From positions 50,797-114,796 of the forward strand of contig NW_005434574.1 in assembly GCF_000315625.1 (NCBI RefSeq): a stretch of 64,000 nucleotides of DNA, given 5' to 3'. This document shows, piece after piece, positions 1 to 64,000 of the stretch. The notes under the pieces were generated by a model that worked only from the letters and a program-made list of their open reading frames with translations, made no database searches and was not told the DNA's origin. Every line of letters starts with the position of its first letter. Positions within the stretch are counted from its first letter, which is position 1. This DNA is from Guillardia theta CCMP2712 (Eukaryota > Protista > Cryptophyta). The position numbers and the translations under genes are program-made.

Positions 1-413
1 CCTCCTGCTCCTGCTCCTGCTCCTCCTCCTCCTCCTCCTCCTCTCTCCTCCCTCTCCTCCTCCTTCTCCTCCAGTCTTTTCACCTGTGCAGTGAATGTCT
101 CACGTTGTCGTATACAAACTTGCAGCAAAACTGTCCGTCTCTTGTTGTTCGATAGTTGGCAGCTGTCGCAACAACATCGATAATATGCGTGATCTGATCT
201 TCAGCGATCTGGCAGCAAACCATACTTTGTCAGGCCATGGTAGCGAAACATTGACATAACAGCACAAGTTTGTGGTGAATTTGCAATCTTGCTGTGATTG
301 GGATAATTTGATAGGATATCACAATCCTCAGGTGGTACCGACGTCTTGATATGAACAAATGATAGACAACGACAGAAAAGCACGAAACGGGTCAGAACAC
401 AGCAGCAGCAACA

Positions 414-501
<88 letters not shown>

Positions 502-1927
502 AAAGCAGCAGCACCACCACCACCACATTCACGTTTGTGTTACCTCATCCTCGCACATTGAAAAGAAGATATCTTTCTTTGGATCAATAAAATTTGTAAA
601 TCTCTCCCTCGCAGCGTTTGTAATCTGTTCGCAAGTGAAAAACCAGTTGACTTTCCATTGATTGTCTGTTGTCTTCTTCAGCAATCTTGCATATTCTGTG
701 ATGATTTTTCCATCCTGCTTGCATGTTAGAAATAACCAAAGGAAAAACATTTGAGGGGAAACAACATATCAAAGATTGTACGACCCCTTCTTCTCTCCCC
801 TCTCTTCTTCTCTCATTTTCTTGCCTCCCCTCCTCTCCTCTTCTCCCCTCTCCTCTCCTTCCCTCTTCGGTCCCCTCCTCCAATCTCCTCTCCCTTCCAT
901 CTTCTGACTCCAACAAACAAAAAACTTTCACCTCGTAGCAGCTTGCTGCAACACAAACTCCATACTTCAACTTCTTCACATCCAAAGCATTTTCGTCATC
1001 TTTTTCTTCCTCATCTCCAGAGTCGCAGGACGGGACATCATCGATGGCATACAAATGAAATTCTTCCTCGTCGAGCTTCAACCATCTAGCAAAGAAAATC
1101 AAAATAATGAGCAAGAGTACGTAAAATCTCAAAGCACTCACTCATCCTCCTCTCCTTCAGTTCTCCATCGCACAAGATGCTCGTTTTCTTCTTCTTTACC
1201 CTGAGATGCACAAAACATGATCAGGATCGAACCAAAAGACATTTTGGTGTAAGACAGAAATGGGAAGATACGTATTGGCTCCACACCTGTGCCCGACGAT
1301 TTCTGCATAATGCCATTCATTCTTGGAAGTTTCAACGGTGAACACTGAGACCTTGATCGCCCTTCCAATAATCTCTCTCCCATAATCTGCACAAACGGTT
1401 TCAGCAGCCTGACCTGCCAACATCATCTGGAGTTTGCCTCTCTTCGTTGCTGCTTGCTTTGATGCTCTAGAGCTCTTTTTGCCATTCACCTCCTCCTCCT
1501 CCTCCATCATATCATCGTCTTCTTGGAAGCTTTCATCGTCGTCGTCCTTCGACTTCTTCTTCACCCTTGCTTTATCTTTGCCCTGGTCAAGTTTCTTCGC
1601 GGTGTCTTGAAGCCCCAGCTCTCGCATCAGCTCCTTGTTCCTTGCGATGTTCTGCCGCCTTTTCTCTTCATACGACATCTCCTGCTGAGGTACTCTCACC
1701 CCCACACTCTCATGCTCGTCCGATGGTGACTGAGGAGGAGGGGTCTCGAGGCTAGTGGCCATGGCTGCAGGACAGAAGGAAGTCTTAGCATGCAGGTTGG
1801 CAGACTGAGCAGGGAGCGAGGAAGAGTCTTGATGCAGCTTCATCTTCATGGTTCCCTCCTTCCTCGTCGCCTTCTCTTCCTCTGTCCTCGTCCGTACACG
1901 GCGCTGGCGCATGCCGAACGCGGACAT
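1..1927 (-). CDS. Multi-exon putative chromatin protein: YEEKRRQNIARNKELMRELGL motif, Tudor-like domain, possible BAH-like segment; 3' end runs off the window
   Basis: Manually spliced exons give MATSLETPPP...YEEKRRQNIARNKELMRELGL...IIGRAIKV...EWHYAEIVG...HLVRW...WLKLDEEEF (Tudor-like), then EYARLLKK...WKVNWFFTCEQ...KKDIFFSMCEDEV (BAH-like). Likely start ATG is 1762 (or 1927). GT-AG introns carry microsatellites. Confidence 0.55.
399..499. repeat. (CAG)n microsatellite, intronic
   Basis: About 33 near-perfect CAG units; source of spurious poly-S/poly-L ORFs. Confidence 0.95.
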
Positions 1928-2129
1928 GGCGGCGACTGTCGGGGACAGAGGTGAGTGGGGGGTAGGGGTGATACAATGGGGGTAGGATATGAGATCATAC
2001 GGGGCATTTCAGAAAGGGTGGGGTACATCAGAATTGCAGTCTTGAGGGAGGTGGGGTAGTCTCTTGCCTAAATTGGAAGGAGGGGGCGAGTTGGGGCAGA
2101 CTGGAGAAGGCAACAAGTAGGACGAGCAG

Positions 2130-2290
2130 GAGGGGAGGAAGAACAGGGAGGGCAGGGAGGGCAGGGAGGGCAGACAGGGCAGACAGGGCAGGCAGGGAGG
2201 GCAGACAGGGGAGGGAGGGCAGGGAGGGCGGGGGGCAGGGAGGGCAGGGAGGGCTTGCAGGGCAGGGAGGGAGGGCAGGGAGGGCAGGAG
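2130..2290. repeat. Degenerate GGGCAGGGA(G)/GGGCAGACA tandem repeat
   Basis: Directly visible 9-nt-scale units. Confidence 0.85.
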
Positions 2291-2866
2291 CTTTGAGGTG
2301 AAACAAGTAGAGAGCAGAGAGTTTTGATCAATAGAGCGCACCGAGCCTGGGGAGTTCCAGGGTTTGTATCCCCAACATGAATTTGTGTGAGAAGGATGCT
2401 ACAGTTGGTAGGGGAGGAGAGGTGCGAAGAAGGGTTTGGGTGCTTGGGGGGGCGGCATGGAGAAGCGGTGTAAAACCCACGTGAACGAGGTTAAAAAGAG
2501 CAGCTATGTAGAAAGCCAGAATGATTTGTTGATACCTGAGTTTTGGAGTGGGAAGTCCCCAAGATAAGGGGGCAAGGTAAATGATACCAGATTAGAGTTT
2601 ACGGGGCACGCACAAGAGAGTATGTTGGAATGTTTGCAGAGCAGTTGCATTAGAACACTGTAATATGTGCCACATTCAGTATTGTAAATAAACACGACGT
2701 GTAAGTAATCTTGTTTTGATTTCCAAACAAGACCCACCTCTCATGACTTTAACAAAAGCATCATCCCACGTAGAAAATCATATTCAATCGGTCTCAAAGA
2801 ATGGAGTGAAAATGAGGTGGACCATGCTAATTTGAGTCAATGATGTTGTCTATTTTCATTTATTTC

Positions 2867-3587
2867 TCATTCACTCACTTCAAGGTTTTGCTCCATGGTA
2901 CCGGAAGATATGTATGTCAATTCCTCTTCTGCAAAGTACCCTGTAGCTGTCGCAGCCCCAGGTCGTTCAGTGAACAGCTGCACCTGTCAACAAGACATGA
3001 TAAGACTCGGCGAAATCTCACGTCGTTGCTTGCCTCAACGCTAGCTTCTTCCATGCTGTTCTCCGCGCAACAACATATAGGGTCTTCTCCGCACTTCTCC
3101 CATACCGAGGTTACACGCCCTTTGGTTCCTGTACGGTGAGGCGCTGGATGTCAGACTGGAAACACGATGATCTCTGGCTTCACGTACCTTTGACGTTCAT
3201 TCCATTCACGGAAACATCCGAGCTCACAACAACTATGTCGCCCTTCTCGAAGCCAATAACGCTAGATCTGCCGGTGCAGTCAATTGCAGCCAGAGAATCA
3301 TAGCGCTGATATGTCGCAAAAGTGCAATCCAGCTAGAAACACTCACCTGTCAGCCATCCAGAGAGTTGGCGAGGATCTACAACGAGTGTCCAATGCTGCT
3401 GACAGGGCAGAGACAGGTTACAAACCCTTGGTGCAGGCATGCAGACACCTTTGTTGAGTGAGGTATGAGTGAAACGACTCTGACAAGATCGAGGAACCCT
3501 GAGAGTTGGAGCATTGAAGGCCATACTCTCGCTCAGCACCGTCATCGTCAACACCATCGTCAGCTTCCCTGTCACCGGCATCTCCAT
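2867..3587 (-). CDS. Plastid-targeted small protein, ferredoxin-thioredoxin reductase variable-chain-like SH3 fold with a CxxDPxCCC insert (about 5 exons)
   Basis: N-terminus MEMPVTGKLTMVLTMTVLSESMA|FNAPTLR is a signal peptide plus Phe-starting transit peptide. Spliced core: FEKGDIVVVSSDVSVNGMNVKGTKGRVTSVWEKCGEDPICCCAENSMEEASVEVQLF...GYFAEEELTYI. Confidence 0.6.
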
Positions 3588-3639
3588 TAGCTGCAAACTC
3601 TTGTGTATTGTTGGTTGTAAGGCATGGCGTTGCCTTTAT

Positions 3640-4740
3640 TTCAGCATGGGGGAGACCGTCACGGGCGTGGATCATCGAGTCGAACCGCGCCCGCCTCACG
3701 GTCACCAGCCAAGTGGGTCCGCCCCGGGACCCGTACCAGGGGGAGTTCCCCTCAGCACGCGGCTACACTGAGGACGGTACCACCCCGGGCCACTCCCGGT
3801 AGTTGTGAATGAATGCCAGGGTAGTGGTACCGGGTAGTGGCGGCTACTACGGTAGTAGTGGTTCAATGACTGCCATCAGTAGGTTTTAGTCAAAGTTAAG
3901 CCTGTGAAGGACGGTAAGGTAGTAGTATGTAGTCCCGGGGCCCGCCGGGATAATATTCAAGTTGCTGGACAAGACTGGGGTAGTTTTAAGTTGCCTCAAG
4001 TTATCATAGTCCGATCCGCAACTTTTACTCAAAGTTAGTTAAGTTATTATCATAGTAGTATGCTCACTGACGACTGGTGTAGAGGGTGTAGAGGGTACTC
4101 GTTGCCCCGAAAGTTGAGGACAGTAGGGGGTGGGGTCATCATTTACATAATTTCCACCCCATTGACAATCAGAGGAACAGATCAGGATTGCACGAGGGTG
4201 GGGTCATATGTGAGGGTTAGGACCCGGGTACTTCTCTGAGTGGTAAGGGGTAGGGGTCTTCAACCACCCACTGGATATTTTAGATACTACTAGTGGGATC
4301 AGAGTGGGTAGGGGTGGTGACACATTTAACTATCGGGGGTTGCAGGGGTAGGGTCCTTTTGATGGTACTGAAATCGGAGTGTAGGGAAATACTACCAGGG
4401 GTGGGGTCCAAGGGTTTCTGGTGCCCGTAGGTTAAGTTCGGGGTGGGGTGAATGGATACAGGCAATACGTCCCTCTTGAGGTCAAGAGGAGGGTGAGGTA
4501 GTGAAATCGTGGGTGCTCTCCATTGAATAGGGTAGGGGTGATTGGTTTTTACAATATCGTCTATGAAGGGGTATGATCATTACCACATGAGTGGGAATAG
4601 TGAGGTGGGGTATACTTTTAATGAGGACGGCTGGAATATAAGGGGGTGATAATTGGCCTACAGTAGTCCTGGAGGGGTACTATATCCAAAAGGGTGGGTT
4701 CATTTTTGACCAGGGGTGGTAGCCCTAGCCGGAGCTCTGG
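3640..4740. promoter_or_regulatory. Divergent intergenic region: GC-rich core plus GGGGT-rich flank
   Basis: Lies between the 5' ends of the genes at 3587(-) and 4768(+). Contains CACGGTCAC and CCCGGG motifs, then about 600 nt rich in GGGGT. Confidence 0.5.
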
Positions 4741-4767
4741 AGCGGCGCCAAACGGTTGCGCGGGGGA

Positions 4768-7023
4768 ATGCAGGAAGAGACGCGGGGTGGAAGAACAAGA
4801 CGAAGATGGCGAGTTCCGCAGATGCAGAAAGAAGATAGAGAACTGGAGGAAGGAGACGATTACAACATGGAAAGGGTGGCACTCCGACCACGGTCGTCCC
4901 GGCTCAAGGCGAAAATGGAGAAGATGGAGTCAGAGAAGGCCAGGTTTGTGCCACTGCGCTCGATGTAAAGAGGACCTTTGATGGAATGTTGAGATCCTCG
5001 AGTGTATTGTTCTGAATTTTCAACTTGTTCAATCTTTTGGTTCACGATGATTTGACCCTCTTGCTGTTTATTTTGAGCTACTTCATAATTTTCTTTCTTC
5101 TGCAGTGATTTACACATCGGGCATGCTTACCCTGAACTGAGCCATGAAACTCGTGATGGTAAATGTGCTGTTCATTAATGCTCTATTTGTTCAACAATGA
5201 TGTTGGGGTTTCTTAGATGACGTTTGTGGGCAAGAAAAAATGAAAAGTCGGAAGAGAGTAAAACATGACAGAAATATGCGAGATTACATTCCAAAACAGG
5301 ATGAAGTCATCTACCAACATCCTGCAAAATCTTCTTCACTACATGTATTCACTTTACGGTTTTTGTGATGTTCGTTCATTTTCAATTGCAGTTTGCATGT
5401 CAACCATTATTGCATTCCAGAAAATCTACATCGGATGGGGAAAACAAATATCCTTGCAACGCCAGTTTTCATGAAAGAAACGATCTTCTGGAGCAAGTCA
5501 AATCTGACATTTTGAAAGAAGACTGTTCAAATAGTTTTCTACAAGCGGCAAAGGTAAAATGTTCTTTTGAAGATTGGACTTTACCTAACGAATTTCTCAT
5601 GGACAGAAGGAATTATTTGAAGCAGACTTTAGAAATGAAATACCCAAGCTGGAAATTGAAGATTCCAACTTATCAGCCTTCAGTCCAATTCAGCACTTCA
5701 ATGACATGCAAAAAAATCCCAAGCGAGCCAAGAAAAAGGACTTGTCCTTTGCGATCTCTGCGACATCTCTTCAACAGGAGCAAAGGCTTAAGAGGCAGCA
5801 AGAAGTGCTCAAGGTCTCTTTGCATTCCACTGTTTGGTTTCAAGGAGTTGACATTGTTGAATGCGGTATAATGTCACAGGCTATAGGAGAAGGAGGGGTT
5901 ACTGAAAAAACGATTCTGGGACGCCTTGGGGATAGCAGATATACTCGTGAAATTCTTCGACGGTTACTCGCCCAAGGGATAGTTAATCGTTGCGGGAAAG
6001 GAGGGTCGAATGATCCGTTTCTGTATAGTCTCAACAAGGTGAGGCTCTTGATAACACGCTTTGGATGCCTGATTGATGGAAAAGGAACATTTTGATGAGA
6101 AGGGGAACGTCATTTGCAGTCCCGACATGATAGACCCGGGTATACATATACACTGGCATGCGGTAAAATTCGATGACGCTTGCATTGCTTTGAAGGTCTA
6201 GAAGTACGACTGAGAAGGATTGAAGGAAAGATCAAAACTTTCCTCGATAGCCAAAGCGGATATATCACGGAAAAAAGGATAAGAATTGAGGAACCTCTTT
6301 CTTGGTGGATATCTCGGAAGGATGAAAATGTTTTCTGTAGGTGGGAGATAATACTGGGACTGGAAAAGCCTTGCGCCGTTTAGTGATAACGGGGGTGGTT
6401 GAACGAGAGGTATGGACTGATTTTGTGCACCATACTTGTGTTGATCGGGAATTCAGGGTAGAGGGGGTATCGGAGATCCTTACAGGTACAGACGCAATCC
6501 AGAACAAGATGGGTGCGAGACCAGAAGGAGAATAGGTTTGATCCCCTCTTTTTGACGAGGCCCAACCATTTGACGATGTTCAGGTTCATACGCTTCTGGA
6601 CCCATCGTGTGCGAAAGTGTAGCAGATTCAGACCTTAACAGCTCGCCAACAGCGTCAAATTCATCCCCTGGAACCCTTGCTGTACATCAATCGAACTTTA
6701 TTTGCTTTGCTCCTCCTCCAATGCAAGAGGATCATCCGTACCCTATGCATGGAAACGAAACATATCGAAAAGGTTGGAAAACTTTGACGAGGACTGGATA
6801 ATGTAATGTTTTTGTCTCAGAAGCCATGGAGGGAACAAATCTTGGTTCAAATCCAAACGAGACATCAAAATGCGGTATTTACAGCTCAAGAAGGGCATAT
6901 AGCCTGCATAGCAATGATCATTTCATGCAGGATTACCTTCTTTCAATGGCGATTGTCTCCCAGATATTCATGACAGCTTCGACATTTTGGTATGAGAGTT
7001 GTCAAATTGCTGCGAGCAATTGA
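4768..7023 (+). CDS. Multi-exon protein with two tandem winged-HTH-like repeats (putative DNA-binding protein)
   Basis: Repeat 1: TEKTILGRLGDSRYTREILRRLLAQGIVNRCGKGGSNDPFLY. Repeat 2 (spliced): TEKRIRIE..VGDNTGTGKALRRLVITGVVERE-GRGGIGDPYRY. Introns are ~50 nt GT-AG. Confidence 0.6.
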
Positions 7024-7544
7024 CCTCTTGCCGATTAGAACGAGACTGGAGGTGCAGATTCAGACAAAGCACGTGTTTCTTACTCTCACCCTCACTGGGC
7101 TGTGGAAGTGGAGAAGGATTTCTCCTCTAGTATGTAGAAGCATCCCTTGACCTCTGATGGTTGACGGTGATGTAAAGATCCGAATGGTAAAGAAGCAAGG
7201 AAGGGCAAGAACTCTCAGAAGAATGGAGTGGAGAAGACAGGAACGGAGGGATCCTATGCTGACTCCTACTCTGTAAGCTCGTCGATGTTGACACACAGGG
7301 AGGGAACTCATGCTGTGACAGCAGGAGTTCATAGATGTAACCAACATCATGACATCGATGTGCGGCAAGACGGGCTATGACGAAATGGACAACGAACAAT
7401 ACTGATGCGTGACTTCGAGCGGATGAGGACGTTGAACTCTTGTGGCAAAGTGTTTGCAGGGATTAGCTAACTGGTGTACTCTAATCGGAAATCAACCATT
7501 TTTTCGTTTGTTTGGCCCTTTGACGCTGGTGTGCGGTTGATGTC

Positions 7545-9176
7545 TCAGTGAGGGGATCTAGCTTTCCGCACTAGCCTCACAGAATTTAGTGCTGACCATT
7601 CAAGCTCAGTCTCTTCCTCAGTTCCTGGCCGATAACTCACTGTCCAAGCAGCAGGAGGGTGAAGTCTTACCTTGCTCCTGCTCCTCTTCCATGGCATCCG
7701 TCGCCTCTACCCACTCGCCAGTGGAAGGGTGACGAAACTTGGGAACGATCTTGGAGACCTAGGAAGGAAGTTGAGGCAGGGGAGAGGAAGGGAGAAGATG
7801 TAGGCACTGACCTCCGGCGCAAAGATGATTTGAAGCTTGACAAACTGCTTGTCTGAGCTCCAACCCTAACGAGTCGATGAGAGAGGAACGCAAGGGGAAA
7901 CGGAGGGGAGGAAAGAAAAGAAGGGAGGGGAGGGGATGAGGTTGTATGGTGACCTTCACTATTGCTTGCTTGTAGTCGGAAAGATTTGGTACCCATCCCT
8001 TCCACTCTCGTCAAGATGATGAAGAGAAGAGAAAATCTCAACCTGAAGCTCGACGATCTTGAAAAGAATCTCATCACCCACGGCTGGTCTTGTCTGAAGA
8101 AACCTGTGAGATGTGGTTGTTCAGTCGATCACTGGAGGTGTAGCAGGCAAGCAATACTTGTATTGCTCGTAGTTTTCTGAGATGTAGTGCGAGTTGCAGC
8201 CATTGCCTTTGCCTCTGTCTTTGTCTTTGTCTTTGTCTTTGTCGTTGTCTTGCTCTCTTGTATTGTTCGAAGGTTGTCTTGCCGATCGCGATTCGTTTGC
8301 TCTGTTGCTCTTCTCTTTATCCAAAGTGGCCAATGCTGCTTTCTGTTCCTTCTGCTGCTTCATGAAAGCATTTTTCTAGCCTCAAAGATTCAGTGGAGGA
8401 TGCGAAGAAAAGAGACGAATGATGAGAGGAAATCAGGAATAATGCAAGACGTTGAGAAATTGAAAAAAGTGTGGCTAAGGGCAGAGAACAAAAGAGGATC
8501 AGGAGAATTAAGTGATTAGACTTGAAGGGAGGAGGAGGAGGAGGAGGAGGAGGAGGAGGAGGAGGAGGAGGAGTAACGAAGGGGGAGGAGGAGGAGAAGG
8601 AAAGAACGACACGAGGAGGACAAGAGAAGAGAAAGAGGAGGAGGAGGAGGAGGAGGAGGAGGNNNNNNNNNNNNNNNNNNNNNNNNNNNNNNNNNNNNNN
8701 NNNNNNNNNNNNNNNNNNNNNNNNNNNNNNNNNNNNNNNNNNNNNNNNNNNNNNNNNNNNNNGAGAGGGAGGAGAGGGGAGGAGAGGAGAGGGGAGGAGA
8801 GGGGAGGAAGAGTGGGGAGGGGGAGGGGGAGGAAAGGAAGGTGGAGGGTGAGGGTTAGGGGAGGGTATGGCGGTATCGTCTTACCTTCCTCGTCGAAAAC
8901 AAGCCTCCTAGCTTTGTTCAGCGGTGTAACTTTCTTTTGAGTGGACCTGACCTCCTCCTCTTGCTTCTCCTTCTTCTCGTGCTCCTTCTGTCCTGTGCTT
9001 CCCTGCTGTTCCGGTCCATTCCCCTGCTGTGATTTCTTCTTGCCCCTCCTCCTCCTCCTCCTCTTCCTGCGGGTTGATGAACCCTGCTCTGACTCCCGAG
9101 CATTCTTCGCTTCCTTTCCGCTCATCCTTGATTTCGTCGGCGAACCTTTCTTCGTCGAAAGTGTCGCATGCTCCTT

Positions 9177-9213
<37 letters not shown>

Positions 9214-9363
9214 GCCCTCACTCCTTTACTCTCTTTCTTCTGTACTTCTTCCTCTTCCTCACTGCTTTCGCTGCTCTCCTCTTTCTCTTTTTCCTCATTG
9301 TCCTCATTTTCGTCGTCGTCGTCGTCGCTGTCGTCGTCGTTCTCCTCCTCCTCCTCCTCCTCC

Positions 9364-9397
<34 letters not shown>

Positions 9398-10075
9398 TTT
9401 CTTCATCCCCATCTACATCTTTCTCTCTCATCATTCCAGTTGAAATCTTCTTGTCACGAGTAGAAAGGCCGTTAAGCTTCTTGGCAGAGGAACGTGCTGT
9501 TGCTTCTTCGACTTCGTCATCGTCTTCGCTGCTTTCATCCTCCTCCACCTCCTCTACTTCCTTCTCCTCCTCCTCCTCCTCCTCCTCCTCCTCCTCTACT
9601 TCCTCCTCCTCCTCCTCGCGCTTGTTCTTCTTGTTCCTCCCTGCCTTATCTTCGATACAAGTAACAATAGAGCATCAGAAGTCAATCTTGCCTTACCTCT
9701 TCCCAGTTTGTTCGTTGACTTGTTCAACACACTCCGAGCCTCTCCGTCTCTCTCGTTCACTCCTACATGCGCCTTGTCATTCTCACACAACTTCAAACCG
9801 TCTCCTCACCTCTCCTCCACTTGCTCGCTGACATCTCATTCCTAGTCATCAACAGGCTCACCTCCTCCACCCCATCATCACCTATTCCCGCATACCTTGC
9901 GAACATGCAGCCAAATGCTGCTCCTGCTGCCGCCGCCCCTGCATGTCAAGTTGAGCAGGCGGTTGCGATCGGCCCTCCTTGCACTTCACCTGCTAAGAAG
10001 GCGCTGAAGAACTTGGGGTCCATCATGGCGGATGGCTCTTGCAGGAGAGATGACCCAACCCTGCGTCTCTTGCCT
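7545..10075 (-). CDS. COIL: Coilin (Cajal body scaffold); 5' end missing, probably in the gap at 10254-10353
   Basis: Acidic/Ser-rich linker, basic RRKRRRRRRGKKK and RRLVFDEEG. Spliced C-terminal Tudor-like domain NYEQY..RPAVGDEILFKIVELQ-GWVPNLSDYKQAIVK-GWSSDKQFVKLQII...ELEWSALNSVRLV matches the coilin pattern PxVGxxIxFKxxEL..P.xSDYK...W.xL.xxRL. Confidence 0.8.
8663..8762. other. Assembly gap (100 N)
   Basis: N run inside a purine-repeat intron. Confidence 1.
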
Positions 10076-10082
10076 GCTCCGT

Positions 10083-10135
10083 ATCATCATCATCATTATC
10101 ATCATCATCATCTCCATCATCATCATCATCATCAT

Positions 10136-10214
<79 letters not shown>

Positions 10215-10646
10215 TCCATCATCATCCATCATCATCATCATCATCATCATCTCNNNNNNNNNNNNNNNNNNNNNNNNNNNNNNNNNNNNNNNNNNNNNNN
10301 NNNNNNNNNNNNNNNNNNNNNNNNNNNNNNNNNNNNNNNNNNNNNNNNNNNNNGATGATGATGATGATGATGATGAGTGATGATGATGATGATGATGATG
10401 CTGATGATGATGCTGATGATGATGATGATGATGCTGATGCTGATGACGGAGTTGTTGATGATGATGATGACGATGACGACGACGATGGAGATGACGAAGA
10501 TGACAATGATGACGGAGATGATGATGATGATGATGTAGATGAGGAGGAAGATGATGACGATGATGATGATGATGACAACGACGACGATGGAGATGATGGA
10601 GATGATGATGATAATGATGGAGACGGAGGTGATGATGATGATGATG
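10083..10646. repeat. (CAT)n - gap - (GAT)n microsatellite tracts
   Basis: Oppositely oriented ATC-family repeats flank the N gap at 10254-10353. Confidence 0.95.
10254..10353. other. Assembly gap (100 N)
   Basis: N run. Confidence 1.
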
Positions 10647-10657
10647 GCTACTTTCAG

Positions 10658-11352
10658 GTTGATGCTTTTGTGAGTTGGTCTCACTACTCTCTTATCCCTG
10701 AGAACAAGGTTGTCAATCTCGTTGAAAGGGTAGGGAGATGAAAATCGTTCACACTGAGATGTAACTTGTACAAAGATCGACATGCTTGCAAAGGAAATCA
10801 CCTATCAGTCTTCTTCTACAGACATTGTTCACGAGGTATGTCTCGTTGAGATGAATATGACTTGGGCCTTACGGGGTTGCAAGTTAAACGCAAACTCGAT
10901 GGAGATGTGCGAGAGAAGAACGCAGTTCGTGATCTACCAGGGAAAGAGAGGACTTGGTGTCTCTTATGGCAGGTAGGAGAGGAAGCGGGTGGGTGTGTGG
11001 GTGTGTGGGTGCGGAGGGGGAAGATGGAAGGCAGGAGGAGGAGGAGGAGGAGGAGGAGGAAGAGAGAGGATGGGAGGAGGAGGAGGCAGGGGGAAGGAGG
11101 CAGGGGGGAAGGAGGAAGGGGAAAGATAAAGGAGGAAGGAAGACGGGGGAGGGAGGGAGAGAGGGGGAGGGAGGAGGAGTAGAGGGTTCTAAGTCTGTCG
11201 TAGTGGTCATCCCCTTTTGCTGGGCCTCTCAGATGAATCAGCAATGGAACGTCCTGACTTATTGGAAAAGAAATCTACGAAGAGGTGGTGTTGATGCTGC
11301 TGCTGTTAATCATAGAAATATTGAAAGAGATGATGATGGTGATGATGGTAGA

Positions 11353-11406
<54 letters not shown>

Positions 11407-12135
11407 GGTGGTGGTGGTGATGATGATGATGGTGAGGAAGATGATGACAATGATGATGGAGATAATGGAGATGATGACGGGGATGATGATGATGGGGACG
11501 GAGATCATGTTGACGACGAAAGCTTGTGTATTTTTTACATTCTACATTTACCTGAAGACAAACGATCATTCTCTTCTATCAGAGGGAATCTACGTGGAAT
11601 CAGCTGATAGAGCTGGAAAAAGACATATGGGGTTAGTTCGCATCCTTCTTCATTTATCCTCTTATGCCAATCAACACAGCAAATTCCCTATTCCTCTGAC
11701 CACAACGTTTTCCTGCCCCTTCTGCTGTCTCCTATTCGTGCTCCGTGCTCCGTGCTCCACTACCTCCGTGCTCCACTACCTCCTCGTACTCGTCCTCGTC
11801 TTCTTCCTCCTCCTCTCTCTCCTTTTACCCATCCTTGTGCTCCCTTATTGTCAGTCCAGGTCTCAGAAGTATCTACACCGCTCGGTGCCACTGACGAGTA
11901 GCTTGCTTCTTCTCACCGGAACTGTCAAGGTGCTGGATCAGGACGATAGCGAACTTGTTCGATCACTGTGTTGTCCTTGTGAAGAAGGTGAGGAGGAGGA
12001 GCAGGGAGGAAGGAGTTTTTACTAGGCCTGTTTTCCAGTACCATTACATCCTGAACGACCAACGCCCGGCCTCGGCTGATACAAATTTGATGGTCCTGCA
12101 GAAAGCTGTTCTGCGACTGGTTGACAGGTATTCCA

Positions 12136-12183
<48 letters not shown>

Positions 12184-13504
12184 CCAGCAATCCCATTCTC
12201 CTCTTCAAGTTTCCCCTTCGCGCGCTGCTCTCCTTTTCGTGTCTCTTTCCGCTACATCAATCCACTTCAGTTCGCTCTTGCATCCTTGCGCTCGTTCAGC
12301 TCTTTCTCAGCTCTTGCTTTCACCGTCTCCTCTTTACGTTCACTGTAACTCAGCATGGCAGGCTTGTCAAACCTCACAGGACCATGCTGCACGGCCTACG
12401 TCCTCGTTCCTTCCGCTCTGCCAAAGTTTTATCATCGCAGGTGGACCAATACTTCATTTATCTTCTTTTCTGTTCCGTTTCCATACTGTCATTGTCGTGT
12501 CTGCTGCCGTATTCTCCTCGTCTTCCTCTCCCTCCTCTCCCTCCTCCATCTTCCATTCTCTCACCTTCATCTCTGCTCATTCCAGGCTCTCGTTAACTCC
12601 AAAGACTTTCCTCCCAACTTTCCAGGATCTCCATCGGACAGAAGGTCTTGCTGTCTCAAGATTATTCACCCTCACTTCCTCTTCAGACTCTACTCCTCCC
12701 GCTTCCTTCATGCCTGGGCCTGGCTGGTCGCGTGCAACAATCCGCCAGGTCCACAGCCTCCCGGAGCACGAGGAAGAGAGGTCAGTGCGCTGAATCCAGC
12801 TGCAGGGTATCTAGAGATCATGGACGTCCAGGAGACGCTGCAGCGAGTTGCAAACAGCTTGCAGATTGCTGGTAGTGATGAGGCCATTCCTATCATTTTC
12901 AGATCAGTTTCATGTCTGTGCAGATGATGAGAATGTACACTATGCACTGTACTCCTGTTTCAAACCTGAAGCAGAGATCACTGGAAGTCAGGTAGACACT
13001 GAGAGGCTGAGCAAGCGCCGACTTACCTCTTCATCTTCAGTTGAGACTGCACGTGCAAAGTTTGAACCTTCCGATTCCTCCGAGATATAAGAGTGATGGA
13101 AACCTGAGTCGCCACACGATCTCACTCTCTGCAGCTACGATGATGGACTACTACGACAAAGCACTTTGCAAGGTGAACACCAGCAGGGCGAGAAGTGAAA
13201 GTGGAGGATCCAAAGTTGGAGGGGTGTTGGGAAGAAAGAGAAGGGGGAGAAGAGGAGGAGGAGTCATAGTTGAGGCAGGTGAAGGGAGAGCCAACAACCG
13301 AGGTCACGATCCGATCAAGAATGCAGCAAACTTCCATCATGTCGTCAGGTGATGGAGCCTTGCTCAGTGTCGGTAGTGACGATGATTTCATCAGACGATG
13401 TCGATGTCAGTGAGGCGTTCGAGGGGTCGATGCTGTTGGAAGACGTGTAAGGAATGTCATGATACCTGTGCACATGATGATCGCTGTTGCTCAGGGGATT
13501 CTGA
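10658..13504 (+). CDS. Multi-exon hypothetical protein, 5' incomplete
   Basis: Chain of short exons with consistent + strand GT-AG introns (e.g. 13349-13394, 13447-13494), ending ...EAFEGSMLLEDVGF*. No recognisable domain; several frames are unresolved. Confidence 0.5.
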
Positions 13505-13605
13505 TGATCAAGGGGCGGGAGGGAGGGAGCAACGGCTCTTTAACGGTGCATTTCCAACATGTCGAGCCAACACAACTCGACCTACAACTCAATCATACAG
13601 ACGTC

Positions 13606-14857
13606 TCATCCTCTAATACTTGGTTCCAGCTGCAGCCTCCGTGCATGGAGGGTCATAGAGAGTACCGTCCGGGGACCAGTTCCCTGCCCAGCTATCAGTT
13701 GCTTCACTGCTGAGCAAAGTCTTCACCGTCAAGGGTCCACACAGACTCCAAGGCTCCGTAGTCACCGGGCATCCAGCCATCTGTCCCCAAGAAACCTGCG
13801 ACGAGAGTGAGGAGACGGATGGGTCGAAATGCTCTTGGAGCTGGAGCGAGTAAGTGCTGCTGGTGGAGAGCGTGAAATAGGACAGAAACTCTGGTAGGAT
13901 TAAAACTAGATGATAGTATGAAATAAGATGACGGTATGAGATAAGATGATGGTATGAAATAAGATGACGGTATGAAATAAGATGATGGTATGAAAGAACG
14001 TTATGAAATAAGATGATGGTATGAAAGAAGGTTATGAAATAAGATGATGGTATGAGATAAGATGATGGTATGAAATAAGGTTATGAAATAAGATGATGGT
14101 ATGAGATAAGATGACGGTATGAAATAAGATGATGGTATGAAAGAAGCACACAATGTGATGTACTCCCTCTCACCATTTCCATCGAGCTTGGTGCTTGCCT
14201 CCAAAGGAACGATACGAAAGACCTGAAACCTCATCAGCTTGGAACATTTCCAACTTCTATCTTTGCCGTGTAATGACCCCTCTATGAGCATAGTATCCCA
14301 TCCACAGGACATCACTCATTCCTCCGTACTCAAAATCAGTCAGGAGTGTTGCTATTCAGCATCTCCTCTTTGGCGAACCCCCCTTGTCTATTCATTGTTG
14401 GTAAGCTTTCCAATTTCATTGCTAGCTATGCTCTTCCAGGAAGAAGGATATGACTTGTGATTACGTTCATCACAACAAGGATAATCAATCAATTGATCTG
14501 GTAAGACATTGACCCCCTGCAACTCTTTCTTAACAGCATAAATGTTATCAATTTGTTTTGCATGTCTATCACTGCAGCCTTTGACGTATCTCCGCCCATT
14601 CAGCTTAGGTTGTGTCAGGCTGTTTTCGGACGTCTGCGGCACAACAGTCTTGTCATCTCTACCTATCCTATTCTCTCTTACAAATCATTCTCCATCTCCA
14701 TCTTATCTTCTTGCTCCTCCCCATCTCCATATCCATCTCCATCGCCATCCATTCATCCATTCATCTCCATCTCCATATCCACATGCATCGCCATCGCCAT
14801 GTCCATTGCCGTGTCCATCGCCATCATCTCAGCCATCGTACTGACCTTGTTCAGCAT
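13606..14857 (-). CDS. Multi-exon hypothetical protein
   Basis: ATG CTG AAC AAG|gtcagt lies just below the promoter-like block. Exons include TVVPQTSENSLTQPK... and VFRIVPLEASTKLDGN|EFLSYFTLS...CGPLT. The middle part is unresolved. Confidence 0.4.
13908..14143. repeat. ~18-bp minisatellite (GATGA[T/C]GGTATGA[A/G]ATAA), intronic
   Basis: About 12 tandem copies with occasional shortened units. Confidence 0.9.
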
Positions 14858-14879
14858 CTTCCCGTGCCTCTTCGTCTTC

Positions 14880-15400
14880 CCACTCCACCACCACCCTACC
14901 CCGGCCCACTTTCCCTACCCCTGTACAACAAACATGACCCCCATGTTAACAGGATTCTACCCCCTTCTTTCTCCGTACTCTCGTTCTATTGGCAACTCAG
15001 ACCCCTCATCTTCTAACCCACCCAGCTCGTTACCACCCCTAGTTCCATATGTTTGTACCCCACCCTTCTCCACCTCCTTCTGCTTGCTACCCGTCCAGTC
15101 GACTGCACCTGAACCCACCCCTACCTTTCCCCTCCTCCGGACCTAATTTGTCCTAATGGATACTGCTCTAAGAGCCCCTACCCCCGGACAGTGCCTGTTA
15201 TGTACCCCTACCCTCTTTTTGACAACCCTACCTCCATCTAGGTTGTACCCAGGGGTACCCGACCCAGTACTTGCACATCCAAATATACCTCTCACCACCC
15301 CGTCTATCCCACGAAATCCCTCCTACCACCCCTACACTTCGGAGTTTCCCTGGCGGTTACTATCAGTTACTGAGGACGCTCCGCCGGAAATAGAATCTTC
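14880..15400. promoter_or_regulatory. Divergent intergenic region, ACCCC-rich
   Basis: Lies between ATG 14857(-) and the rhodopsin ATG 15407(+). Dense TACCC/CACCCC, the reverse complement of the GGGGT flanks elsewhere. Confidence 0.5.
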
Positions 15401-15406
15401 CTCCCA

Positions 15407-16153
15407 ATGCCAGCGGCGGTGCAGGCGCAGGCTTCATGCTCGTCGGTCGAGGAGGTCGGGTCAACGGGAGTCGGAGCCCTCACGATCGACTTCATCATCC
15501 TCGCTGCCGCCTCCTTCATCTTCGTCTACAAGCTCTCTGAGGCTGCCAACAAGAAGGTCGCCTACCTCTGCATCTACATCTGTGGCATCTCCGCCATCGC
15601 ATACTATGCGATGCTGGCGGGCCAGGGCTGGAGTGCAGGAACTACCTGCAGGCAGTTCTTCTATGCTCGCTACATTGACTGGATCCTTACCTGGCCCCTG
15701 ATCACCATCCTCCTCGCTCTCATCGCAGGATGCGAGTGGACCCCCGTCCTTGGCGCCATCGGAGGACAAGTCGTGCAGGTGTTTGCTCAGTACATGGCGT
15801 CAGTGTCTGTGCTGGACACAGTGAAGTGGTTCTGGTTCCTCATCGAGATCTGCGGGCTCATGTTCCTGGTCTTCCACGTTACCCGCATCTTCAAGGCAAC
15901 AGCCGAGAACAAGGGAGGAGAGGCTGCGGTCCTGTACAACAAGGTCGCCTGGACCACTGTGATCGTTTGGATCTGCTACCCGATCCTCTGGCTGTTTGCT
16001 GATGGATTTTCTTCCTTCACCGTCTCCTTTGAGGTCACCATGTACGCTATCCTCGATCTGATCAACAAGGTGCTCCTGTGCTTTATGGTCGTTTCGGCTC
16101 AAGACTCCATTGGCAACGACGACAACACAGCCGGAACTCGTGAATATGTTTGA
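15407..16153 (+). CDS. Microbial (type 1) rhodopsin, 248 aa, intronless
   Basis: Seven hydrophobic segments. Helix C YARYIDWILTWPL, helix F VWICYPILW, helix G YAILDLINKV with the Schiff-base Lys (codon 16067-16069). Confidence 0.95.
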   Translation: MPAAVQAQASCSSVEEVGSTGVGALTIDFIILAAASFIFVYKLSEAANKKVAYLCIYICGISAIAYYAMLAGQGWSAGTTCRQFFYARYIDWILTWPLITILLALIAGCEWTPVLGAIGGQVVQVFAQYMASVSVLDTVKWFWFLIEICGLMFLVFHVTRIFKATAENKGGEAAVLYNKVAWTTVIVWICYPILWLFADGFSSFTVSFEVTMYAILDLINKVLLCFMVVSAQDSIGNDDNTAGTREYV

Positions 16154-16690
16154 AACCAATCAGAGGCAGTTTGATTAGCAATACATGGCTATTCATAACG
16201 TGTGCCTTCTCTTGTCTCTTCTCCCTCCTCACATCTCGTTCTCATCTATCAAAGGCAATGTAGAGATTGCTGCTTTCGTCACGAGATATCCACGGATGTC
16301 ATTGCAAAGTGACTTTCCGTTGAGAATGCTCGAGAAACCGTTGCGAGATGGTAACAAGTGCTATCAAAGATCATCATCGTAATCATGATACCTCTACCAA
16401 CGCTGGTCTCCTTGTACTTCACTTCAGACCCTGAGAACTTCAGTCAGGTTCTTGTTCCTCTGTCCAAACACCCACACACATGCAGTCGATATTATCAGTG
16501 TGTGGTGGCCTTCCCTGCTCCTCCATCGCACATATTCTCTCGCTCTCACTTTCCTCTTGTTGAGAACACGATCCTTGCCTTTGAAACCTCGCAACGAAGA
16601 AGATAAGAATAACCATGTCCACATTTCAACATGTTTGTTCAATCTCAACATGTGTATTCACATTCAGTCTAAACATGTTTTTATTCACAT

Positions 16691-19600
16691 TCAATCTCTT
16701 GCACATACCGCGATCCTTTCAATCTCGTGCGAGTTTGCGACCACCGGCTCCTCGCTCGACCTCCTCCTGCAGCACTGACGCAGCTCCTTCACTTCCTGCG
16801 ACAGACTCGACAGACTCTGACGGATTTCTCGCAGCTGTTCCAACACCTCTCCTCCTCCTCCTCCTCCTCTTCCTTCCTCCTTCTCTTCCGTCCTGTCACG
16901 GGTTTGAGACCCTCGGTCGTGCGTGCTCTCAGGGCGATGGTTGATGTCTGATAAGATAAGCTTGAGGCCGAACATGATGGCGGCGGAGCAGTAGTCGTCG
17001 TTAGAGACCACGGGGATCAGTTGTCCGATCTTTCTCTCAGCGTACAGGTAGAGCTGCTCACTGAAGACAAGCTTGAAGGCATTGAGATCAAGGTCTCCCT
17101 TTTCATCGCAAATCTCTTTCTTCCTTGTGATAGCGTCATACTCGTCCATGGACAAGTCGATCTTGGGCCGGAACTGCATCATCTTCAACCCCTCTTTGAG
17201 CTCCAGGAAACTGACTGTCTGCGACCCGTCAACATCGAGGATGGAGAAGATGAGCTCTAGTCTGTTCATCAGCTCCTGGCGCGATACACACCCCATGAGC
17301 GAAGCGAGGAGAGGGTCGAGCGATAGCCGCGAGACGCTGAGATGCTCTGCTGGGATCGTCTTCTGGTCCTGCTCGTTGAGCATCCAGTTGGCTGACTTGA
17401 AGCTGTCGAGGAGGACGGCAAGGACTATGGGGAGGAGGGTGAAGGTAACGAGGACGATGAAGGAGACGAAGAAGAGGACAGTGGGAAATGATGGGCTGCC
17501 AATGCCTCCTGCAGTCATGATGTCGTACCATCCATCGACAGTCATCACCTGCCATGACGTCAACAACACAAGACTTCCAACAAGCAAGAGGTTGAGAGAT
17601 GCTGACCTGGAACATGGTCAAGGCTGCGGTCAAGAAGTCGCTGAAGAAGTAGCTGTTGTCTCGGAAGAAGCTCACGCCAAGGATGGAGTAGATGGCGAGA
17701 ATGACAAAGACGATGAGAAGGGCGTTGCAAACAGGGGCGATGGCTGCTGAAAGCGCGTTCACGATCCTCCTCGGCGAGTCGAGGCGCTTCAGGAGTCGCA
17801 TGACCTTGAAGGCGCGGATGAGTCGGAGGGTCTTCAAGGGGCCGAATTGCGCCGGGCCGAGGGACACGACGGAGAGAGTGACGACCAGGAAGTCGAACAG
17901 GTTCCAGCCGTCATACCAGAAGTTTGCAAACCAGTTTGACATCATGTTAATCGCCTGTGAACAAAGTGAGGACGAAGATACTGTGAGACTCATCATGGGG
18001 AAGAGGGGAGGAGGAGAGCAGAGGCAGCGGGAAGGAAGCGAGAGGTAGAAACTGGACGTGAGGACGGGGAAGAAAATTGACCAGTTCGACTATGAAGACA
18101 ACAGTGAAGGCGATGTCTATTTTGATGAAGGTTTTTCCGCTGCGATCCAAAAATCGACACGTTAAAGCTGAAGATCGGGAGAAGAGCAAAGGAGAGAATG
18201 ATTAGCAAGAGAGGGATGAGTATTTGTACAGAATCAGCAGCAAAGAGGGAGGGAGGGAGGGAGGGAGAGAGGGAGGGAGAGAGGGAGGGAGAGAGGGAGG
18301 GAGAGAGGGAGGGAGGGATGGAGGGAGGGAGAGTCAGAGTGGCAGGAAGGGAGAAGGAGCAGATAGGAGGAGGGGGAAGGTGAGAGGAGAGAAGAGAAAG
18401 AATGAGGGCAAGGGAAGAGATTTGAGGGGAGACAAACAATATGGAGAGAGCGGGAGCATAACAAACAAGAGAAGAATCATCATGACATCAAGCTGAGAGT
18501 TTCGTTCTGCTTACAGCTCAGTGTCCTCTTCATCGTTTGGTAGGATTTGAAACTGAACGGCCGTGGCGATGAAGTTCATGAGGATGAGAAGGGCCATGGA
18601 ATACTGCGCGTACTCTTTTACCAACCTCCTTCACCTCCAGCTCACTTCTCCTCCAGTCAAGATCAAGATGGTCGAATATCTCCACAACCATTCCAACGAA
18701 AGTTTCCTCATCAACATCGTTGTCGTCGTTTTTGTCATCGTCATCGTCATCGTCATCACATTCTCATCTACATCATCCTCGTCGTGGCCATCATTATCAT
18801 CATCAATATTGGCATCATCAACAACTCTATCAACCATGATTCACCTGGACATTCTTAGAGTTGTAATAGCCCGCAAGCCATGATTGCCATGAACGCAGCA
18901 ACATCGATCTTTTGTGACGGATCTTAGATGATTCAACATGTTTTTGCAGAACATTAATCCACTCTGTCTTCTCCTCCACTGTAGATGTTCGAAGGTAGTA
19001 AGTCTCGCCAACATTCAAGCCATTAGGTATTGTTGCAATCATAAACTCTGTCGAGCTGGTTGAGCTCAATGTGAGATCGCAGAGCTTCAAAACAACAACA
19101 TAGAACTAGAAGATTTCAAACTCACATTGAAAAGTTTGAATCCGATTTCTCATCTTCTCTTCCATTGGACCCCTTAAATGATGGTTCTGCTGTAAGGCCG
19201 TTCTTGCAAGATCCCAGGTATTTTTCGCTTCTCTTCCTCAACACCTTCTCCACTTTCACGTTCGCAATCCTTGTCAGTTCTCCATTGCTCCTGTCAACCA
19301 GCAACATCTATGAACATCACAACCACCACTTATCTGAATCATCACCGTGCAATCTCATTGCGCCCGTTGTCACATATCTCAACAATCTCATGGAGTGGTA
19401 TCACATCGACCACTTGTTTGTCGTTGTTCCTGGCAGCGAAGAACATGCTGTCTTTTGTAAGCACAACTCTCCTCTCCTTCCAGTGCCCATGTCTGTATTT
19501 CTCGACATTCTGACACAAACACAGTCAGTGAAAATGTTCTGATAGACAGCTGCAGCAACCGATTCTTTGATCCTGTACATCGCCGCCGGCATCTGCTGCA

Positions 19601-20170
19601 CAGTTTTCGAAGGATTTGCCAAGGCAGCGAACTCTTCGATGTCGACCTCAAGCTCATTGCTGTCGCAAGGCACATCTGAGGGCAAGCCAGCAAACATGGC
19701 CTTCTCCTGGTTGAAGGTGAACGATTCAACTCGAGGACGAGCCCACCGCTGCTCCCCTAAACTTCATCCTCGTGAGAATGATGTGATAGTCACGGAACAG
19801 CCATCTCTTTGATCAAGGGTTGCTTGACCTCCTCAAAGATTTCCAGCAGCTTGTCCTGACTGGACAAAATTCAATGCATGTTGAGCATGTCCCTCCAGCC
19901 AAACATTTCCATCATCTTCACCAACTCCCTTTACCTACAGTCTTCCAAGCACTTACCAGTAACTTCCCTCGCATCTAACGCCCTTTTCTCTTTTCCTTTG
20001 CTTCATGAAGTCTGCGGCTCTCTAACACATGTCTAGAACACATCTCTCCTTCTCTCATTCACAAGGAACTTGAAGTCTGCTCAAGATGCTTTCGACATCA
20101 CAATATGCTTCTCTCCCTCTTCACCCGCTGGCTCTCACGCTCTCTGAACAGTTCAAGTCTCTGCATCTTC
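16691..20170 (-). CDS. Single-repeat (6TM) voltage-gated cation channel with N-terminal PH domain and C-terminal EF-hand/coiled coil; multi-exon, start approximate
   Basis: PH domain: HWKERRVVLTKDSMFF...VDVIPLHEI...GETYYLRTSTVEEKTEWINVL. S3 DGWNLFDFLVV; S4 LKTLRLIRAFKVMRLLKR; pore TMFQVMTVDGWYDIM; S6 LFFVSFIVLVTFTLLPIVLAVLLDSF; EF-hand DVDGSQTVSFLE. Confidence 0.9.
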
Positions 20171-20279
20171 TGACATCTTGTCTTCTCCTCCCAACTTCCG
20201 CCTAACCCTGCTTCCTCCTCTCGTCCCTGCGACACCACATGATCATTTTTTTCTTTCTCATGATACTACCGTACGAAAA

Positions 20280-21110
20280 TCATTTTTCATTCGGCCCTCT
20301 TTCCGAGGGGTGGGGTGCTTGTTGGTGGGGGTGGTACCTTTACCAGGGGTACTATCTCCATGAAGATTGTTTAAATTTCCGATGTTCAGACGAGTGGGGT
20401 TAGGATATGACCTCAGTCTAGAAGGGTAGGGTGGTGTGCGACTACTCTCACTCGACCGGTAGGGTCCGACGCCGGTACATTCTCGAATCGAGTTTCGGAA
20501 CGCGCCTCGGACTGTACCGGTACCGGCGGCCCGTCACGGCCACCGGGTAGCCGAACGGTCAGTAAAGTGACCGTGCTCAGGCTCACGGAGTCCACGGTAC
20601 GTTGGGCCCTTCAAGGCTTTCTGTACGGTCCCGGTTGCCACCGTCAGTGGCCCGGCCCGGCGGATCGGCAGGCTGGACGAACAAGGAAACGGCAGCGCTG
20701 GCACATCGGATGGTCTCTTCAATCTTCAGCCTCGACAAGTCACGCACACTGTGATCCGTGGCACTGTCACGGTGGACTACTACGGTTTGACTTCAACGCG
20801 GCGCAGCCGCTGAAACGCATCCGGTCCAGCCCGACTCGGCGAGTCGCGGGTCACCGTACTAGTAGTAGGTTCCGGTATGCGACCGTACAGTCGGCGTCAC
20901 TGCCGCCGGCGGCTGCTCAGTGACTGTTTCCCACTTTGAAGGGCCGGGCCTTCCGAGTCGGCGTGCCCGGCGCAGTGCGGCGGCGGCTACAGACTCGCCG
21001 CCGCGCGGCCGTGACACTCGGTGGCAGTAATGTGGCGAGGGCCGAGTCAGCCAACGTGGCATCATGACGGTAGTGGCCTGAGCGGGCCGCTCTTAGTTCA
21101 ATAAATAATA
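20280..21110. promoter_or_regulatory. Divergent intergenic region: GGGGT flank plus GC-rich core
   Basis: Lies between the channel 5' end and the giant gene. Repeated GTGAC/GTCAC and GACTCG/CGAGTC motifs. Confidence 0.5.
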
Positions 21111-21248
21111 GATACGACACCAACAAAGCAACACTACAATTTTGTAAGTTCTAGTCATGAAAGTATGTATTGAACTTTACTTGTACCTCTTTCATCAGCA
21201 AACCCCCCATATCTTCATTTAAGTCCATCGCCCCGATTTGGATGAATT

Positions 21249-21710
21249 ATGCGGTTAACGGCTATTCTTTGGCTCTTCATCACGTACTGTGGCCGTGTAG
21301 AATCATTGGGCTCCATTCAAAGCTGTTGCCAATGCCCTTCTTTCACGTACTTTTTCAACACCCAATTCGACTCCAGCTGTAGTGGTTGCAATAACAACTT
21401 GTATAACTGCTTCTGCAACCCCGGCACCTATTCGGACACGCTTTCTTCGTGTGCCGCCTGTCAGAATTGCGGGGTTGGGCAGTATGAAGCGTCGACCTGC
21501 AGCTCTTTTTATGACAGGTCTTGCGTGACTTGCTCGACTGCGGCGTGTGCTGCAGGCACCTACAAATCGCAATCGTGCGCTGACGGCAATCAGCCTTTTG
21601 ACAAGAAATGTACGGTTTGTTCATCCTGTTCACGGGGCCAATACATGGTCACTGATTGCCAGTATGGATCCGAAACTAACAACCGTGTCTGTGCACTCTG
21701 CACGATCTGA
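21249..21710 (+). CDS. Segment A of giant Cys-rich surface protein: signal peptide plus TNFR-like Cys repeats, cut off at the inversion breakpoint
   Basis: MRLTAILWLFITYCGRVES signal; repeats such as CQNCGVGQYEASTCSSFYDRSC. Stops mid-repeat at ...NNRVCALCTI* (TGA 21708-21710). Confidence 0.85.
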   Translation: MRLTAILWLFITYCGRVESLGSIQSCCQCPSFTYFFNTQFDSSCSGCNNNLYNCFCNPGTYSDTLSSCAACQNCGVGQYEASTCSSFYDRSCVTCSTAACAAGTYKSQSCADGNQPFDKKCTVCSSCSRGQYMVTDCQYGSETNNRVCALCTI

Positions 21711-24700
21711 TCGATACGCTGCCAGTAAACTGCGTCGTCATTGTCACTGGGCAATTAACGCAGGGTTCGAAGCTCCTGACTGACTTGTAAGTGCCAGCGG
21801 AGCAGTTGGTGCAGTTGTAGAAGTTGCTGCCGTATTGGCCCAGCGGGCAGAAGTCCAGCTCTGCCAGCCAGCCGTATCTGCAAGTGCAATTATCCGAAGA
21901 GATAGAGCCGGCAAGACTGTAGGAGTTGTGCGGGCAGGGATTGACGCTGGTGCCGTTCGGACAGTAGAAGTTTGGCGGGCAGAGGACGCAGGCGATTCCG
22001 ACTTGAAAGTAGCCCGGGAGGCAAAGGCACTGCGACAGAAGGATCGATCCGCGTGGAGAGCTGGAAAACTGCGGGCAGCGCAGAAAGAAGTCGCCACCGG
22101 GGCAGTAGGTCGCATTGGCACACTGGTTGCAGCCATCAGCGCCATTGCCGTAGTAGCCCGGATTGCAGGTGCAGTCGGTTGCTTCTATCGTACGATTCGT
22201 CGTCTTAGTGGAAGAGTGTGGAGTGCAAGGGATGCAAGGGGTTGAAGCAGCGTAATCGGGCTGGTAAGTATCCATGCTGCAAACTTCGCACGGCTTGCCC
22301 TGCGGCGAATCTGCAGTCTTGAACTTGCCAGGAACGCAGGCAACGCAGACGCCTAGTGACTGGTTGTAGTAGCCGGGATCGCAGGAGCAGGACGATATCT
22401 GCGTAGAACCGTTGGTGTTGCTATGCGAATGGTTAGGGCAGGGCAGGCAGGCGCCAATCACGGCTATGTCAGGATTGTACGTGCTGGCAGGGCAATTCTG
22501 GCACGACTTCAACGCAATATCGTAGTAGGTGCCGGAAGGACAGGGCAGGCAGTATCCAAGCACGTCGGAATAGCTGCGGTAGTAGCCAGGAACGCAGCTG
22601 CATTCGTAGCTCCCGGTAGCGCTCTTGGCGTAGGTAAAGCAGGGCTTGCAAGTGGTAGCCGCTACAGCGCCGATCTGTGCGGAAAACGTGTCGGAAGGAC
22701 AGGGCGTACAGGCGTTGTCGGATATTTGATCCTTGTAGTAGCCTTTAGAGCAGGGAATGCAGGTTTTGGATCCGCCGGCAATCAAAGGCTCGTAACCAAC
22801 CTGGCAAAGGCAGCTGGAAATCAGACTGGATCCGTTCGCCAGTGTTGTCGTTAGCGCCGGACATGGCAGGCAATCATCGATCGTGACGGAAGCTGTCTTT
22901 TCCATGTAGAATCCGACGGCGCAGGCAACGCAGGGCCCTTTCCCTTGGTAGTTCTTGTAGTATCCGGATTGGCAGGCCGCGCAGGCAACTCCGTCGCTGT
23001 TAGCAGTGTATCCTTCCTTGCATCTGCAGGCCAGAACGTTCACCGAAGAGCTCGGCGCTATCGAATTGGAAGGGCAGGGTAAACAGCTGGCAACGCTGGC
23101 AGATAGCGTGGTAATGGAGTAGGTGTCAGCAGGACAATCCTTGCAGGCTTCCGTCCCGTTTCCGTATCGTCCAAGTCCGCAGCTTACGCAATCAACGCCT
23201 ATCTTCTGGAAGCCGGAATCACACTTGCAGTCTTCCAACTTAAAAGCTCCGGGTATGGAAGTGGAATGCAGCGGGCAGCTGCTGCATTGAATGACGCTGG
23301 TAGCGCCTATCGCGGAACTGTAAGTGTTGGCAGGGCAGAGGGTGCAGTCAGACGAAGCGACGAAATTCTTGTACTTTCCGGCAGCGCACGGGACGCATCC
23401 GTTGGAACCATTGAAACTGGTGTAGCCGGCTACGCACAGGCAGTCTTCGATCCTGGAAGAGCCAGCAATGGAAGCGGTGAAAGTGGGACAGGGCTTGCAG
23501 GCCTTGTCTAACGCATAGGCTTCCGAATAGTAGTTTTCAGGACAGGGAGCGCAGGCGTAATCGCCAAGGTTGATTTTGTTCGTCCCAGGCTCGCAGGGGG
23601 CGCAGTAAACGTTGCTGTTTGGTGCTTGCGTGATCGTTGTTTCGCTGTGCCTGTAGCCGGGAAGGCAGAGACAGGAGCCGAAGCTGGAAGAGCCGCGACT
23701 AGATGTGGAATTGGAAGGACAGAGCTGGCATACAGTGGATTGCGTTACATCGGAATAAGTCCCTACAGCACAACTTTCGCAGACGCTGGAAGAAGAAGCG
23801 CCGACAACCTTCGAAAAAGTGCCAAGCGGGCAGGGAAGGCAGCGTGAAGAGCTGATAGCAGCAGTCTCCGATTGGTAGGTTCCGGCTGGGCAGAGCGTAC
23901 AGTTTCCACTGCCAGCACTGTTCTTGTAAGATCCAGCGGCACAAGGCAGGCAGTCAGCGCCGAAATAGCCCTGCTTGCAGATACACAGCGAAGCATCAGT
24001 GCTTCCATCCCCGATGGCGAACTTACCGGCACCGCAGACAGTGCATTCGCTGTTGCCAATCGCTGGCTTGAACGTTCCTGGTAAGCAGGGCTGGCAGCTG
24101 CCGTCGACCAGCAAGAAGTATCCCGCCAGACAGACGCATTCTGAAGCTGACTTGGAGCTGTAGATCGCTGTAGTCTTCGAAGCAGGGCACGAAGCGCAGA
24201 AGGTAAGACCAGCAGAAGGATTGTAAGAACCGAGCTGGCATTGACTGCATGAAACATAGCCCGTTCCTTCATATCCGACGCTGCAGAGACAGTCAGTCTT
24301 CGCTTCGCTACCTTGCATGAAAGTTATCGCGTTGGCAGCGCAAGGCGTGCAGTTTCCGTTGCCGACAAAATCTTTGTACTTGCCAATCGGGCAGGCAGAG
24401 CATCCGGAAGCTGCGCTCCAGCCGAATCCCTTGTCACACTGGCAGTCTGTCGAAGCGTTGCTTCCGCTGCTGGAAACAGAGCCGCTGGGGCAGGGAGAGC
24501 AAAACTTCAAGCTGTTAAGGTAAGAGTTCGGCGGACAGACAGAGCATGTAAGGTTCTGAATAAAGGGCAGTATTACAAAGTCACCAACATAGACGCTTCC
24601 GTATTCGGCCTGCAGCGCAACAAACCCCCTCCCTCCCATTACTTGCAGCAAAGCGTCAGTAAGCGACTTCTGATTGCCAAGAATCGCAATCCTCCCTCCA

Positions 24701-27700
24701 GCGCCGCCGCCGCCAGTCCTGATCGACTTATCCGCATTCCCGCCATTGCACTGTATCAGGCCCGTCACCGTCACGTACGGCGCTGAAAGCAGCACGCTTC
24801 CGCCGCTCCCTCCCCCTCCCAGCCTGATCGCATCGACAGAATTGTACAGGCTACTATCCCCGCCGTTGGCAAGCAGCGACCCGCCGATCAGGATGCTTTC
24901 GAAGGATGATATCGTCAAAGAACCACCGCCCGCGCCACCATCGTTGGAAGAAGGAGCAGGAAGATCGCAGGTCCCACCACCCCCGCCGCCGCTGCCAAGA
25001 ACGCTGCTGGCAGACCAATCACTGTAGATATCCAGCGCCCCGTAAGCAGACAGCGCAGGAAACGACCCGTCTCCTCCCCTCCCGCCATAGCTGCCACCAG
25101 CCCCGCCATACCAACAAGCTGTAGCGGCCGGCCCACCTCCCCTACCGGACCCTGCTTGAATCGGGGATGATAGATTCGCGCTGCCGCCCTTCCCGCCCCT
25201 GCCGCTGACGTCGATGGTGGCGTTGATGACTACGGCTTGGACGGAGTGAAGGACCAGCGGATAGCTGCCAGAAACCGCCACTATGACGTTCTTCCCCAGT
25301 AGCAAGGAGGAGAAGTAGATCTGGCAGCTTTCGTTCAGGATCTGGCCCGGCAGCACGTGTTCGGAATTGACGATGAAGGAAAGGCTGCAGACGTCAGTGT
25401 CGATGGTGACAATGCCGGAAGAAAGTTCCAGATAGTTGAAACCCAGATAGCCTACGTCGCAGGTGCAATTCGTCCTTCCGGTTGAAGAATAGCTGTTGGC
25501 AGGGCAGGCGATGCAATCGTTGCTGGCAAGGCTGTGGTAGGTGTTGGCAGGGCAGGGGAAGCAGGTGTAGCTGTTCAAGCGTCCGTAGCCCGGCGGACAG
25601 AAGCACTGGTTGATTGAAGTCGATCCGATGCTGGAAGTCATGCCTGCTGGACAGCGATCGCATATTCCGGACGCGTTCAGGTAGAAATTTGCGTTGCAGG
25701 AGCATTCGTAGCTCCCGTACGTGTTGGTGCAGACGGAGTTCAATCCGCAGCGCTGGCCGGAAAGGCATTCGTTGATGTCATAGCAGACAGAAGCGTTCCA
25801 GTCGAACTGGAAGCCGTTGCCGCAATAAATGCAGCTGTTGATCGTCTGGCTGAAGATCCCTTCCGTGCACTTACAGAACGTGCTGTTTGCATTCGAAACG
25901 CTGTTTCCAGGGCACTTCTTGCATATCGGCAGTCCAGTCTTTGCGTCAATCCCCGCCGTGTAGTAGTTGATCTGGCAGACGCAATCGTTGATGGTTTTTG
26001 CAGGGCCAACTGTTGTCATCGTTTGCGGACAGGCCTTCAACTCCGTCCTGCACTGCCGGCATTGGCCGTATACATCTTTGTAGTATCCAACAGGGCAAAG
26101 GCAGAGCTCCAGATCCGTCGCACCTTCAAAGGAATGCAGCCCGGCAGGGCAGAGCAAGGGAGAGGCACTGTAGCACGGCATGCAGTAGCCGTCAATGGGT
26201 AGAAGGTAGGAGCCTGTCCCGCACTGGCAGTCGGTGATATCTGTCGAGCCCATCGCACTGTAAGATCCGACGGGGCATTTCTGGCAGCTTCCAGAGCCCC
26301 TTTCGGACTTGTAAGTGTTGAAAGGGCAGGGAGCGCAGCCGTCCTGATAGGGATAGTAGCCCTTCCGGCAAAGGCAGGTCCTGTTAAGAAAGCTGGTATA
26401 GACGACTTCCATGTTATTCGGGCATTGGATGCAGGCGTCCAGCGTGCTGTTGGTAGTCAGAAGGTAGTCCGGGCAGGGCAGACAAGATCCGTTGGCCACG
26501 CCGTAGTAGCCAGAGCCGCAGGCGCAGTCGCTGAAAGAAGTGCTGCCGGAAAAGTAGGTGGAATACGGCACCGGGCAGGATTCGCAGCCGTAATTTCCGA
26601 CGGTGCTCTTGAACTTGCCAACAGGGCAATACTGGCAGATCTGGCTGAAGGCGATGCCGTCAATGGTTACAGGGATGGATACCGGCGTCATCTGATAGCC
26701 CTTTGCACAGGTGCAGTTCAGTATTGAAGTGCTGGCGATATCCATAGTCACCATGTTGAACGGACAGCGCGTGCAGTAGTCGGGACCGGCAGTGCTTTTG
26801 AAGTATCCATCATCGCAGGGGATACAGATGCCACCAGCCGCGCCGTAATAGCCGGCAGGGCAGTAGCAATTGACGACACTGGAAGAGCCGATGCCGGAAA
26901 CCATCCGATAAGGGCAGCTTTTGCACTTGAAGAGCCCGGCAACGTCACTGTATGTGCTTTCAGGGCATTGGACGATGTAGTAGCCGCCAACAGACAGCGT
27001 TGAAAGCAACCTTCTGCCACCGGGTGAAGCGGACTGATAGAAGCCAGGCGCAGCAACGCAGTCGGTGGATGAATTACTCCCCTCCTTACTGACAGTGTTT
27101 GGCGAACAGGAAAGGCAGGATAGCAGCCCGGCAACATCGCTGTAATGATCGGGCGGGCAGGGGTAGCAGGGGACGCTTCCGTTAAGCGAAAAGAAGCCCG
27201 GCCCGCAAAGGCAGCTACCAATCGAAACCGAACCCGTGCCGGAAGTGACGCCAGGGTACGGGCAGGCGGTGCAGTCCTGATTGCCGCTGCCATGATGGAT
27301 TTGAACTGGTTGAAGGGGCAAGCGCTGCAGGTGCGCGGTGCGCTAAGGTAGAATCCAGCCTTGCAGACGCAGGCATCGATGGAAACGCTCCCAATCGCGC
27401 TTACAGAGTTGGAAAAGCAAGAAACACAGGAGCCAGCAGACCAATACTTGTTTTCAGGGCATTGGATGCAATCCACCTTGCCTGCCGCCCCTGCGTTGTA
27501 GTAGCCGGCGACGCACTTGCAATCCGTTATGGCGACAGAAGCGGTCTGATTCGCGAAGGAATTGGCTGGGCACTGCGTGCATTGGAAGGAGCCGGTTATG
27601 TTCTTGTATTCGCCGGCAGGACAGGGCTCGCATTGGTTGCTTCCCGTCCCCCTGTAGCCAACAAGACAGAAGCAGGCGGATACATCAACAGACCCTTGCT

Positions 27701-30700
27701 TGATCGTCGAAGCATGGTCAGGGCATTGGGTGCAAAGCGCGTTCTTTGCCACGTCCTTGTACTTTCCAATCGCGCAGGCAGTGCAGGCAGTGCCAGAGCC
27801 GCCGTATCCCCTGTCGCAGAAGCAGGAATCGATGGCAACGCTGCGCTGGACGCTGGTCGACCCCGTTGGGCATGTTTTGCATATCGACCCGTCGTAGTAA
27901 GTGCCAGGTTTGCAGATAGAGCAGCTTCCATCGGTGTTGGACGAAAAGCCCTGCGCGCAGGCGCAATCGTAGATCGTTATAGAGCCTTCGATGCTGTCAG
28001 AATTCGCCGGACAGTCGTTGCAAGGCCCGGGCCCAAAGTCCTTGTACGTCCCCCTTGGACAGATGGTGCAGGCTTGGCCGTCAGAACCGTAATAGCCCGC
28101 GTTACAGAAGCACTGTTCCAAGCTGTAAGAGCCCGACGACGCAGTGTGCGTGTTGGCAGGGCAGAGCGTGCAGGGCTGGTAGATCGAAGGCTTGTAGTAT
28201 CCGACGGAGCAACCGACGCAGCTGGAACCGATCAGCTCTTTGCCTAGCGGACAGGAACAGGAAGTAGAAGCGTTCGCCGACGTAAGGCCAGAAGGGCAAG
28301 GCAGGCAGGAACTGCCACGCTGGTAAGTCCCTTCCTTGCAGGGGGTGCAGATGCCGTCGACTGGGATGTATCCTTCTATGCAGGTGCATTGAAGCGCGCT
28401 GGTAGAGCCGGCGGAACTTAACAGGCCCTTCGGACAAGAGAAAAGGAACGTCAGACCAACCATACAGCTCTGATTCCTGCTGTGCGTGGTGGTATTTTCA
28501 GGGCAGGAGCAGATGACGTACGTTTCATTGACGATGGTGGTGATGTAGGTCGAAGGACAGGGGCTTTGCTGGTAGACGCAGGTGCCGTTGACATCTAGAA
28601 AGCCATCCACACAAACGCATTCAAGCGACTGCGAAGAAGGTGAATACTGCAGCGTTCCGTTGCAAGAACCGCGGGTGTAAACGCAGGCAAGGTCGCAGGA
28701 ATAATATCTTCCAGTCCCGCTTCCAACGATCTTGCATCGATCCGTCGCCGAACTTCGGACGTATCCGGTGTAGACGACCGGCAGCCCTTCCGGATTCGAA
28801 GCGGGCGGCAGTTCGTAGGGCGTGTAGCTCTTGTTGCAGACGCAGTAGGAGCTGCCGACGGAAGACGTGCTGTTTCCAGGGCAGGAAAGGCAGGCATTAT
28901 CCGATGTGCTGTTCAAGGAGTACGTGCCCGCCGGACAGCGCGTGCAGGGGACATTTCCGTTTGGATTGCCGTAGTAGCCAGAAGGGCAGTAGCAGGAAAG
29001 GAAATAGCCCTGCTTTGGAGCGTAATAGATCACGATGTTGGTCTTGAAAGCATAGCCCTCTGTCACACAGAACAGTGTCTGACAGGAAGCAAGCGAAGGG
29101 CTAAGTGCAGGTGCAGATTTTCCACTGGGACAGACCTTGCAGAACGATATGTTTCCAGCCGTCAGATCGACGCCGGTGGAATAAGTGTCTGCTGGACAGG
29201 GATTGCAGACTGTCTGCCCATCACCCACGTAGCCGGCCATGCAGCGACATTTCCGTTCGAACGCGTAAGTTGAAATGTTCACTGGTGGGCTGTAGGGATC
29301 ATACTGCAATATCTGCGTGGTAGTGTAGTTGCCGTCAATCGGAACGCTGACATCCATGCTGCATTGCGGTATGTAGCAATCGATCAGCGAAGTCGAGCCA
29401 GGCTGCGAAACTTGGCCGAAAGGGCAGTCGTGGCAGAAATCGGGCGTTACTTCGTAGAAGGAAAGCACCAGAAGGCTTTCGCTTGCAAGGATGATCGAAC
29501 GCTTCTTGATGTCAGGGATGAACTTGCTGAAAGTTACGCCATTGACCCGTTTGAAGTCTTTTACCTGTTTACTCTTCGCGTCTACAAGCTGCAATCTGCC
29601 GTCAGTGGAAGCTATCAAGATCTGATCCTGCGTCGGACTGACTATCAGACCCAAGACATTGGAAAAGGTATAATATGCCGTGTTCTGGTAGAAGGGGCTA
29701 AGGAACGCTTCGCTCCCCACCGCCGCAACCGATCCTGGAATGTTGACAAGAAAAAGGGAGTTGGAAGACATCGCCCATACGGTTTCCGTCTTGTGCGCGT
29801 AAGCAATGCAGACAGGGGTGAAGGAGACAGTGAACGTTACAACTTTGAAATTGGAAAGATCCACCTTGCGGATTCCATTCAGGCCCGTCTCTAGAACTAC
29901 CATGTAGGCGCTGTCGTAGCTGACGTCGGCGGCAAAGGCGTTGCTGAATGAAGCCGCGGATCCAATCCCGTCCGTGCTGGTAGTGCTGCTGGAAGTGCCA
30001 ATGACGATCGTCTTGATGTAGGACTTTAGGCTTGTCATCGATACAAAAGAGCCCTTTTCGAACACGAATGCGTAGTTGCTGTCCTTGGTGATCTGGATCA
30101 GCTTCGGATTGGCGTAGGAAAGAACGTTGTTGTTGACGTCCCTGCTGACGGCCCAACCCACCTGCCGCTCTTTGTCAAGGATGTAGAGCACGGAAGAAGT
30201 TGAATCTTCCACCCTGAAGAAGTGGCTCTGGTTGAAGACGATGGACGAAGTATAACCCTGGATGACCACCAGCGGGGAATAGGTGATGGTCGTGTCCTGT
30301 CCGAACTTGCTGGTTCCGTATTGCTCCGGTCCGCAGCTGGGATTCAGCGTGCTGGAATTCAGGTAGTCGGAAAGATAGCTGATGCAGGACGCACTTCCGG
30401 GCTGGACGGAGTAGTAGCCGTTGGGACAGGGCTGGCAACCGATCGTGCTGGTAGAAAGCGTGTAATCAAGGTACTTTCCAACCGGACACAGATCACAGAA
30501 CGACTGGCCTGCCGTCAAAGACCAGGATCCAAGCGGACAGTACTGGCAGGGCGATTCGCCAAGAACGTTCTTGTATTTGCCAGCAGGACAGACGGAACAG
30601 GACGATCCAGAAGGTCCGGTGTAGCCAATGGGACAGACGCATTGGCTGCTGGATGTTGCGCCGGGCAGAGAAGTAGCGTTTTCCGGGCAGTAATTGCAGG

Positions 30701-30863
30701 CCTGGATGCCAATCGTGCTCTTGTAAGTGCCAGGGCTGCAGGGGCTACAATCCCTTCCGGAATAAAGCAGTTCAAATTCCGTCAGGCCCCACCACGCCCT
30801 GCTACTCCTGCCGAACGCCGTGTCCTTGCTGACGTTGATCTTCAGGTCCATCGTCAGAGAGAG
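21711..30863 (-). CDS. Segment B (inverted, ~3,050 codons, one frameshift near 27290): GCC2/GCC3 ephrin-receptor-like Cys repeats, NHL-like beta-propeller, Ca-binding EGF, Gly-rich domain
   Basis: ORFs 26748..30851 and 21676..27321 are one repeat protein in two frames. Dozens of CxxCPxGxYK...CxxCP...GSxSxxxCxC units. Propeller ~29450-30280 (DGIGSAASFSNAFAADVS...IRKVDL); DINECLSGQRCGLNSVCTNTYGSYECSC ~25680-25780; Gly-rich ~24600-25230; RRLL motif ~27010. No signal peptide or natural C-terminus of its own. Confidence 0.85.
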
Positions 30864-33800
30864 TCAGCAGCTGCGTCTGCGCGCCAGGATTGACCTTCAG
30901 CTTGACAGATCTATGCGTGCCTTGTCCGATAGCGACCTACAAGACCAACTTCAGTCTGTACGGCTGCCAGTCCTGCCCGCGCTTCTTCACTACGCCTTAC
31001 AACGCAAGCACCAGCTTTACAGAATGCACCTGCCTGCCTACCTTTGAAAGAACGGCACAGACAGTCTGCACCTGTCCGAAAGGAAGCGATTTACAAGCTG
31101 AAAGCTGCAAGCTCTGTCCTGTTGGTACGTACAAGAATACGTCATCGTTGGACTCTTGCTATCCCTGCCCGCGCTTCTTCAGCACTGCTTCCAATGGCAG
31201 CACCAGCTTCAACAACTGCAGCTGCGAAGCTACGTTCTACAGGGGAGCGGAGACTGTTTGCACTTGCGCGCTAGGCAAGACGCTTCACGGCGAAATCTGC
31301 GTCAGTTGCGACGTCGACACCTACAAAGACTTCATCGGATACGATGCCTGTATCAACTGCCCGCCGAATTCTATCACGCTCTCCAACCAATCTTCATCCT
31401 TTGATCAGTGTCTTGCTATCGCTGGCTATTACCGTGACGGAAGGAACTTTTCGCAGTGCCCAAAAGCCACCTACAAGCCCGTTGTCGGGAATATCAACTG
31501 TACAAACTGCCCGATTGGCTCTACCACCTTTTTCACTGGCTCTATCCCTGCGACAAGCTGCGTATCGGATCTTGGATACTACCAGAAAAGCGACGGAAGC
31601 TTCACCTTCTGTGCTATTGGTACTTATTCCGATGTAATCAACACGACGACCTGCAAGACCTGCTTCCCTGGCTCTACCACTGCCAGCACAACGGCTACGG
31701 CTTCCAGTCTCTGCATTGCCGACCTTGGCTACTACGGCAGCAGCGGCGTTTTCACGCAGTGTGCGATTGGCACTTACAGCGACCAGATCGGGCTTACTGT
31801 TTGCAAGTCATGCGCTGCTGGTCAGACTACCGGACAGATCGGCTCGAATAACTACCGTCAATGCGGCTTCCAGTGCGTCCCTGGCACTTACAGCTCTAAC
31901 GGTGTGATGACAAGCCTGGAAGACTGCGGTGCTATGACTGGCAATTCGCTCTGCACGGGCGGGCAGTCGAGCTATTACAGTTCTCGTGCTTTTCCTTGGA
32001 GCTACGCAGTGGATAACAATCTTGGCAACTTCATGCATACTGCTTGCGTCGCAACGCGCTATTGGTGGATAGATTTTGGCAGCAGCAAGGACGTTCAGTC
32101 AGTAGTGATGTGGAGTAGAAGCAATTGCTGTTGGGAGCGCGATAGTGGTGATAGGATCTATGTTGGCAACTCCCTGACGCCTACCAGCAACAAACTGTGC
32201 GGGATAATGGGACTTTTTCCAAGTGGAAATTACAACAACACTGTCAACTGCCAGTTCTCCGGCCGCTATCTGTTTGTTTACTATATCGGATACAATATAC
32301 GACCCGACTACTGCATGAACTGGGCGGAAATCAACATCCAGGGCTGTCAGAACTGTCCACTGGGCTATTTCCAAGCACAATCAGGCAGAACGAACTGTAG
32401 CGCCTGTGCGATCGGCTCTTACGCTGACGCGCCTGGATCTTCATCTTGCACGGCCTGTCCAACGTTTGCTACCAACGATATTCTGTCCAGCGTTACCATC
32501 GAAGATTGCTTCTGCACGAAGAACTTCGTTTGGTTGAACCATCAGTGCGTTTGTCCGAAAGGAATGCATCTTTCAAGTTATCAGAACTGCACGGATTGTC
32601 CTGCTGGCACGTACAAAGACAGCTTCAGTCTTTCCGAATGCCAAGTGTGCCCTGCCGATACCTATTCCAGTGCTGGCGCTTCGTTCTGTTCGTCATGCCC
32701 GGCGCAGACGCGAAGCTCTAACTCTTCCAGTTCCATCTGCGACTGTGTTTCCGGCTGCGGATTCGGTTCTTACTGGAACAGTTCGCTTGGGCAGTGCGTT
32801 TTCTGCGAAGCTGGCAAGCTAAGCCCTGCGTATGGCTTGGCAAACAACGGGCAATGCGACAACGCCAGCAGCTGCGCGGCCAACACTTACGCTTCTAACG
32901 GGGTATGTATACCCTGCCCTGATTCCAGGCCTTATTCGCCTGCTGGCTCTACCAACGAATGCTTCTGCACGGCTGACCAATGCCTGCTAACAGCCTGCAA
33001 CTTCGACGAATATGCAGAGCCCGGCTACTGTGTCTCTTGTCCTGACTCGAAGCATGTGCCCTGGCCCAGATATGCAAGCTTCGGACCTGACCAACTGCCA
33101 ATGCAAGAACATATCGAAAACCTGTCCGTTTGATTCATACATGATTGAAGAGATTAATATGACTTCCAGCATTCCATTCACCAAGCTCAGTGATAACGAA
33201 AACATCTACTGGAAATTTACCAACAAAGGCGACGATCAGACAGCCTACAGTGTCAACGTGACAGTGCCAACGCTGGTCACAATGCTGATCATTGCAGGCG
33301 GCGGTTCTGGCGGTGACGCAGTGGGAAAGTACGTAGCTAGATCGCAAAGTGTCGGCGGTGGTGGAGCCGGTGGTGCGATACGCGCTACTGACGTCTGGCT
33401 GCCTGTTGGTCAGTATACCGTGAAGGTTGGCAGGGGAGGAGTGAATGGAAATGGCATAGATAGCTCTTTAATCAGCGCCAATGCTAGCTACATAGCTATT
33501 GGTGGCGGAATGGGCGGATGGTACGGTGTGAATGGCCAATTCGGTGGCTCTGGTGGCGGTGCCGGTGGAAGTTCAAGTGGTGGCGGAGGTGTTTCTGGAC
33601 AAGGCTATCGTGGCACTCCCAGTAGCGGATTCGGCACAAGCGGAGGAGGTGGCGGCGCCGGTGGTTCTGGGCCTGCAGCGTATTCTAGTGCATACAATTC
33701 CAAACTTCCAGGCCCTTGTATCTATTCAGACATTACTGGAACTTTGCTGCCTTACGCGGCCGGAGGTAACGGTGGATCAGATGGCGATTTGGTCATATCT

Positions 33801-35342
33801 TGGAAGAATACAGTCAGCATGTGCGGCATCGGTGGCGTTGGTGGTTGGTCCGGTCACATAACTGGAACGAACGGAGCTCCGGATACTGGATCTGGCGGTG
33901 GTGGCGGTGGATTGTCAGGAGCAGTTGTCGCAGCGCCGAACATTAACGATCCGGGCGATACGCCTGAAGCATCAGGTAACGGAGGATCTGGCATTGTTAT
34001 CATTCGTTCGGTATACTTCCGGTATTGTCAAACTTGTCCTGCTTCAAAGCCTAACGCTCCAGTCGGATCTACTGACCCATGCCACTGCCAGCGCTGTCCG
34101 CTTGATTCATTCGACGTTGGTGATACCTGCGTGAAGCGCTGCCCGGCCAATTCGAAGAAGCTGCCTACCGAATCTTACTTCAACTTTTCATGCGCCGCTT
34201 ATCCTGGATTCTACCGCAATGGAAGCGACTTCCAGCGCTGTCCGATTGCAACCTACAAAGATACATATGCCAACACGCCCTGCCTTGCCTGCCCGCTTGG
34301 CACGTATTCCAACATCGAACAGAGCACTTTCTGTAGGGATTGTCCAGTTGGTTACTACACAGTTTCAACGGGCTCTTCGGTGTGTGTTTCCTGTCCCACC
34401 TATTTCACTACAGTCGGCAACGGAAGCAAGAGCTACGACTACTGCGTTTGTCAACCTGGCTTTTCCCGTAAGGATTATGCAAGTTGCGCCTGTAGTCCGG
34501 GCTATACATTCGATGGCAATTCAAGCTGCAAAACTTGTGCTGTCGGATACTACAAAGATCACATTGGTTTTGATAACTGTACTGCCTGCGGTCAATACTT
34601 CAATACTGCGGGACAGGGCAGTCCCAGCTTTGATAACTGCACCTGCATTTCGAACTTCGTGAAAGAAGGAGATCAATGTCTTTGTGATATTAGATTCTAT
34701 CACCAGAGCGGTGCTACATTTTGTACGGTCTGCGCAGGTGGAAGCTACAAGAATGTCAAAAGCTTAGCAAACTGCTCTATTTGCGGAGCTGGAAAGTATT
34801 CCGACAGTGGAGCTTCAGTCTGTATCAATTGCCCTATCAACACGTTGAACGGCGGGAATGGATCGGGTCTATGCAGCTGCGCTTCAGGTTGTGGATATGG
34901 CTCTTACTGGGATATATCTTCCAGTCAGTGTGTCATTTGCCCTGTTGGAAAGGTCAGCCCTGCTTACGGAATAGCTAACAGCGGTACGTGCGATACCAGC
35001 AGCGTCTGTGCCGCAAATACATACTTGTCTGCAGGAATCTGTATCGCCTGCCCTTCTGATAAACCGTATTCGCCTGCTGGCTCTACGAACAAATGCTTCT
35101 GTACTGAAAATCAGTGTATCGAAACGTTTTGCAACGCCTACCAATACTATAATGGAACTTCTAGCCAGTGCCTGATGTGCGCACAGGGATTCATGCCGTT
35201 CACTTTTAGCCCTTTCGTTAATTTCCACTCTTCTTTTCGAGAAAGTTTTTTTGGGGTGGCGTGTGAATTCAAACAAGTTTTCAACGGCAGCAAGAGATAC
35301 CTCCAAAGAGTACCAGTGCAGTTTAGTTATCATTTCTGCTAG
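30864..35342 (+). CDS. Segment C (~1,490 codons, one frameshift near 33062): Cys repeats, F-type lectin domain, Gly-rich domain; 3' end apparently truncated
   Basis: Frame opens mid-repeat (SSCVCAPGL) with no ATG or signal peptide. F-type lectin ~31950-32345 (AVDNN..FMHT..WWIDFG..RSNCCWER..IYVGN..GRYLFV..WAEI). Gly-rich ~33250-34010 (IIAGGGSGG..GGGGAGG..YTVKVGRGG..GGSGIVIIR). Cys pattern ends near 35195 without a TM anchor. Confidence 0.85.
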
Positions 35343-35639
35343 GCCTTTACATGTATTTTAACTTTCATTTCAGAGGGTTGAAATGTTTTCAACATCGTAC
35401 ACGCCCGACTCATGTCTCCCCTACACGCCGGCACGTAGCACCAAAGCTGCTCCTCCAACGATGCCGCTGTAAGACCATCCGCTGCTGTAGCCAGCATCAG
35501 ATCTCAGCATGCAAGGCTTTGTTAGGTTTGAAGCTCTCTAGTCAGCACAGTTTGAGACCTGAGACCGCTAGGTTCGTGGTGATGCGTTCGGTGACAACAC
35601 AGTGTGCAGCAATGGCGTTGTGAGATCCATGGTTCAAAA

Positions 35640-37070
35640 GGTTATTATGAAGAACAAGATGATGAAAACATGAGGTTTGAATCCAGTGTAGGAGATCGCT
35701 TGTCATTTTGACTTGACACCAACCTTATGGCAGAATAATCATAAGATACTTCCCTGTGATGAATGATTTTTGAATTGCATATTTTCCACATGCGATGCCT
35801 TGAAGATTTGTTTGATGGAGATTGCATCATTTTGCAGATCCACGTAATTAGTCAAGCTCACTTGTTATATTAGACATCAAGCATTGCATAGATTGTTTCA
35901 CAAGATTTCTGCATGCATTTCGCCTACTGCAGTTAGGATGTTTGATTGCATGTAAACACTGATGCCGCCAGAGGCAATCAAGACGTCTTAAGCCTTGAAC
36001 ACCGTCGAGAGTCTCCACTTCTCAGATTTGCAGAGTGTGTTGATTTCTTGATGCGTGGGATTAGTTTTGAGCGTTCATCTAGCTGTGATGTCGGACATTT
36101 GAACCGTCAACACAGTATGCACACATGTATTATTTGTTCTATTGTGAAATAAAGTGATCTCAGTCTTGCATTCGAGGCCATGCTAAAGAGCATTTCTGTA
36201 TCTTCTTTCATTTCACATAAATGCAGAATGCATGCAGGGGTTGAATGATGATGAAAACATCGCTTCCCCTGTAGACCATTCCGACTCACTGTAAGCTTGG
36301 GATCGACATCAAAAGTGGTAGTGATCTGATTGCAGAAATCTTTATACATTCATGAGGTATCATTCTTTGCAATAATCTCATTACAATGACAACCGCAAGT
36401 AGCATCAAATACATGTTCAATGGTCAGCACAATAAGCCTCACATTGGTTTCTTCGTTGTGCCTGCATAGCAGAGATACATCAAAAAGTTGCAAATAAACC
36501 TAATTATGCACAATGTATGCTTGTAGCTCTAGTAAGCCACATTGATTGCTGTAGGATTCTCATCCTGTGGTTGAAACAGACTTTCCATGTCGCCACAGCT
36601 ACGTGGAGCATGTTGATCCTTGAGCATCTTGAATGCATGCTCAAGCAGAAATAATGTGAAGATGTTGCTTTTGAGGATCTGAACTGCAATTACTTGAATT
36701 TTTCTAGCATATTTGCAAGATTGGAGTGCATGAAAGCACCTCATTTGCAAACTGATGGTGCAGCATTGTAAACCATACTTCCTCTCTGAATCCTCATACA
36801 TACGGCTCTCATGCTTGAAACAACGAATAAGAGAGCAGAAAAGGTGTATTCATCTTTTTCAATGTATTCTAAAGACATCTTCATTCCTAGACAGCTTTCT
36901 CTGTCATGCAGTCATGTAAGAGAAGCGGAATTCAAAACTTTCTTTCAAAGTCAGAGACTAAGAAAAGGTCTTAGTCTATCTACATGGATACATTAGACGA
37001 TTAAATTCTCATCCACATTCAAGCAGCAATAGATTCGAAGCCTCTCACCATGATGACTTGTCGTTGCATG
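35640..37070 (-). pseudogene. AT-rich, stop-riddled region; possible decayed gene (one PPR-like fragment)
   Basis: Only short frames; IEKDEYTFSALL near 36830-36865 resembles a PPR helix start. No coherent splice model. Confidence 0.2.
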
Positions 37071-37099
37071 CGGGTGAAGGATCAAGCAGCCATCTCTTG

Positions 37100-38860
37100 C
37101 TTGCCCAGGGAGGGGGGATTTGGGGAGAGGAGAGTGGAGATAGCACCCTACCCCCTATTTCCCAATTTCAAACTCTTGAATCAAAGGGTAGTTTTGTATT
37201 CTTTGCTAGCTACCCACCCCGCCTTTCGTAAAGGTGATGAAGGGGAACCGGGGGTATTGGCGTGGTGAGCTCAAACGGCAATCGAAATGCCTTCTTTTCC
37301 ATTAGCACCCCCACGTACCGTGATACAGTGAAATGCACGGGTATGAGAGAATCTTTCGGTCCTCTACCCCTCCAGACAAAGGAAGTCACTAGGGTGGAGG
37401 CTTATTCGAGACGCCTGTCGAAACCACTTTAAAAGAATAGTACAGACTGTACCAGAGGCACTTCATCCGTACATAGATGTGTACGATTGAAGCGCTGACT
37501 AAACAATTAAAATGAAGTGCTTCAAAAAGTAAGGCGGGGGACAGGGTACCACGCCAGTATAATTCAAATCACCCCACCCTACTTTATCCCTGTCTCACTA
37601 CCCCCCAGTAATAGAGCAAAAACCGGGGTAGCTGAATGGAAGTGTATATATGAACCCCTTCCCAAGGAGAAAAAAAAGACCAATTTTGCTAGAGCCTGCA
37701 TATGGCCTTGTGAACGGCATGGATAACACCGCAGTACAAGGATTTGTCGAATTTGAACGTCGGTTCGTGCAAAGCCCCTTATGGCTGTCCAAATAACACA
37801 TACAAAGAACCCGCTGGCAGCGGCTCAGCGGCTTGGCACCGTCCGCACGACGGGCGGGGCCCCGGCCCACTGCCGGACTCAAGCCCAGGCTCCGCCGGGG
37901 CCTCCGGGAGTCCGGCCGCCGCCGCGTGACAGTCGTGACGGTCCGACGGTCGGAGGCTCCCGCCCGGGGCCGGCGCCGGGGCCGCTCACGCCGCCAAGAG
38001 TTAGTGGTTTCGGAAGTTCAGACTTGGCCACGGGTGACATTAAACTAGGCTGAAACTTCGATATTCGAAAGGCTTTGCAGGAAGTTTATTGAATATTTAT
38101 TGTTCTGTGATTATGCACCGGGAGAGTTTATTGTTTAATTTATATTCTCACTTTACTTCGACTTGTTGCATGATAAGCTGTGGTTTGCTGTCAGGAATCT
38201 TCTCCTCCCCATACACTTGCAACGTTTCATTTTAAATAAGTTTTTGTAAGCCTCCAAAGACCCCAAAGATAGTTTTTTCAATATATTTGTTTGCCCCTGG
38301 TTCTGAAAGAGTGTATTCCTGGGGCTTTTCATCCTAGTTTTGAAATATAAATATACAAATATGTTTTAAAGATCCTCTTCCCCCGAGATACCCTGGCCTC
38401 CTACACCACCGTTGAGAGACTCCACCCTACGAATCAAATGCACCACCCCTATCGTTCTTGCTCTAGTGCACCACCCTTCATGTACCCCACTGCCTCATCT
38501 ATTTACATATTCTATCAAAACTAAATTTGATCAAGTCGGGGTCTTCTTCGAAATTTTATCCCCACGACTACCCTTATCTCCAACGGGAGGTGTACTGATA
38601 CCACCACCACCCCCTCTCTGTACCTCTCCTCAATACGCCCCCCCTTTCTATGATTAGGTACCACCAACCTCGTCCTCCTATGTTGGACTACCCCCTTGTT
38701 ATGATCTCCGTTCATTACCACCCCCTTCTCAACAAGAGAGCATCACTGAGTACCGGTACGTTTTATTATTTTCTGAACCCCTGCCTGCAGGCAAATTTGT
38801 GTAGTTGTAGGGGTACCTGATAGTACCCGTGGTGGCTTCACCCCCATTGTTGATCCAGAG
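37100..38860. promoter_or_regulatory. Intergenic block: GGGGT/ACCCC flank, GC-rich core (37810-38040), AT-rich spacer, ACCCC flank
   Basis: CGTGACAGTCGTGACGGT in the core; same composition as the other intergenic blocks. Confidence 0.45.
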
Positions 38861-38985
38861 ATCGATTTTTGCTGGCGAAATAAGAGGCGACGAAGGAGAA
38901 GCAAGAGAGAAGAAACAAGAGTCAAGAATTTGACACAACAACAACAAGAAGAAGAGAATCGAAGACAACAAGATCAGAGCAAAGA

Positions 38986-39758
38986 ATGGCACAAGTAGAA
39001 GAGGTAAACACAAGACCCTGTGCGCGATGTTTCCCTTGTGCTTTGTTTCTGTTTGTTGAATCGCAATTTTGCAACGCGACTAGTAACGATTTGCTACTAT
39101 TTTCTCATATAAGAACATGGCAGTCATTTGCTGTCCTCTCAATCCCTCGATTTGTCATCTCCTGTAGCCCCCAAGATTCTTTTCTCAACATGAACTTGTC
39201 GATCATCCGATCTTGATGTCAAATGACTCCGTTTGTCAGTGGTCGGAACTTTCCAAGTTTGAGAGCTGGAAGAAATCTCCGGAGAGGAGCGAGCTGTTCA
39301 AGGCAGCTGAGCTCATGGTGGAAGAAGACCTTTGGGAGGATTCCGAAGATCGTTCAAACTTGTTCCAGTTCGCCAAGATTCTGGTCCAGGAGGACGAGTG
39401 GGAGGGCAGCCAGGACCGCAGTGATCAGTTCAAAGTGGCCAAGATTCTTGCGGAGGACGAGGAATGGACTAGATCGAGCTTGAGGAGCGAGCTCTTTCTC
39501 TCGTGCTACATTGACATCTCGGAGGAGGAGTGGGAGCATGAGGAGACGAGGTCGGAACTCTTCAAGGAAGTAGCATGTTCGCACCCATCCGCTCTCGAAG
39601 AAGGTATTGCGGATGGGCCACAGCTCTGCATGGCCAGCTCAGCCATGCCCAATGGCCCCACGTTATTTGCCAGCCCCGTTGAACCGCAGAATGCATACCT
39701 AGAAGGAGCTTGCATGCAGGCACTTGAGGAGATCATCATCGAAAGGTGTGAACATTGA
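38986..39758 (+). CDS. Acidic protein with five 22-aa repeats (WxxSxxRSELFxxAxxxxEExx); two exons
   Basis: MAQVEE | intron 39004-39167 | PPRFFSQHEL... is in frame with ORF 39213..39758. Repeats are directly visible. Confidence 0.75.
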
Positions 39759-40267
39759 CTTTTAATGCGAGTGCCTTTGTCAGTTGTCGTCTTGATTTTC
39801 CTCACTCTTGTCGTGTGTTCTCTTCCTCAGCACTGTTTTTTTTTGTTGTCTGCTTCTTCTGGGAACATCTCTTGACGAATGGTTTGGCAGGGGTGAACCA
39901 GCATGTGGCGTAATGGAGCTGAAACTGCACAAGCACTCGCCAAACAACGTGGCGGAGTTGCCCTTCCATGCACCGCCTGCGCTATCGCTGCTTCCTGCAT
40001 GCTAAACGAAGCTGCGTGGACCATTGGAGCATAGAAACACTACCTGTTGTGTGCCTGTTTTGCTTGGCCGTGTCCGATTAACACATTGATTGTCATCGTT
40101 TTGAAGTTTGGATGATGTGGTGAAGGATATTTGCTATGTACCTTAGATTTTTCTATCCTTTGAATGCAAAACAAAAAATATAGTTGATACACTACAATTA
40201 ACAAGGTTGCTGGTGAACTTAGGTTCTGTAATCGATGTTCGATCTTGCGTTGAATTTCTCTTTCTCC

Positions 40268-41589
40268 TTACTCACGAGGATCGTCATCATCGTACCAATC
40301 CGGATCCTGCAAGGGAAATAAGAAATTGTTGATGCACACTAGATCAGGCCCAGGAGAAGTACAGAGCAAGGGGACAAGAGCAATGAGAGACACAACCGCA
40401 ATGCATCTAAACAAGCCAATGATGCACATCACATTGAATGAACATATAGTCAACGAGCAACAAGTCTGAAGACAAGACTGAAATACTGCGTAGAATCGAA
40501 CAACGAGACCGACACAACCGATCAAGGAGGAGCGCGCACACCGAACCTCACAAACAAGGGGAGCACATCGTAAAGAGCAAGCCAACATACCTCTCTGGGC
40601 TCATAAGAGTGCTTCCACATCTGCCACGGCTCGATCAACGTTCCGCTTTTGTCTTCTTGAATGTAATTCCCTGCTGGCTGCCTGTACTGCAGCTCTGGGT
40701 CCGCTCCCTCCAGCGCAGAGGCATAATCAATCCAGGCAACGTCCGCGTTGGGTGATGGGGGAGGGAGCTCTACTTCAACCTCCTCCTCCTCCTCGCCCTC
40801 CGCGTTACCCGTCTCGTTCGGTTCTGATACAGAAGGCAGATCCCCGTCAACTGGCAGAGATTCCGATGGCTCTTCCTCCAGAACCACAAAGTTCCTCGGG
40901 GCCTCCCTCAACGCAGCCTCAGCCTTGACATTCATTGCCCGCTGCTTGAAGTACAGCAGCTCCTTCCTGCCAACCTTGGCCGGTCTCATTCCCTCCAGCG
41001 TGAAGTATCTGTCTTGCGGTGCTCTGAAGCTATCGATGTACTTACATCCCTCCAACACATCGAACCCATAGCAACGGTCGGAGAGCTTTCCATACGCCGA
41101 GAAGATGGAAGCCGCGCAAGTCTCGGGGCACCCGACATTCTTCATATGTTGATAGCAGTCGCAATCATCCGGAGTCGGCTTCCTCCCCCTCAGCATGTCC
41201 ATGCCAGGTGGCATTGTCGACAGGCAGAACTTGAAATGGTCGAAGCACACGTCCTCGAACTTCCCGCAGCTTGTCTCCTGCAGGCCAACACCCACAGCCC
41301 CACACCCACCAGGACGGTCACATCCGAGCGCTCTGCTCTCCCAGTCTGGACCCCAGTTGAGACAGTCCCATCCCCCCCAGTTCACGCCTTTGCCTCCTGC
41401 TCCGCTCGCTGCTACCTCCTGCTTCAGTGCCATGACGGGCCGAACACGTCGACCATCCATGAAGCCCGCCAAGTTGTCCTGCATGAGAGAGGATGGAGAG
41501 GTTTTGTTTCCCACAAGGAGCATGACAACGAGGAGCATGGTCGCTCCTGCCAGCGCTCCGGCTGCTCTCCGCCGCCAACCCATAGACAT
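40268..41589 (-). CDS. Type II membrane/secreted Cys-rich hypothetical protein
   Basis: N-terminal anchor AAGALAGATMLLVVMLLVG, Cys-rich middle, acidic tail; last small exon DPDWYDDDDPRE*. Confidence 0.75.
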
Positions 41590-41932
41590 TGTGTCGGCAA
41601 GCCAGGGAAACTTGGCGAATGAATTTCAAGATATACATGAAACTTGGTGCTCTAATTTCAAATATTCAAAAACATTTAAGGAATCGTGTAGAATTTTCAC
41701 GCCAATTACAGATTCTTTCCCCAAGAGTCAAGTGGGTTCATCCAGCTTCTGCGGAGCACTCCAAGGAGGCGGGCCCACCAATTTACATGAGTAGGGGTAT
41801 TTTTGACCGAAAACAGGGGGTAGCATGGTACTTTGAATTCCAGTCATGTGGGTGGGTCCTTCATAGCATTTTGTTCTCTCGAAGAAGGGTAGGGTAGTTG
41901 TGCGGTGCGAAGAGGCGTCCAAGGTCTGCGCC

Positions 41933-44193
41933 ATGGCACGGGACGAGGGGTACGGCGCCATGGCGCGAGGAGGAGGCGCGGCTGAGGAAGGAGGAAGGAT
42001 CGTTACGACACGATGGTCGCTGATGGCATCGAGGAGGAGGACGCTGATGGTGCTCGGTGCCCTTGGAGTCGTGTGCCTGGTGTGGGCTCATGCAATGGCC
42101 GGGAGGTTGGTGTACGGTCGGACTCGGCTGCTTCAAATCGGCGGTGGGTTTGACGTGGCAGGAGTATGGTGGAAGAAGATCGCACCAAGCAAGGGAAGCA
42201 TTCGCAAGGAAGCTCTGAAGATGGTGAAGGAGATGAAGCAGGATGAGCAGCTTGAGAAGGAGGTGAAAGGAATCCAGAGCGCTGAAGCGAAAGCAAGGGC
42301 TGTGCTCCATGGAAACTCAGGCGGAAGGATGATGGAGCTGCATGAGACTAGTGGGAAGGGAATGGATGACCTTGGCATTAACGTTCCAAGTTTGAAACAT
42401 TTCCAAAAAGCAGCAGCTTCGGGGGATTACTATCAACGCAAATACCGATATGGCGACTCCGCCAACAAGGCTGAGGACACGAAGGCAGGCGACAAGAAGA
42501 ACTCAAAGCTGCTCGAGCCAGGTTCCTACCCTGCCGTTGGCTTCCCGTGGGCTCAGACCAGCATCGACACCGCCTACTCTAACGGCCCAGCCAAGACCTT
42601 CGACACGCCACCTGACGTCACTTGCCCGCGTTTCATCCCCAACTGCAACCCGCAGCTCAACACGTTGAAGAGCTGCGACGCGAGCTGTGGTGCCTTCTGT
42701 CAGGCCCTCCGAGCCGATGGGCCCTGCCTGTCCGGAGACTCCGAGGGCGAATGGCGAAACTGCAAGTTCGGGTACCGTGGAGCCAAGAGCACGCCGTCGT
42801 CGGAGGATGAGGAGAGCGGGTGGCTGGAGGCGCCTGAGAAGTGGGAGGTAGGAGGTCCTACAGACTGCATGACGTGCCCAGTTGGGTTCAAGGTTCTTCC
42901 GATGTACGGTGATGGGACGGGGAAGTGCGTGCCGTGCGAGGAGGGATGGGTAGATCCTGAGACGGGAATCATCACGGAGGAAGGGTGCCGAGGGGGGCAG
43001 TATGCGGTCTTGAAGGCAGGGGAGGAGCCAGGTCAGAAGGAGGGCACTGAAGACTTTGGGATGCTTGCGGGATGCTTCTCGACCTCGGAGCTTCCTGCCG
43101 ACGGCTCACAGATCCTGGCCAAGATCCCAGACGAAGTCAAAGAGACTCCGTTTTTTGAGGGGTATCCTGGCGACTACTACCCGGCACAGGTGAGCTTGCG
43201 TCCTCTCAGCTGTAGGGAGCGCTGAGTTGACGTCTGAACTCCTCCAGGTGATGGGATACGATGCAGACGAAGACAAGCTTGCGATCAAGTTCGACGATGG
43301 GGGACCCTTCGTCCCGCTCTCAGAGGGGATTTCTGCCAAAGTCGGAGATGACTTTGTGCCCATTCCCAAGACAGGAGATAAAGTTACCATCTCTCAAGCC
43401 TACTGGGACGACTGCTGCTCCGAGGAGTACGACCCTTCCATCAGTGGGCCCCTCATGCTCGGAGGTAATATGAGCCCTCCTCCTCCTCCTCCTCCTCCTG
43501 CTTCCCTCACTTCCCTTGTTTCCGAGCTGACCAGTCTCGGATGGAGCAGATGTAGGAGAGGTCACCTCCTCCCTCCCTCCAGAGGCCAACGAGGCTGCTC
43601 CCTACACCGTCCTCGCTCCAAACGGAGTCAGATGGATGTACAGTGCTGGAGAAATTCTCCCCGTGATAGGAGAGGTCAAGTGCTCCCTTCCCGGTCTTGT
43701 CCACATCAACACTGTGGGGCCGGTAAGTGTGCCTGCCCTGGCATGCTTCCTGCCTTGACGAGCTCCTGCAGGAGATGAACACGCTGAAGGAGGTTGAAGA
43801 GCCCCCTGCTGGGATGACGGCCCTCCCCGAGGACCCGGAGTGCTGCTGCTGCACTCGAGACCTTTGGGTGAGGCGTGCTGTGTAGGAGGAGAAGATGGCG
43901 CTGGGGCTGATGTGACTTCAGGTGGGATGCTGGGGCTGGTGTGGCGACCAAACGGTCGCTCCTCCCATCTTGAGTCGATCGGTGAGTCCGAGGACGTGAG
44001 CGCGAAGTCGTTGGTCGTTGACCCGCGAGCAGGCGCCGCACTTCCGTGCTGGGTACGGAGCGAAGCCTGGGGAGGTAGGGGGGCCGGGTCGAGGAGAGTA
44101 CCCGATGCAAGAGCCTCCCATGTGAGGGTCGCGCGCTCGCTGGATGGCGCAGCAGTGAAGCCTCGGAGGAGACGCTTGCTGTTCGTCTTGTAG
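41933..44193 (+). CDS. Type II membrane Cys-rich protein with an SH3-like beta-barrel module; multi-exon, 3' end approximate
   Basis: Anchor TLMVLGALGVVCLVWA; motif TDCMTCPVGFKVLPMYGDGTGKCVPC; spliced KTGDKVTISQAYW...SGPLMLG|DVGEV...PYTVLAPNGVRWMYSAGEI. Confidence 0.7.
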
Positions 44194-45589
44194 TTTTAAT
44201 CAGGCTCAACACTTCTCCTGTCAAACAAACAAACTCAAAACACTTTCAAGTCCTCGAGCCTCCAACTTTCTTGATCTCAGCTAGTGGAGCACTCAACATG
44301 TTCTTGAGCAACAGTTGTAAGACCTGAGGGTCATGATCATTATGCTACACTGTTGACGAGTAGAGGGTCGACATCGACCATGAATGATTTATGATCAACA
44401 AAGATTCCTTACAGGCAGTTAAAATGAAGCAGAAGCTGCGAGCACGACTCCGATGTCAACAAACATGATATGCTTCAGGGCTGAGATAAACAGCTTTCAC
44501 CCTCAGAAGACATTCGAATGTCGAAACGTCGAGCTGCACATGAAGATGATGAGCTGCGTCTGAAGCAACAGAGTGAAGTCCTCCTCCTTGTAGATGAAGC
44601 AGAAGCCGTCCATCCTTCCTGTGCTGCGACTTCTCTGCCGCACTGCGCGACTGCTATCCTGGACAACAAGAGTGTTGTGATAGGGTCACCTGGTCGACAT
44701 GCTCCAAGAGTCTTCTTGCATCATGATCGGTTCGTCCCATCCTTTTCATCACACTCAGACATGATAGCATTGATGCACATAGCCAGACTTCTTCGACATG
44801 TTCTACGACAAGACCACCTCCGCTAGGTTAACATCCGTCAGATCGCACCATTGGTTTGAATACAGGCAGCTGCTGTACAACGGAATTTCATTTTGTCTCC
44901 CACGAGTGAGGAAACAATGCAGCTAGGAGTTGTTGTAATTTGCAACGTTGGCAATCATTGCATCTTTAGTCGCATCCCAAGTAAAGTTTCCTTTCACTGC
45001 AAGGAGACAGGCAGACCATGAAAAGATGCTAAACAACACACGAGGAATCTTCGCTGAACAAAGTCTTGGTCTGTGTTGCTCCTAACTCACAACCAGTGGA
45101 TTTGAACCTACCTCGATTTTCTCAACACGTCAGAGCTTGAAAGCGGTTGGTTCAATCCATCGAGCTCATTGGGCAGGTTTCTGGAGAGTATGGAGCACAG
45201 GAATCAGCTCCCTCCTCCCTTGAGCTCTTCATTGCATGCTGTTCGCTCCTTCTCTCCTAGACGACTGTACGTCCCAATATGGCCGGTAGCAGTCAGAGCA
45301 ACGATTCTCCTTGGATACGATCACACGTGCTGAGCATTCCTGGCAGCCAGAAGGAGTGATCAAGACGCTCCCGTCTCTCCTTGCGGTAACAGAGGATCGT
45401 CCAGCATCGCGCAAAGAAGGGGCTCGAATGTCACGGAATCAATCCAAGATGTTGAGGTTGAGGTAGCCACAAATGGAGCAGAATCCCTTCCAAAAGGAAA
45501 CATTCAAGTTGTAATCACTAGAAGCTTTAGATCAACGCTTCCTTAGAGAACAAGACTGCAACTTACCGACGAGAAGCACTCAGTCACGA

Positions 45590-46030
45590 ATAAGGGGGAA
45601 GGAAGGACGGAAGGAACAGGAATGGGAGGATGGATTGGGGAGGAGCCTGACGGTGGCCAGCCGGAAGGGGTGGAGGAGGAAGGGAGGATCTGCCGGAAGG
45701 GGTGGAGGAGGAAGGGAAGGGGTGGAGGAGGAGGGAGGATCTGCCGGAAGGGGTGGAGGAGGTGTGAGGTATCGAAGGGGTGAGTAGAGCAGGGAGGGAG
45801 GGAGGAACTCCCTGAATGGGTAGAAGAGGAAAGGAAGAACTCCCGAATGGGTGGAAGAGGTGTGAGGTATCGAAGGAGCGGAGCGAGGATCTCAGAGTCT
45901 GCCGATCTGCCGGAAGGGGTGGAGGAGGGAGGGAGGATCTGCCGGAAGGGTGGAGGAGGGAGGGAGGATCTGCCGGAAGGGTGGAGGAGGAAGGGAGGAT
46001 CTGCCGGAAGGGTGGAGGAGGAAGGAGGCT
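45590..46030. repeat. G-rich ~29-30 bp tandem repeat (GGGAGGATCTGCCGGAAGGGTGGAGGA) with nested duplications
   Basis: About 7 copies; GGTGTGAGGTATCGAAGG and GAACTCCC..AATGGGT.GAAGAGG each occur twice. Confidence 0.85.
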
Positions 46031-46229
46031 CAAAGGGAGGCTAGAAGGAGGGCTAGAGGGAGGAACTACTGCTGGAGCTACTGAAGCTGCTACTGAAGGA
46101 ACTACCGGAAGGAAACTGAGACGACTGAGGGAGGGCTACAGGAGCGGACCTACAGGAGCGGACGGACCTACCTGGTCGGAAATGACCAGATCCCTGCGAC
46201 ATCCGCCGTTGAATTTCTTACGGCTTACA

Positions 46230-46880
46230 GGGAGGGGGTGGGGTACTGCACGGTCAGCATCCGAGCAGGTGGGGTGGGGGTGGATACTTAAGTTTGGTTC
46301 GCTGACATGATGACGGGAGTACCGGTCTTAACTTTTACTCATCATCTCTTCCCGGCCTCTTCCTCGAGGAGTCGTCTCACTGCTCACCGTCAGTGATCGG
46401 ACGGCCCGGTCGGACTGAGCCCGGCCCGCGGCCGCGCCCCCCGGCCCATCGAGTCTGAGTGAATGAGTGAGTGAGAGTTGAACAATCAGTACGCTGTCGC
46501 CGCACTTCCAGTGACGCCCGGCCCGGGCCCGCGGGCCGAGCCACTGGCCTTGCTGAGCCGCTGAGTGAAAATAGGCTTCCGGGAAGCAACCAGGCGGCGC
46601 CAATCACGTCGGACTTGCCGCCGCGCTGAGGGCCGGGCGGCCCGTGCACTGCACCCGGCACTGCGCATGACAGTGCGATCGGCCCGAACTTGTGCCTTGA
46701 CTCAGTGAACTGGAACCGTACTGCAACCGAGCAAACCGGGACCAAGTACCGCAGCCCGTCACCTGCTCAGGCTAACTTGGAACGATCGCTCCGAGGCTCC
46801 TCAGGGCCTTCAGCCAACGTGCAGGACTCGAATAGTATACTGAGGGCCTATGTGAGGCCTTACAGCAGCAGATATTAACA
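46230..46880. promoter_or_regulatory. GGGGT flank plus GC-rich core of the recurring intergenic type
   Basis: CAGTGAC, TGACAGTG and CCCGGCCCGG motifs. Confidence 0.4.
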
Positions 46881-47177
46881 GACAAGACATGCAAAGAGCA
46901 ATCATCTGGCAAATACAAACAAACAATGCAGGAAATACAAACAAACAATACAAACGATGCAAGAAGAACGAACTCGTAAGGTCAGGCAGCGACAGCGAGG
47001 AAGGATGTCCGATCGACGGAAGAAGGATGTCGGAGGGAGCACAAGATGCAGGTCCTGTCGTCTCAGTTTCTCCTCCATCTTCAGTACCCGCTGACGCCCA
47101 TATCTAGCTCAGCATCAGATCTTCTTGCAGACCCCTGCAGAAACAGTCAGCAGGCTGGCTCTTAGCAAGCTCAGAAG

Positions 47178-49148
47178 CTACCACGGAAGGAACAGCTTCC
47201 TCTGCTCATCATAGACATAGCAGAACGCGTTGCCGGGCTTGGCACATTCATCCTGATAGCTGCAGACCCACACCTCGTACTTCCGCGCGATCATCAAGTT
47301 TCCTAGTCCCCCCGACCTGAAGCTTTTGACCCTTGCGCGCTGCCCTTGGTTGACTTGATCCCACGTGTAGAGCATTCGGCAGGTGATGTAAGCCGGGTAA
47401 ACTGCCCACACTTGCATTGGCTCCTCAGGACCTGATTCAAGCGGCGAAGCGCCTGCTGGAGTCGTGGTGGGCATGGAGGTTGTCGTGGGAAAGGAGGTTG
47501 TCGTGGTAGGAAAGGGAGTCGTCGTGGTAGGAAAGGGGGTCGTAGTGGTAGGAATGGAGGTCGTTGCGGGAGGGCTGCATGCCACTGTGACAGAATCGGT
47601 GTAGAGCTGGGCGACCTGGGAGGGAGTCAGAACTCCATCGTAAACCCGAAAGTCGTCAAGACCGCCGTCCGTCTTCCCGTCTCCTGACCAGTGCGAACGA
47701 GCGAGGTACCATCCTCTCTGTGCCACGTTTGACACTGAGTAGAGCCTGTCTGTCTCACAGGCATCACACACCAGTACATTGTCAACCCAGATGAACCACT
47801 TGTTTGCCAATGCGCTCCCATCATCAGGGTAGATTGAGATCACGAACTGATGCCAGATCGAGATCATGTAATTGTAGTAGCTGTCGACGATGACATTGCT
47901 TGCTCCATGGTATGAGTGCACCTGAAACAGCCTCTGGTCAGTGGCTGGCTCCGGCACTGCCACCAGCCAGTTGTTGTTAGACTGACCCCCCCCGAAGTCG
48001 AAGAAGCGAGCATACGATCCACTCCCAGCACTCATGTAGCCCCAAAAACTGACAGTAATCCCGCTCGTCTGCTGGATGCTGCCTAAGTCCAGCCGGCTGT
48101 CCATTGTCATGTACTGCTGGGCCCCGCTCGCACTGAAGTGCACGCACCCCTGCCCTCGTTTGCAATTCGCAGCAGAGTCGTGGGTTGCCCCATGGTTGGT
48201 AGCGTTGTAGCCATTCCCGCTGCTGTCCTTCCCCAAGTCGTTAGGGTCATCGAAGGTATACCATACCAGCGGTTGGAATATTTCACGATGATGTGCGCTC
48301 CAGTTGAAGCTGAGAGGCGGGGGTGTTGAAATCAGCCCTGCTGTTGTGGTTGGAGCCGGTGTAGTGGTGGTTCTGAGGGCAGTTGTAGTCTGAGGTTGTG
48401 TAGTCGGCGGGGAGAGTGCAGTTATGATGAAGGAAGTCGTAATGTCGTTGAAGTTATAGTCTACCAGGCATAAAACGTCGGAGGTGAGGGTCAGGGTTCT
48501 GCCCTTGTACTCATGCTCAAAGAGCTCGACTTGAAGACCTGATGGTATCTTGATAGAGCTGAGAACATCGTTGGATATGCCCATCTGATCTAAGTTGTAG
48601 CTTCCTGGTCCAAGTGTGCTACTCGAGCCAAGGTACCAGCAATCAACATAGAACGTTGCTTTCTTGACAGGGGTAGGCGAGGGGGGAGGTGGTACAGGTG
48701 CAGGTGTAGTAGTGACTTTGACTCTCTCGACATCACATCCAGCTTCGTTCTGACATGCTCTCACGTTTGAATCCCAACGAGCGAATGGCGGCCAAGACGA
48801 ATGATAGCAAGTCAAGTTATTTCCTGTCAGGTCCAAGACACTCAGTGACGATAATCCAGCGAAGGCCTTTGACGAAATACAAGTGAGATTGTTGTCTGAG
48901 AGATACAGTTGCTGCAAACCCGAGAGCCCGTCGAAGGTTCCATTGAGTATGTTCTGAATTCCTCGGCTCTGCATGGGTAGTGAACTGCAGCTGCCCGCGC
49001 AGCTTCCCTCTCTCGTGAGCAACCCTGCATCTGAGACGTGAAACAAGCAGCCTCCGCAGCTCCTGTTGCTCGCTCCCTCGGCCTGTCCCATCAGGCCTCC
49101 TACAGCAACTCCCAGCACTAGCACGCACAATCCTTGCCGCCCCTGCAT
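47178..49148 (-). CDS. Secreted modular protein: signal peptide, short LRR, beta-gamma-crystallin domain, LamG/ConA-like domain, Thr/Pro linkers; intronless
   Basis: LRR FDGLSGLQQLYLSDNNLT / FAGLSSLSVLDLTGNNLT; crystallin motifs NDVLSSIKIP and NDITTSF; LamG WYTFDD..KDSSGNG..TVSFW..RFFDFG..WHQFV..LDDFRVYDGVLTPSQVAQLY. Confidence 0.9.
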   Translation of the reverse strand: MQGRQGLCVLVLGVAVGGLMGQAEGASNRSCGGCLFHVSDAGLLTREGSCAGSCSSLPMQSRGIQNILNGTFDGLSGLQQLYLSDNNLTCISSKAFAGLSSLSVLDLTGNNLTCYHSSWPPFARWDSNVRACQNEAGCDVERVKVTTTPAPVPPPPSPTPVKKATFYVDCWYLGSSSTLGPGSYNLDQMGISNDVLSSIKIPSGLQVELFEHEYKGRTLTLTSDVLCLVDYNFNDITTSFIITALSPPTTQPQTTTALRTTTTPAPTTTAGLISTPPPLSFNWSAHHREIFQPLVWYTFDDPNDLGKDSSGNGYNATNHGATHDSAANCKRGQGCVHFSASGAQQYMTMDSRLDLGSIQQTSGITVSFWGYMSAGSGSYARFFDFGGGQSNNNWLVAVPEPATDQRLFQVHSYHGASNVIVDSYYNYMISIWHQFVISIYPDDGSALANKWFIWVDNVLVCDACETDRLYSVSNVAQRGWYLARSHWSGDGKTDGGLDDFRVYDGVLTPSQVAQLYTDSVTVACSPPATTSIPTTTTPFPTTTTPFPTTTTSFPTTTSMPTTTPAGASPLESGPEEPMQVWAVYPAYITCRMLYTWDQVNQGQRARVKSFRSGGLGNLMIARKYEVWVCSYQDECAKPGNAFCYVYDEQRKLFLPW

Positions 49149-49199
49149 GGTCTCCCAGCACAAGGCCCCTCCTTTTGACCACGGGTACTTTTATCATTC

Positions 49200-49800
49200 A
49201 TTAGCCACCACCGGTACGGTCAAAGTGTGCAGTCCTAGCTAGAACACTGAGTGACCGAAACAAAGTAGCAGGCAAAGTACCGGTCCTTACTTCCCCTGAT
49301 ACGTCACTAGTAGTATCGCACTCGGCCGGCGGCCGACTTGGTAACACAGTCCCCGGCCCTGGCGGCTGAGGGCCCCGGGCCCCGGCCGGGACTCGGGCCC
49401 CGGAGGCCCGCCGGGCCCTCGCAAGGCTTGCCTGCCTGCCGGCGAGTCGGAATCCGATCGCTGAGTGGAGTCCGAGTCCCCGGCCCGCCGGCGCCCCGCC
49501 AGCCAGGCCGCAGTGCGGCGCGGCCAGGATCGGACAGGCCGCTTCACGGTCATTGGAAGTCACTGAGGCTCAGGCTTCAATGTGAAGCCTGAGAGCGGAC
49601 CGTGCGGCAGCGCCGGCCGGCACTGTCACAGTGACGGTGTATCATAGTAGCCCATTAGAGTCTTCACGGTTCTGGCAGACTCAAGACGAGCCTCGATCAT
49701 CAAGTTCGCCGCCGCCGCCGCGCCCCGGGCCCGGCCGTCACGGAGTCGGAGTCCGCCATAGTCACCGGCCTCAAGCACACTATCGACTGGGAAGGAACAC
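49200..49800. promoter_or_regulatory. GC-rich core upstream of the 49148(-) gene
   Basis: CACTGTCACAGTGACGGTG (49621), several CGAGTC/GACTCG and CCGGCCGG motifs. Confidence 0.5.
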
Positions 49801-50578
49801 AGACCACCTTAGCAGTCATTGTTGACGATTCTTTTATAGTCGAGGGGCAGCCACCAGGGGTGGTGAGGCTCCTCACGCACGAGCGAGCATCCCTCGTGTG
49901 TCCGCTTAAATCTGCTGCCTGCTCCTCCTCGAGGTTCAGCAAATCGTACCAGTACAGGAGACACTCTGTCGCCCAACAGAGGTTGATAGGGACTTCGAGC
50001 ACTCAATGACATCAAGTCTGACAAAGTCTTTATGCTCACATTCCATGAAATTTGATAAGAAATCATCCAACTTCACGATTTTATACAAGGTGCATTGGGA
50101 TCCTAAGTGATTTGGGGTCTAGAATTCATATTCGAACTCATCGAAATACGTGAGCATGCATCTGTTGGTGTGGAGGTTTCATGCTTTCTGCTGGAGCAGT
50201 TGGTCGATTGCAGTCATGAGAAATACCACATATAGTATTCTGCACGTGTTCAAAAGGTGATTTGACGAATTTTAGATTCGTTCTTTGCAATGTTGAGCAA
50301 ATCCCAATATCCGTTCATTTGTGTACGGCTGGCACTTGAGAAGAAGCTTGCAGTGATCTATAGAAATATTGAAGAGAATTCTGGAGTGTTGTTTTTTCAC
50401 AGCACAGGTCAAACTTGGAGCTCTCTACGTCTAGCTCATGAGAGAGAGTCCTTGTTTGCGCTCCTATCTTTATCCCGCCTCATATATATAGTTTGTTCGT
50501 CCTGACTCTGAATCAAGTCAACATAAGACAATGCAAGTGCGGTGAGGTCAATCGTTGCCTCCCAAGTCAAACTGACTG

Positions 50579-50651
50579 CCTGTTGCCTTGCTCCCTCAGC
50601 CTGTCCCATCAGGCCTCCTACAGCAACTCCCTGCACTAGTAGCACGCACAA
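50579..50651 (-). pseudogene. Orphan ~70-bp copy of the signal-peptide coding region of the 47178..49148 gene
   Basis: Aligns to 49062-49130 with a few substitutions and small indels (CVLLVQGVAVGGLMGQAEGA vs CVLVLGVAVGGLMGQAEGA). Confidence 0.8.
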
Positions 50652-50659
50652 ACTTCACT

Positions 50660-51600
50660 GGCGGCCGCACTTGCGGCATCGAGAAGCGGACAGGGGTAAG
50701 AGCCTCTTCTTGGACCGGTCCTTGGTACCTCTGTGCAGGGGGGCGAGGACCCCTCCTCTGAGGTATCCGGTTCAGACCGGCGGTTCGCCTAGTGGGCCCC
50801 TTGAGCTGTGCCGAGTCATGACTGCGACTGTCCTCTCTCACTAATTTTTAACTTAACTCCTAGAGCTCGGGTGATCTGACACTGCGCCGCCCTTTGTCCG
50901 GGCCTGCTGCGCCCGGGCGGACGGCAGTGAACGTCTTTTTTTCCTTTTACTCAACGTTAAGTTAAAAATCAGTACGTGGACAATCTGCCGGAGAGCAGTA
51001 GATGATACCGTCAATGACAGTTGAGCCGTTGAAGCCGTTGGAACCGTTGAAGAAGCCACTCGGTACCCCTGCTGTCCGGCGATTGGGGAATACCGGTTCT
51101 CGAAGGTAGCCTTCGGGAACCGTCCTCACCACCAGCACCCCAACATGACCCGAGGGGTTCAGCCTACCTTGGGCTCTGAGCACGGGTACTCAAAGAATGA
51201 TAGCTCCGGTGATTGAAGGGGGTGGTGCCCAACAGTCTTAGTTGTCGTCACGTGTTATCGCAACATAGGGGTGGCAGGGGCGCTTTGCCATGTATGCCCT
51301 AGGACTTGGTGGCTATCATCATAAGCAAAGGTAGGGCTGACGTGTATAGGGGGGATAGGGTCCCTGTTAAATTATATGGAGGGGATGCCAAGGAGTTGGT
51401 CCTGTAGGGGTGGGGTGGTAACATCCAAATTCCACGCCGGTAGAAGGGGTGGGGTAGGGATTTATTATTTATTATTATCCCTTTTCGTGCCAACCTACCA
51501 GACACGTCCAGCTCGAAAACAAGGGGGGGGGTGGGCTCGAGGAAGGGGTACTTTGATGGGCCTTGGTTGGGTGGGGTAGAACAGCAAAATTCTGGAGGTT
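50660..51600. promoter_or_regulatory. Intergenic block: GC-rich core plus GGGGT-rich flank upstream of 51708(+)
   Basis: Same motif composition as the other intergenic blocks. Confidence 0.45.
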
Positions 51601-51707
51601 GAGCTAACCTCATCTGAAGGCCTGCATTTGCGCGTTTTGCATCAAAAGTGACAGGAGAGCAGGAGAGCAGGAGAGCTGCAGAGCTGCAGAGCGTCGCTGG
51701 CGGCAGA

Positions 51708-53918
51708 ATGAGAGGCATGAAGATGTACTGGTTTTCTTGTTGTCTGCTCTTGTTCAGCTCCTACGTCGCTACGCCGGCGCATGCTTCAGTTGCGATAGCA
51801 GAAATGAGTACTCCGCAACCTTTCGTTTCTTCGTCGTCGAGCACTCCTCTTGCACATTCCTCTTCCAGCACTCCTCCTCATTCATCTTCTTCAAGCACCC
51901 CTGCTCCTTCCTCTTCTTCCAGTGCATCGTTGTCCTCTTCTTCCAGTGCACTTCTACTGTACTCGTCTTCTAGTGCTCTTCCATTGTCCTCTTCTTCTGC
52001 TAAAGCTCTTCCTTCATCTTCGTCCTCCAGTGCTTCACTAGTTTCATCTTCTTCAAGTACTCCTTACATATCTTTCTCCTCCACTCCCATTCCAACATCT
52101 CTGACTACATCTCCCCCCTCCATCTCATCATCTCCCTCAATGCTATCCTCTGCATACAGTTCCTCTCTTTCCACCATTGCATCCTCTACCTTGACACCAT
52201 CGCCTACCGCCTTTGTATCAGCTGCATCAACTACGCCACAACTCTCGACTGGACCTATGGTACCTGAAATCAGCGTCTCAATCCACGACTCCTCAACGGC
52301 TCTACCTGCTTCAACTGATTCGATTTCCATCGCGGCCTCTGCTTCTTTCTCTACACCTACACCCTCCACCTGCGGCAACGGAATTCTTGAGCCGACGGAA
52401 GGTTGCGATGACGGAAACACTTTCAACAATGATGGATGCAGCTCCACGTGTACAGTTGAGGCCTACTGGACATGCAGCAGCCAAGAAGGTGCAACCTCGG
52501 TGTGCAGCATGCTAGTAATCCCCAAGTGGACGGGGTTGTCAGTTCTGAGTGGGACAAACTATGCGGGAATGACAAACGAGCTTGCTGTCCTGGTTTCCTC
52601 CAACTTCCCTCTCAGGATCGGGAGCAACTTCTCCATCGTAGGCCTCAACGTCTCCATTGATGGCAACTCTCAATTCGTCTCTGTGTCAGGCAAAGACATC
52701 TCGCCGCAGGCCGTCTGGACCGCGAGCGAGGGGCGGCTGACCCTGTTTGTTACGAGCAATGTCAATGCTGTCTCCTTCACAGTGAAGGTACAGAACCCGT
52801 CCTACTCTCGAGACCCCATCCTACTAGGAGCCGAGTGCTTCGGCTGCGTAAGCTTCGCTCCTTCCTACATTGTCTACAATGGCTCGCTTGGGAGCGGGCT
52901 GGCAACAACATTGCTTCCTCCCAGCACCTGCGGGAAGAACGCCGATGGAGTGGCTTTGTACGGCTCATCATGTCAGTACACGTGTTATGGAGTCGTCTCG
53001 GGCGAGTTCTGCGTGTGCATGTCTGGACAGTTCGGCCCGGGCTGCTCGCAGACGTTAGGGGCGCCGACTCAGAGCCTCACGATGACGGTTTCGCCGGACC
53101 AGGAGACATCGATCCAGGGGTCAGGTGGGCTTTCTGTCAGTCTGCCAGCTGGGGCCCTAGCGAGCTCTCAGCCAATCAGCGTTTCGGTGTATAACGTCTC
53201 GAATCTGGACCTGAGCAAAGGGAGTTCGCAGACGCTTGTCGCAGCTGGACCAGTCATTGTCTTCTCTCCAGCTGGGCTCAAGTTTAACAAGTACATCACC
53301 ATCAACATTCCTTACGAACCCAGCCGGATAACAGCTGGGCTGGAGCCGTACGTGTTCTACTACAATGCGATGGCGGCAGACCCATGGGAGCGGCAGATTT
53401 CGACGGCGAAACCAACGGCTTCTCCTCCTGTGCTCGAGGCTCAAATCAACCACTTCTCTGGATTTGTACCCCTCGGAGCCCCTCCTCCTCCCACCACAAC
53501 GACAACGACGACTCCTGCTACAACAAGCCCTCCATCCTCTCCTCCCGGGTCAGTCGTGATCGGACAATCGACATCGCCGACAGCTCAGTCACCTTCGTCT
53601 TCCCCTGCTGATTCAGCGTCTACACCCGTTCCAGATTCTTCAGGTGGTGGGAGCTCGGTGGTTGCCATCGCTGCTGGGGTAGCTGGAGCTGCCGGAGCGG
53701 CGGTCCTTGTGTGCTGCCTGCTCTGGCTGCTGAGGAAGAGAAAGACGAGGAGGGTTGACAATGATGCTGAGGAACTGCTCATCAGACCTTATCCTGGGGA
53801 CGCGAGGCAGCCAAGCCATGTGATAGTTCCAATATCCGATGAGGCGCAGCAGGAAGAGCATCCCTTCGAGAGGAAAGAGGAAGGGGACTCAACATCTGAC
53901 TCGCGGCAGGCATGGTGA
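51708..53918 (+). CDS. Type I membrane protein: signal peptide, Ser-rich mucin, Myxococcus-type Cys repeat, EGF-like, ZU5-like domain ending in HFS, TM, short tail; intronless
   Basis: CGNGILEPTEGCDDGNTFNNDGCSSTC; CVCMSGQFGPGC; VSLPAGAL..FSPAGLKFNKYITINIPY..WE..AQINHFSGF; TM VAIAAGVAGAAGAAVLVCCLLWLL followed by RKRK. Confidence 0.9.
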   Translation: MRGMKMYWFSCCLLLFSSYVATPAHASVAIAEMSTPQPFVSSSSSTPLAHSSSSTPPHSSSSSTPAPSSSSSASLSSSSSALLLYSSSSALPLSSSSAKALPSSSSSSASLVSSSSSTPYISFSSTPIPTSLTTSPPSISSSPSMLSSAYSSSLSTIASSTLTPSPTAFVSAASTTPQLSTGPMVPEISVSIHDSSTALPASTDSISIAASASFSTPTPSTCGNGILEPTEGCDDGNTFNNDGCSSTCTVEAYWTCSSQEGATSVCSMLVIPKWTGLSVLSGTNYAGMTNELAVLVSSNFPLRIGSNFSIVGLNVSIDGNSQFVSVSGKDISPQAVWTASEGRLTLFVTSNVNAVSFTVKVQNPSYSRDPILLGAECFGCVSFAPSYIVYNGSLGSGLATTLLPPSTCGKNADGVALYGSSCQYTCYGVVSGEFCVCMSGQFGPGCSQTLGAPTQSLTMTVSPDQETSIQGSGGLSVSLPAGALASSQPISVSVYNVSNLDLSKGSSQTLVAAGPVIVFSPAGLKFNKYITINIPYEPSRITAGLEPYVFYYNAMAADPWERQISTAKPTASPPVLEAQINHFSGFVPLGAPPPPTTTTTTTPATTSPPSSPPGSVVIGQSTSPTAQSPSSSPADSASTPVPDSSGGGSSVVAIAAGVAGAAGAAVLVCCLLWLLRKRKTRRVDNDAEELLIRPYPGDARQPSHVIVPISDEAQQEEHPFERKEEGDSTSDSRQAW

Positions 53919-54399
53919 AGGCATCAAGGCCTTACAGACGTATAGTTTGCTTCTGATTGTCAGTTTCTCGGCAGATGTACTATTGCATCAAGTAAGAAAG
54001 GTGAAGCGTGTGGGTAGGTGAAGTTCCAGTATGTTCATCAGGTTTGTAAGGAGCTTCACTCCTAATTTTCAATATGCTAAAGAGGTTGTAAAATTATTTG
54101 AAAAGGTTGTAAAATCAAAGATTGAAAGCCTGCAGGTGTTTTTCTCCTCACATAGTGATAACTCTTCTTGCCTTTCTCTGTCATTCACACCTTGTTCATT
54201 CTTTACATTAGCGAGAGCGACTGCCTGTCAGCTTGTCGAATCACAGCAACTTTTCATCTTGAAGATCAAGATCCTGACACGAAGTCGTAAACACAGGTGC
54301 TCCTGCTTCTACAAGAGTTGGAACCGAAAGCAAGCATAAATCTGTTTCATCACTAGTTCTTTTCTTGACAGACTCATCCCACCGTCAGTCTGTATACTA

Positions 54400-55330
54400 T
54401 GTTCCCCCCTCCTTCCTTTTGCTCCCTCCCCCTCCCTTCCATCTGGTTTTTGCTCAATTCTCCCTTTCCATCTCTCCCCTCTCCCTTCGTCATTTATCCC
54501 TCTCTCTTTTTCACCCTCCCGTCCCAACCCCCCCTTCTCCTTCCTCCCTCTCCTTTCTTGTAGATCAGAGTTTAATCAAAGTCAGGATCCCACCCTGCTC
54601 TACAATTCTCCCTCCCTCTCCCTTCCCCTCCCTCCCTTCCCTCCCTCCCTTCCCTTCCTTCCTCCCCTCCTTCCCTTCCTTCCTCCCCTCCCTCCCTCCC
54701 TTCCCTCCCTCCCTCCTTCCCTCCCCTCTCCTACCCTCTCGCCCCTCCCTCTCTCCCTTCAACTTTGCCCTTCTACATCTCCTGCCTACCATGAATTCGT
54801 TTGGTTTTTCCCCTTTCCACCTACGTCTGCCTTATAACCCTCCCCTGCCTTTCCTTCCTTCTTTTCCTCCTCATCTAATTGTTCCTTTCCCAACCTGCGC
54901 ATCTCCCTTACCCTTCTTTCCTTCCCGTACCTCCCTCTCTCCCCTCACCTTCCTTGCACCTTCCCTGCTATCTCTCAATCACTGCGGCACAACACCGCAT
55001 TTGCTCTTCCTCCTTCCCGAGGGTTGTGTGTACAACAATGACCTTCCATATCACTTTTTTCAACCTCTCCAACTCTTTGACTGCCTCCTCCCTTTCACCC
55101 TCACGTCCCTCCTCCCTTTCACCCTCACGTCCCTCCTACTCTCACCTATTTTCCCATCGTCCTCTCCCCTGTATATTATCTTTCTCTTCCTAACTTAGGG
55201 ACCTACTCTCACCATCCCCTCCTCTACATCTCTCCCCTCCTTCCCTTGGCTTCCCTGCGCTCCCGTCTCCTCCCCTTCCTCCCTCCTCCCTCTCTCTCCC
55301 TCCCTCCTCTCCGTCTCTTCGCATTTCTCT
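54400..55330. repeat. Polypyrimidine low-complexity tract
   Basis: CT-rich degenerate repeats (CCTT/CCCT). Confidence 0.85.
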
Positions 55331-55899
55331 TTTGCCAAAAGTTGCTACCAGCCTCGCCAAAAGTTGCTACCACGAAGTACGTTACAGTGTAACTGAAACA
55401 GTTACATGTATCGCCATATGTACTCGTAGGAGGACCTAGGAGGGTCCCTAGCGAATAAAGAAGTTCGGAGGCCTGGCTCCCGCAGTGAAATAGATGGGGT
55501 ACTTATGAAGACAAAGGACCGGGTGGTGAAGCTACCAGTTTCTTAGGGGGTCCTAGGAACTCGGCCGGTATGCTGGGCAGTTGCTACCGTGAGAAAAATT
55601 GTTTATTTTCCGGAAGGAAGTCTTTTTCTCACGGAATATTTCAATTTTGTATATAAATTTCGTTCTTATTTGTTTAAAGTTGAAACAAACCGAGAAAATT
55701 GCAGACGATCTTTGAACCTTTTCCGTACCGTCCCCTGAATCGGAGGGCAGCGGTAAATGTCCCATCGGAAGGGTTCTTAGGCTAGAAGTAGGCTATTTCA
55801 CAATAACTTAACTTAATTTTTCCGACAAAGTGACTAACACCAAGTGCAATTAGCCAAGATGTTGGTTATTTCCCATCCGAACGGGCTGTCGCGCCGACA

Positions 55900-58800
55900 A
55901 TGCAGGTAACTAAGGCAGCAAGGAGGAGGAAGAGATGGACAGAGAGAGGAAGAAGGAGAGGAGACAAGGGATCAGATGATGAAACAATTGTTGACTGTGC
56001 TCAGACGCAAATCGAGGGGGGTGGGAGGAAGCTGTAAGACAGGAACGAGGGCATTTCGTCGCAAGGATTTCTTGTTGCTTACAAGGCTATCTTGCAGTGA
56101 TCCTGAGCCAGCAGTGCACGAGTGACTGAGGATCTTTGATATGTCCATCGCTAATATCGGTGCTACAACACTGAGCTCGCTCAGAAGTATGAGCATGGAT
56201 CAGCCCAAGGGCGGAGTAGGCCTCGTTTTTACCAAGGACGTAAAGAACGCAAACTTTCTGATCGTGAAGAAGGTACTGCCATCCATGACGAGCCATGCGA
56301 TATGAATGCACGAAATCAGGTTGTCGAAGGAGGCCCAGCGCAAAACTGTGGATTGATCCAAGTTGGAGATCGGCTAGTGAGGATTGATGGAGTTGAGATT
56401 GGTTCTCCCCTTTCCGCGCCCGTAGGACAAAGTGACTGAAGCTCGTGCCGTAGGGTCAGCGCCGGCAGAGCAAACCCCCCAGCTCCCTGGTCCGCATGGG
56501 TCAAGAGTGGGTCTGACCTTTGAGAGATCGCTGAGCAACCTGGTACAGAGCTCGAGTCACTAGGAAGAGGTCCTAAGGTGATCGCAGGCGTCAGATCGTT
56601 TCTACAACAAGTCCTTCACAGTTCTGCTCACGAGGAGCCGGGTAGACTTGCTCTTGACAAGACGATCATGGCACTTGACCATCGTGTTGTCCTGCAAGGA
56701 TTTCTTTCCGGACAAGTTGTCGCAGAGTGGTATGAGCCAAGACTCGTTCGACGAGGCTCTTTCCTATGAGGGCGATCGGCCGACCCTCTCGAAATCATTT
56801 GTGTGGACTTGCTCTTGTTTTCTTTTCACTGCCTGCTCACTTTGCTTTTCTCTGTCAGATCTCATCTCAAAATGGCTGGTTTTCAACTGGATATGAGAAG
56901 ATTGCAAACTTGGCTGCAGCGGTAATTTCTGATGCGCTGTCTTGATGGTTTGTTTGATCCTGGGGGTAGATGGAAGGGCAATCGGATTACAAACATAAGG
57001 CTAGGATGTCTGTTTGACATGTGCATCGTGCTTACGAGATCATAGGATCTGTCTCCAGTCTCAAGGAATGGAAATGAAGTTTTCTCTGTAACCAGGTCGT
57101 CCCCGCTGTCAACCGGTTCCATTCTTCTTGACGAGTTGAAAGCAGAAGTCCCAATCCGTCGAACTTCAACATATCCAGCAACAAAGAAGACATCTTATTT
57201 AAGCTGGAAAGCCAGAGGTTCGACAGTTTGAGCCGCATAGAGAGTCAACAAGTATGTATCAGCGCTTCTTGTACCCCTGCGTTCATGGCCTCCTGACTGC
57301 TAGCTGTCTTCGTGCTTTGTGCAGACGACCAACGATTCCAAGACGGAAATTGACAGACTGGAGAGGCAAAACGCGGAGTTGACCTCGAAGATAGCCAATC
57401 TGCAAAGAGACTACGTAAGCACAACAAGTATTGATGCCGTACGATGAATAACAAGCTCGTCTCCAGGAGAGAGACTATGCAAAGCTCTTGGAAGCCGAGA
57501 GTTATAAGGCGCATTACATGGAATCGGCAGAGAAGATGAAATCTCTCACCGAGGAGTTGAGGATGGTCGCAGACAAGAATGTCATCCTAAAAGCTGAGAA
57601 CGACAACCTCAAGATCAGATTGCAAGAGGTGGCTCATACTCCAATCCCTCTTACATCTGAGATTGATGACAGTTTCCCGAAGAAAAATTTCAAAATTTGC
57701 TGGCTCAAGTTGAAAGCGCTGTAGAGAACGAAGGGAAACTTCGAAAGCAGAATGAGCAATTGGCAAAGGAGATTGTGAGGCTGAGGACAGAAGCGAGGAG
57801 GCAGCAAGTTGAATCGAGCGGTATCGTTCGAGTGTTGCCTGCTCTTGACTTGGCTCTGAGAGAGCACACAGAACATCAGAATGAGTCGATTGATCATTCT
57901 AGAGACGTGGATGAATCACACGTGATCGAAGACCTGAGGGAAGACTACAAGAATCGGGAAAGGAAGCTCCTCGGCGAGATTGTTCGAATGGAGAAGCTGC
58001 TAAATTCGAGATCAAAGATCTGGGAGGACTTGGATGTTCCAGCTAAAGTGATCCGAGGGGTTGAGAAGGGATAGACAGTGACCCTTGATGCTGCAGGAGG
58101 AGATTGACATTCACAAGAAGCATGCAGAAAGTCAAGAGCAGAAGAAGAAACACGATAGGCTCGAGAATGCTCAAGGTGAGACCTGTCTGGATGGGTGTGA
58201 GCTCCAACGCTGAATCGTCTCTCCTCCCCAGATTCTCAGGACCTGAACAGGTCAGTCAGCTTGTCGTTGACACATACATGCTAACAAGAAGATTTCGGGT
58301 GTTTCTTGACTTTTTTTGTAGATCCAAAACAACCGGCTTACTGTTTCCGTTTGAGAAATCCACCTGGGCAGAAGATGTGGAGCAAATCAACAGCCCATCC
58401 ATCCAGGTGTGTGTGGGAAGAGCCAAGAACCTCCCCAGCACCCACCAAGGAGATCAGTTTTCCTTCCGTGTCCTAGTCAACGAGCTGGAGTTGGGAACCA
58501 CCAAGTCGTACGAAGGGATGGAGGTGATATGGAATGAAACCTTCCATAAGAAGATATCTCTACATGAACAAGGGCTGGTCTCACTGCTGCTGTACCATCA
58601 GTCCAACGGAGTGAAGCTTTGCGTCGGATACGTTGCTGTTCCGTTTGATCGGCTGCTGAAATCCAAGGTGGAAGAAGGTTGGTACGAGCTGAGAACAGAC
58701 TCGAACGAGCTCCTCAAGAACGGATTCGGACACACGCAAGCGTTGATCAACTTCACGGTGATTGGAAACTGGAATGCTGACAACATGGAGAGTCAACCCG

Positions 58801-60935
58801 TTCAAGAAAGGCAACCAGAAGTCAAGCCTGTCGAACCTCAGCAGGAGCCGGAGCCGAAAGAGGAGGCCCAGCAGACGTCGAGCACCGAGCATTTCCTTGC
58901 CAGTGTCAAGCACGTCGCTCTGGTCCTGGAGGTCGGCATCGGCAAGATCACTTCGTCCCTGGGCGAGCAGTGCTATCAGGGGGCCACCTGCGAGCTACAG
59001 CTGGGCAAGCACTCCTTCCGAACGAAAGAAATCCAGGGGGCAGCGCTGGAGTGGAACTCTTCGACCCAGTTCCCGGTCGAGAGCCCAGAGACTGAAGTCC
59101 TGGAGGTTCGAGTAGACACTGGGAGGTCTGGGGTCGAGGTCGGGCGCTTGTCTGTTCCCGTAGCGCTGCTGGAGCAGATGGGGGGGAAGCTTGACACGGT
59201 CATCCCACTGCGAGACGAGAAGGCGACTGACCGGCAGAACATCGTGGAGATCTTCATGAGATGCTCTCAGATCGACAAGGACGTGGAGATCCTTCATGGG
59301 TGGCTGATGGACAGGAGCCGCACGAAGCTGAGGTACTACGTGCTGGACCCCTTCTCTCAGGTGTTGTGTGTCTACGAAGATTACGACTGTGCTCAAAAGG
59401 GTCAGCTCAGTGATCGGACGAGCATCCGAGAATGTTCGGTGAGGCTGGTTGAGAACAGTGACAGCGTCGACAAGGCTAAGACCATCTACTTCGATGTCAG
59501 CACCTCCTCCGCCACCCTACAGCTCGCAGCTGAGGAGGAGGCATGGAAACAGTGGTTCGACGGGATATACCGCGGCGGCCGCACAAACATCAAGTTTCCT
59601 GAGAGGAGCAAGGAGGTTGAGACTGCGCAAGAGGAGAAGGGGCCCGAGGAAGTCAAACAGATTGACATTCCAGTCCCCGACGGGCTGATAGAGGTCTACC
59701 TTACCAAGGCCCGCAATATGCCTCTGGTGGAGGACGAGGAGCCCTGCTGTACCGCTGTCATCCAGCTGCTTGACCAGACTTTCATCACCTCCATTACTCG
59801 ACCGTCGAGCCAGCCCACCTGGAACGAGAGCTTCTGCCTGGTGACGCCTCCTCCCGGCAAACAGCTGATCACTGTCGTGTTCTTCGGTAAGAAGGCTCAG
59901 CATGCCGGTAAGACCTCAAGAGTGTACATCGGACATATCGCCGTACCCATCGAGAGAGTGGCCGAGTCTGGGAAGGAGGAGGGGTGGTACGAGATCCGCG
60001 ACTCGACCGGGAAGCCGGTGCAGAGCGAGAGCGGGCAGACTGCCGTGCTCGCCAGGTTCTGCTACCGAGGGACAGAGCCGAAGACGCACGTCAGCGGGTG
60101 GTTCCAGGTTAAGGTGGACAACGAGGACGAAGTGAAGAAGAACTTCTTGCTGCTGAACCCTTACACCGAGTGCATCTACTTCTATCCTGACGAGGAAACA
60201 GCCATCGCCAAGGCTGGCAAGGCCTTCGGAACCAGCATCAACATCCGAGGCTCCTCCGTAGTCATGCCGGAGCGGCAAGGCCAGCAGGACCAACCGCAAG
60301 GAACCGTCGACATGCACGCGTTGGAGCTGAGAACTGGGAGAGAGACGCTGCTGTTACTCTCAAGCTCGCAGGAGCAGCAGCAGGTCTGGTACCAGGCGCT
60401 GTCGCAGATCGTCAACGAGCGCTATGAGAACCAGGGAGTCACCTCCCCTAAGGCTGGCGAGTGCACTCACCACGTACAGGTGGTGATCGAGCGGGGCAGG
60501 AACCTGGAGGGGCTGGTTGACCTGCCGTCCTTCGAAGGATACTTCTGCACGCTCCAGGTCAGGAAGATCAAGAAAACGACGGGGATAAGGAGCAACGCCG
60601 ATGCTCCCGAGTGGTCTGCTGTGTTCAACATGCCGTGCTCCGAGCATGTCAACGACCTCGCCACCGTCGTCCTGTACGCCAGAGACAGTCAGCAAGGCAA
60701 CCTGGTCATCGGACACATCGCTGTGCCAGTCCTCCGCGTCCGCCAGGCCATGAGGGAGGAAGGATGGTATGAGATGAGGACGCAGAAAGGAGAGGTCGTG
60801 TCTAGCCCCACGGGCAAGAGCTCGATCTTAGTTCGCTTCTTCTGGATCGATCATGCCAAGGACTGGTCGGAGCAGTCGAGAAGCGAAGGCAAGGAGCCTT
60901 CTGGCATACAGAAGGAGAACCAAGTCTTCATGTAG
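55900..60935 (+). CDS. PDZ, coiled coil, C2, C2, PH, C2, PH, C2 multidomain protein; multi-exon at the 5' end, may extend further 3'
   Basis: PDZ: GGVGLVF..VVEGGPAQNCGLIQVGDRLVRIDGVEI..GPHGSRVGLTFER. Repeated C2: (R/K)A(K/R)N(L/M)P..WNE(T/S)F..IGHIAVP..EEGWYE(I/L/M)R. PH: LHGWLMD..LRYYVLDP..WKQWFDGI and VSGWFQV..FLLLNP..QVWYQAL. Confidence 0.8.
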
Positions 60936-61244
60936 CGATTGAGAGTAATAAATGATGAAGTGCAAGAGCAGATTTACTTCTGCTCTCCTCTCTCCGCTCC
61001 TCCTCCTCCTCCTCCTCCTCCTCCTCCTCCTCCTCCTCCAACTATCCCCCTCACCAACTCCCTTTCGCTTCTCTCCGCCTTACATGTCTGTCGTCCTAGC
61101 GTCTTGCCGTGTCTCCTTCCAGCTTCCTCTTCCTCCCTTGCCGCCCCCACTCCCTCGATGATCGACCACTCGTATCGCCCATTCACTATGTTTCCGAAGG
61201 AAATGAAGGGACGCAACAGGAGGGGATTACGGGGGCGGTGAGGG

Positions 61245-61263
61245 AGAGGAGAGGGAGAGGGAG

Positions 61264-61303
<40 letters not shown>

Positions 61304-61378
61304 GACAGGGAGAAGGGAGAGGGAGAGGGAGAGGGAGAGGGAGAGGGAGAGGGACAGGGAGAGGGAGAGGAGTCGGAG

Positions 61379-61438
<60 letters not shown>

Positions 61439-61440
61439 CT
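61245..61440. repeat. (GGGACA)n and (GGGAGA)n hexanucleotide repeats
   Basis: Directly visible. Confidence 0.9.
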
Positions 61441-61553
61441 GTCCAGCTCTCACAATCAGCTTAGGGGGAGGGGTGGAAGGTGGGAGAAGGGGGGGGGCAA
61501 CGAGGATCAGCGTGCTGATAGCTCTTGGCAGATGAGATGACAACGCTGAGAAC

Positions 61554-64000
61554 ATGCGAGCACGAGCTCAACTCCTCCTCGCGCTCCTCGCATGTTCAGC
61601 CTCCGTTCGAGCCGTCTCTCATTGTGAAGAGGAGACGAGCGCTGGCCTACAGGTCTTCAGACCGTCAAGGAATGAGTATGTAAGGACGGGAGAGGTCGAC
61701 ATCGAGTTCCGAGTCAGCAGGCAGACGTCGAGCAGGTCTCGTTTCTACATCTTCCTCAATGACACTGAGGTAGCGAGTGGGATGAGAGGAGGGGAGGGAG
61801 AGATCATTTCTCGCTCCATCCTCCTCCTCGAGCCCGGCAGGACTTCGCTGACTGTCATACACTCCTGCGACGACGGCGCGGGGGAGGGCCTGGACAAGGA
61901 GAAATACATAGGAGCCGCCTTGTCCTCCTTCACCGCTGTCGACCCCTCCACAGCTGACAGTCACTTGCTCCAACCCGATCAGCTCAAGTCGCATGACAGG
62001 ATTCAGGTCCAGCTGCCCGAGCGCGGCTGGTCGGTCGTCGTAGAGTCCTCGCTCGAGAGAGATCCTGCCAAGTACTCCTCCTCCGACGACAGTATCGACA
62101 TCGACTGCATGGTCATTCAGTCTTCTCTCACCGACGTCCCTTCCTCTCCTCCCGTCCTCCCCCCTGGCACTGAGGTCGAAGGAAGAGCTACCTTCAGCGG
62201 GCAGCCAGCAGGAGCGGTAACTTGGCCTCCTCTCGGTTATGACCATAGCCTGAAGCGCTCGACGTCGATATCGAACATGCACTTTCAGCTAGCGGTCAAG
62301 GACATTCAACGGCCGGGCATCTACAACTTCACTGTGCTGGTGAGTGCGAGGAGCCTTTTGACAAGACAAGTTATGCTGATGACGTGGCAGATCGATCTGC
62401 GAGACTACGGTATGGTGGAAACACAACTGCAATTTGAGTTTGAAGGGACGTTGTCTGATCCCCTGGAGAAGAACTATCCCGTCGCTCGGTCGTCAGGTTG
62501 AACTTGCTGCAGGAAGTCTTGTGCTAACAGGACACCCCTACAGATAGCGTCTTAGTCCGCTGCCTGGTACTCAGACCTGAACTTCTCTCCTGAGTGAATG
62601 ATCACCATGAACAGGAAGACATGTGGACTTCACATTCTTGCTGGTCGTTCGTCAGGTCAAGACTGTTCAGCACCCCGTTCGTCTTGACGCAGGTGGTGAA
62701 GGAAACGAGTCTTGTGACATGTTCGATGTGATTTGTTCTGATCTTCCTCTTCCCTTCGTGGTTCCAATGTTGCTGTCCCTATTATTCCATCCCCTCTCCT
62801 GGCTTTCTCCTCCCCTCCATTATTCCATTCCTCTCCTCTCCTCTCATCTCATCTCACCTCCTCCCCTCTCATCTCATCTCATCTCATCTCCTCTCTTCTC
62901 CTCCCTTCTCCTCTCCTCTCCCCTCGCCTCCTCTCCGCTCCACTGATCTCCTCACCTCACCTCACCTCACCTCACCTCACCTCACCTCTCCACTCAACTC
63001 CTCTCCTCTCCTCTCCTCTCCTCTCCTCTCCACTCCACTCCTCTCCTCTCGTGTATGTTCATTTCGTCTCCCTCTCTTCCCTGCTCTTATGAACTGCTTC
63101 TCTTTCCTGCCACCTTACGTCCCTCCTTTCTCTCTTCCTTGGTTTCCCTTCCTCTGTTCTTTTCTTGACACTCGTTCTCAGCTGGAGCTGATAATTCTTT
63201 CTCTCGTGTCAAATCACTTCTTCGAAAGGTGAGGAACAAGTTAAGATTCTCCATCTCATATACTCTCCAGAGAAAACAACGCTGAATTCCGGAGGATTTT
63301 TCCTGCTCAGTATGTTCCTTCCAGATACCAGGTCTCAGCCTCCTCTACCGCCACCACCACCTCCTCCTCCACTCGCTCGTTGTCTTGTATCTCCTCCCTG
63401 CTTCTCATTCCTTTCATGGATTCTCTTCCTGCCTGTCCCATCTTTGCTTTCTCCCTCTTCCTGCCCTTCTCCCTTCCCTTTCCCTCGATTTTCTCTCCTT
63501 CCTTCCTGCTCCCAACTTTTCTCTCCTCCCTCTCCCCCTCTTCTCTCAATTCTCCCCCCTCATCTCAATCTCTACAGTCTTGTGCGGTAGTCGGCAACGC
63601 CGGACACATCTTCGGTAGCGCTCTCATGATGACGTGGCAAGGCTGACTTGCTTGTAGGCTCAAAGTTGGGCGCAGAGATCGACTCGCATGAAGCTGTAAT
63701 GCGATTCAATGAGGTTGTACTTGCTCCATGGGAGGTTCAAACGTGATCATGTGCTGCACAATGAAGATTCTTTCTTGGTTGTTTCATTGAATGATATCAA
63801 CCAGAGGAGCAAGTGATTGTGTTGGCAGTGCATTCTTGTTTGTAAACATTGTGGATCTGCTTTTGTTGGGTTTTCTAGCTCTAATCCTTACTATCAGGCT
63901 CCAACTGAGAGTTTTGAGGAAGATGTAGGCGGCAAGACTACGTAAATCATCATCATCATAATCATAATCATAATCATAATCATCATCATCGTCGTCATGA
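61554..64000 (+). CDS. Secretory-pathway protein with N-terminal beta-rich region and GT29 (sialyltransferase-like) domain; runs off the window
   Basis: Signal MRARAQLLLALLACSASVRA. Exons 63578-63613, 63658-63713 and 63898-63941 splice to [46 protein letters not shown] (sialylmotif L). Linkage of the 5' ORF to these exons is inferred. Confidence 0.75.

Follow-up and report, generated by a model that had tools for sequence, protein, structure and literature searches.

Balanced inversions result from two breaks joined at microhomology, or carry small inverted duplications left by staggered breaks. Polymerase-theta end joining generates short inserts copied from within a few bases of the break, by snap-back or loop-out synthesis. 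Another kind of trace is left by hairpin-forming transposases, which produce a hairpin on the flanking donor DNA; after opening of the hairpin by the host and end joining, short inverted copies of the flank remain (PMC5499845). The 64,000-nucleotide stretch of Guillardia theta DNA analysed here (the window) contains a giant gene interrupted by an inversion and two frameshifts. The original prediction placed the left breakpoint and both frameshifts on short palindromes with a one-base centre and ascribed all of them to one break-and-join mechanism. Comparison of the locus with read data, a wild relative and paralogs favours a different explanation, which accounts best for the whole, lesion types included: three independent lesions probably inactivated the gene, and did so recently, in the sequenced strain.

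The broken gene spans 14.1 kb (21249..35342) and, with about 4,900 codons, encodes a secreted or surface protein composed of Ephrin-receptor-like cysteine repeats. Its first open frame (21249..21710, plus strand), delineated from the ORF list and its translation, begins with a signal-peptide-like start followed by TNFR-type Cys repeats (Pfam TNFR_c6, E=2.5e-8) and stops at a TGA within the 4-mer of the left junction. The next 9.15 kb (21711..30863) are inverted, as judged from the ORFs, the Pfam matches, the colinearity of a paralog on genome contig C17 and the un-inverted junction of a metagenome relative. This block codes on the minus strand for about 27 Ephrin_rec_like repeats, in two open frames divided by frameshift 1. 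The downstream part (30868..35342, plus strand; ORFs and Pfam) is divided by frameshift 2 and carries further Ephrin_rec_like repeats, a galactose-binding-like domain and a Gly-rich domain. RNA reads on the giant gene are almost nil. The relative, recovered from metagenome run X6, is 95-100% identical to the window and keeps the gene un-inverted; 9 codons differ synonymously and 6 non-synonymously between the two, which suggests that the gene was under selection until recently.

The lesions are also found in read data. Contigs from X1 and X2, two runs that belong to separate studies of Guillardia theta from different years, span 27150-29506, 29714-31236 and 31933-33140 with zero differences at the lesions, so that frameshift 1, the right inversion junction and frameshift 2 are all unchanged in both runs. 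It could be argued that the lesions are sequencing or assembly artefacts, such as a mis-oriented contig or indel errors, in a draft assembly of 669 contigs that leaves two 100-N gaps in the window, and X1 is possibly the assembly's own source. The probability of this is nonetheless negligible: two runs of separate studies and years agree with the window at all three places, none of the lesions is homopolymeric, and the junctions are clean and N-free nearby. The insertions are thus real and not homopolymer-type slips, as had been proposed. The proposed search for alleles lacking them succeeded for one of the two: the X6 contig lacks the five letters of frameshift 1, whereas a scan of metagenome contigs gave 0 matches to a frameshift 2 allele without its insert. 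A scan for the un-inverted B junction also gave 0 matches. An allele with neither the frameshift 1 scar nor the inversion, that of X6, still exists in the wild. Any order of the three events is a matter of inference.

The 9.15-kb segment is inverted between the two copies of a 4-bp inverted repeat, CTGA on the left (21707..21710), where the homology with C17 ends, and TCAG on the right (30864..30867). The right junction is defined by C17 and X6 and is bridged by the X1 and X2 contigs. C17 is colinear with the un-inverted order, and its left and right homologies overlap by 4 nt, TCAG, at the junction. In X6, the loose end that precedes 30864 matches the window from 21711 onward in reverse complement. 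On the B side, the one that can be checked against X6 and C17, no base was gained or lost. Since the un-inverted left (A) junction does not occur in the data, the CTGA/TCAG pair may be either a pre-existing microhomology or the 4-bp duplication of a staggered cut. Neither breakpoint carries a repeat or a mobile element. When the gene is strictly reconstructed at the 4-mer, the TGA of the first frame remains and the next frame is then in phase, which indicates that the two junctions were not both seamless coding joints. An intron may instead span the TGA between the first and second open frames, for which GTATGG near 21662, a branch-like CTGAC and a CAG acceptor are candidate signals.

Two palindromes had been reported at the left breakpoint, and a recheck of the letters found both in place. 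GTGCA-CTC-TGCAC (21691..21703, 5+3+5) lies wholly within the V-C-A-L-C coding of the left flank, off the junction. CGATC-T-GATCG (21703..21713, 5+1+5) does span the left inversion junction, as placed by the C17 alignment and X6. Its left arm derives from the left flank, continuous with the first open frame, and its right arm, GATCG, belongs to the ancestral coding sequence (..S-I-S..) that the inverted block carries, as found in the un-inverted X6 and C17. This palindrome thus appears to consist of flanks brought together by the inversion; on the tested, right-arm side it is pre-existing, with no added nucleotides. Its interpretation as a P-nucleotide-like scar is not borne out. The arm CGATC was also considered as a P-nucleotide addition at the left junction and found no support, the rebuilt gene running out of frame into a stop (hand translation).

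A similar situation is observed at the second frameshift. The palindrome CTGG-C-CCAG (TGGCCCAG; 33061..33069) is present to the letter, but it is not the site of the lesion. It belongs to the conserved coding stretch P-W-P-R, and paralogs on contigs C17 and C26 carry TGG(C/T)CCAG in frame at the same place; comparison with them indicates that the palindrome is older than the lesion. The true frameshift 2 consists of 7 extra letters within 33091..33101 (plus strand), 22-30 nt downstream of the palindrome, present in the X1 and X2 contigs and absent from both paralogs, which read straight through in frame. These letters run from CCAACTG through CTGCCAA, their placement being ambiguous over CCAA (4 nt), and have no inverted relation to their flanks. 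Read as CTGCCAA after CTGACCAA, they form a direct near copy with 7 of 8 letters matching; the lesion is a 7-nt imperfect tandem duplication, of the kind that slippage or direct-templated end joining would produce. The state without the insert is deduced from C17 and C26, the coverage of X6 excluding that place. Deletion of 33061-33064, advanced earlier as a repair, yields a frame that the two paralogs do not share. Such a repair by removal of one arm is a matter of arithmetic, because any 3n+1 deletion within the overlap of two open frames would do the same. Furthermore, frameshift 2 could be placed anywhere within 122 nt, a stretch that overlaps a 4+1+4 palindrome with P=0.36. A scar class of the form Y4-C-T-G-Y4 was tried for this lesion and dropped, its enrichment (14 vs 8.3 +/- 3.2) not being significant.

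Frameshift 1 is the site at which the palindrome was made by the lesion. CCAT-G-ATGG lies at 27290-27298 as described, and it is created by a 5-nt insertion (27290..27294, minus strand; CATGG on the coding strand) which is absent from the X6 contig and present in those of X1 and X2. The placement of the insert is ambiguous, 27290-27294, 27289-27293 and 27288-27292 being equivalent. Indeed, the proposal that removal of 27289-27293 repairs the frame is borne out by a natural allele: X6 lacks five letters at 27288 and thereby restores F-K-S-I-S-G-N-Q-D-C. A DNA search of the genome with 26900-27700, made to find a paralog of the site, returned only the window, and the polarity of the event was taken from the reads. 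Frameshift 1 is a strain-specific insertion of 5 nt that repeats its flank in inverted form about a single central base. Read on the coding strand, the inserted C-ATG-G directly follows CAT and equals C, the reverse complement of the flank and G; ATGG is the reverse complement of CCAT, but one base (C) stands between them. The insert can alternatively be written as a direct copy of GGCA two bases downstream. As to a nearby template, no junction-spanning 8- to 12-mer occurs within hundreds of bases, and an 11-mer at 10019 was discarded, being 17 kb off and compatible with chance.

The insertion, taken as C, the reverse complement of the three preceding bases and G, constitutes the core of a longer motif of 11 letters, X-C-rc(X)-G-X, which was defined on DNA other than this window. 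The window contains 9 copies of the motif, whereas 100 dinucleotide shuffles gave 1.15 +/- 1.0 and at most 4. Another 45 copies lie in 144 kb of other loci, compared with an expectation of about 2 and with 0-17 for other bracket letters; one of the 45 shows the frameshift 1 sequence as a clean scar. Three clean 11-letter scars, at 20609, 20653 and 20832 (20609..20842), lie 400-640 nt upstream of the start codon of the gene. The half motif X-C-rc(X)-G is modestly enriched, with 95 and 97 copies on the two strands vs about 71 +/- 9. Young paralogs elsewhere on the contig yielded 13 short insertions for comparison, and 6 of these copy their flank in inverted orientation, where 2.04 would be expected (P~0.01). 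The genome holds no unscarred paralogs of the scar-rich stretches at 20.35-21.11 kb and 46.3-47.2 kb. Frameshift 1 reads CAT-C-ATG-G, which follows the X, C, rc(X), G order of the motif, and these counts support its match to a stereotyped scar that is strongly over-represented in the genome. The second X is absent: where the full motif would have CAT, the ancestral CAG follows, and the net gain amounts to 5 nt instead of 8. Frameshift 1 is for this reason a variant of the scar and not a clean member, presumably one in which the second target copy was lost.

Such partial agreement raises the question of coincidence. All three palindromes could have arisen by chance, in which case frameshift 1 would be an ordinary small insertion that stems from end joining, whether untemplated or direct-templated, or from an error of replication. 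The arms are indeed short and were chosen post hoc, and the missing second X agrees with this reading. Moreover, random 5-mers placed at the frameshift 1 site produce a 4+1+4 palindrome in 3% of cases and a palindrome with arms of at least 4 and a spacer of 0-3 in 17%; about 15% of them copy 4 flank letters inverted within 15 nt, and 30% copy 4 flank letters in either orientation. On the other hand, the insert is exactly C-rc(X)-G, which by a rough estimate a random 5-mer would match in only about 0.2-0.3% of cases, the motif was derived from other DNA and shows an 8- to 20-fold enrichment in this genome, and flank-inverted insertions are in excess among the recent insertions elsewhere on the contig. 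We consider coincidence at all three sites unlikely, and frameshift 1 is better viewed as related to the scar.

The broader proposal, that a single hairpin-forming break-and-join activity (RAG, hAT or Transib-like, or polymerase-theta snap-back) made the left breakpoint and both frameshifts, perhaps as targeted diversification or silencing, fares much worse. In its favour, frameshift 1 fits, the genome clearly has a hairpin-type scar process, three clean scars lie just upstream of the gene, and it is striking for one gene to be disabled three times in a single strain. However, frameshifts are expected to build up neutrally once the inversion had killed the gene. The palindrome assigned to frameshift 2 is ancestral, and the letters actually inserted there bear no inverted relation to their flanks; at the left junction the right arm is ancestral, no bases were added on the testable side, and the centre is a T, not the C or G of the scar. 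Palindromes were also counted at the indels that separate the gene from its paralogs and occur at 2 of 21, against 2.19 expected; there is no excess at the lesions of the family, and it is direct microhomology that is enriched at these 21 indels. The gene as a whole contains 47 palindromes of the 4+1+4 type in its 14.1 kb, or 3.3 per kb, which is the random rate, and 47 palindromes with arms of 5 and a spacer of 0-3. Only frameshift 1 created a palindrome, and those at 21703-21713 and 33061-33069 pre-existed, in keeping with this chance density. The three lesions bear three different signatures: the inversion lies at an inverted repeat of 4 bp, the 5-nt insert of frameshift 1 has an inverted template, and the 7 nt of frameshift 2 are a near-duplication in direct orientation. 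These unlike signatures, together with the lack of palindrome excess, do not support a single, possibly targeted mechanism. The claim that one mechanism hit the gene repeatedly is therefore very improbable and already largely refuted for two of the three sites. Only one of the three palindromes was made by its lesion, and with this the argument for a nuclease or diversification system directed at a surface-protein gene falls away. These data also call for caution when sequences are judged by inspection: a palindrome with 4-nt arms turns up roughly once per 300 nt, and a +1 frameshift is "repaired" by deleting any 3n+1 letters.

As for the origin of the scar itself, X-C-rc(X)-G-X is most readily explained by a hairpin that formed as an intermediate at a broken end; the putative agent is a cut-and-paste transposon with C...G ends and a target duplication of 3 bp, which would have left the scar on excision. 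The Pfam models PF05699 (hAT) and PF12940 (RAG1) found nothing in the genome, in searches whose controls likewise remained silent. A candidate transposon at 53859/58520 (4,662 nt, ends CATCCCTTCG, flanking triplet GAG, C...G ends) was rejected as a chance pair because its left end is unrepeated in the genome and open frames cross both ends. Family A polymerase domains occur at five loci of the genome and are at most candidates for polymerase theta. It is conceivable, if rather doubtful, that the gene was visited by a hairpin-forming cut-and-paste transposon responsible for the genome-wide scars, that these scars are a major and ongoing source of gene-killing frameshifts, and that the inversion was an aberrant joining of ends generated by the same enzyme. 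Frameshift 1 provides a polarised natural example of a hairpin-type scar that frameshifts a 14-kb gene. Since this lesion shares its core with a motif 8- to 20-fold over-represented, the scar process and the putative transposon behind it become testable as a source of gene loss.

Compared with the known systems, frameshift 1 resembles the footprints of hAT, Transib/RAG1 and MULE elements and the P nucleotides of V(D)J joints in being an inverted addition of flank that is absent from the wild allele, and its odd-length palindrome would fit hAT-like offset nicking and not the classical RAG type. The genome-wide X-C-rc(X)-G-X resembles a 3-bp target duplication around a resolved hairpin. Unlike such footprints, frameshift 1 lacks the duplicated target triplet, and the palindromes of the left breakpoint and frameshift 2 are not footprints at all. 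The scar also differs from classical P nucleotides, which abut the end without a centre base, in its constant centre C (G on the other strand). As for the templated insertions of polymerase theta, frameshift 1 would be the inverted copy and frameshift 2 the direct copy, and the 4 bp of microhomology at the inversion junctions are comparable with the end joining of this enzyme; snap-back synthesis, however, does not predict the constant C...G bracket and the flanking 3-nt duplication of the genome-wide scar. Finally, the rearrangement itself corresponds to a balanced inversion, a clean two-breakpoint event with the same 4-mer inverted at both junctions and no loss on the comparable side, the 4-mer being either an older feature of both sites or a duplication that a staggered cut produced.

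The window belongs to contig C100 of a eukaryotic genome assembly of 87.1 Mb in 669 contigs. According to the ORF list and translation, five long open frames between 21249 and 35342 together constitute one cysteine-rich gene: a plus-strand first frame with a signal-peptide-like start and TNFR-type repeats (21249-21710), two minus-strand frames (one from 30851 to about 27290, the other from 27321 to 21676), and two further plus-strand frames (30890-33133 and 33012-35342). Pfam models identify about 39 Ephrin_rec_like repeats, together with ELAPOR1-type TNFR repeats, an EGF domain, a galactose-binding-like domain and a glycine-rich domain, and nearly no RNA reads of run X11 derive from this giant gene. 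The start of the inverted block (30750-30851, minus strand) encodes a peptide, A-W-W-G-L-T-E-F-E-L-L-Y-S-G, similar to the last strands of the downstream galactose-binding-like domain (M-N-W-A-E-I-N-I-Q-G). The remainder of such a domain is absent upstream of the peptide, which could reflect an older rearrangement or a missing exon. Elsewhere in the window, two runs of exactly 100 N each (8663-8762 and 10254-10353) represent assembly gaps.

To assess the lesions of this gene in reads, contigs of four public runs were compared with window 27150-33140. Over frameshift 1, over the right inversion junction and over frameshift 2, contigs from X1 (2021) and X2 (2011), runs of two studies on the organism, agree with the window letter for letter, indicating that these are not assembly errors. 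A relative, 95-100% identical to the window, was found in X6, a run labelled freshwater metagenome. At 27288, one of its contigs is 5 letters shorter than the window, exactly the allele that the original prediction proposed for repair of frameshift 1. A second one agrees with the window from 30864 onwards and, ahead of this point, with the reverse complement of window positions 21711 onwards. Thus, the gene of the wild relative is un-inverted and free of frameshift 1. The listed differences between this relative and the window comprise 9 synonymous and 6 non-synonymous codons, which fits a gene under selection until recently.

The original prediction interpreted palindromes at the left breakpoint (21703-21713), frameshift 1 (27290-27298) and frameshift 2 (33061-33069) as P-nucleotide-like scars of one break-and-join mechanism. 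Every palindrome it named does exist at the position given, and such palindromes are not rare in the giant gene. Indeed, the 14.1-kb gene contains 47 palindromes whose 4-nt arms flank a single central base (3.3 per kb vs 3.9 expected in random sequence) and 47 with arms of 5 nt separated by 0-3 letters, and the 122-nt overlap of two frames at frameshift 2 would overlap a 4+1+4 palindrome with P=0.36. The scar interpretation probably holds for frameshift 1, which is strain-specific and whose repair was predicted exactly, whereas the frameshift 2 palindrome proved to be pre-existing sequence and the left-breakpoint palindrome probably is.

For the left breakpoint, this emerges from comparison with the paralog on contig C17 (G000:C17:947749-962456; loci L014, L015, L017 and L018). 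This copy, colinear with the un-inverted gene order, is heavily decayed, with broken frames and many deletions of 7-22 nt relative to the window, most of them not divisible by three. Its sequence corresponds first to 21707-21956 in reverse complement and then to 30864-31300, the two matches sharing the four letters TCAG; this places the inversion junctions at CTGA 21707-21710 and TCAG 30864-30867. The rebuilt downstream junction reads in frame (G-S-V-S-I-S-S-C-V-C-A-P-G), fits the repeat motif and is also present in X6. Given the C17 and X6 junctions, the right arm GATCG of the palindrome is wholly ancestral coding sequence, and the left arm CGATC, before the central T, runs on from the first open frame. 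The palindrome is probably no repair scar; its symmetry stems from the two ancestral left flanks, which both end in CGATC. The CTGA at the upstream junction may be either a microhomology that was already there or 4 bp duplicated by a staggered cut. When the order is strictly rebuilt by hand, the first frame still stops at the TGA inside this 4-mer, and 12 nt beyond it comes the next frame, in phase. The rebuilt order (21650-21710 joined to 30800-30863, minus strand) contains GTATGG (about 21662), a CT-rich run that includes CTGAC and, about 35 nt further, a CAG. These elements could delimit a candidate intron of about 85 nt whose removal would bring the first and next frames together in phase, and the upstream inversion breakpoint may therefore be intronic.

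Frameshift 2 is covered by alignments with both the C17 paralog and the one on contig C26 (G000:C26:557814-559424; loci L003 and L019). Both carry TGG(C/T)CCAG at the same position, in a frame coding L-P-W-(P/S)-R-Y-A-S-F-G-A-D-Q-C-K, so that the presumed scar is conserved coding sequence. Relative to both, the window is 7 letters longer at 33091-33101, the exact placement being ambiguous over CCAA; without these letters, F-G-P-D runs straight into Q-C-K-N-I-S-K-T-C-P, the arrangement of the paralogs. Deletion of 33061-33064, suggested earlier as the repair, opens the frame only arithmetically, in a frame foreign to the paralogs. Since the insert CTGCCAA follows CTGACCAA, it represents an imperfect tandem duplication; no inverted relation of the insert to its flanks was found. 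In the C26 paralog, homologues of 31047-31448 are fused directly to 33038-34401, about 1.6 kb present in the window being absent, and this junction lies about 25 nt before the frameshift 2 palindrome.

Comparison of the giant gene with the two paralogs revealed 21 indels of at least 4 nt (20 distinct), mostly 7-22-nt deletions in the decayed C17 copy. Boundary-crossing palindromes occur at 2 of the 21, vs 2.19 expected (P=0.66), and by the criterion that the original prediction itself set, its family-wide claim fails; direct microhomology or duplication is enriched (mean 1.71 vs 0.72, P<0.0005). The three lesions carry three different signatures. Nor does anything point to targeting of the gene, in which more frameshifts would pile up freely once the inversion broke it.

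At frameshift 1, the coding strand reads TCC ATC AGC GGC in the wild allele and TCCAT CATGG CAGC in the strain, the insert C-ATG-G immediately following CAT. Of random 5-mers at this site, 3% would create a 4+1+4 palindrome and 17% a palindrome of any kind with arms of at least 4 and a spacer of 0-3, while 15% copy four flank letters inverted within 15 nt. No nearby template for the insert was found, and these figures alone argue only weakly for a scar. Alternatively, at this single site, the insert could have been made by snap-back synthesis by an end-joining polymerase. The genome has five family A DNA polymerase loci (C61:212771-213757, C7:127978-129342, C91:218552-219969, C21:619102-621322 and C120:9645-11541), three of them split into several exons. 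The hairpin interpretation gains from an 11-letter motif, X-C-rc(X)-G-X, where X is a triplet and rc(X) its reverse complement. Frameshift 1 comprises its first eight letters and the inserted ones are exactly the C-rc(X)-G core, which a random 5-mer would match in about 0.2-0.3% of cases by our own estimate, made with no tool. The second X is missing, giving a net gain of 5 nt, not 8; this half motif is only modestly enriched (95 and 97 vs about 71 +/- 9). Frameshift 1 is thus rather likely a variant of the X-C-rc(X)-G-X scar, and we consider it a probably genuine, strain-specific hairpin-type scar.

The complete motif occurs nine times in the window, vs 1.15 +/- 1.0 (maximum 4) in 100 dinucleotide-preserving shuffles, and alternative bracket letters give 0-5 occurrences. 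The nine scars start at 20609 (X = CTT), 20653 (CGG), 20832 (CGA), 37823 (GCT), 37941 (GTC), 45890 (TCT), 46698 (TGA), 46789 (CTC) and 46799 (CCT). All lie outside the long open frames of the giant gene, three of them 400-640 nt upstream of its start. Their clustering (three within 230 nt, two within 120 nt, three within 110 nt) suggests hot spots or local hopping. Counted over 144 kb of other loci of this genome, the motif occurs 45 times vs about 2 expected, a count biased upward by the part taken from a scar-flagged region; other bracket letters give 0-17, and among the 45 is the frameshift 1 sequence in its clean form. In these other loci (e.g. L029 and L031-L040), X-C-rc(X)-C-X (n=17) and X-G-rc(X)-G-X (n=15) are both well above chance and, since they are mutual reverse complements, a second scar variant seems to exist. 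Among short insertions between young paralogous copies elsewhere on the contig, 6 of 13 are inverted copies of the adjoining flank, vs 2.04 expected (P about 0.01). A sequence of about 1 kb (L029, G000:C100:193000-202900, and L030-L041) is present in at least 14 copies of 71-98% identity, three of them within 10 kb. It looks coding, since its internal indels are multiples of three, and the non-coding DNA around it is rich in the 11-letter scar.

The 3-nt direct duplication around C-rc(X)-G is probably the trace of a cut-and-paste element that duplicates 3 bp of its target and whose ends are C...G. When such an element is excised, the flank would be closed into a hairpin carrying a single base of the element at its tip; after opening and joining, one side would read X-C-rc(X) and the other G-X. 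For the frameshift 1 variant, the G and the duplicated triplet would have been lost from the right end ahead of joining. A candidate pair of transposon ends with C...G termini in the window was attributable to chance. Pfam models for hAT and RAG1 gave no match in the genome, though the controls were silent as well. For hAT, Transib, RAG1 and a MULE, it is established that hairpins form on the flanking DNA, that host enzymes open them and that joining leaves footprints (PMC5499845).

Follow-up and report, generated by a model that had tools for sequence, protein, structure and literature searches.

A probable single inversion with loss of DNA in a giant cysteine-repeat pseudogene, probably of mirusvirus origin, in Guillardia theta

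Why does the coding sequence of what appears to be one giant cysteine-rich gene change strand twice? In the window analysed here, a stretch of 64,000 nucleotides from Guillardia theta CCMP2712 (GCF_000315625.1, NW_005434574.1; contig C100:50797-114796 of an 87.1-Mb assembly in 669 contigs), Cys-repeat coding is assembled in three segments: a first on the plus strand (A), a second on the minus strand (B, 30863 to 21707), and a third that returns to the plus strand at 30864 (C), with positions counted from the window's first letter. A preliminary description offered two accounts of this arrangement: a single inactivating inversion within one giant Cys-rich gene, or one state of a system of DNA rearrangement that switches or diversifies such genes. 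We favor, with a probability of about 0.8, a one-off inversion accompanied by deletion in a multiply broken giant Cys-repeat gene that is probably derived from a mirusvirus.

Anatomy of the locus

Table 1. Features of the inverted gene, in window coordinates
Feature	Position	Strand	Basis or remark
AT-rich stretch ahead of start codon	21080..21248	+	seen in sequence
Segment A (153 aa), with a start codon, a hydrophobic leader and Cys repeats of TNFR type	21249..21710	+	
Left breakpoint: CTGA (21707-21710) in the middle of an 11-nt palindrome with a one-base centre	21703..21713	.	also the probable site of loss
B2: 1,860 codons, GCC2/GCC3 (Ephrin_rec_like) repeats, one EGF_CA, one glycine-rich domain	21707..27288	-	
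Frameshift in B: ~5 extra nt inside a 9-nt palindrome	27289..27293	-	spacing relative to two relatives
B1: ~1,190 codons	27294..30863	-	
Right breakpoint: TCAG, originally part of the B|C join	30864..30867	.	collinear copy C17:954478-954481
C1: repeats and one F5/8-type C (galactose-binding-like) domain	30864..33090	+	
Frameshift in C: 7 extra nt, a near-duplication of adjacent bases	33091..33097	+	lacking in the C17 and C26 copies
C2: glycine-rich domain (PF21722) and repeats, cut by a mobile element	33098..35191	+	
Non-coding TIR element of 2,530 bp, 12-bp TIR	35192..37721	.	
C3: ~34 more Cys-repeat codons, then truncation into GC-rich DNA	37722..37824	+	

The three-part anatomy of the preliminary description is borne out, A having a hydrophobic N-terminus and a stop at 21710 (Table 1); that stop codon was created at the left junction. 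Segment A matches Pfam TNFR_c6 (PF00020, E 2.5e-8) and is 46% identical to residues 138-255 of a paralogue on contig C114. Tandem PF07699 (Ephrin_rec_like) repeats score above the Pfam cut-off in B1, B2, C1 and C2 (182, 413, 167 and 68 bits, respectively), all translations in this analysis being of natural pieces only. Of a Cys-poor domain of 145 residues, B1 keeps the final 32 at its start; repeats follow, then a Cys-poor propeller-like region and more repeats. B2 is collinear, at 38-44% identity, with a relative on the JGI contig Ga0645784_00247. The coding sequence, ~14 kb in total, is intronless, and the host genes around it are split. The AT-rich stretch ahead of the start codon is possibly the original (viral) promoter or intergenic DNA of the gene.

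The extent of the gene had been read less accurately. Neither B nor C is the single frame that it was taken for, each being interrupted by extra nucleotides, and the proposed gene end at 35342 is a stop codon 150 nt inside the multi-copy TIR element, beyond which Cys-repeat coding resumes. The supposed A-B-C open reading frame of ~4,700 aa is merely the sum of the surviving pieces, and relatives point to a longer ancestor.

With more than 30 significant repeat stretches in the company of TNFR_c6, EGF_CA, F5/8-type C and Gly_rich_2 domains, the gene resembles other GCC2/GCC3 (PF07699) proteins. It differs from them in being pseudogenised, in belonging to a virus-associated subfamily, and in having lost its 3' end (and any anchor); no further Cys-rich ORF lies downstream of C3 within the window.

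Breakpoints, lost DNA and further lesions

The original order of B and C is preserved in a natural, decayed copy on contig C17. There, C17:954268-954481 matches window positions 21707-21956 on the opposite strand and C17:954478-955334 matches 30864-31779; the two matches abut, overlap by the same 4-mer, and read in frame across B|C. Because this copy runs B into C collinearly and in frame, it is the window's order that is derived, and the B|C breakpoint can be placed at 21707/30864, exactly where it had been deduced from the shared CTGA (21707-21710) and TCAG (30864-30867). The alternative pair suggested earlier, ACGAT (21702-21706) and ATCGT (30850-30854), is also present, but is ruled out by the same copy, whose C part begins at TCAG. 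No N gaps occur near either junction. Frame compatibility, claimed for both breakpoints, holds for B|C as read in the C17 copy but not for A|B, where hundreds of codons are missing.

The size of the gap between A and B can be estimated from three relatives. In the C114 paralogue, the homologue of the end of A runs directly into sequence that lies ~408 codons ahead of the B-start homologue on contig C138; on contig C251, the distance from the end of A to the start of B is ~870 codons; and the relative on Ga0645784_00247 has 1,089 codons ahead of its B-start homologue, against 153 in the window. From these distances, taken from distant paralogues (34-46% identical) whose modules vary, we infer a loss of ~400-900 codons (roughly 1.2-2.8 kb). 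At a minimum, most of the 145-residue Cys-poor domain is gone, since B begins within its last 32 residues. The window does not contain the missing stretch, nor does the genome hold a copy of close identity, and searches for a close intact relative of A gave none. The A|B junction is accordingly not a conservative exchange free of DNA loss. Only a few codons separate the inferred loss from the inversion breakpoint, so that both are most simply explained by one complex event with three ends.

The junction sequences offer little to a site-specific recombinase. Aligned in register on the 4-mer, they match at 7 of 40 flanking positions (null mean 10.4), and a figure below the null argues that there are no recombination sites; likewise, no pair of inverted sites of tens of bp was found flanking the segment. 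In addition, the 4-mer brings in an in-frame TGA whether read with A or with the start of B, and so cannot have been native to either place in the intact gene. Microhomology would then amount to at most 3 and 2 nt of the 4-mer, or else a staggered break may have been filled in, thereby duplicating the 4-mer.

One-base-centre palindromes are found at the left and right junctions (arms of 5 and 4 nt), at the frameshift in B (4 nt) and at the 3' cut (6 nt), against a null of 7% for arms of at least 4, although those at the right junction and the 3' cut may be native coding sequence and the 3' window was picked after the fact. Among small insertions in other copies, 9 of 12 have such arms of at least 3 nt (null 27%); the frameshift in C has no one-base-centre palindrome. 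Given the two possibly native cases, the post hoc 3' window and the exception in C, the palindromes back hairpin or fold-back repair only modestly.

We suggest that a single event of breakage and repair with three ends (the end of A, the start of B, and B|C) flipped the 9.15-kb segment and lost roughly 1.2-2.8 kb, the ends being joined through microhomology of no more than 2-3 nt or by fill-in of a 4-nt staggered break. The chemistry would have been end joining with hairpin or fold-back formation or template switching, and the break itself could conceivably have been made by a transposase. Staggered breaks with fill-in, which duplicate a short sequence, have been described for Drosophila inversions (Ranz et al., PMC1885836). 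As in those cases, long inverted repeats are absent here and a short sequence is found inverted at both breakpoints; unlike them, the piece is only 4 nt long, microhomologies of 2-3 nt also explain it, and a large deletion accompanies the inversion.

Besides the inversion, the gene carries four lesions: the frameshifts in B and C, the insertion of the TIR element, and the 3' truncation. The frame changes in B and C were also considered as possible introns, an idea dropped on the grounds that the shifts are of 5 and 7 nt. Besides this copy of the TIR element there are at least 11 others of full length, 97-100% identical, and the element here shows neither a long ORF nor a target-site duplication; CATG was considered as such a duplication and rejected, the reading phase of the flanks fitting insertion without one. 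No shared terminal repeats flank the gene. All other close copies (C17, C26, C181, C236, C480 and C209) are short fragments, and those aligned have frame-breaking indels and dN/dS values of 0.17-0.58 relative to the window gene, a pattern that fits copies which diverged while still functional and decayed individually once inserted. Disabled by several independent lesions, and once kept in frame by purifying selection, the window gene is a pseudogene.

Relatives beside portal- and terminase-like genes

The gene is likely to be of viral origin, a point that the preliminary description passed over. Full-length collinear relatives, 34-45% identical over ~3,050 aa of B, were found only on the metagenomic contig Ga0645784_00247 and on contig C138 of the Guillardia assembly itself. 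Ga0645784_00247 is gene-dense and holds a cluster of giant Cys-repeat genes, adjoined by a gene for a portal-like protein (Atlas 0.97). The same contig encodes a terminase-ATPase-like ORF (DNA_pack_N, E 0.069; TerL_ATPase clusters, 0.94), which ends at a splice-donor-like AAG|GT, as would be expected for the terminases of mirusviruses, which are split (PMC12768974). Copies of the portal-like and terminase-like genes, 94% and 97% identical, are present on C138, again beside giant Cys-repeat genes. A collinear homologue of the window gene is therefore found within a gene-dense element that also bears portal-like and terminase-like genes. The terminase-like ORF found no match in PDB and PHROGs searches, and its single-sequence fold was uninformative (pLDDT 42).

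Further context is consistent with this association. Guillardia theta is among the assemblies with clade E03 mirusvirus capsid genes (Zhao et al., PMC10827195); a more distant relative of the window gene lies near Snf7, a mirusvirus core function (PMC12768974); and a TNFR-repeat gene stands upstream in a tandem order conserved on C114, C251 and the JGI contig. A Polinton-like virus origin (PMC12220804) was also considered and dropped in view of the portal-like and terminase-like neighbours. At the locus itself, the flanks of the gene within the window consist of host genes and hold no homologue of any ORF of the viral contigs, and a scan of viral contigs with a piece of B1 gave no match. The literature searched did not describe clusters of giant GCC2/GCC3 genes carried by mirusviruses, and repeat proteins of the GCC2/GCC3 type occur widely in cellular eukaryotes as well.

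Because its collinear relatives adjoin portal-like and terminase-like genes on Ga0645784_00247 and C138, the gene is most likely derived from a mirusvirus, as judged from sequence comparison. We hypothesize that a mirusvirus-like large DNA virus became endogenised and that one of its genes, intronless and encoding a giant Cys-repeat protein for secretion or the cell surface, was left isolated between host genes, where it is now decaying. The locus would resemble the endogenous cryptophyte mirusvirus elements of clade E03 (PMC10827195) in sharing their host and in having relatives beside portal-like and split-terminase-like genes, but unlike those elements it consists of a single stranded gene with no marker gene.

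The same inversion and decay could instead have befallen an ordinary host gene, a retrocopy or a member of an intron-poor family, with no viral ancestry. The absence of a viral marker from the window, its host flanks, the similar repeat proteins of many eukaryotes, and one distant, repeat-only relative that sits among retroelements would all suit such a gene. Set against this are the ~14 kb of intronless coding sequence amid split host genes, the confinement of full-length collinear relatives to gene-dense contigs with portal-like and terminase-like genes, and the tandem order kept with the upstream TNFR-repeat gene, and we regard a purely host ancestry as rather improbable.

Artefact, switch or relic

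It is important to ask whether the inversion exists in the chromosome at all. The assembler might have made the flip, and perhaps the loss, from a chromosome in which A, B and C are collinear; exact-protein look-ups of the window ORFs gave no record from an independent assembly, and a second inversion of a few kb occurs in this one, on C138. We nonetheless consider an artefact quite unlikely. The junctions show no gap or misleading repeat and have only 4 nt in common, both are base-precise against the C17 copy, and two independent chimeric joins together with loss of unique sequence would be required. The one-base-centre palindrome of the left junction is, moreover, the signature of small insertions in other copies. 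The case against misassembly is thus argued entirely from the anatomy of the locus.

The inversion on C138 also bears on the possibility of a programmed, reversible switch, since it too splits a giant Cys-repeat paralogue, the second of that contig. In this 5.7-kb flip (144027 plus, 149722 minus, both at query residue 133) the glycine-rich domain is cut and the 3' end of the gene lies on the minus strand between the two coordinates. The idea that paralogues might also be strand-flipped therefore holds for this one copy, whereas the copies on C17, C26, C236, C480 and C209 are collinear. The C138 flip lies elsewhere in the gene than that of the window and its junction sequence is unrelated (the far junction, 149722, being known from coordinates only); the flipped copy is frameshifted as well. 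Such recurrence points to a genome that often rearranges dead sequence, not to a site-specific system. It is unlikely, if less so than the other alternatives weighed here, that a dedicated process breaks virus-derived giant Cys-repeat genes by inversion more often than other DNA. Such a process could be directed by the host, which would break endogenous viral DNA, or be due to a hairpin-forming transposase or viral nuclease; it would leave one-base-centre palindromes, and the in-gene flips on C100 and C138 would be its marks.

In site-specific invertible switches such as the R64 shufflon, the Gin-driven G segment of Mu and the Hin system of Salmonella, a segment inside a surface-protein gene changes strand, and an inversion of this type that switches or diversifies a giant adhesin was the more far-reaching of the two earlier proposals. 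We find it extremely improbable. The preliminary description had itself recorded neither long inverted sites nor a recombinase in the window; the shared sequence is 4 nt, and no recombinase turned up among the 20 window ORFs scanned with Pfam. The opposite strand of B holds only short antisense frames and no alternative cassette, the exchange was not conservative (the deletion nearly refutes a switch), and with four further lesions a full product could be made from neither orientation. The inversion, in contrast to those of the known switches, is not reversible to a functional gene. The other early proposal, a one-off inactivating inversion, is supported by the order of the C17 copy and by the lesions.

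An inversion accompanied by so much lost DNA, in a gene with four further breaks, marks the locus as a relic in decay; it is not an on/off switch. The presence of both orientations, if true, would matter much more, but the anatomy makes that unlikely. As it stands, the locus offers a well-resolved view of the decay of an endogenised, probably viral gene, which suffered an inversion that took DNA with it, short templated insertions, a transposon and the loss of its 3' end. It is of value mainly, if incidentally, for tying a family of intronless Cys-repeat ORFs of 3,000-5,600 codons in this genome to portal- and terminase-bearing mirusvirus-like elements, a link of which we found no description in the literature searched. 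The giant proteins of this family are candidate attachment or decoy proteins.

Neighbouring genes and a TIR element in the window

The TIR element listed below contains no long ORF, and a target-site duplication was absent at all nine copies checked. Because at least 12 full copies are near-identical, it has been active recently.

Features of the window and of the Guillardia theta assembly (G000)
Feature	Location	Strand	Details
Microbial rhodopsin ORF	window 15407-16153	+	PF01036, E 1e-31
Ion-channel gene, intron-containing	window ~16690-20200	-	Ion_trans and EF-hand matches
TIR element	window 35192-37721		2,530 bp
Terminase-like and portal-like genes	G000:C138:17977-52495; C137:110814; C67:377493; C29:328872

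Decayed copies and a second strand flip

Small insertions in two decayed copies of the giant gene (L017, G000:C236:2650-3550; and L012, from contig C17) often lie within palindromes centred on one base, and one 5-mer is inserted twice in the C236 copy. The 94% copy of segment B on contig C181 ends abruptly in CCCTAAA telomere-type repeats (L020:4550-4852, near 28852 of the contig), followed by a 20-nt tandem array; it also carries an additional Cys module of ~254 nt, absent from both the window and the collinear JGI relative.

A second giant-gene paralogue, on contig C138, is split by a 5.7-kb strand flip of its own (C138:144027-149722; L022:7027), positioned within the glycine-rich domain and with no codons missing at the split residue, the far junction being placed by coordinates.

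Terminase- and portal-like genes and further giant frames

The terminase-like and portal-like genes on C138 are intact and adjoin a 5,461-codon Cys ORF; those on C67 and C29 are decayed. Identity between the C138 genes and those of the JGI metagenome contig Ga0645784_00247 is 94-97%. On a gene-dense, 64-kb metagenome contig, a giant Cys-repeat gene is adjoined by a Snf7 gene (L055:5926-6693). Many unbroken Cys-repeat frames of 3,200-5,600 codons occur on Guillardia contigs C43, C61, C78, C112, C138, C150, C277, C299 and C40, and these are probably more virus-derived genes.
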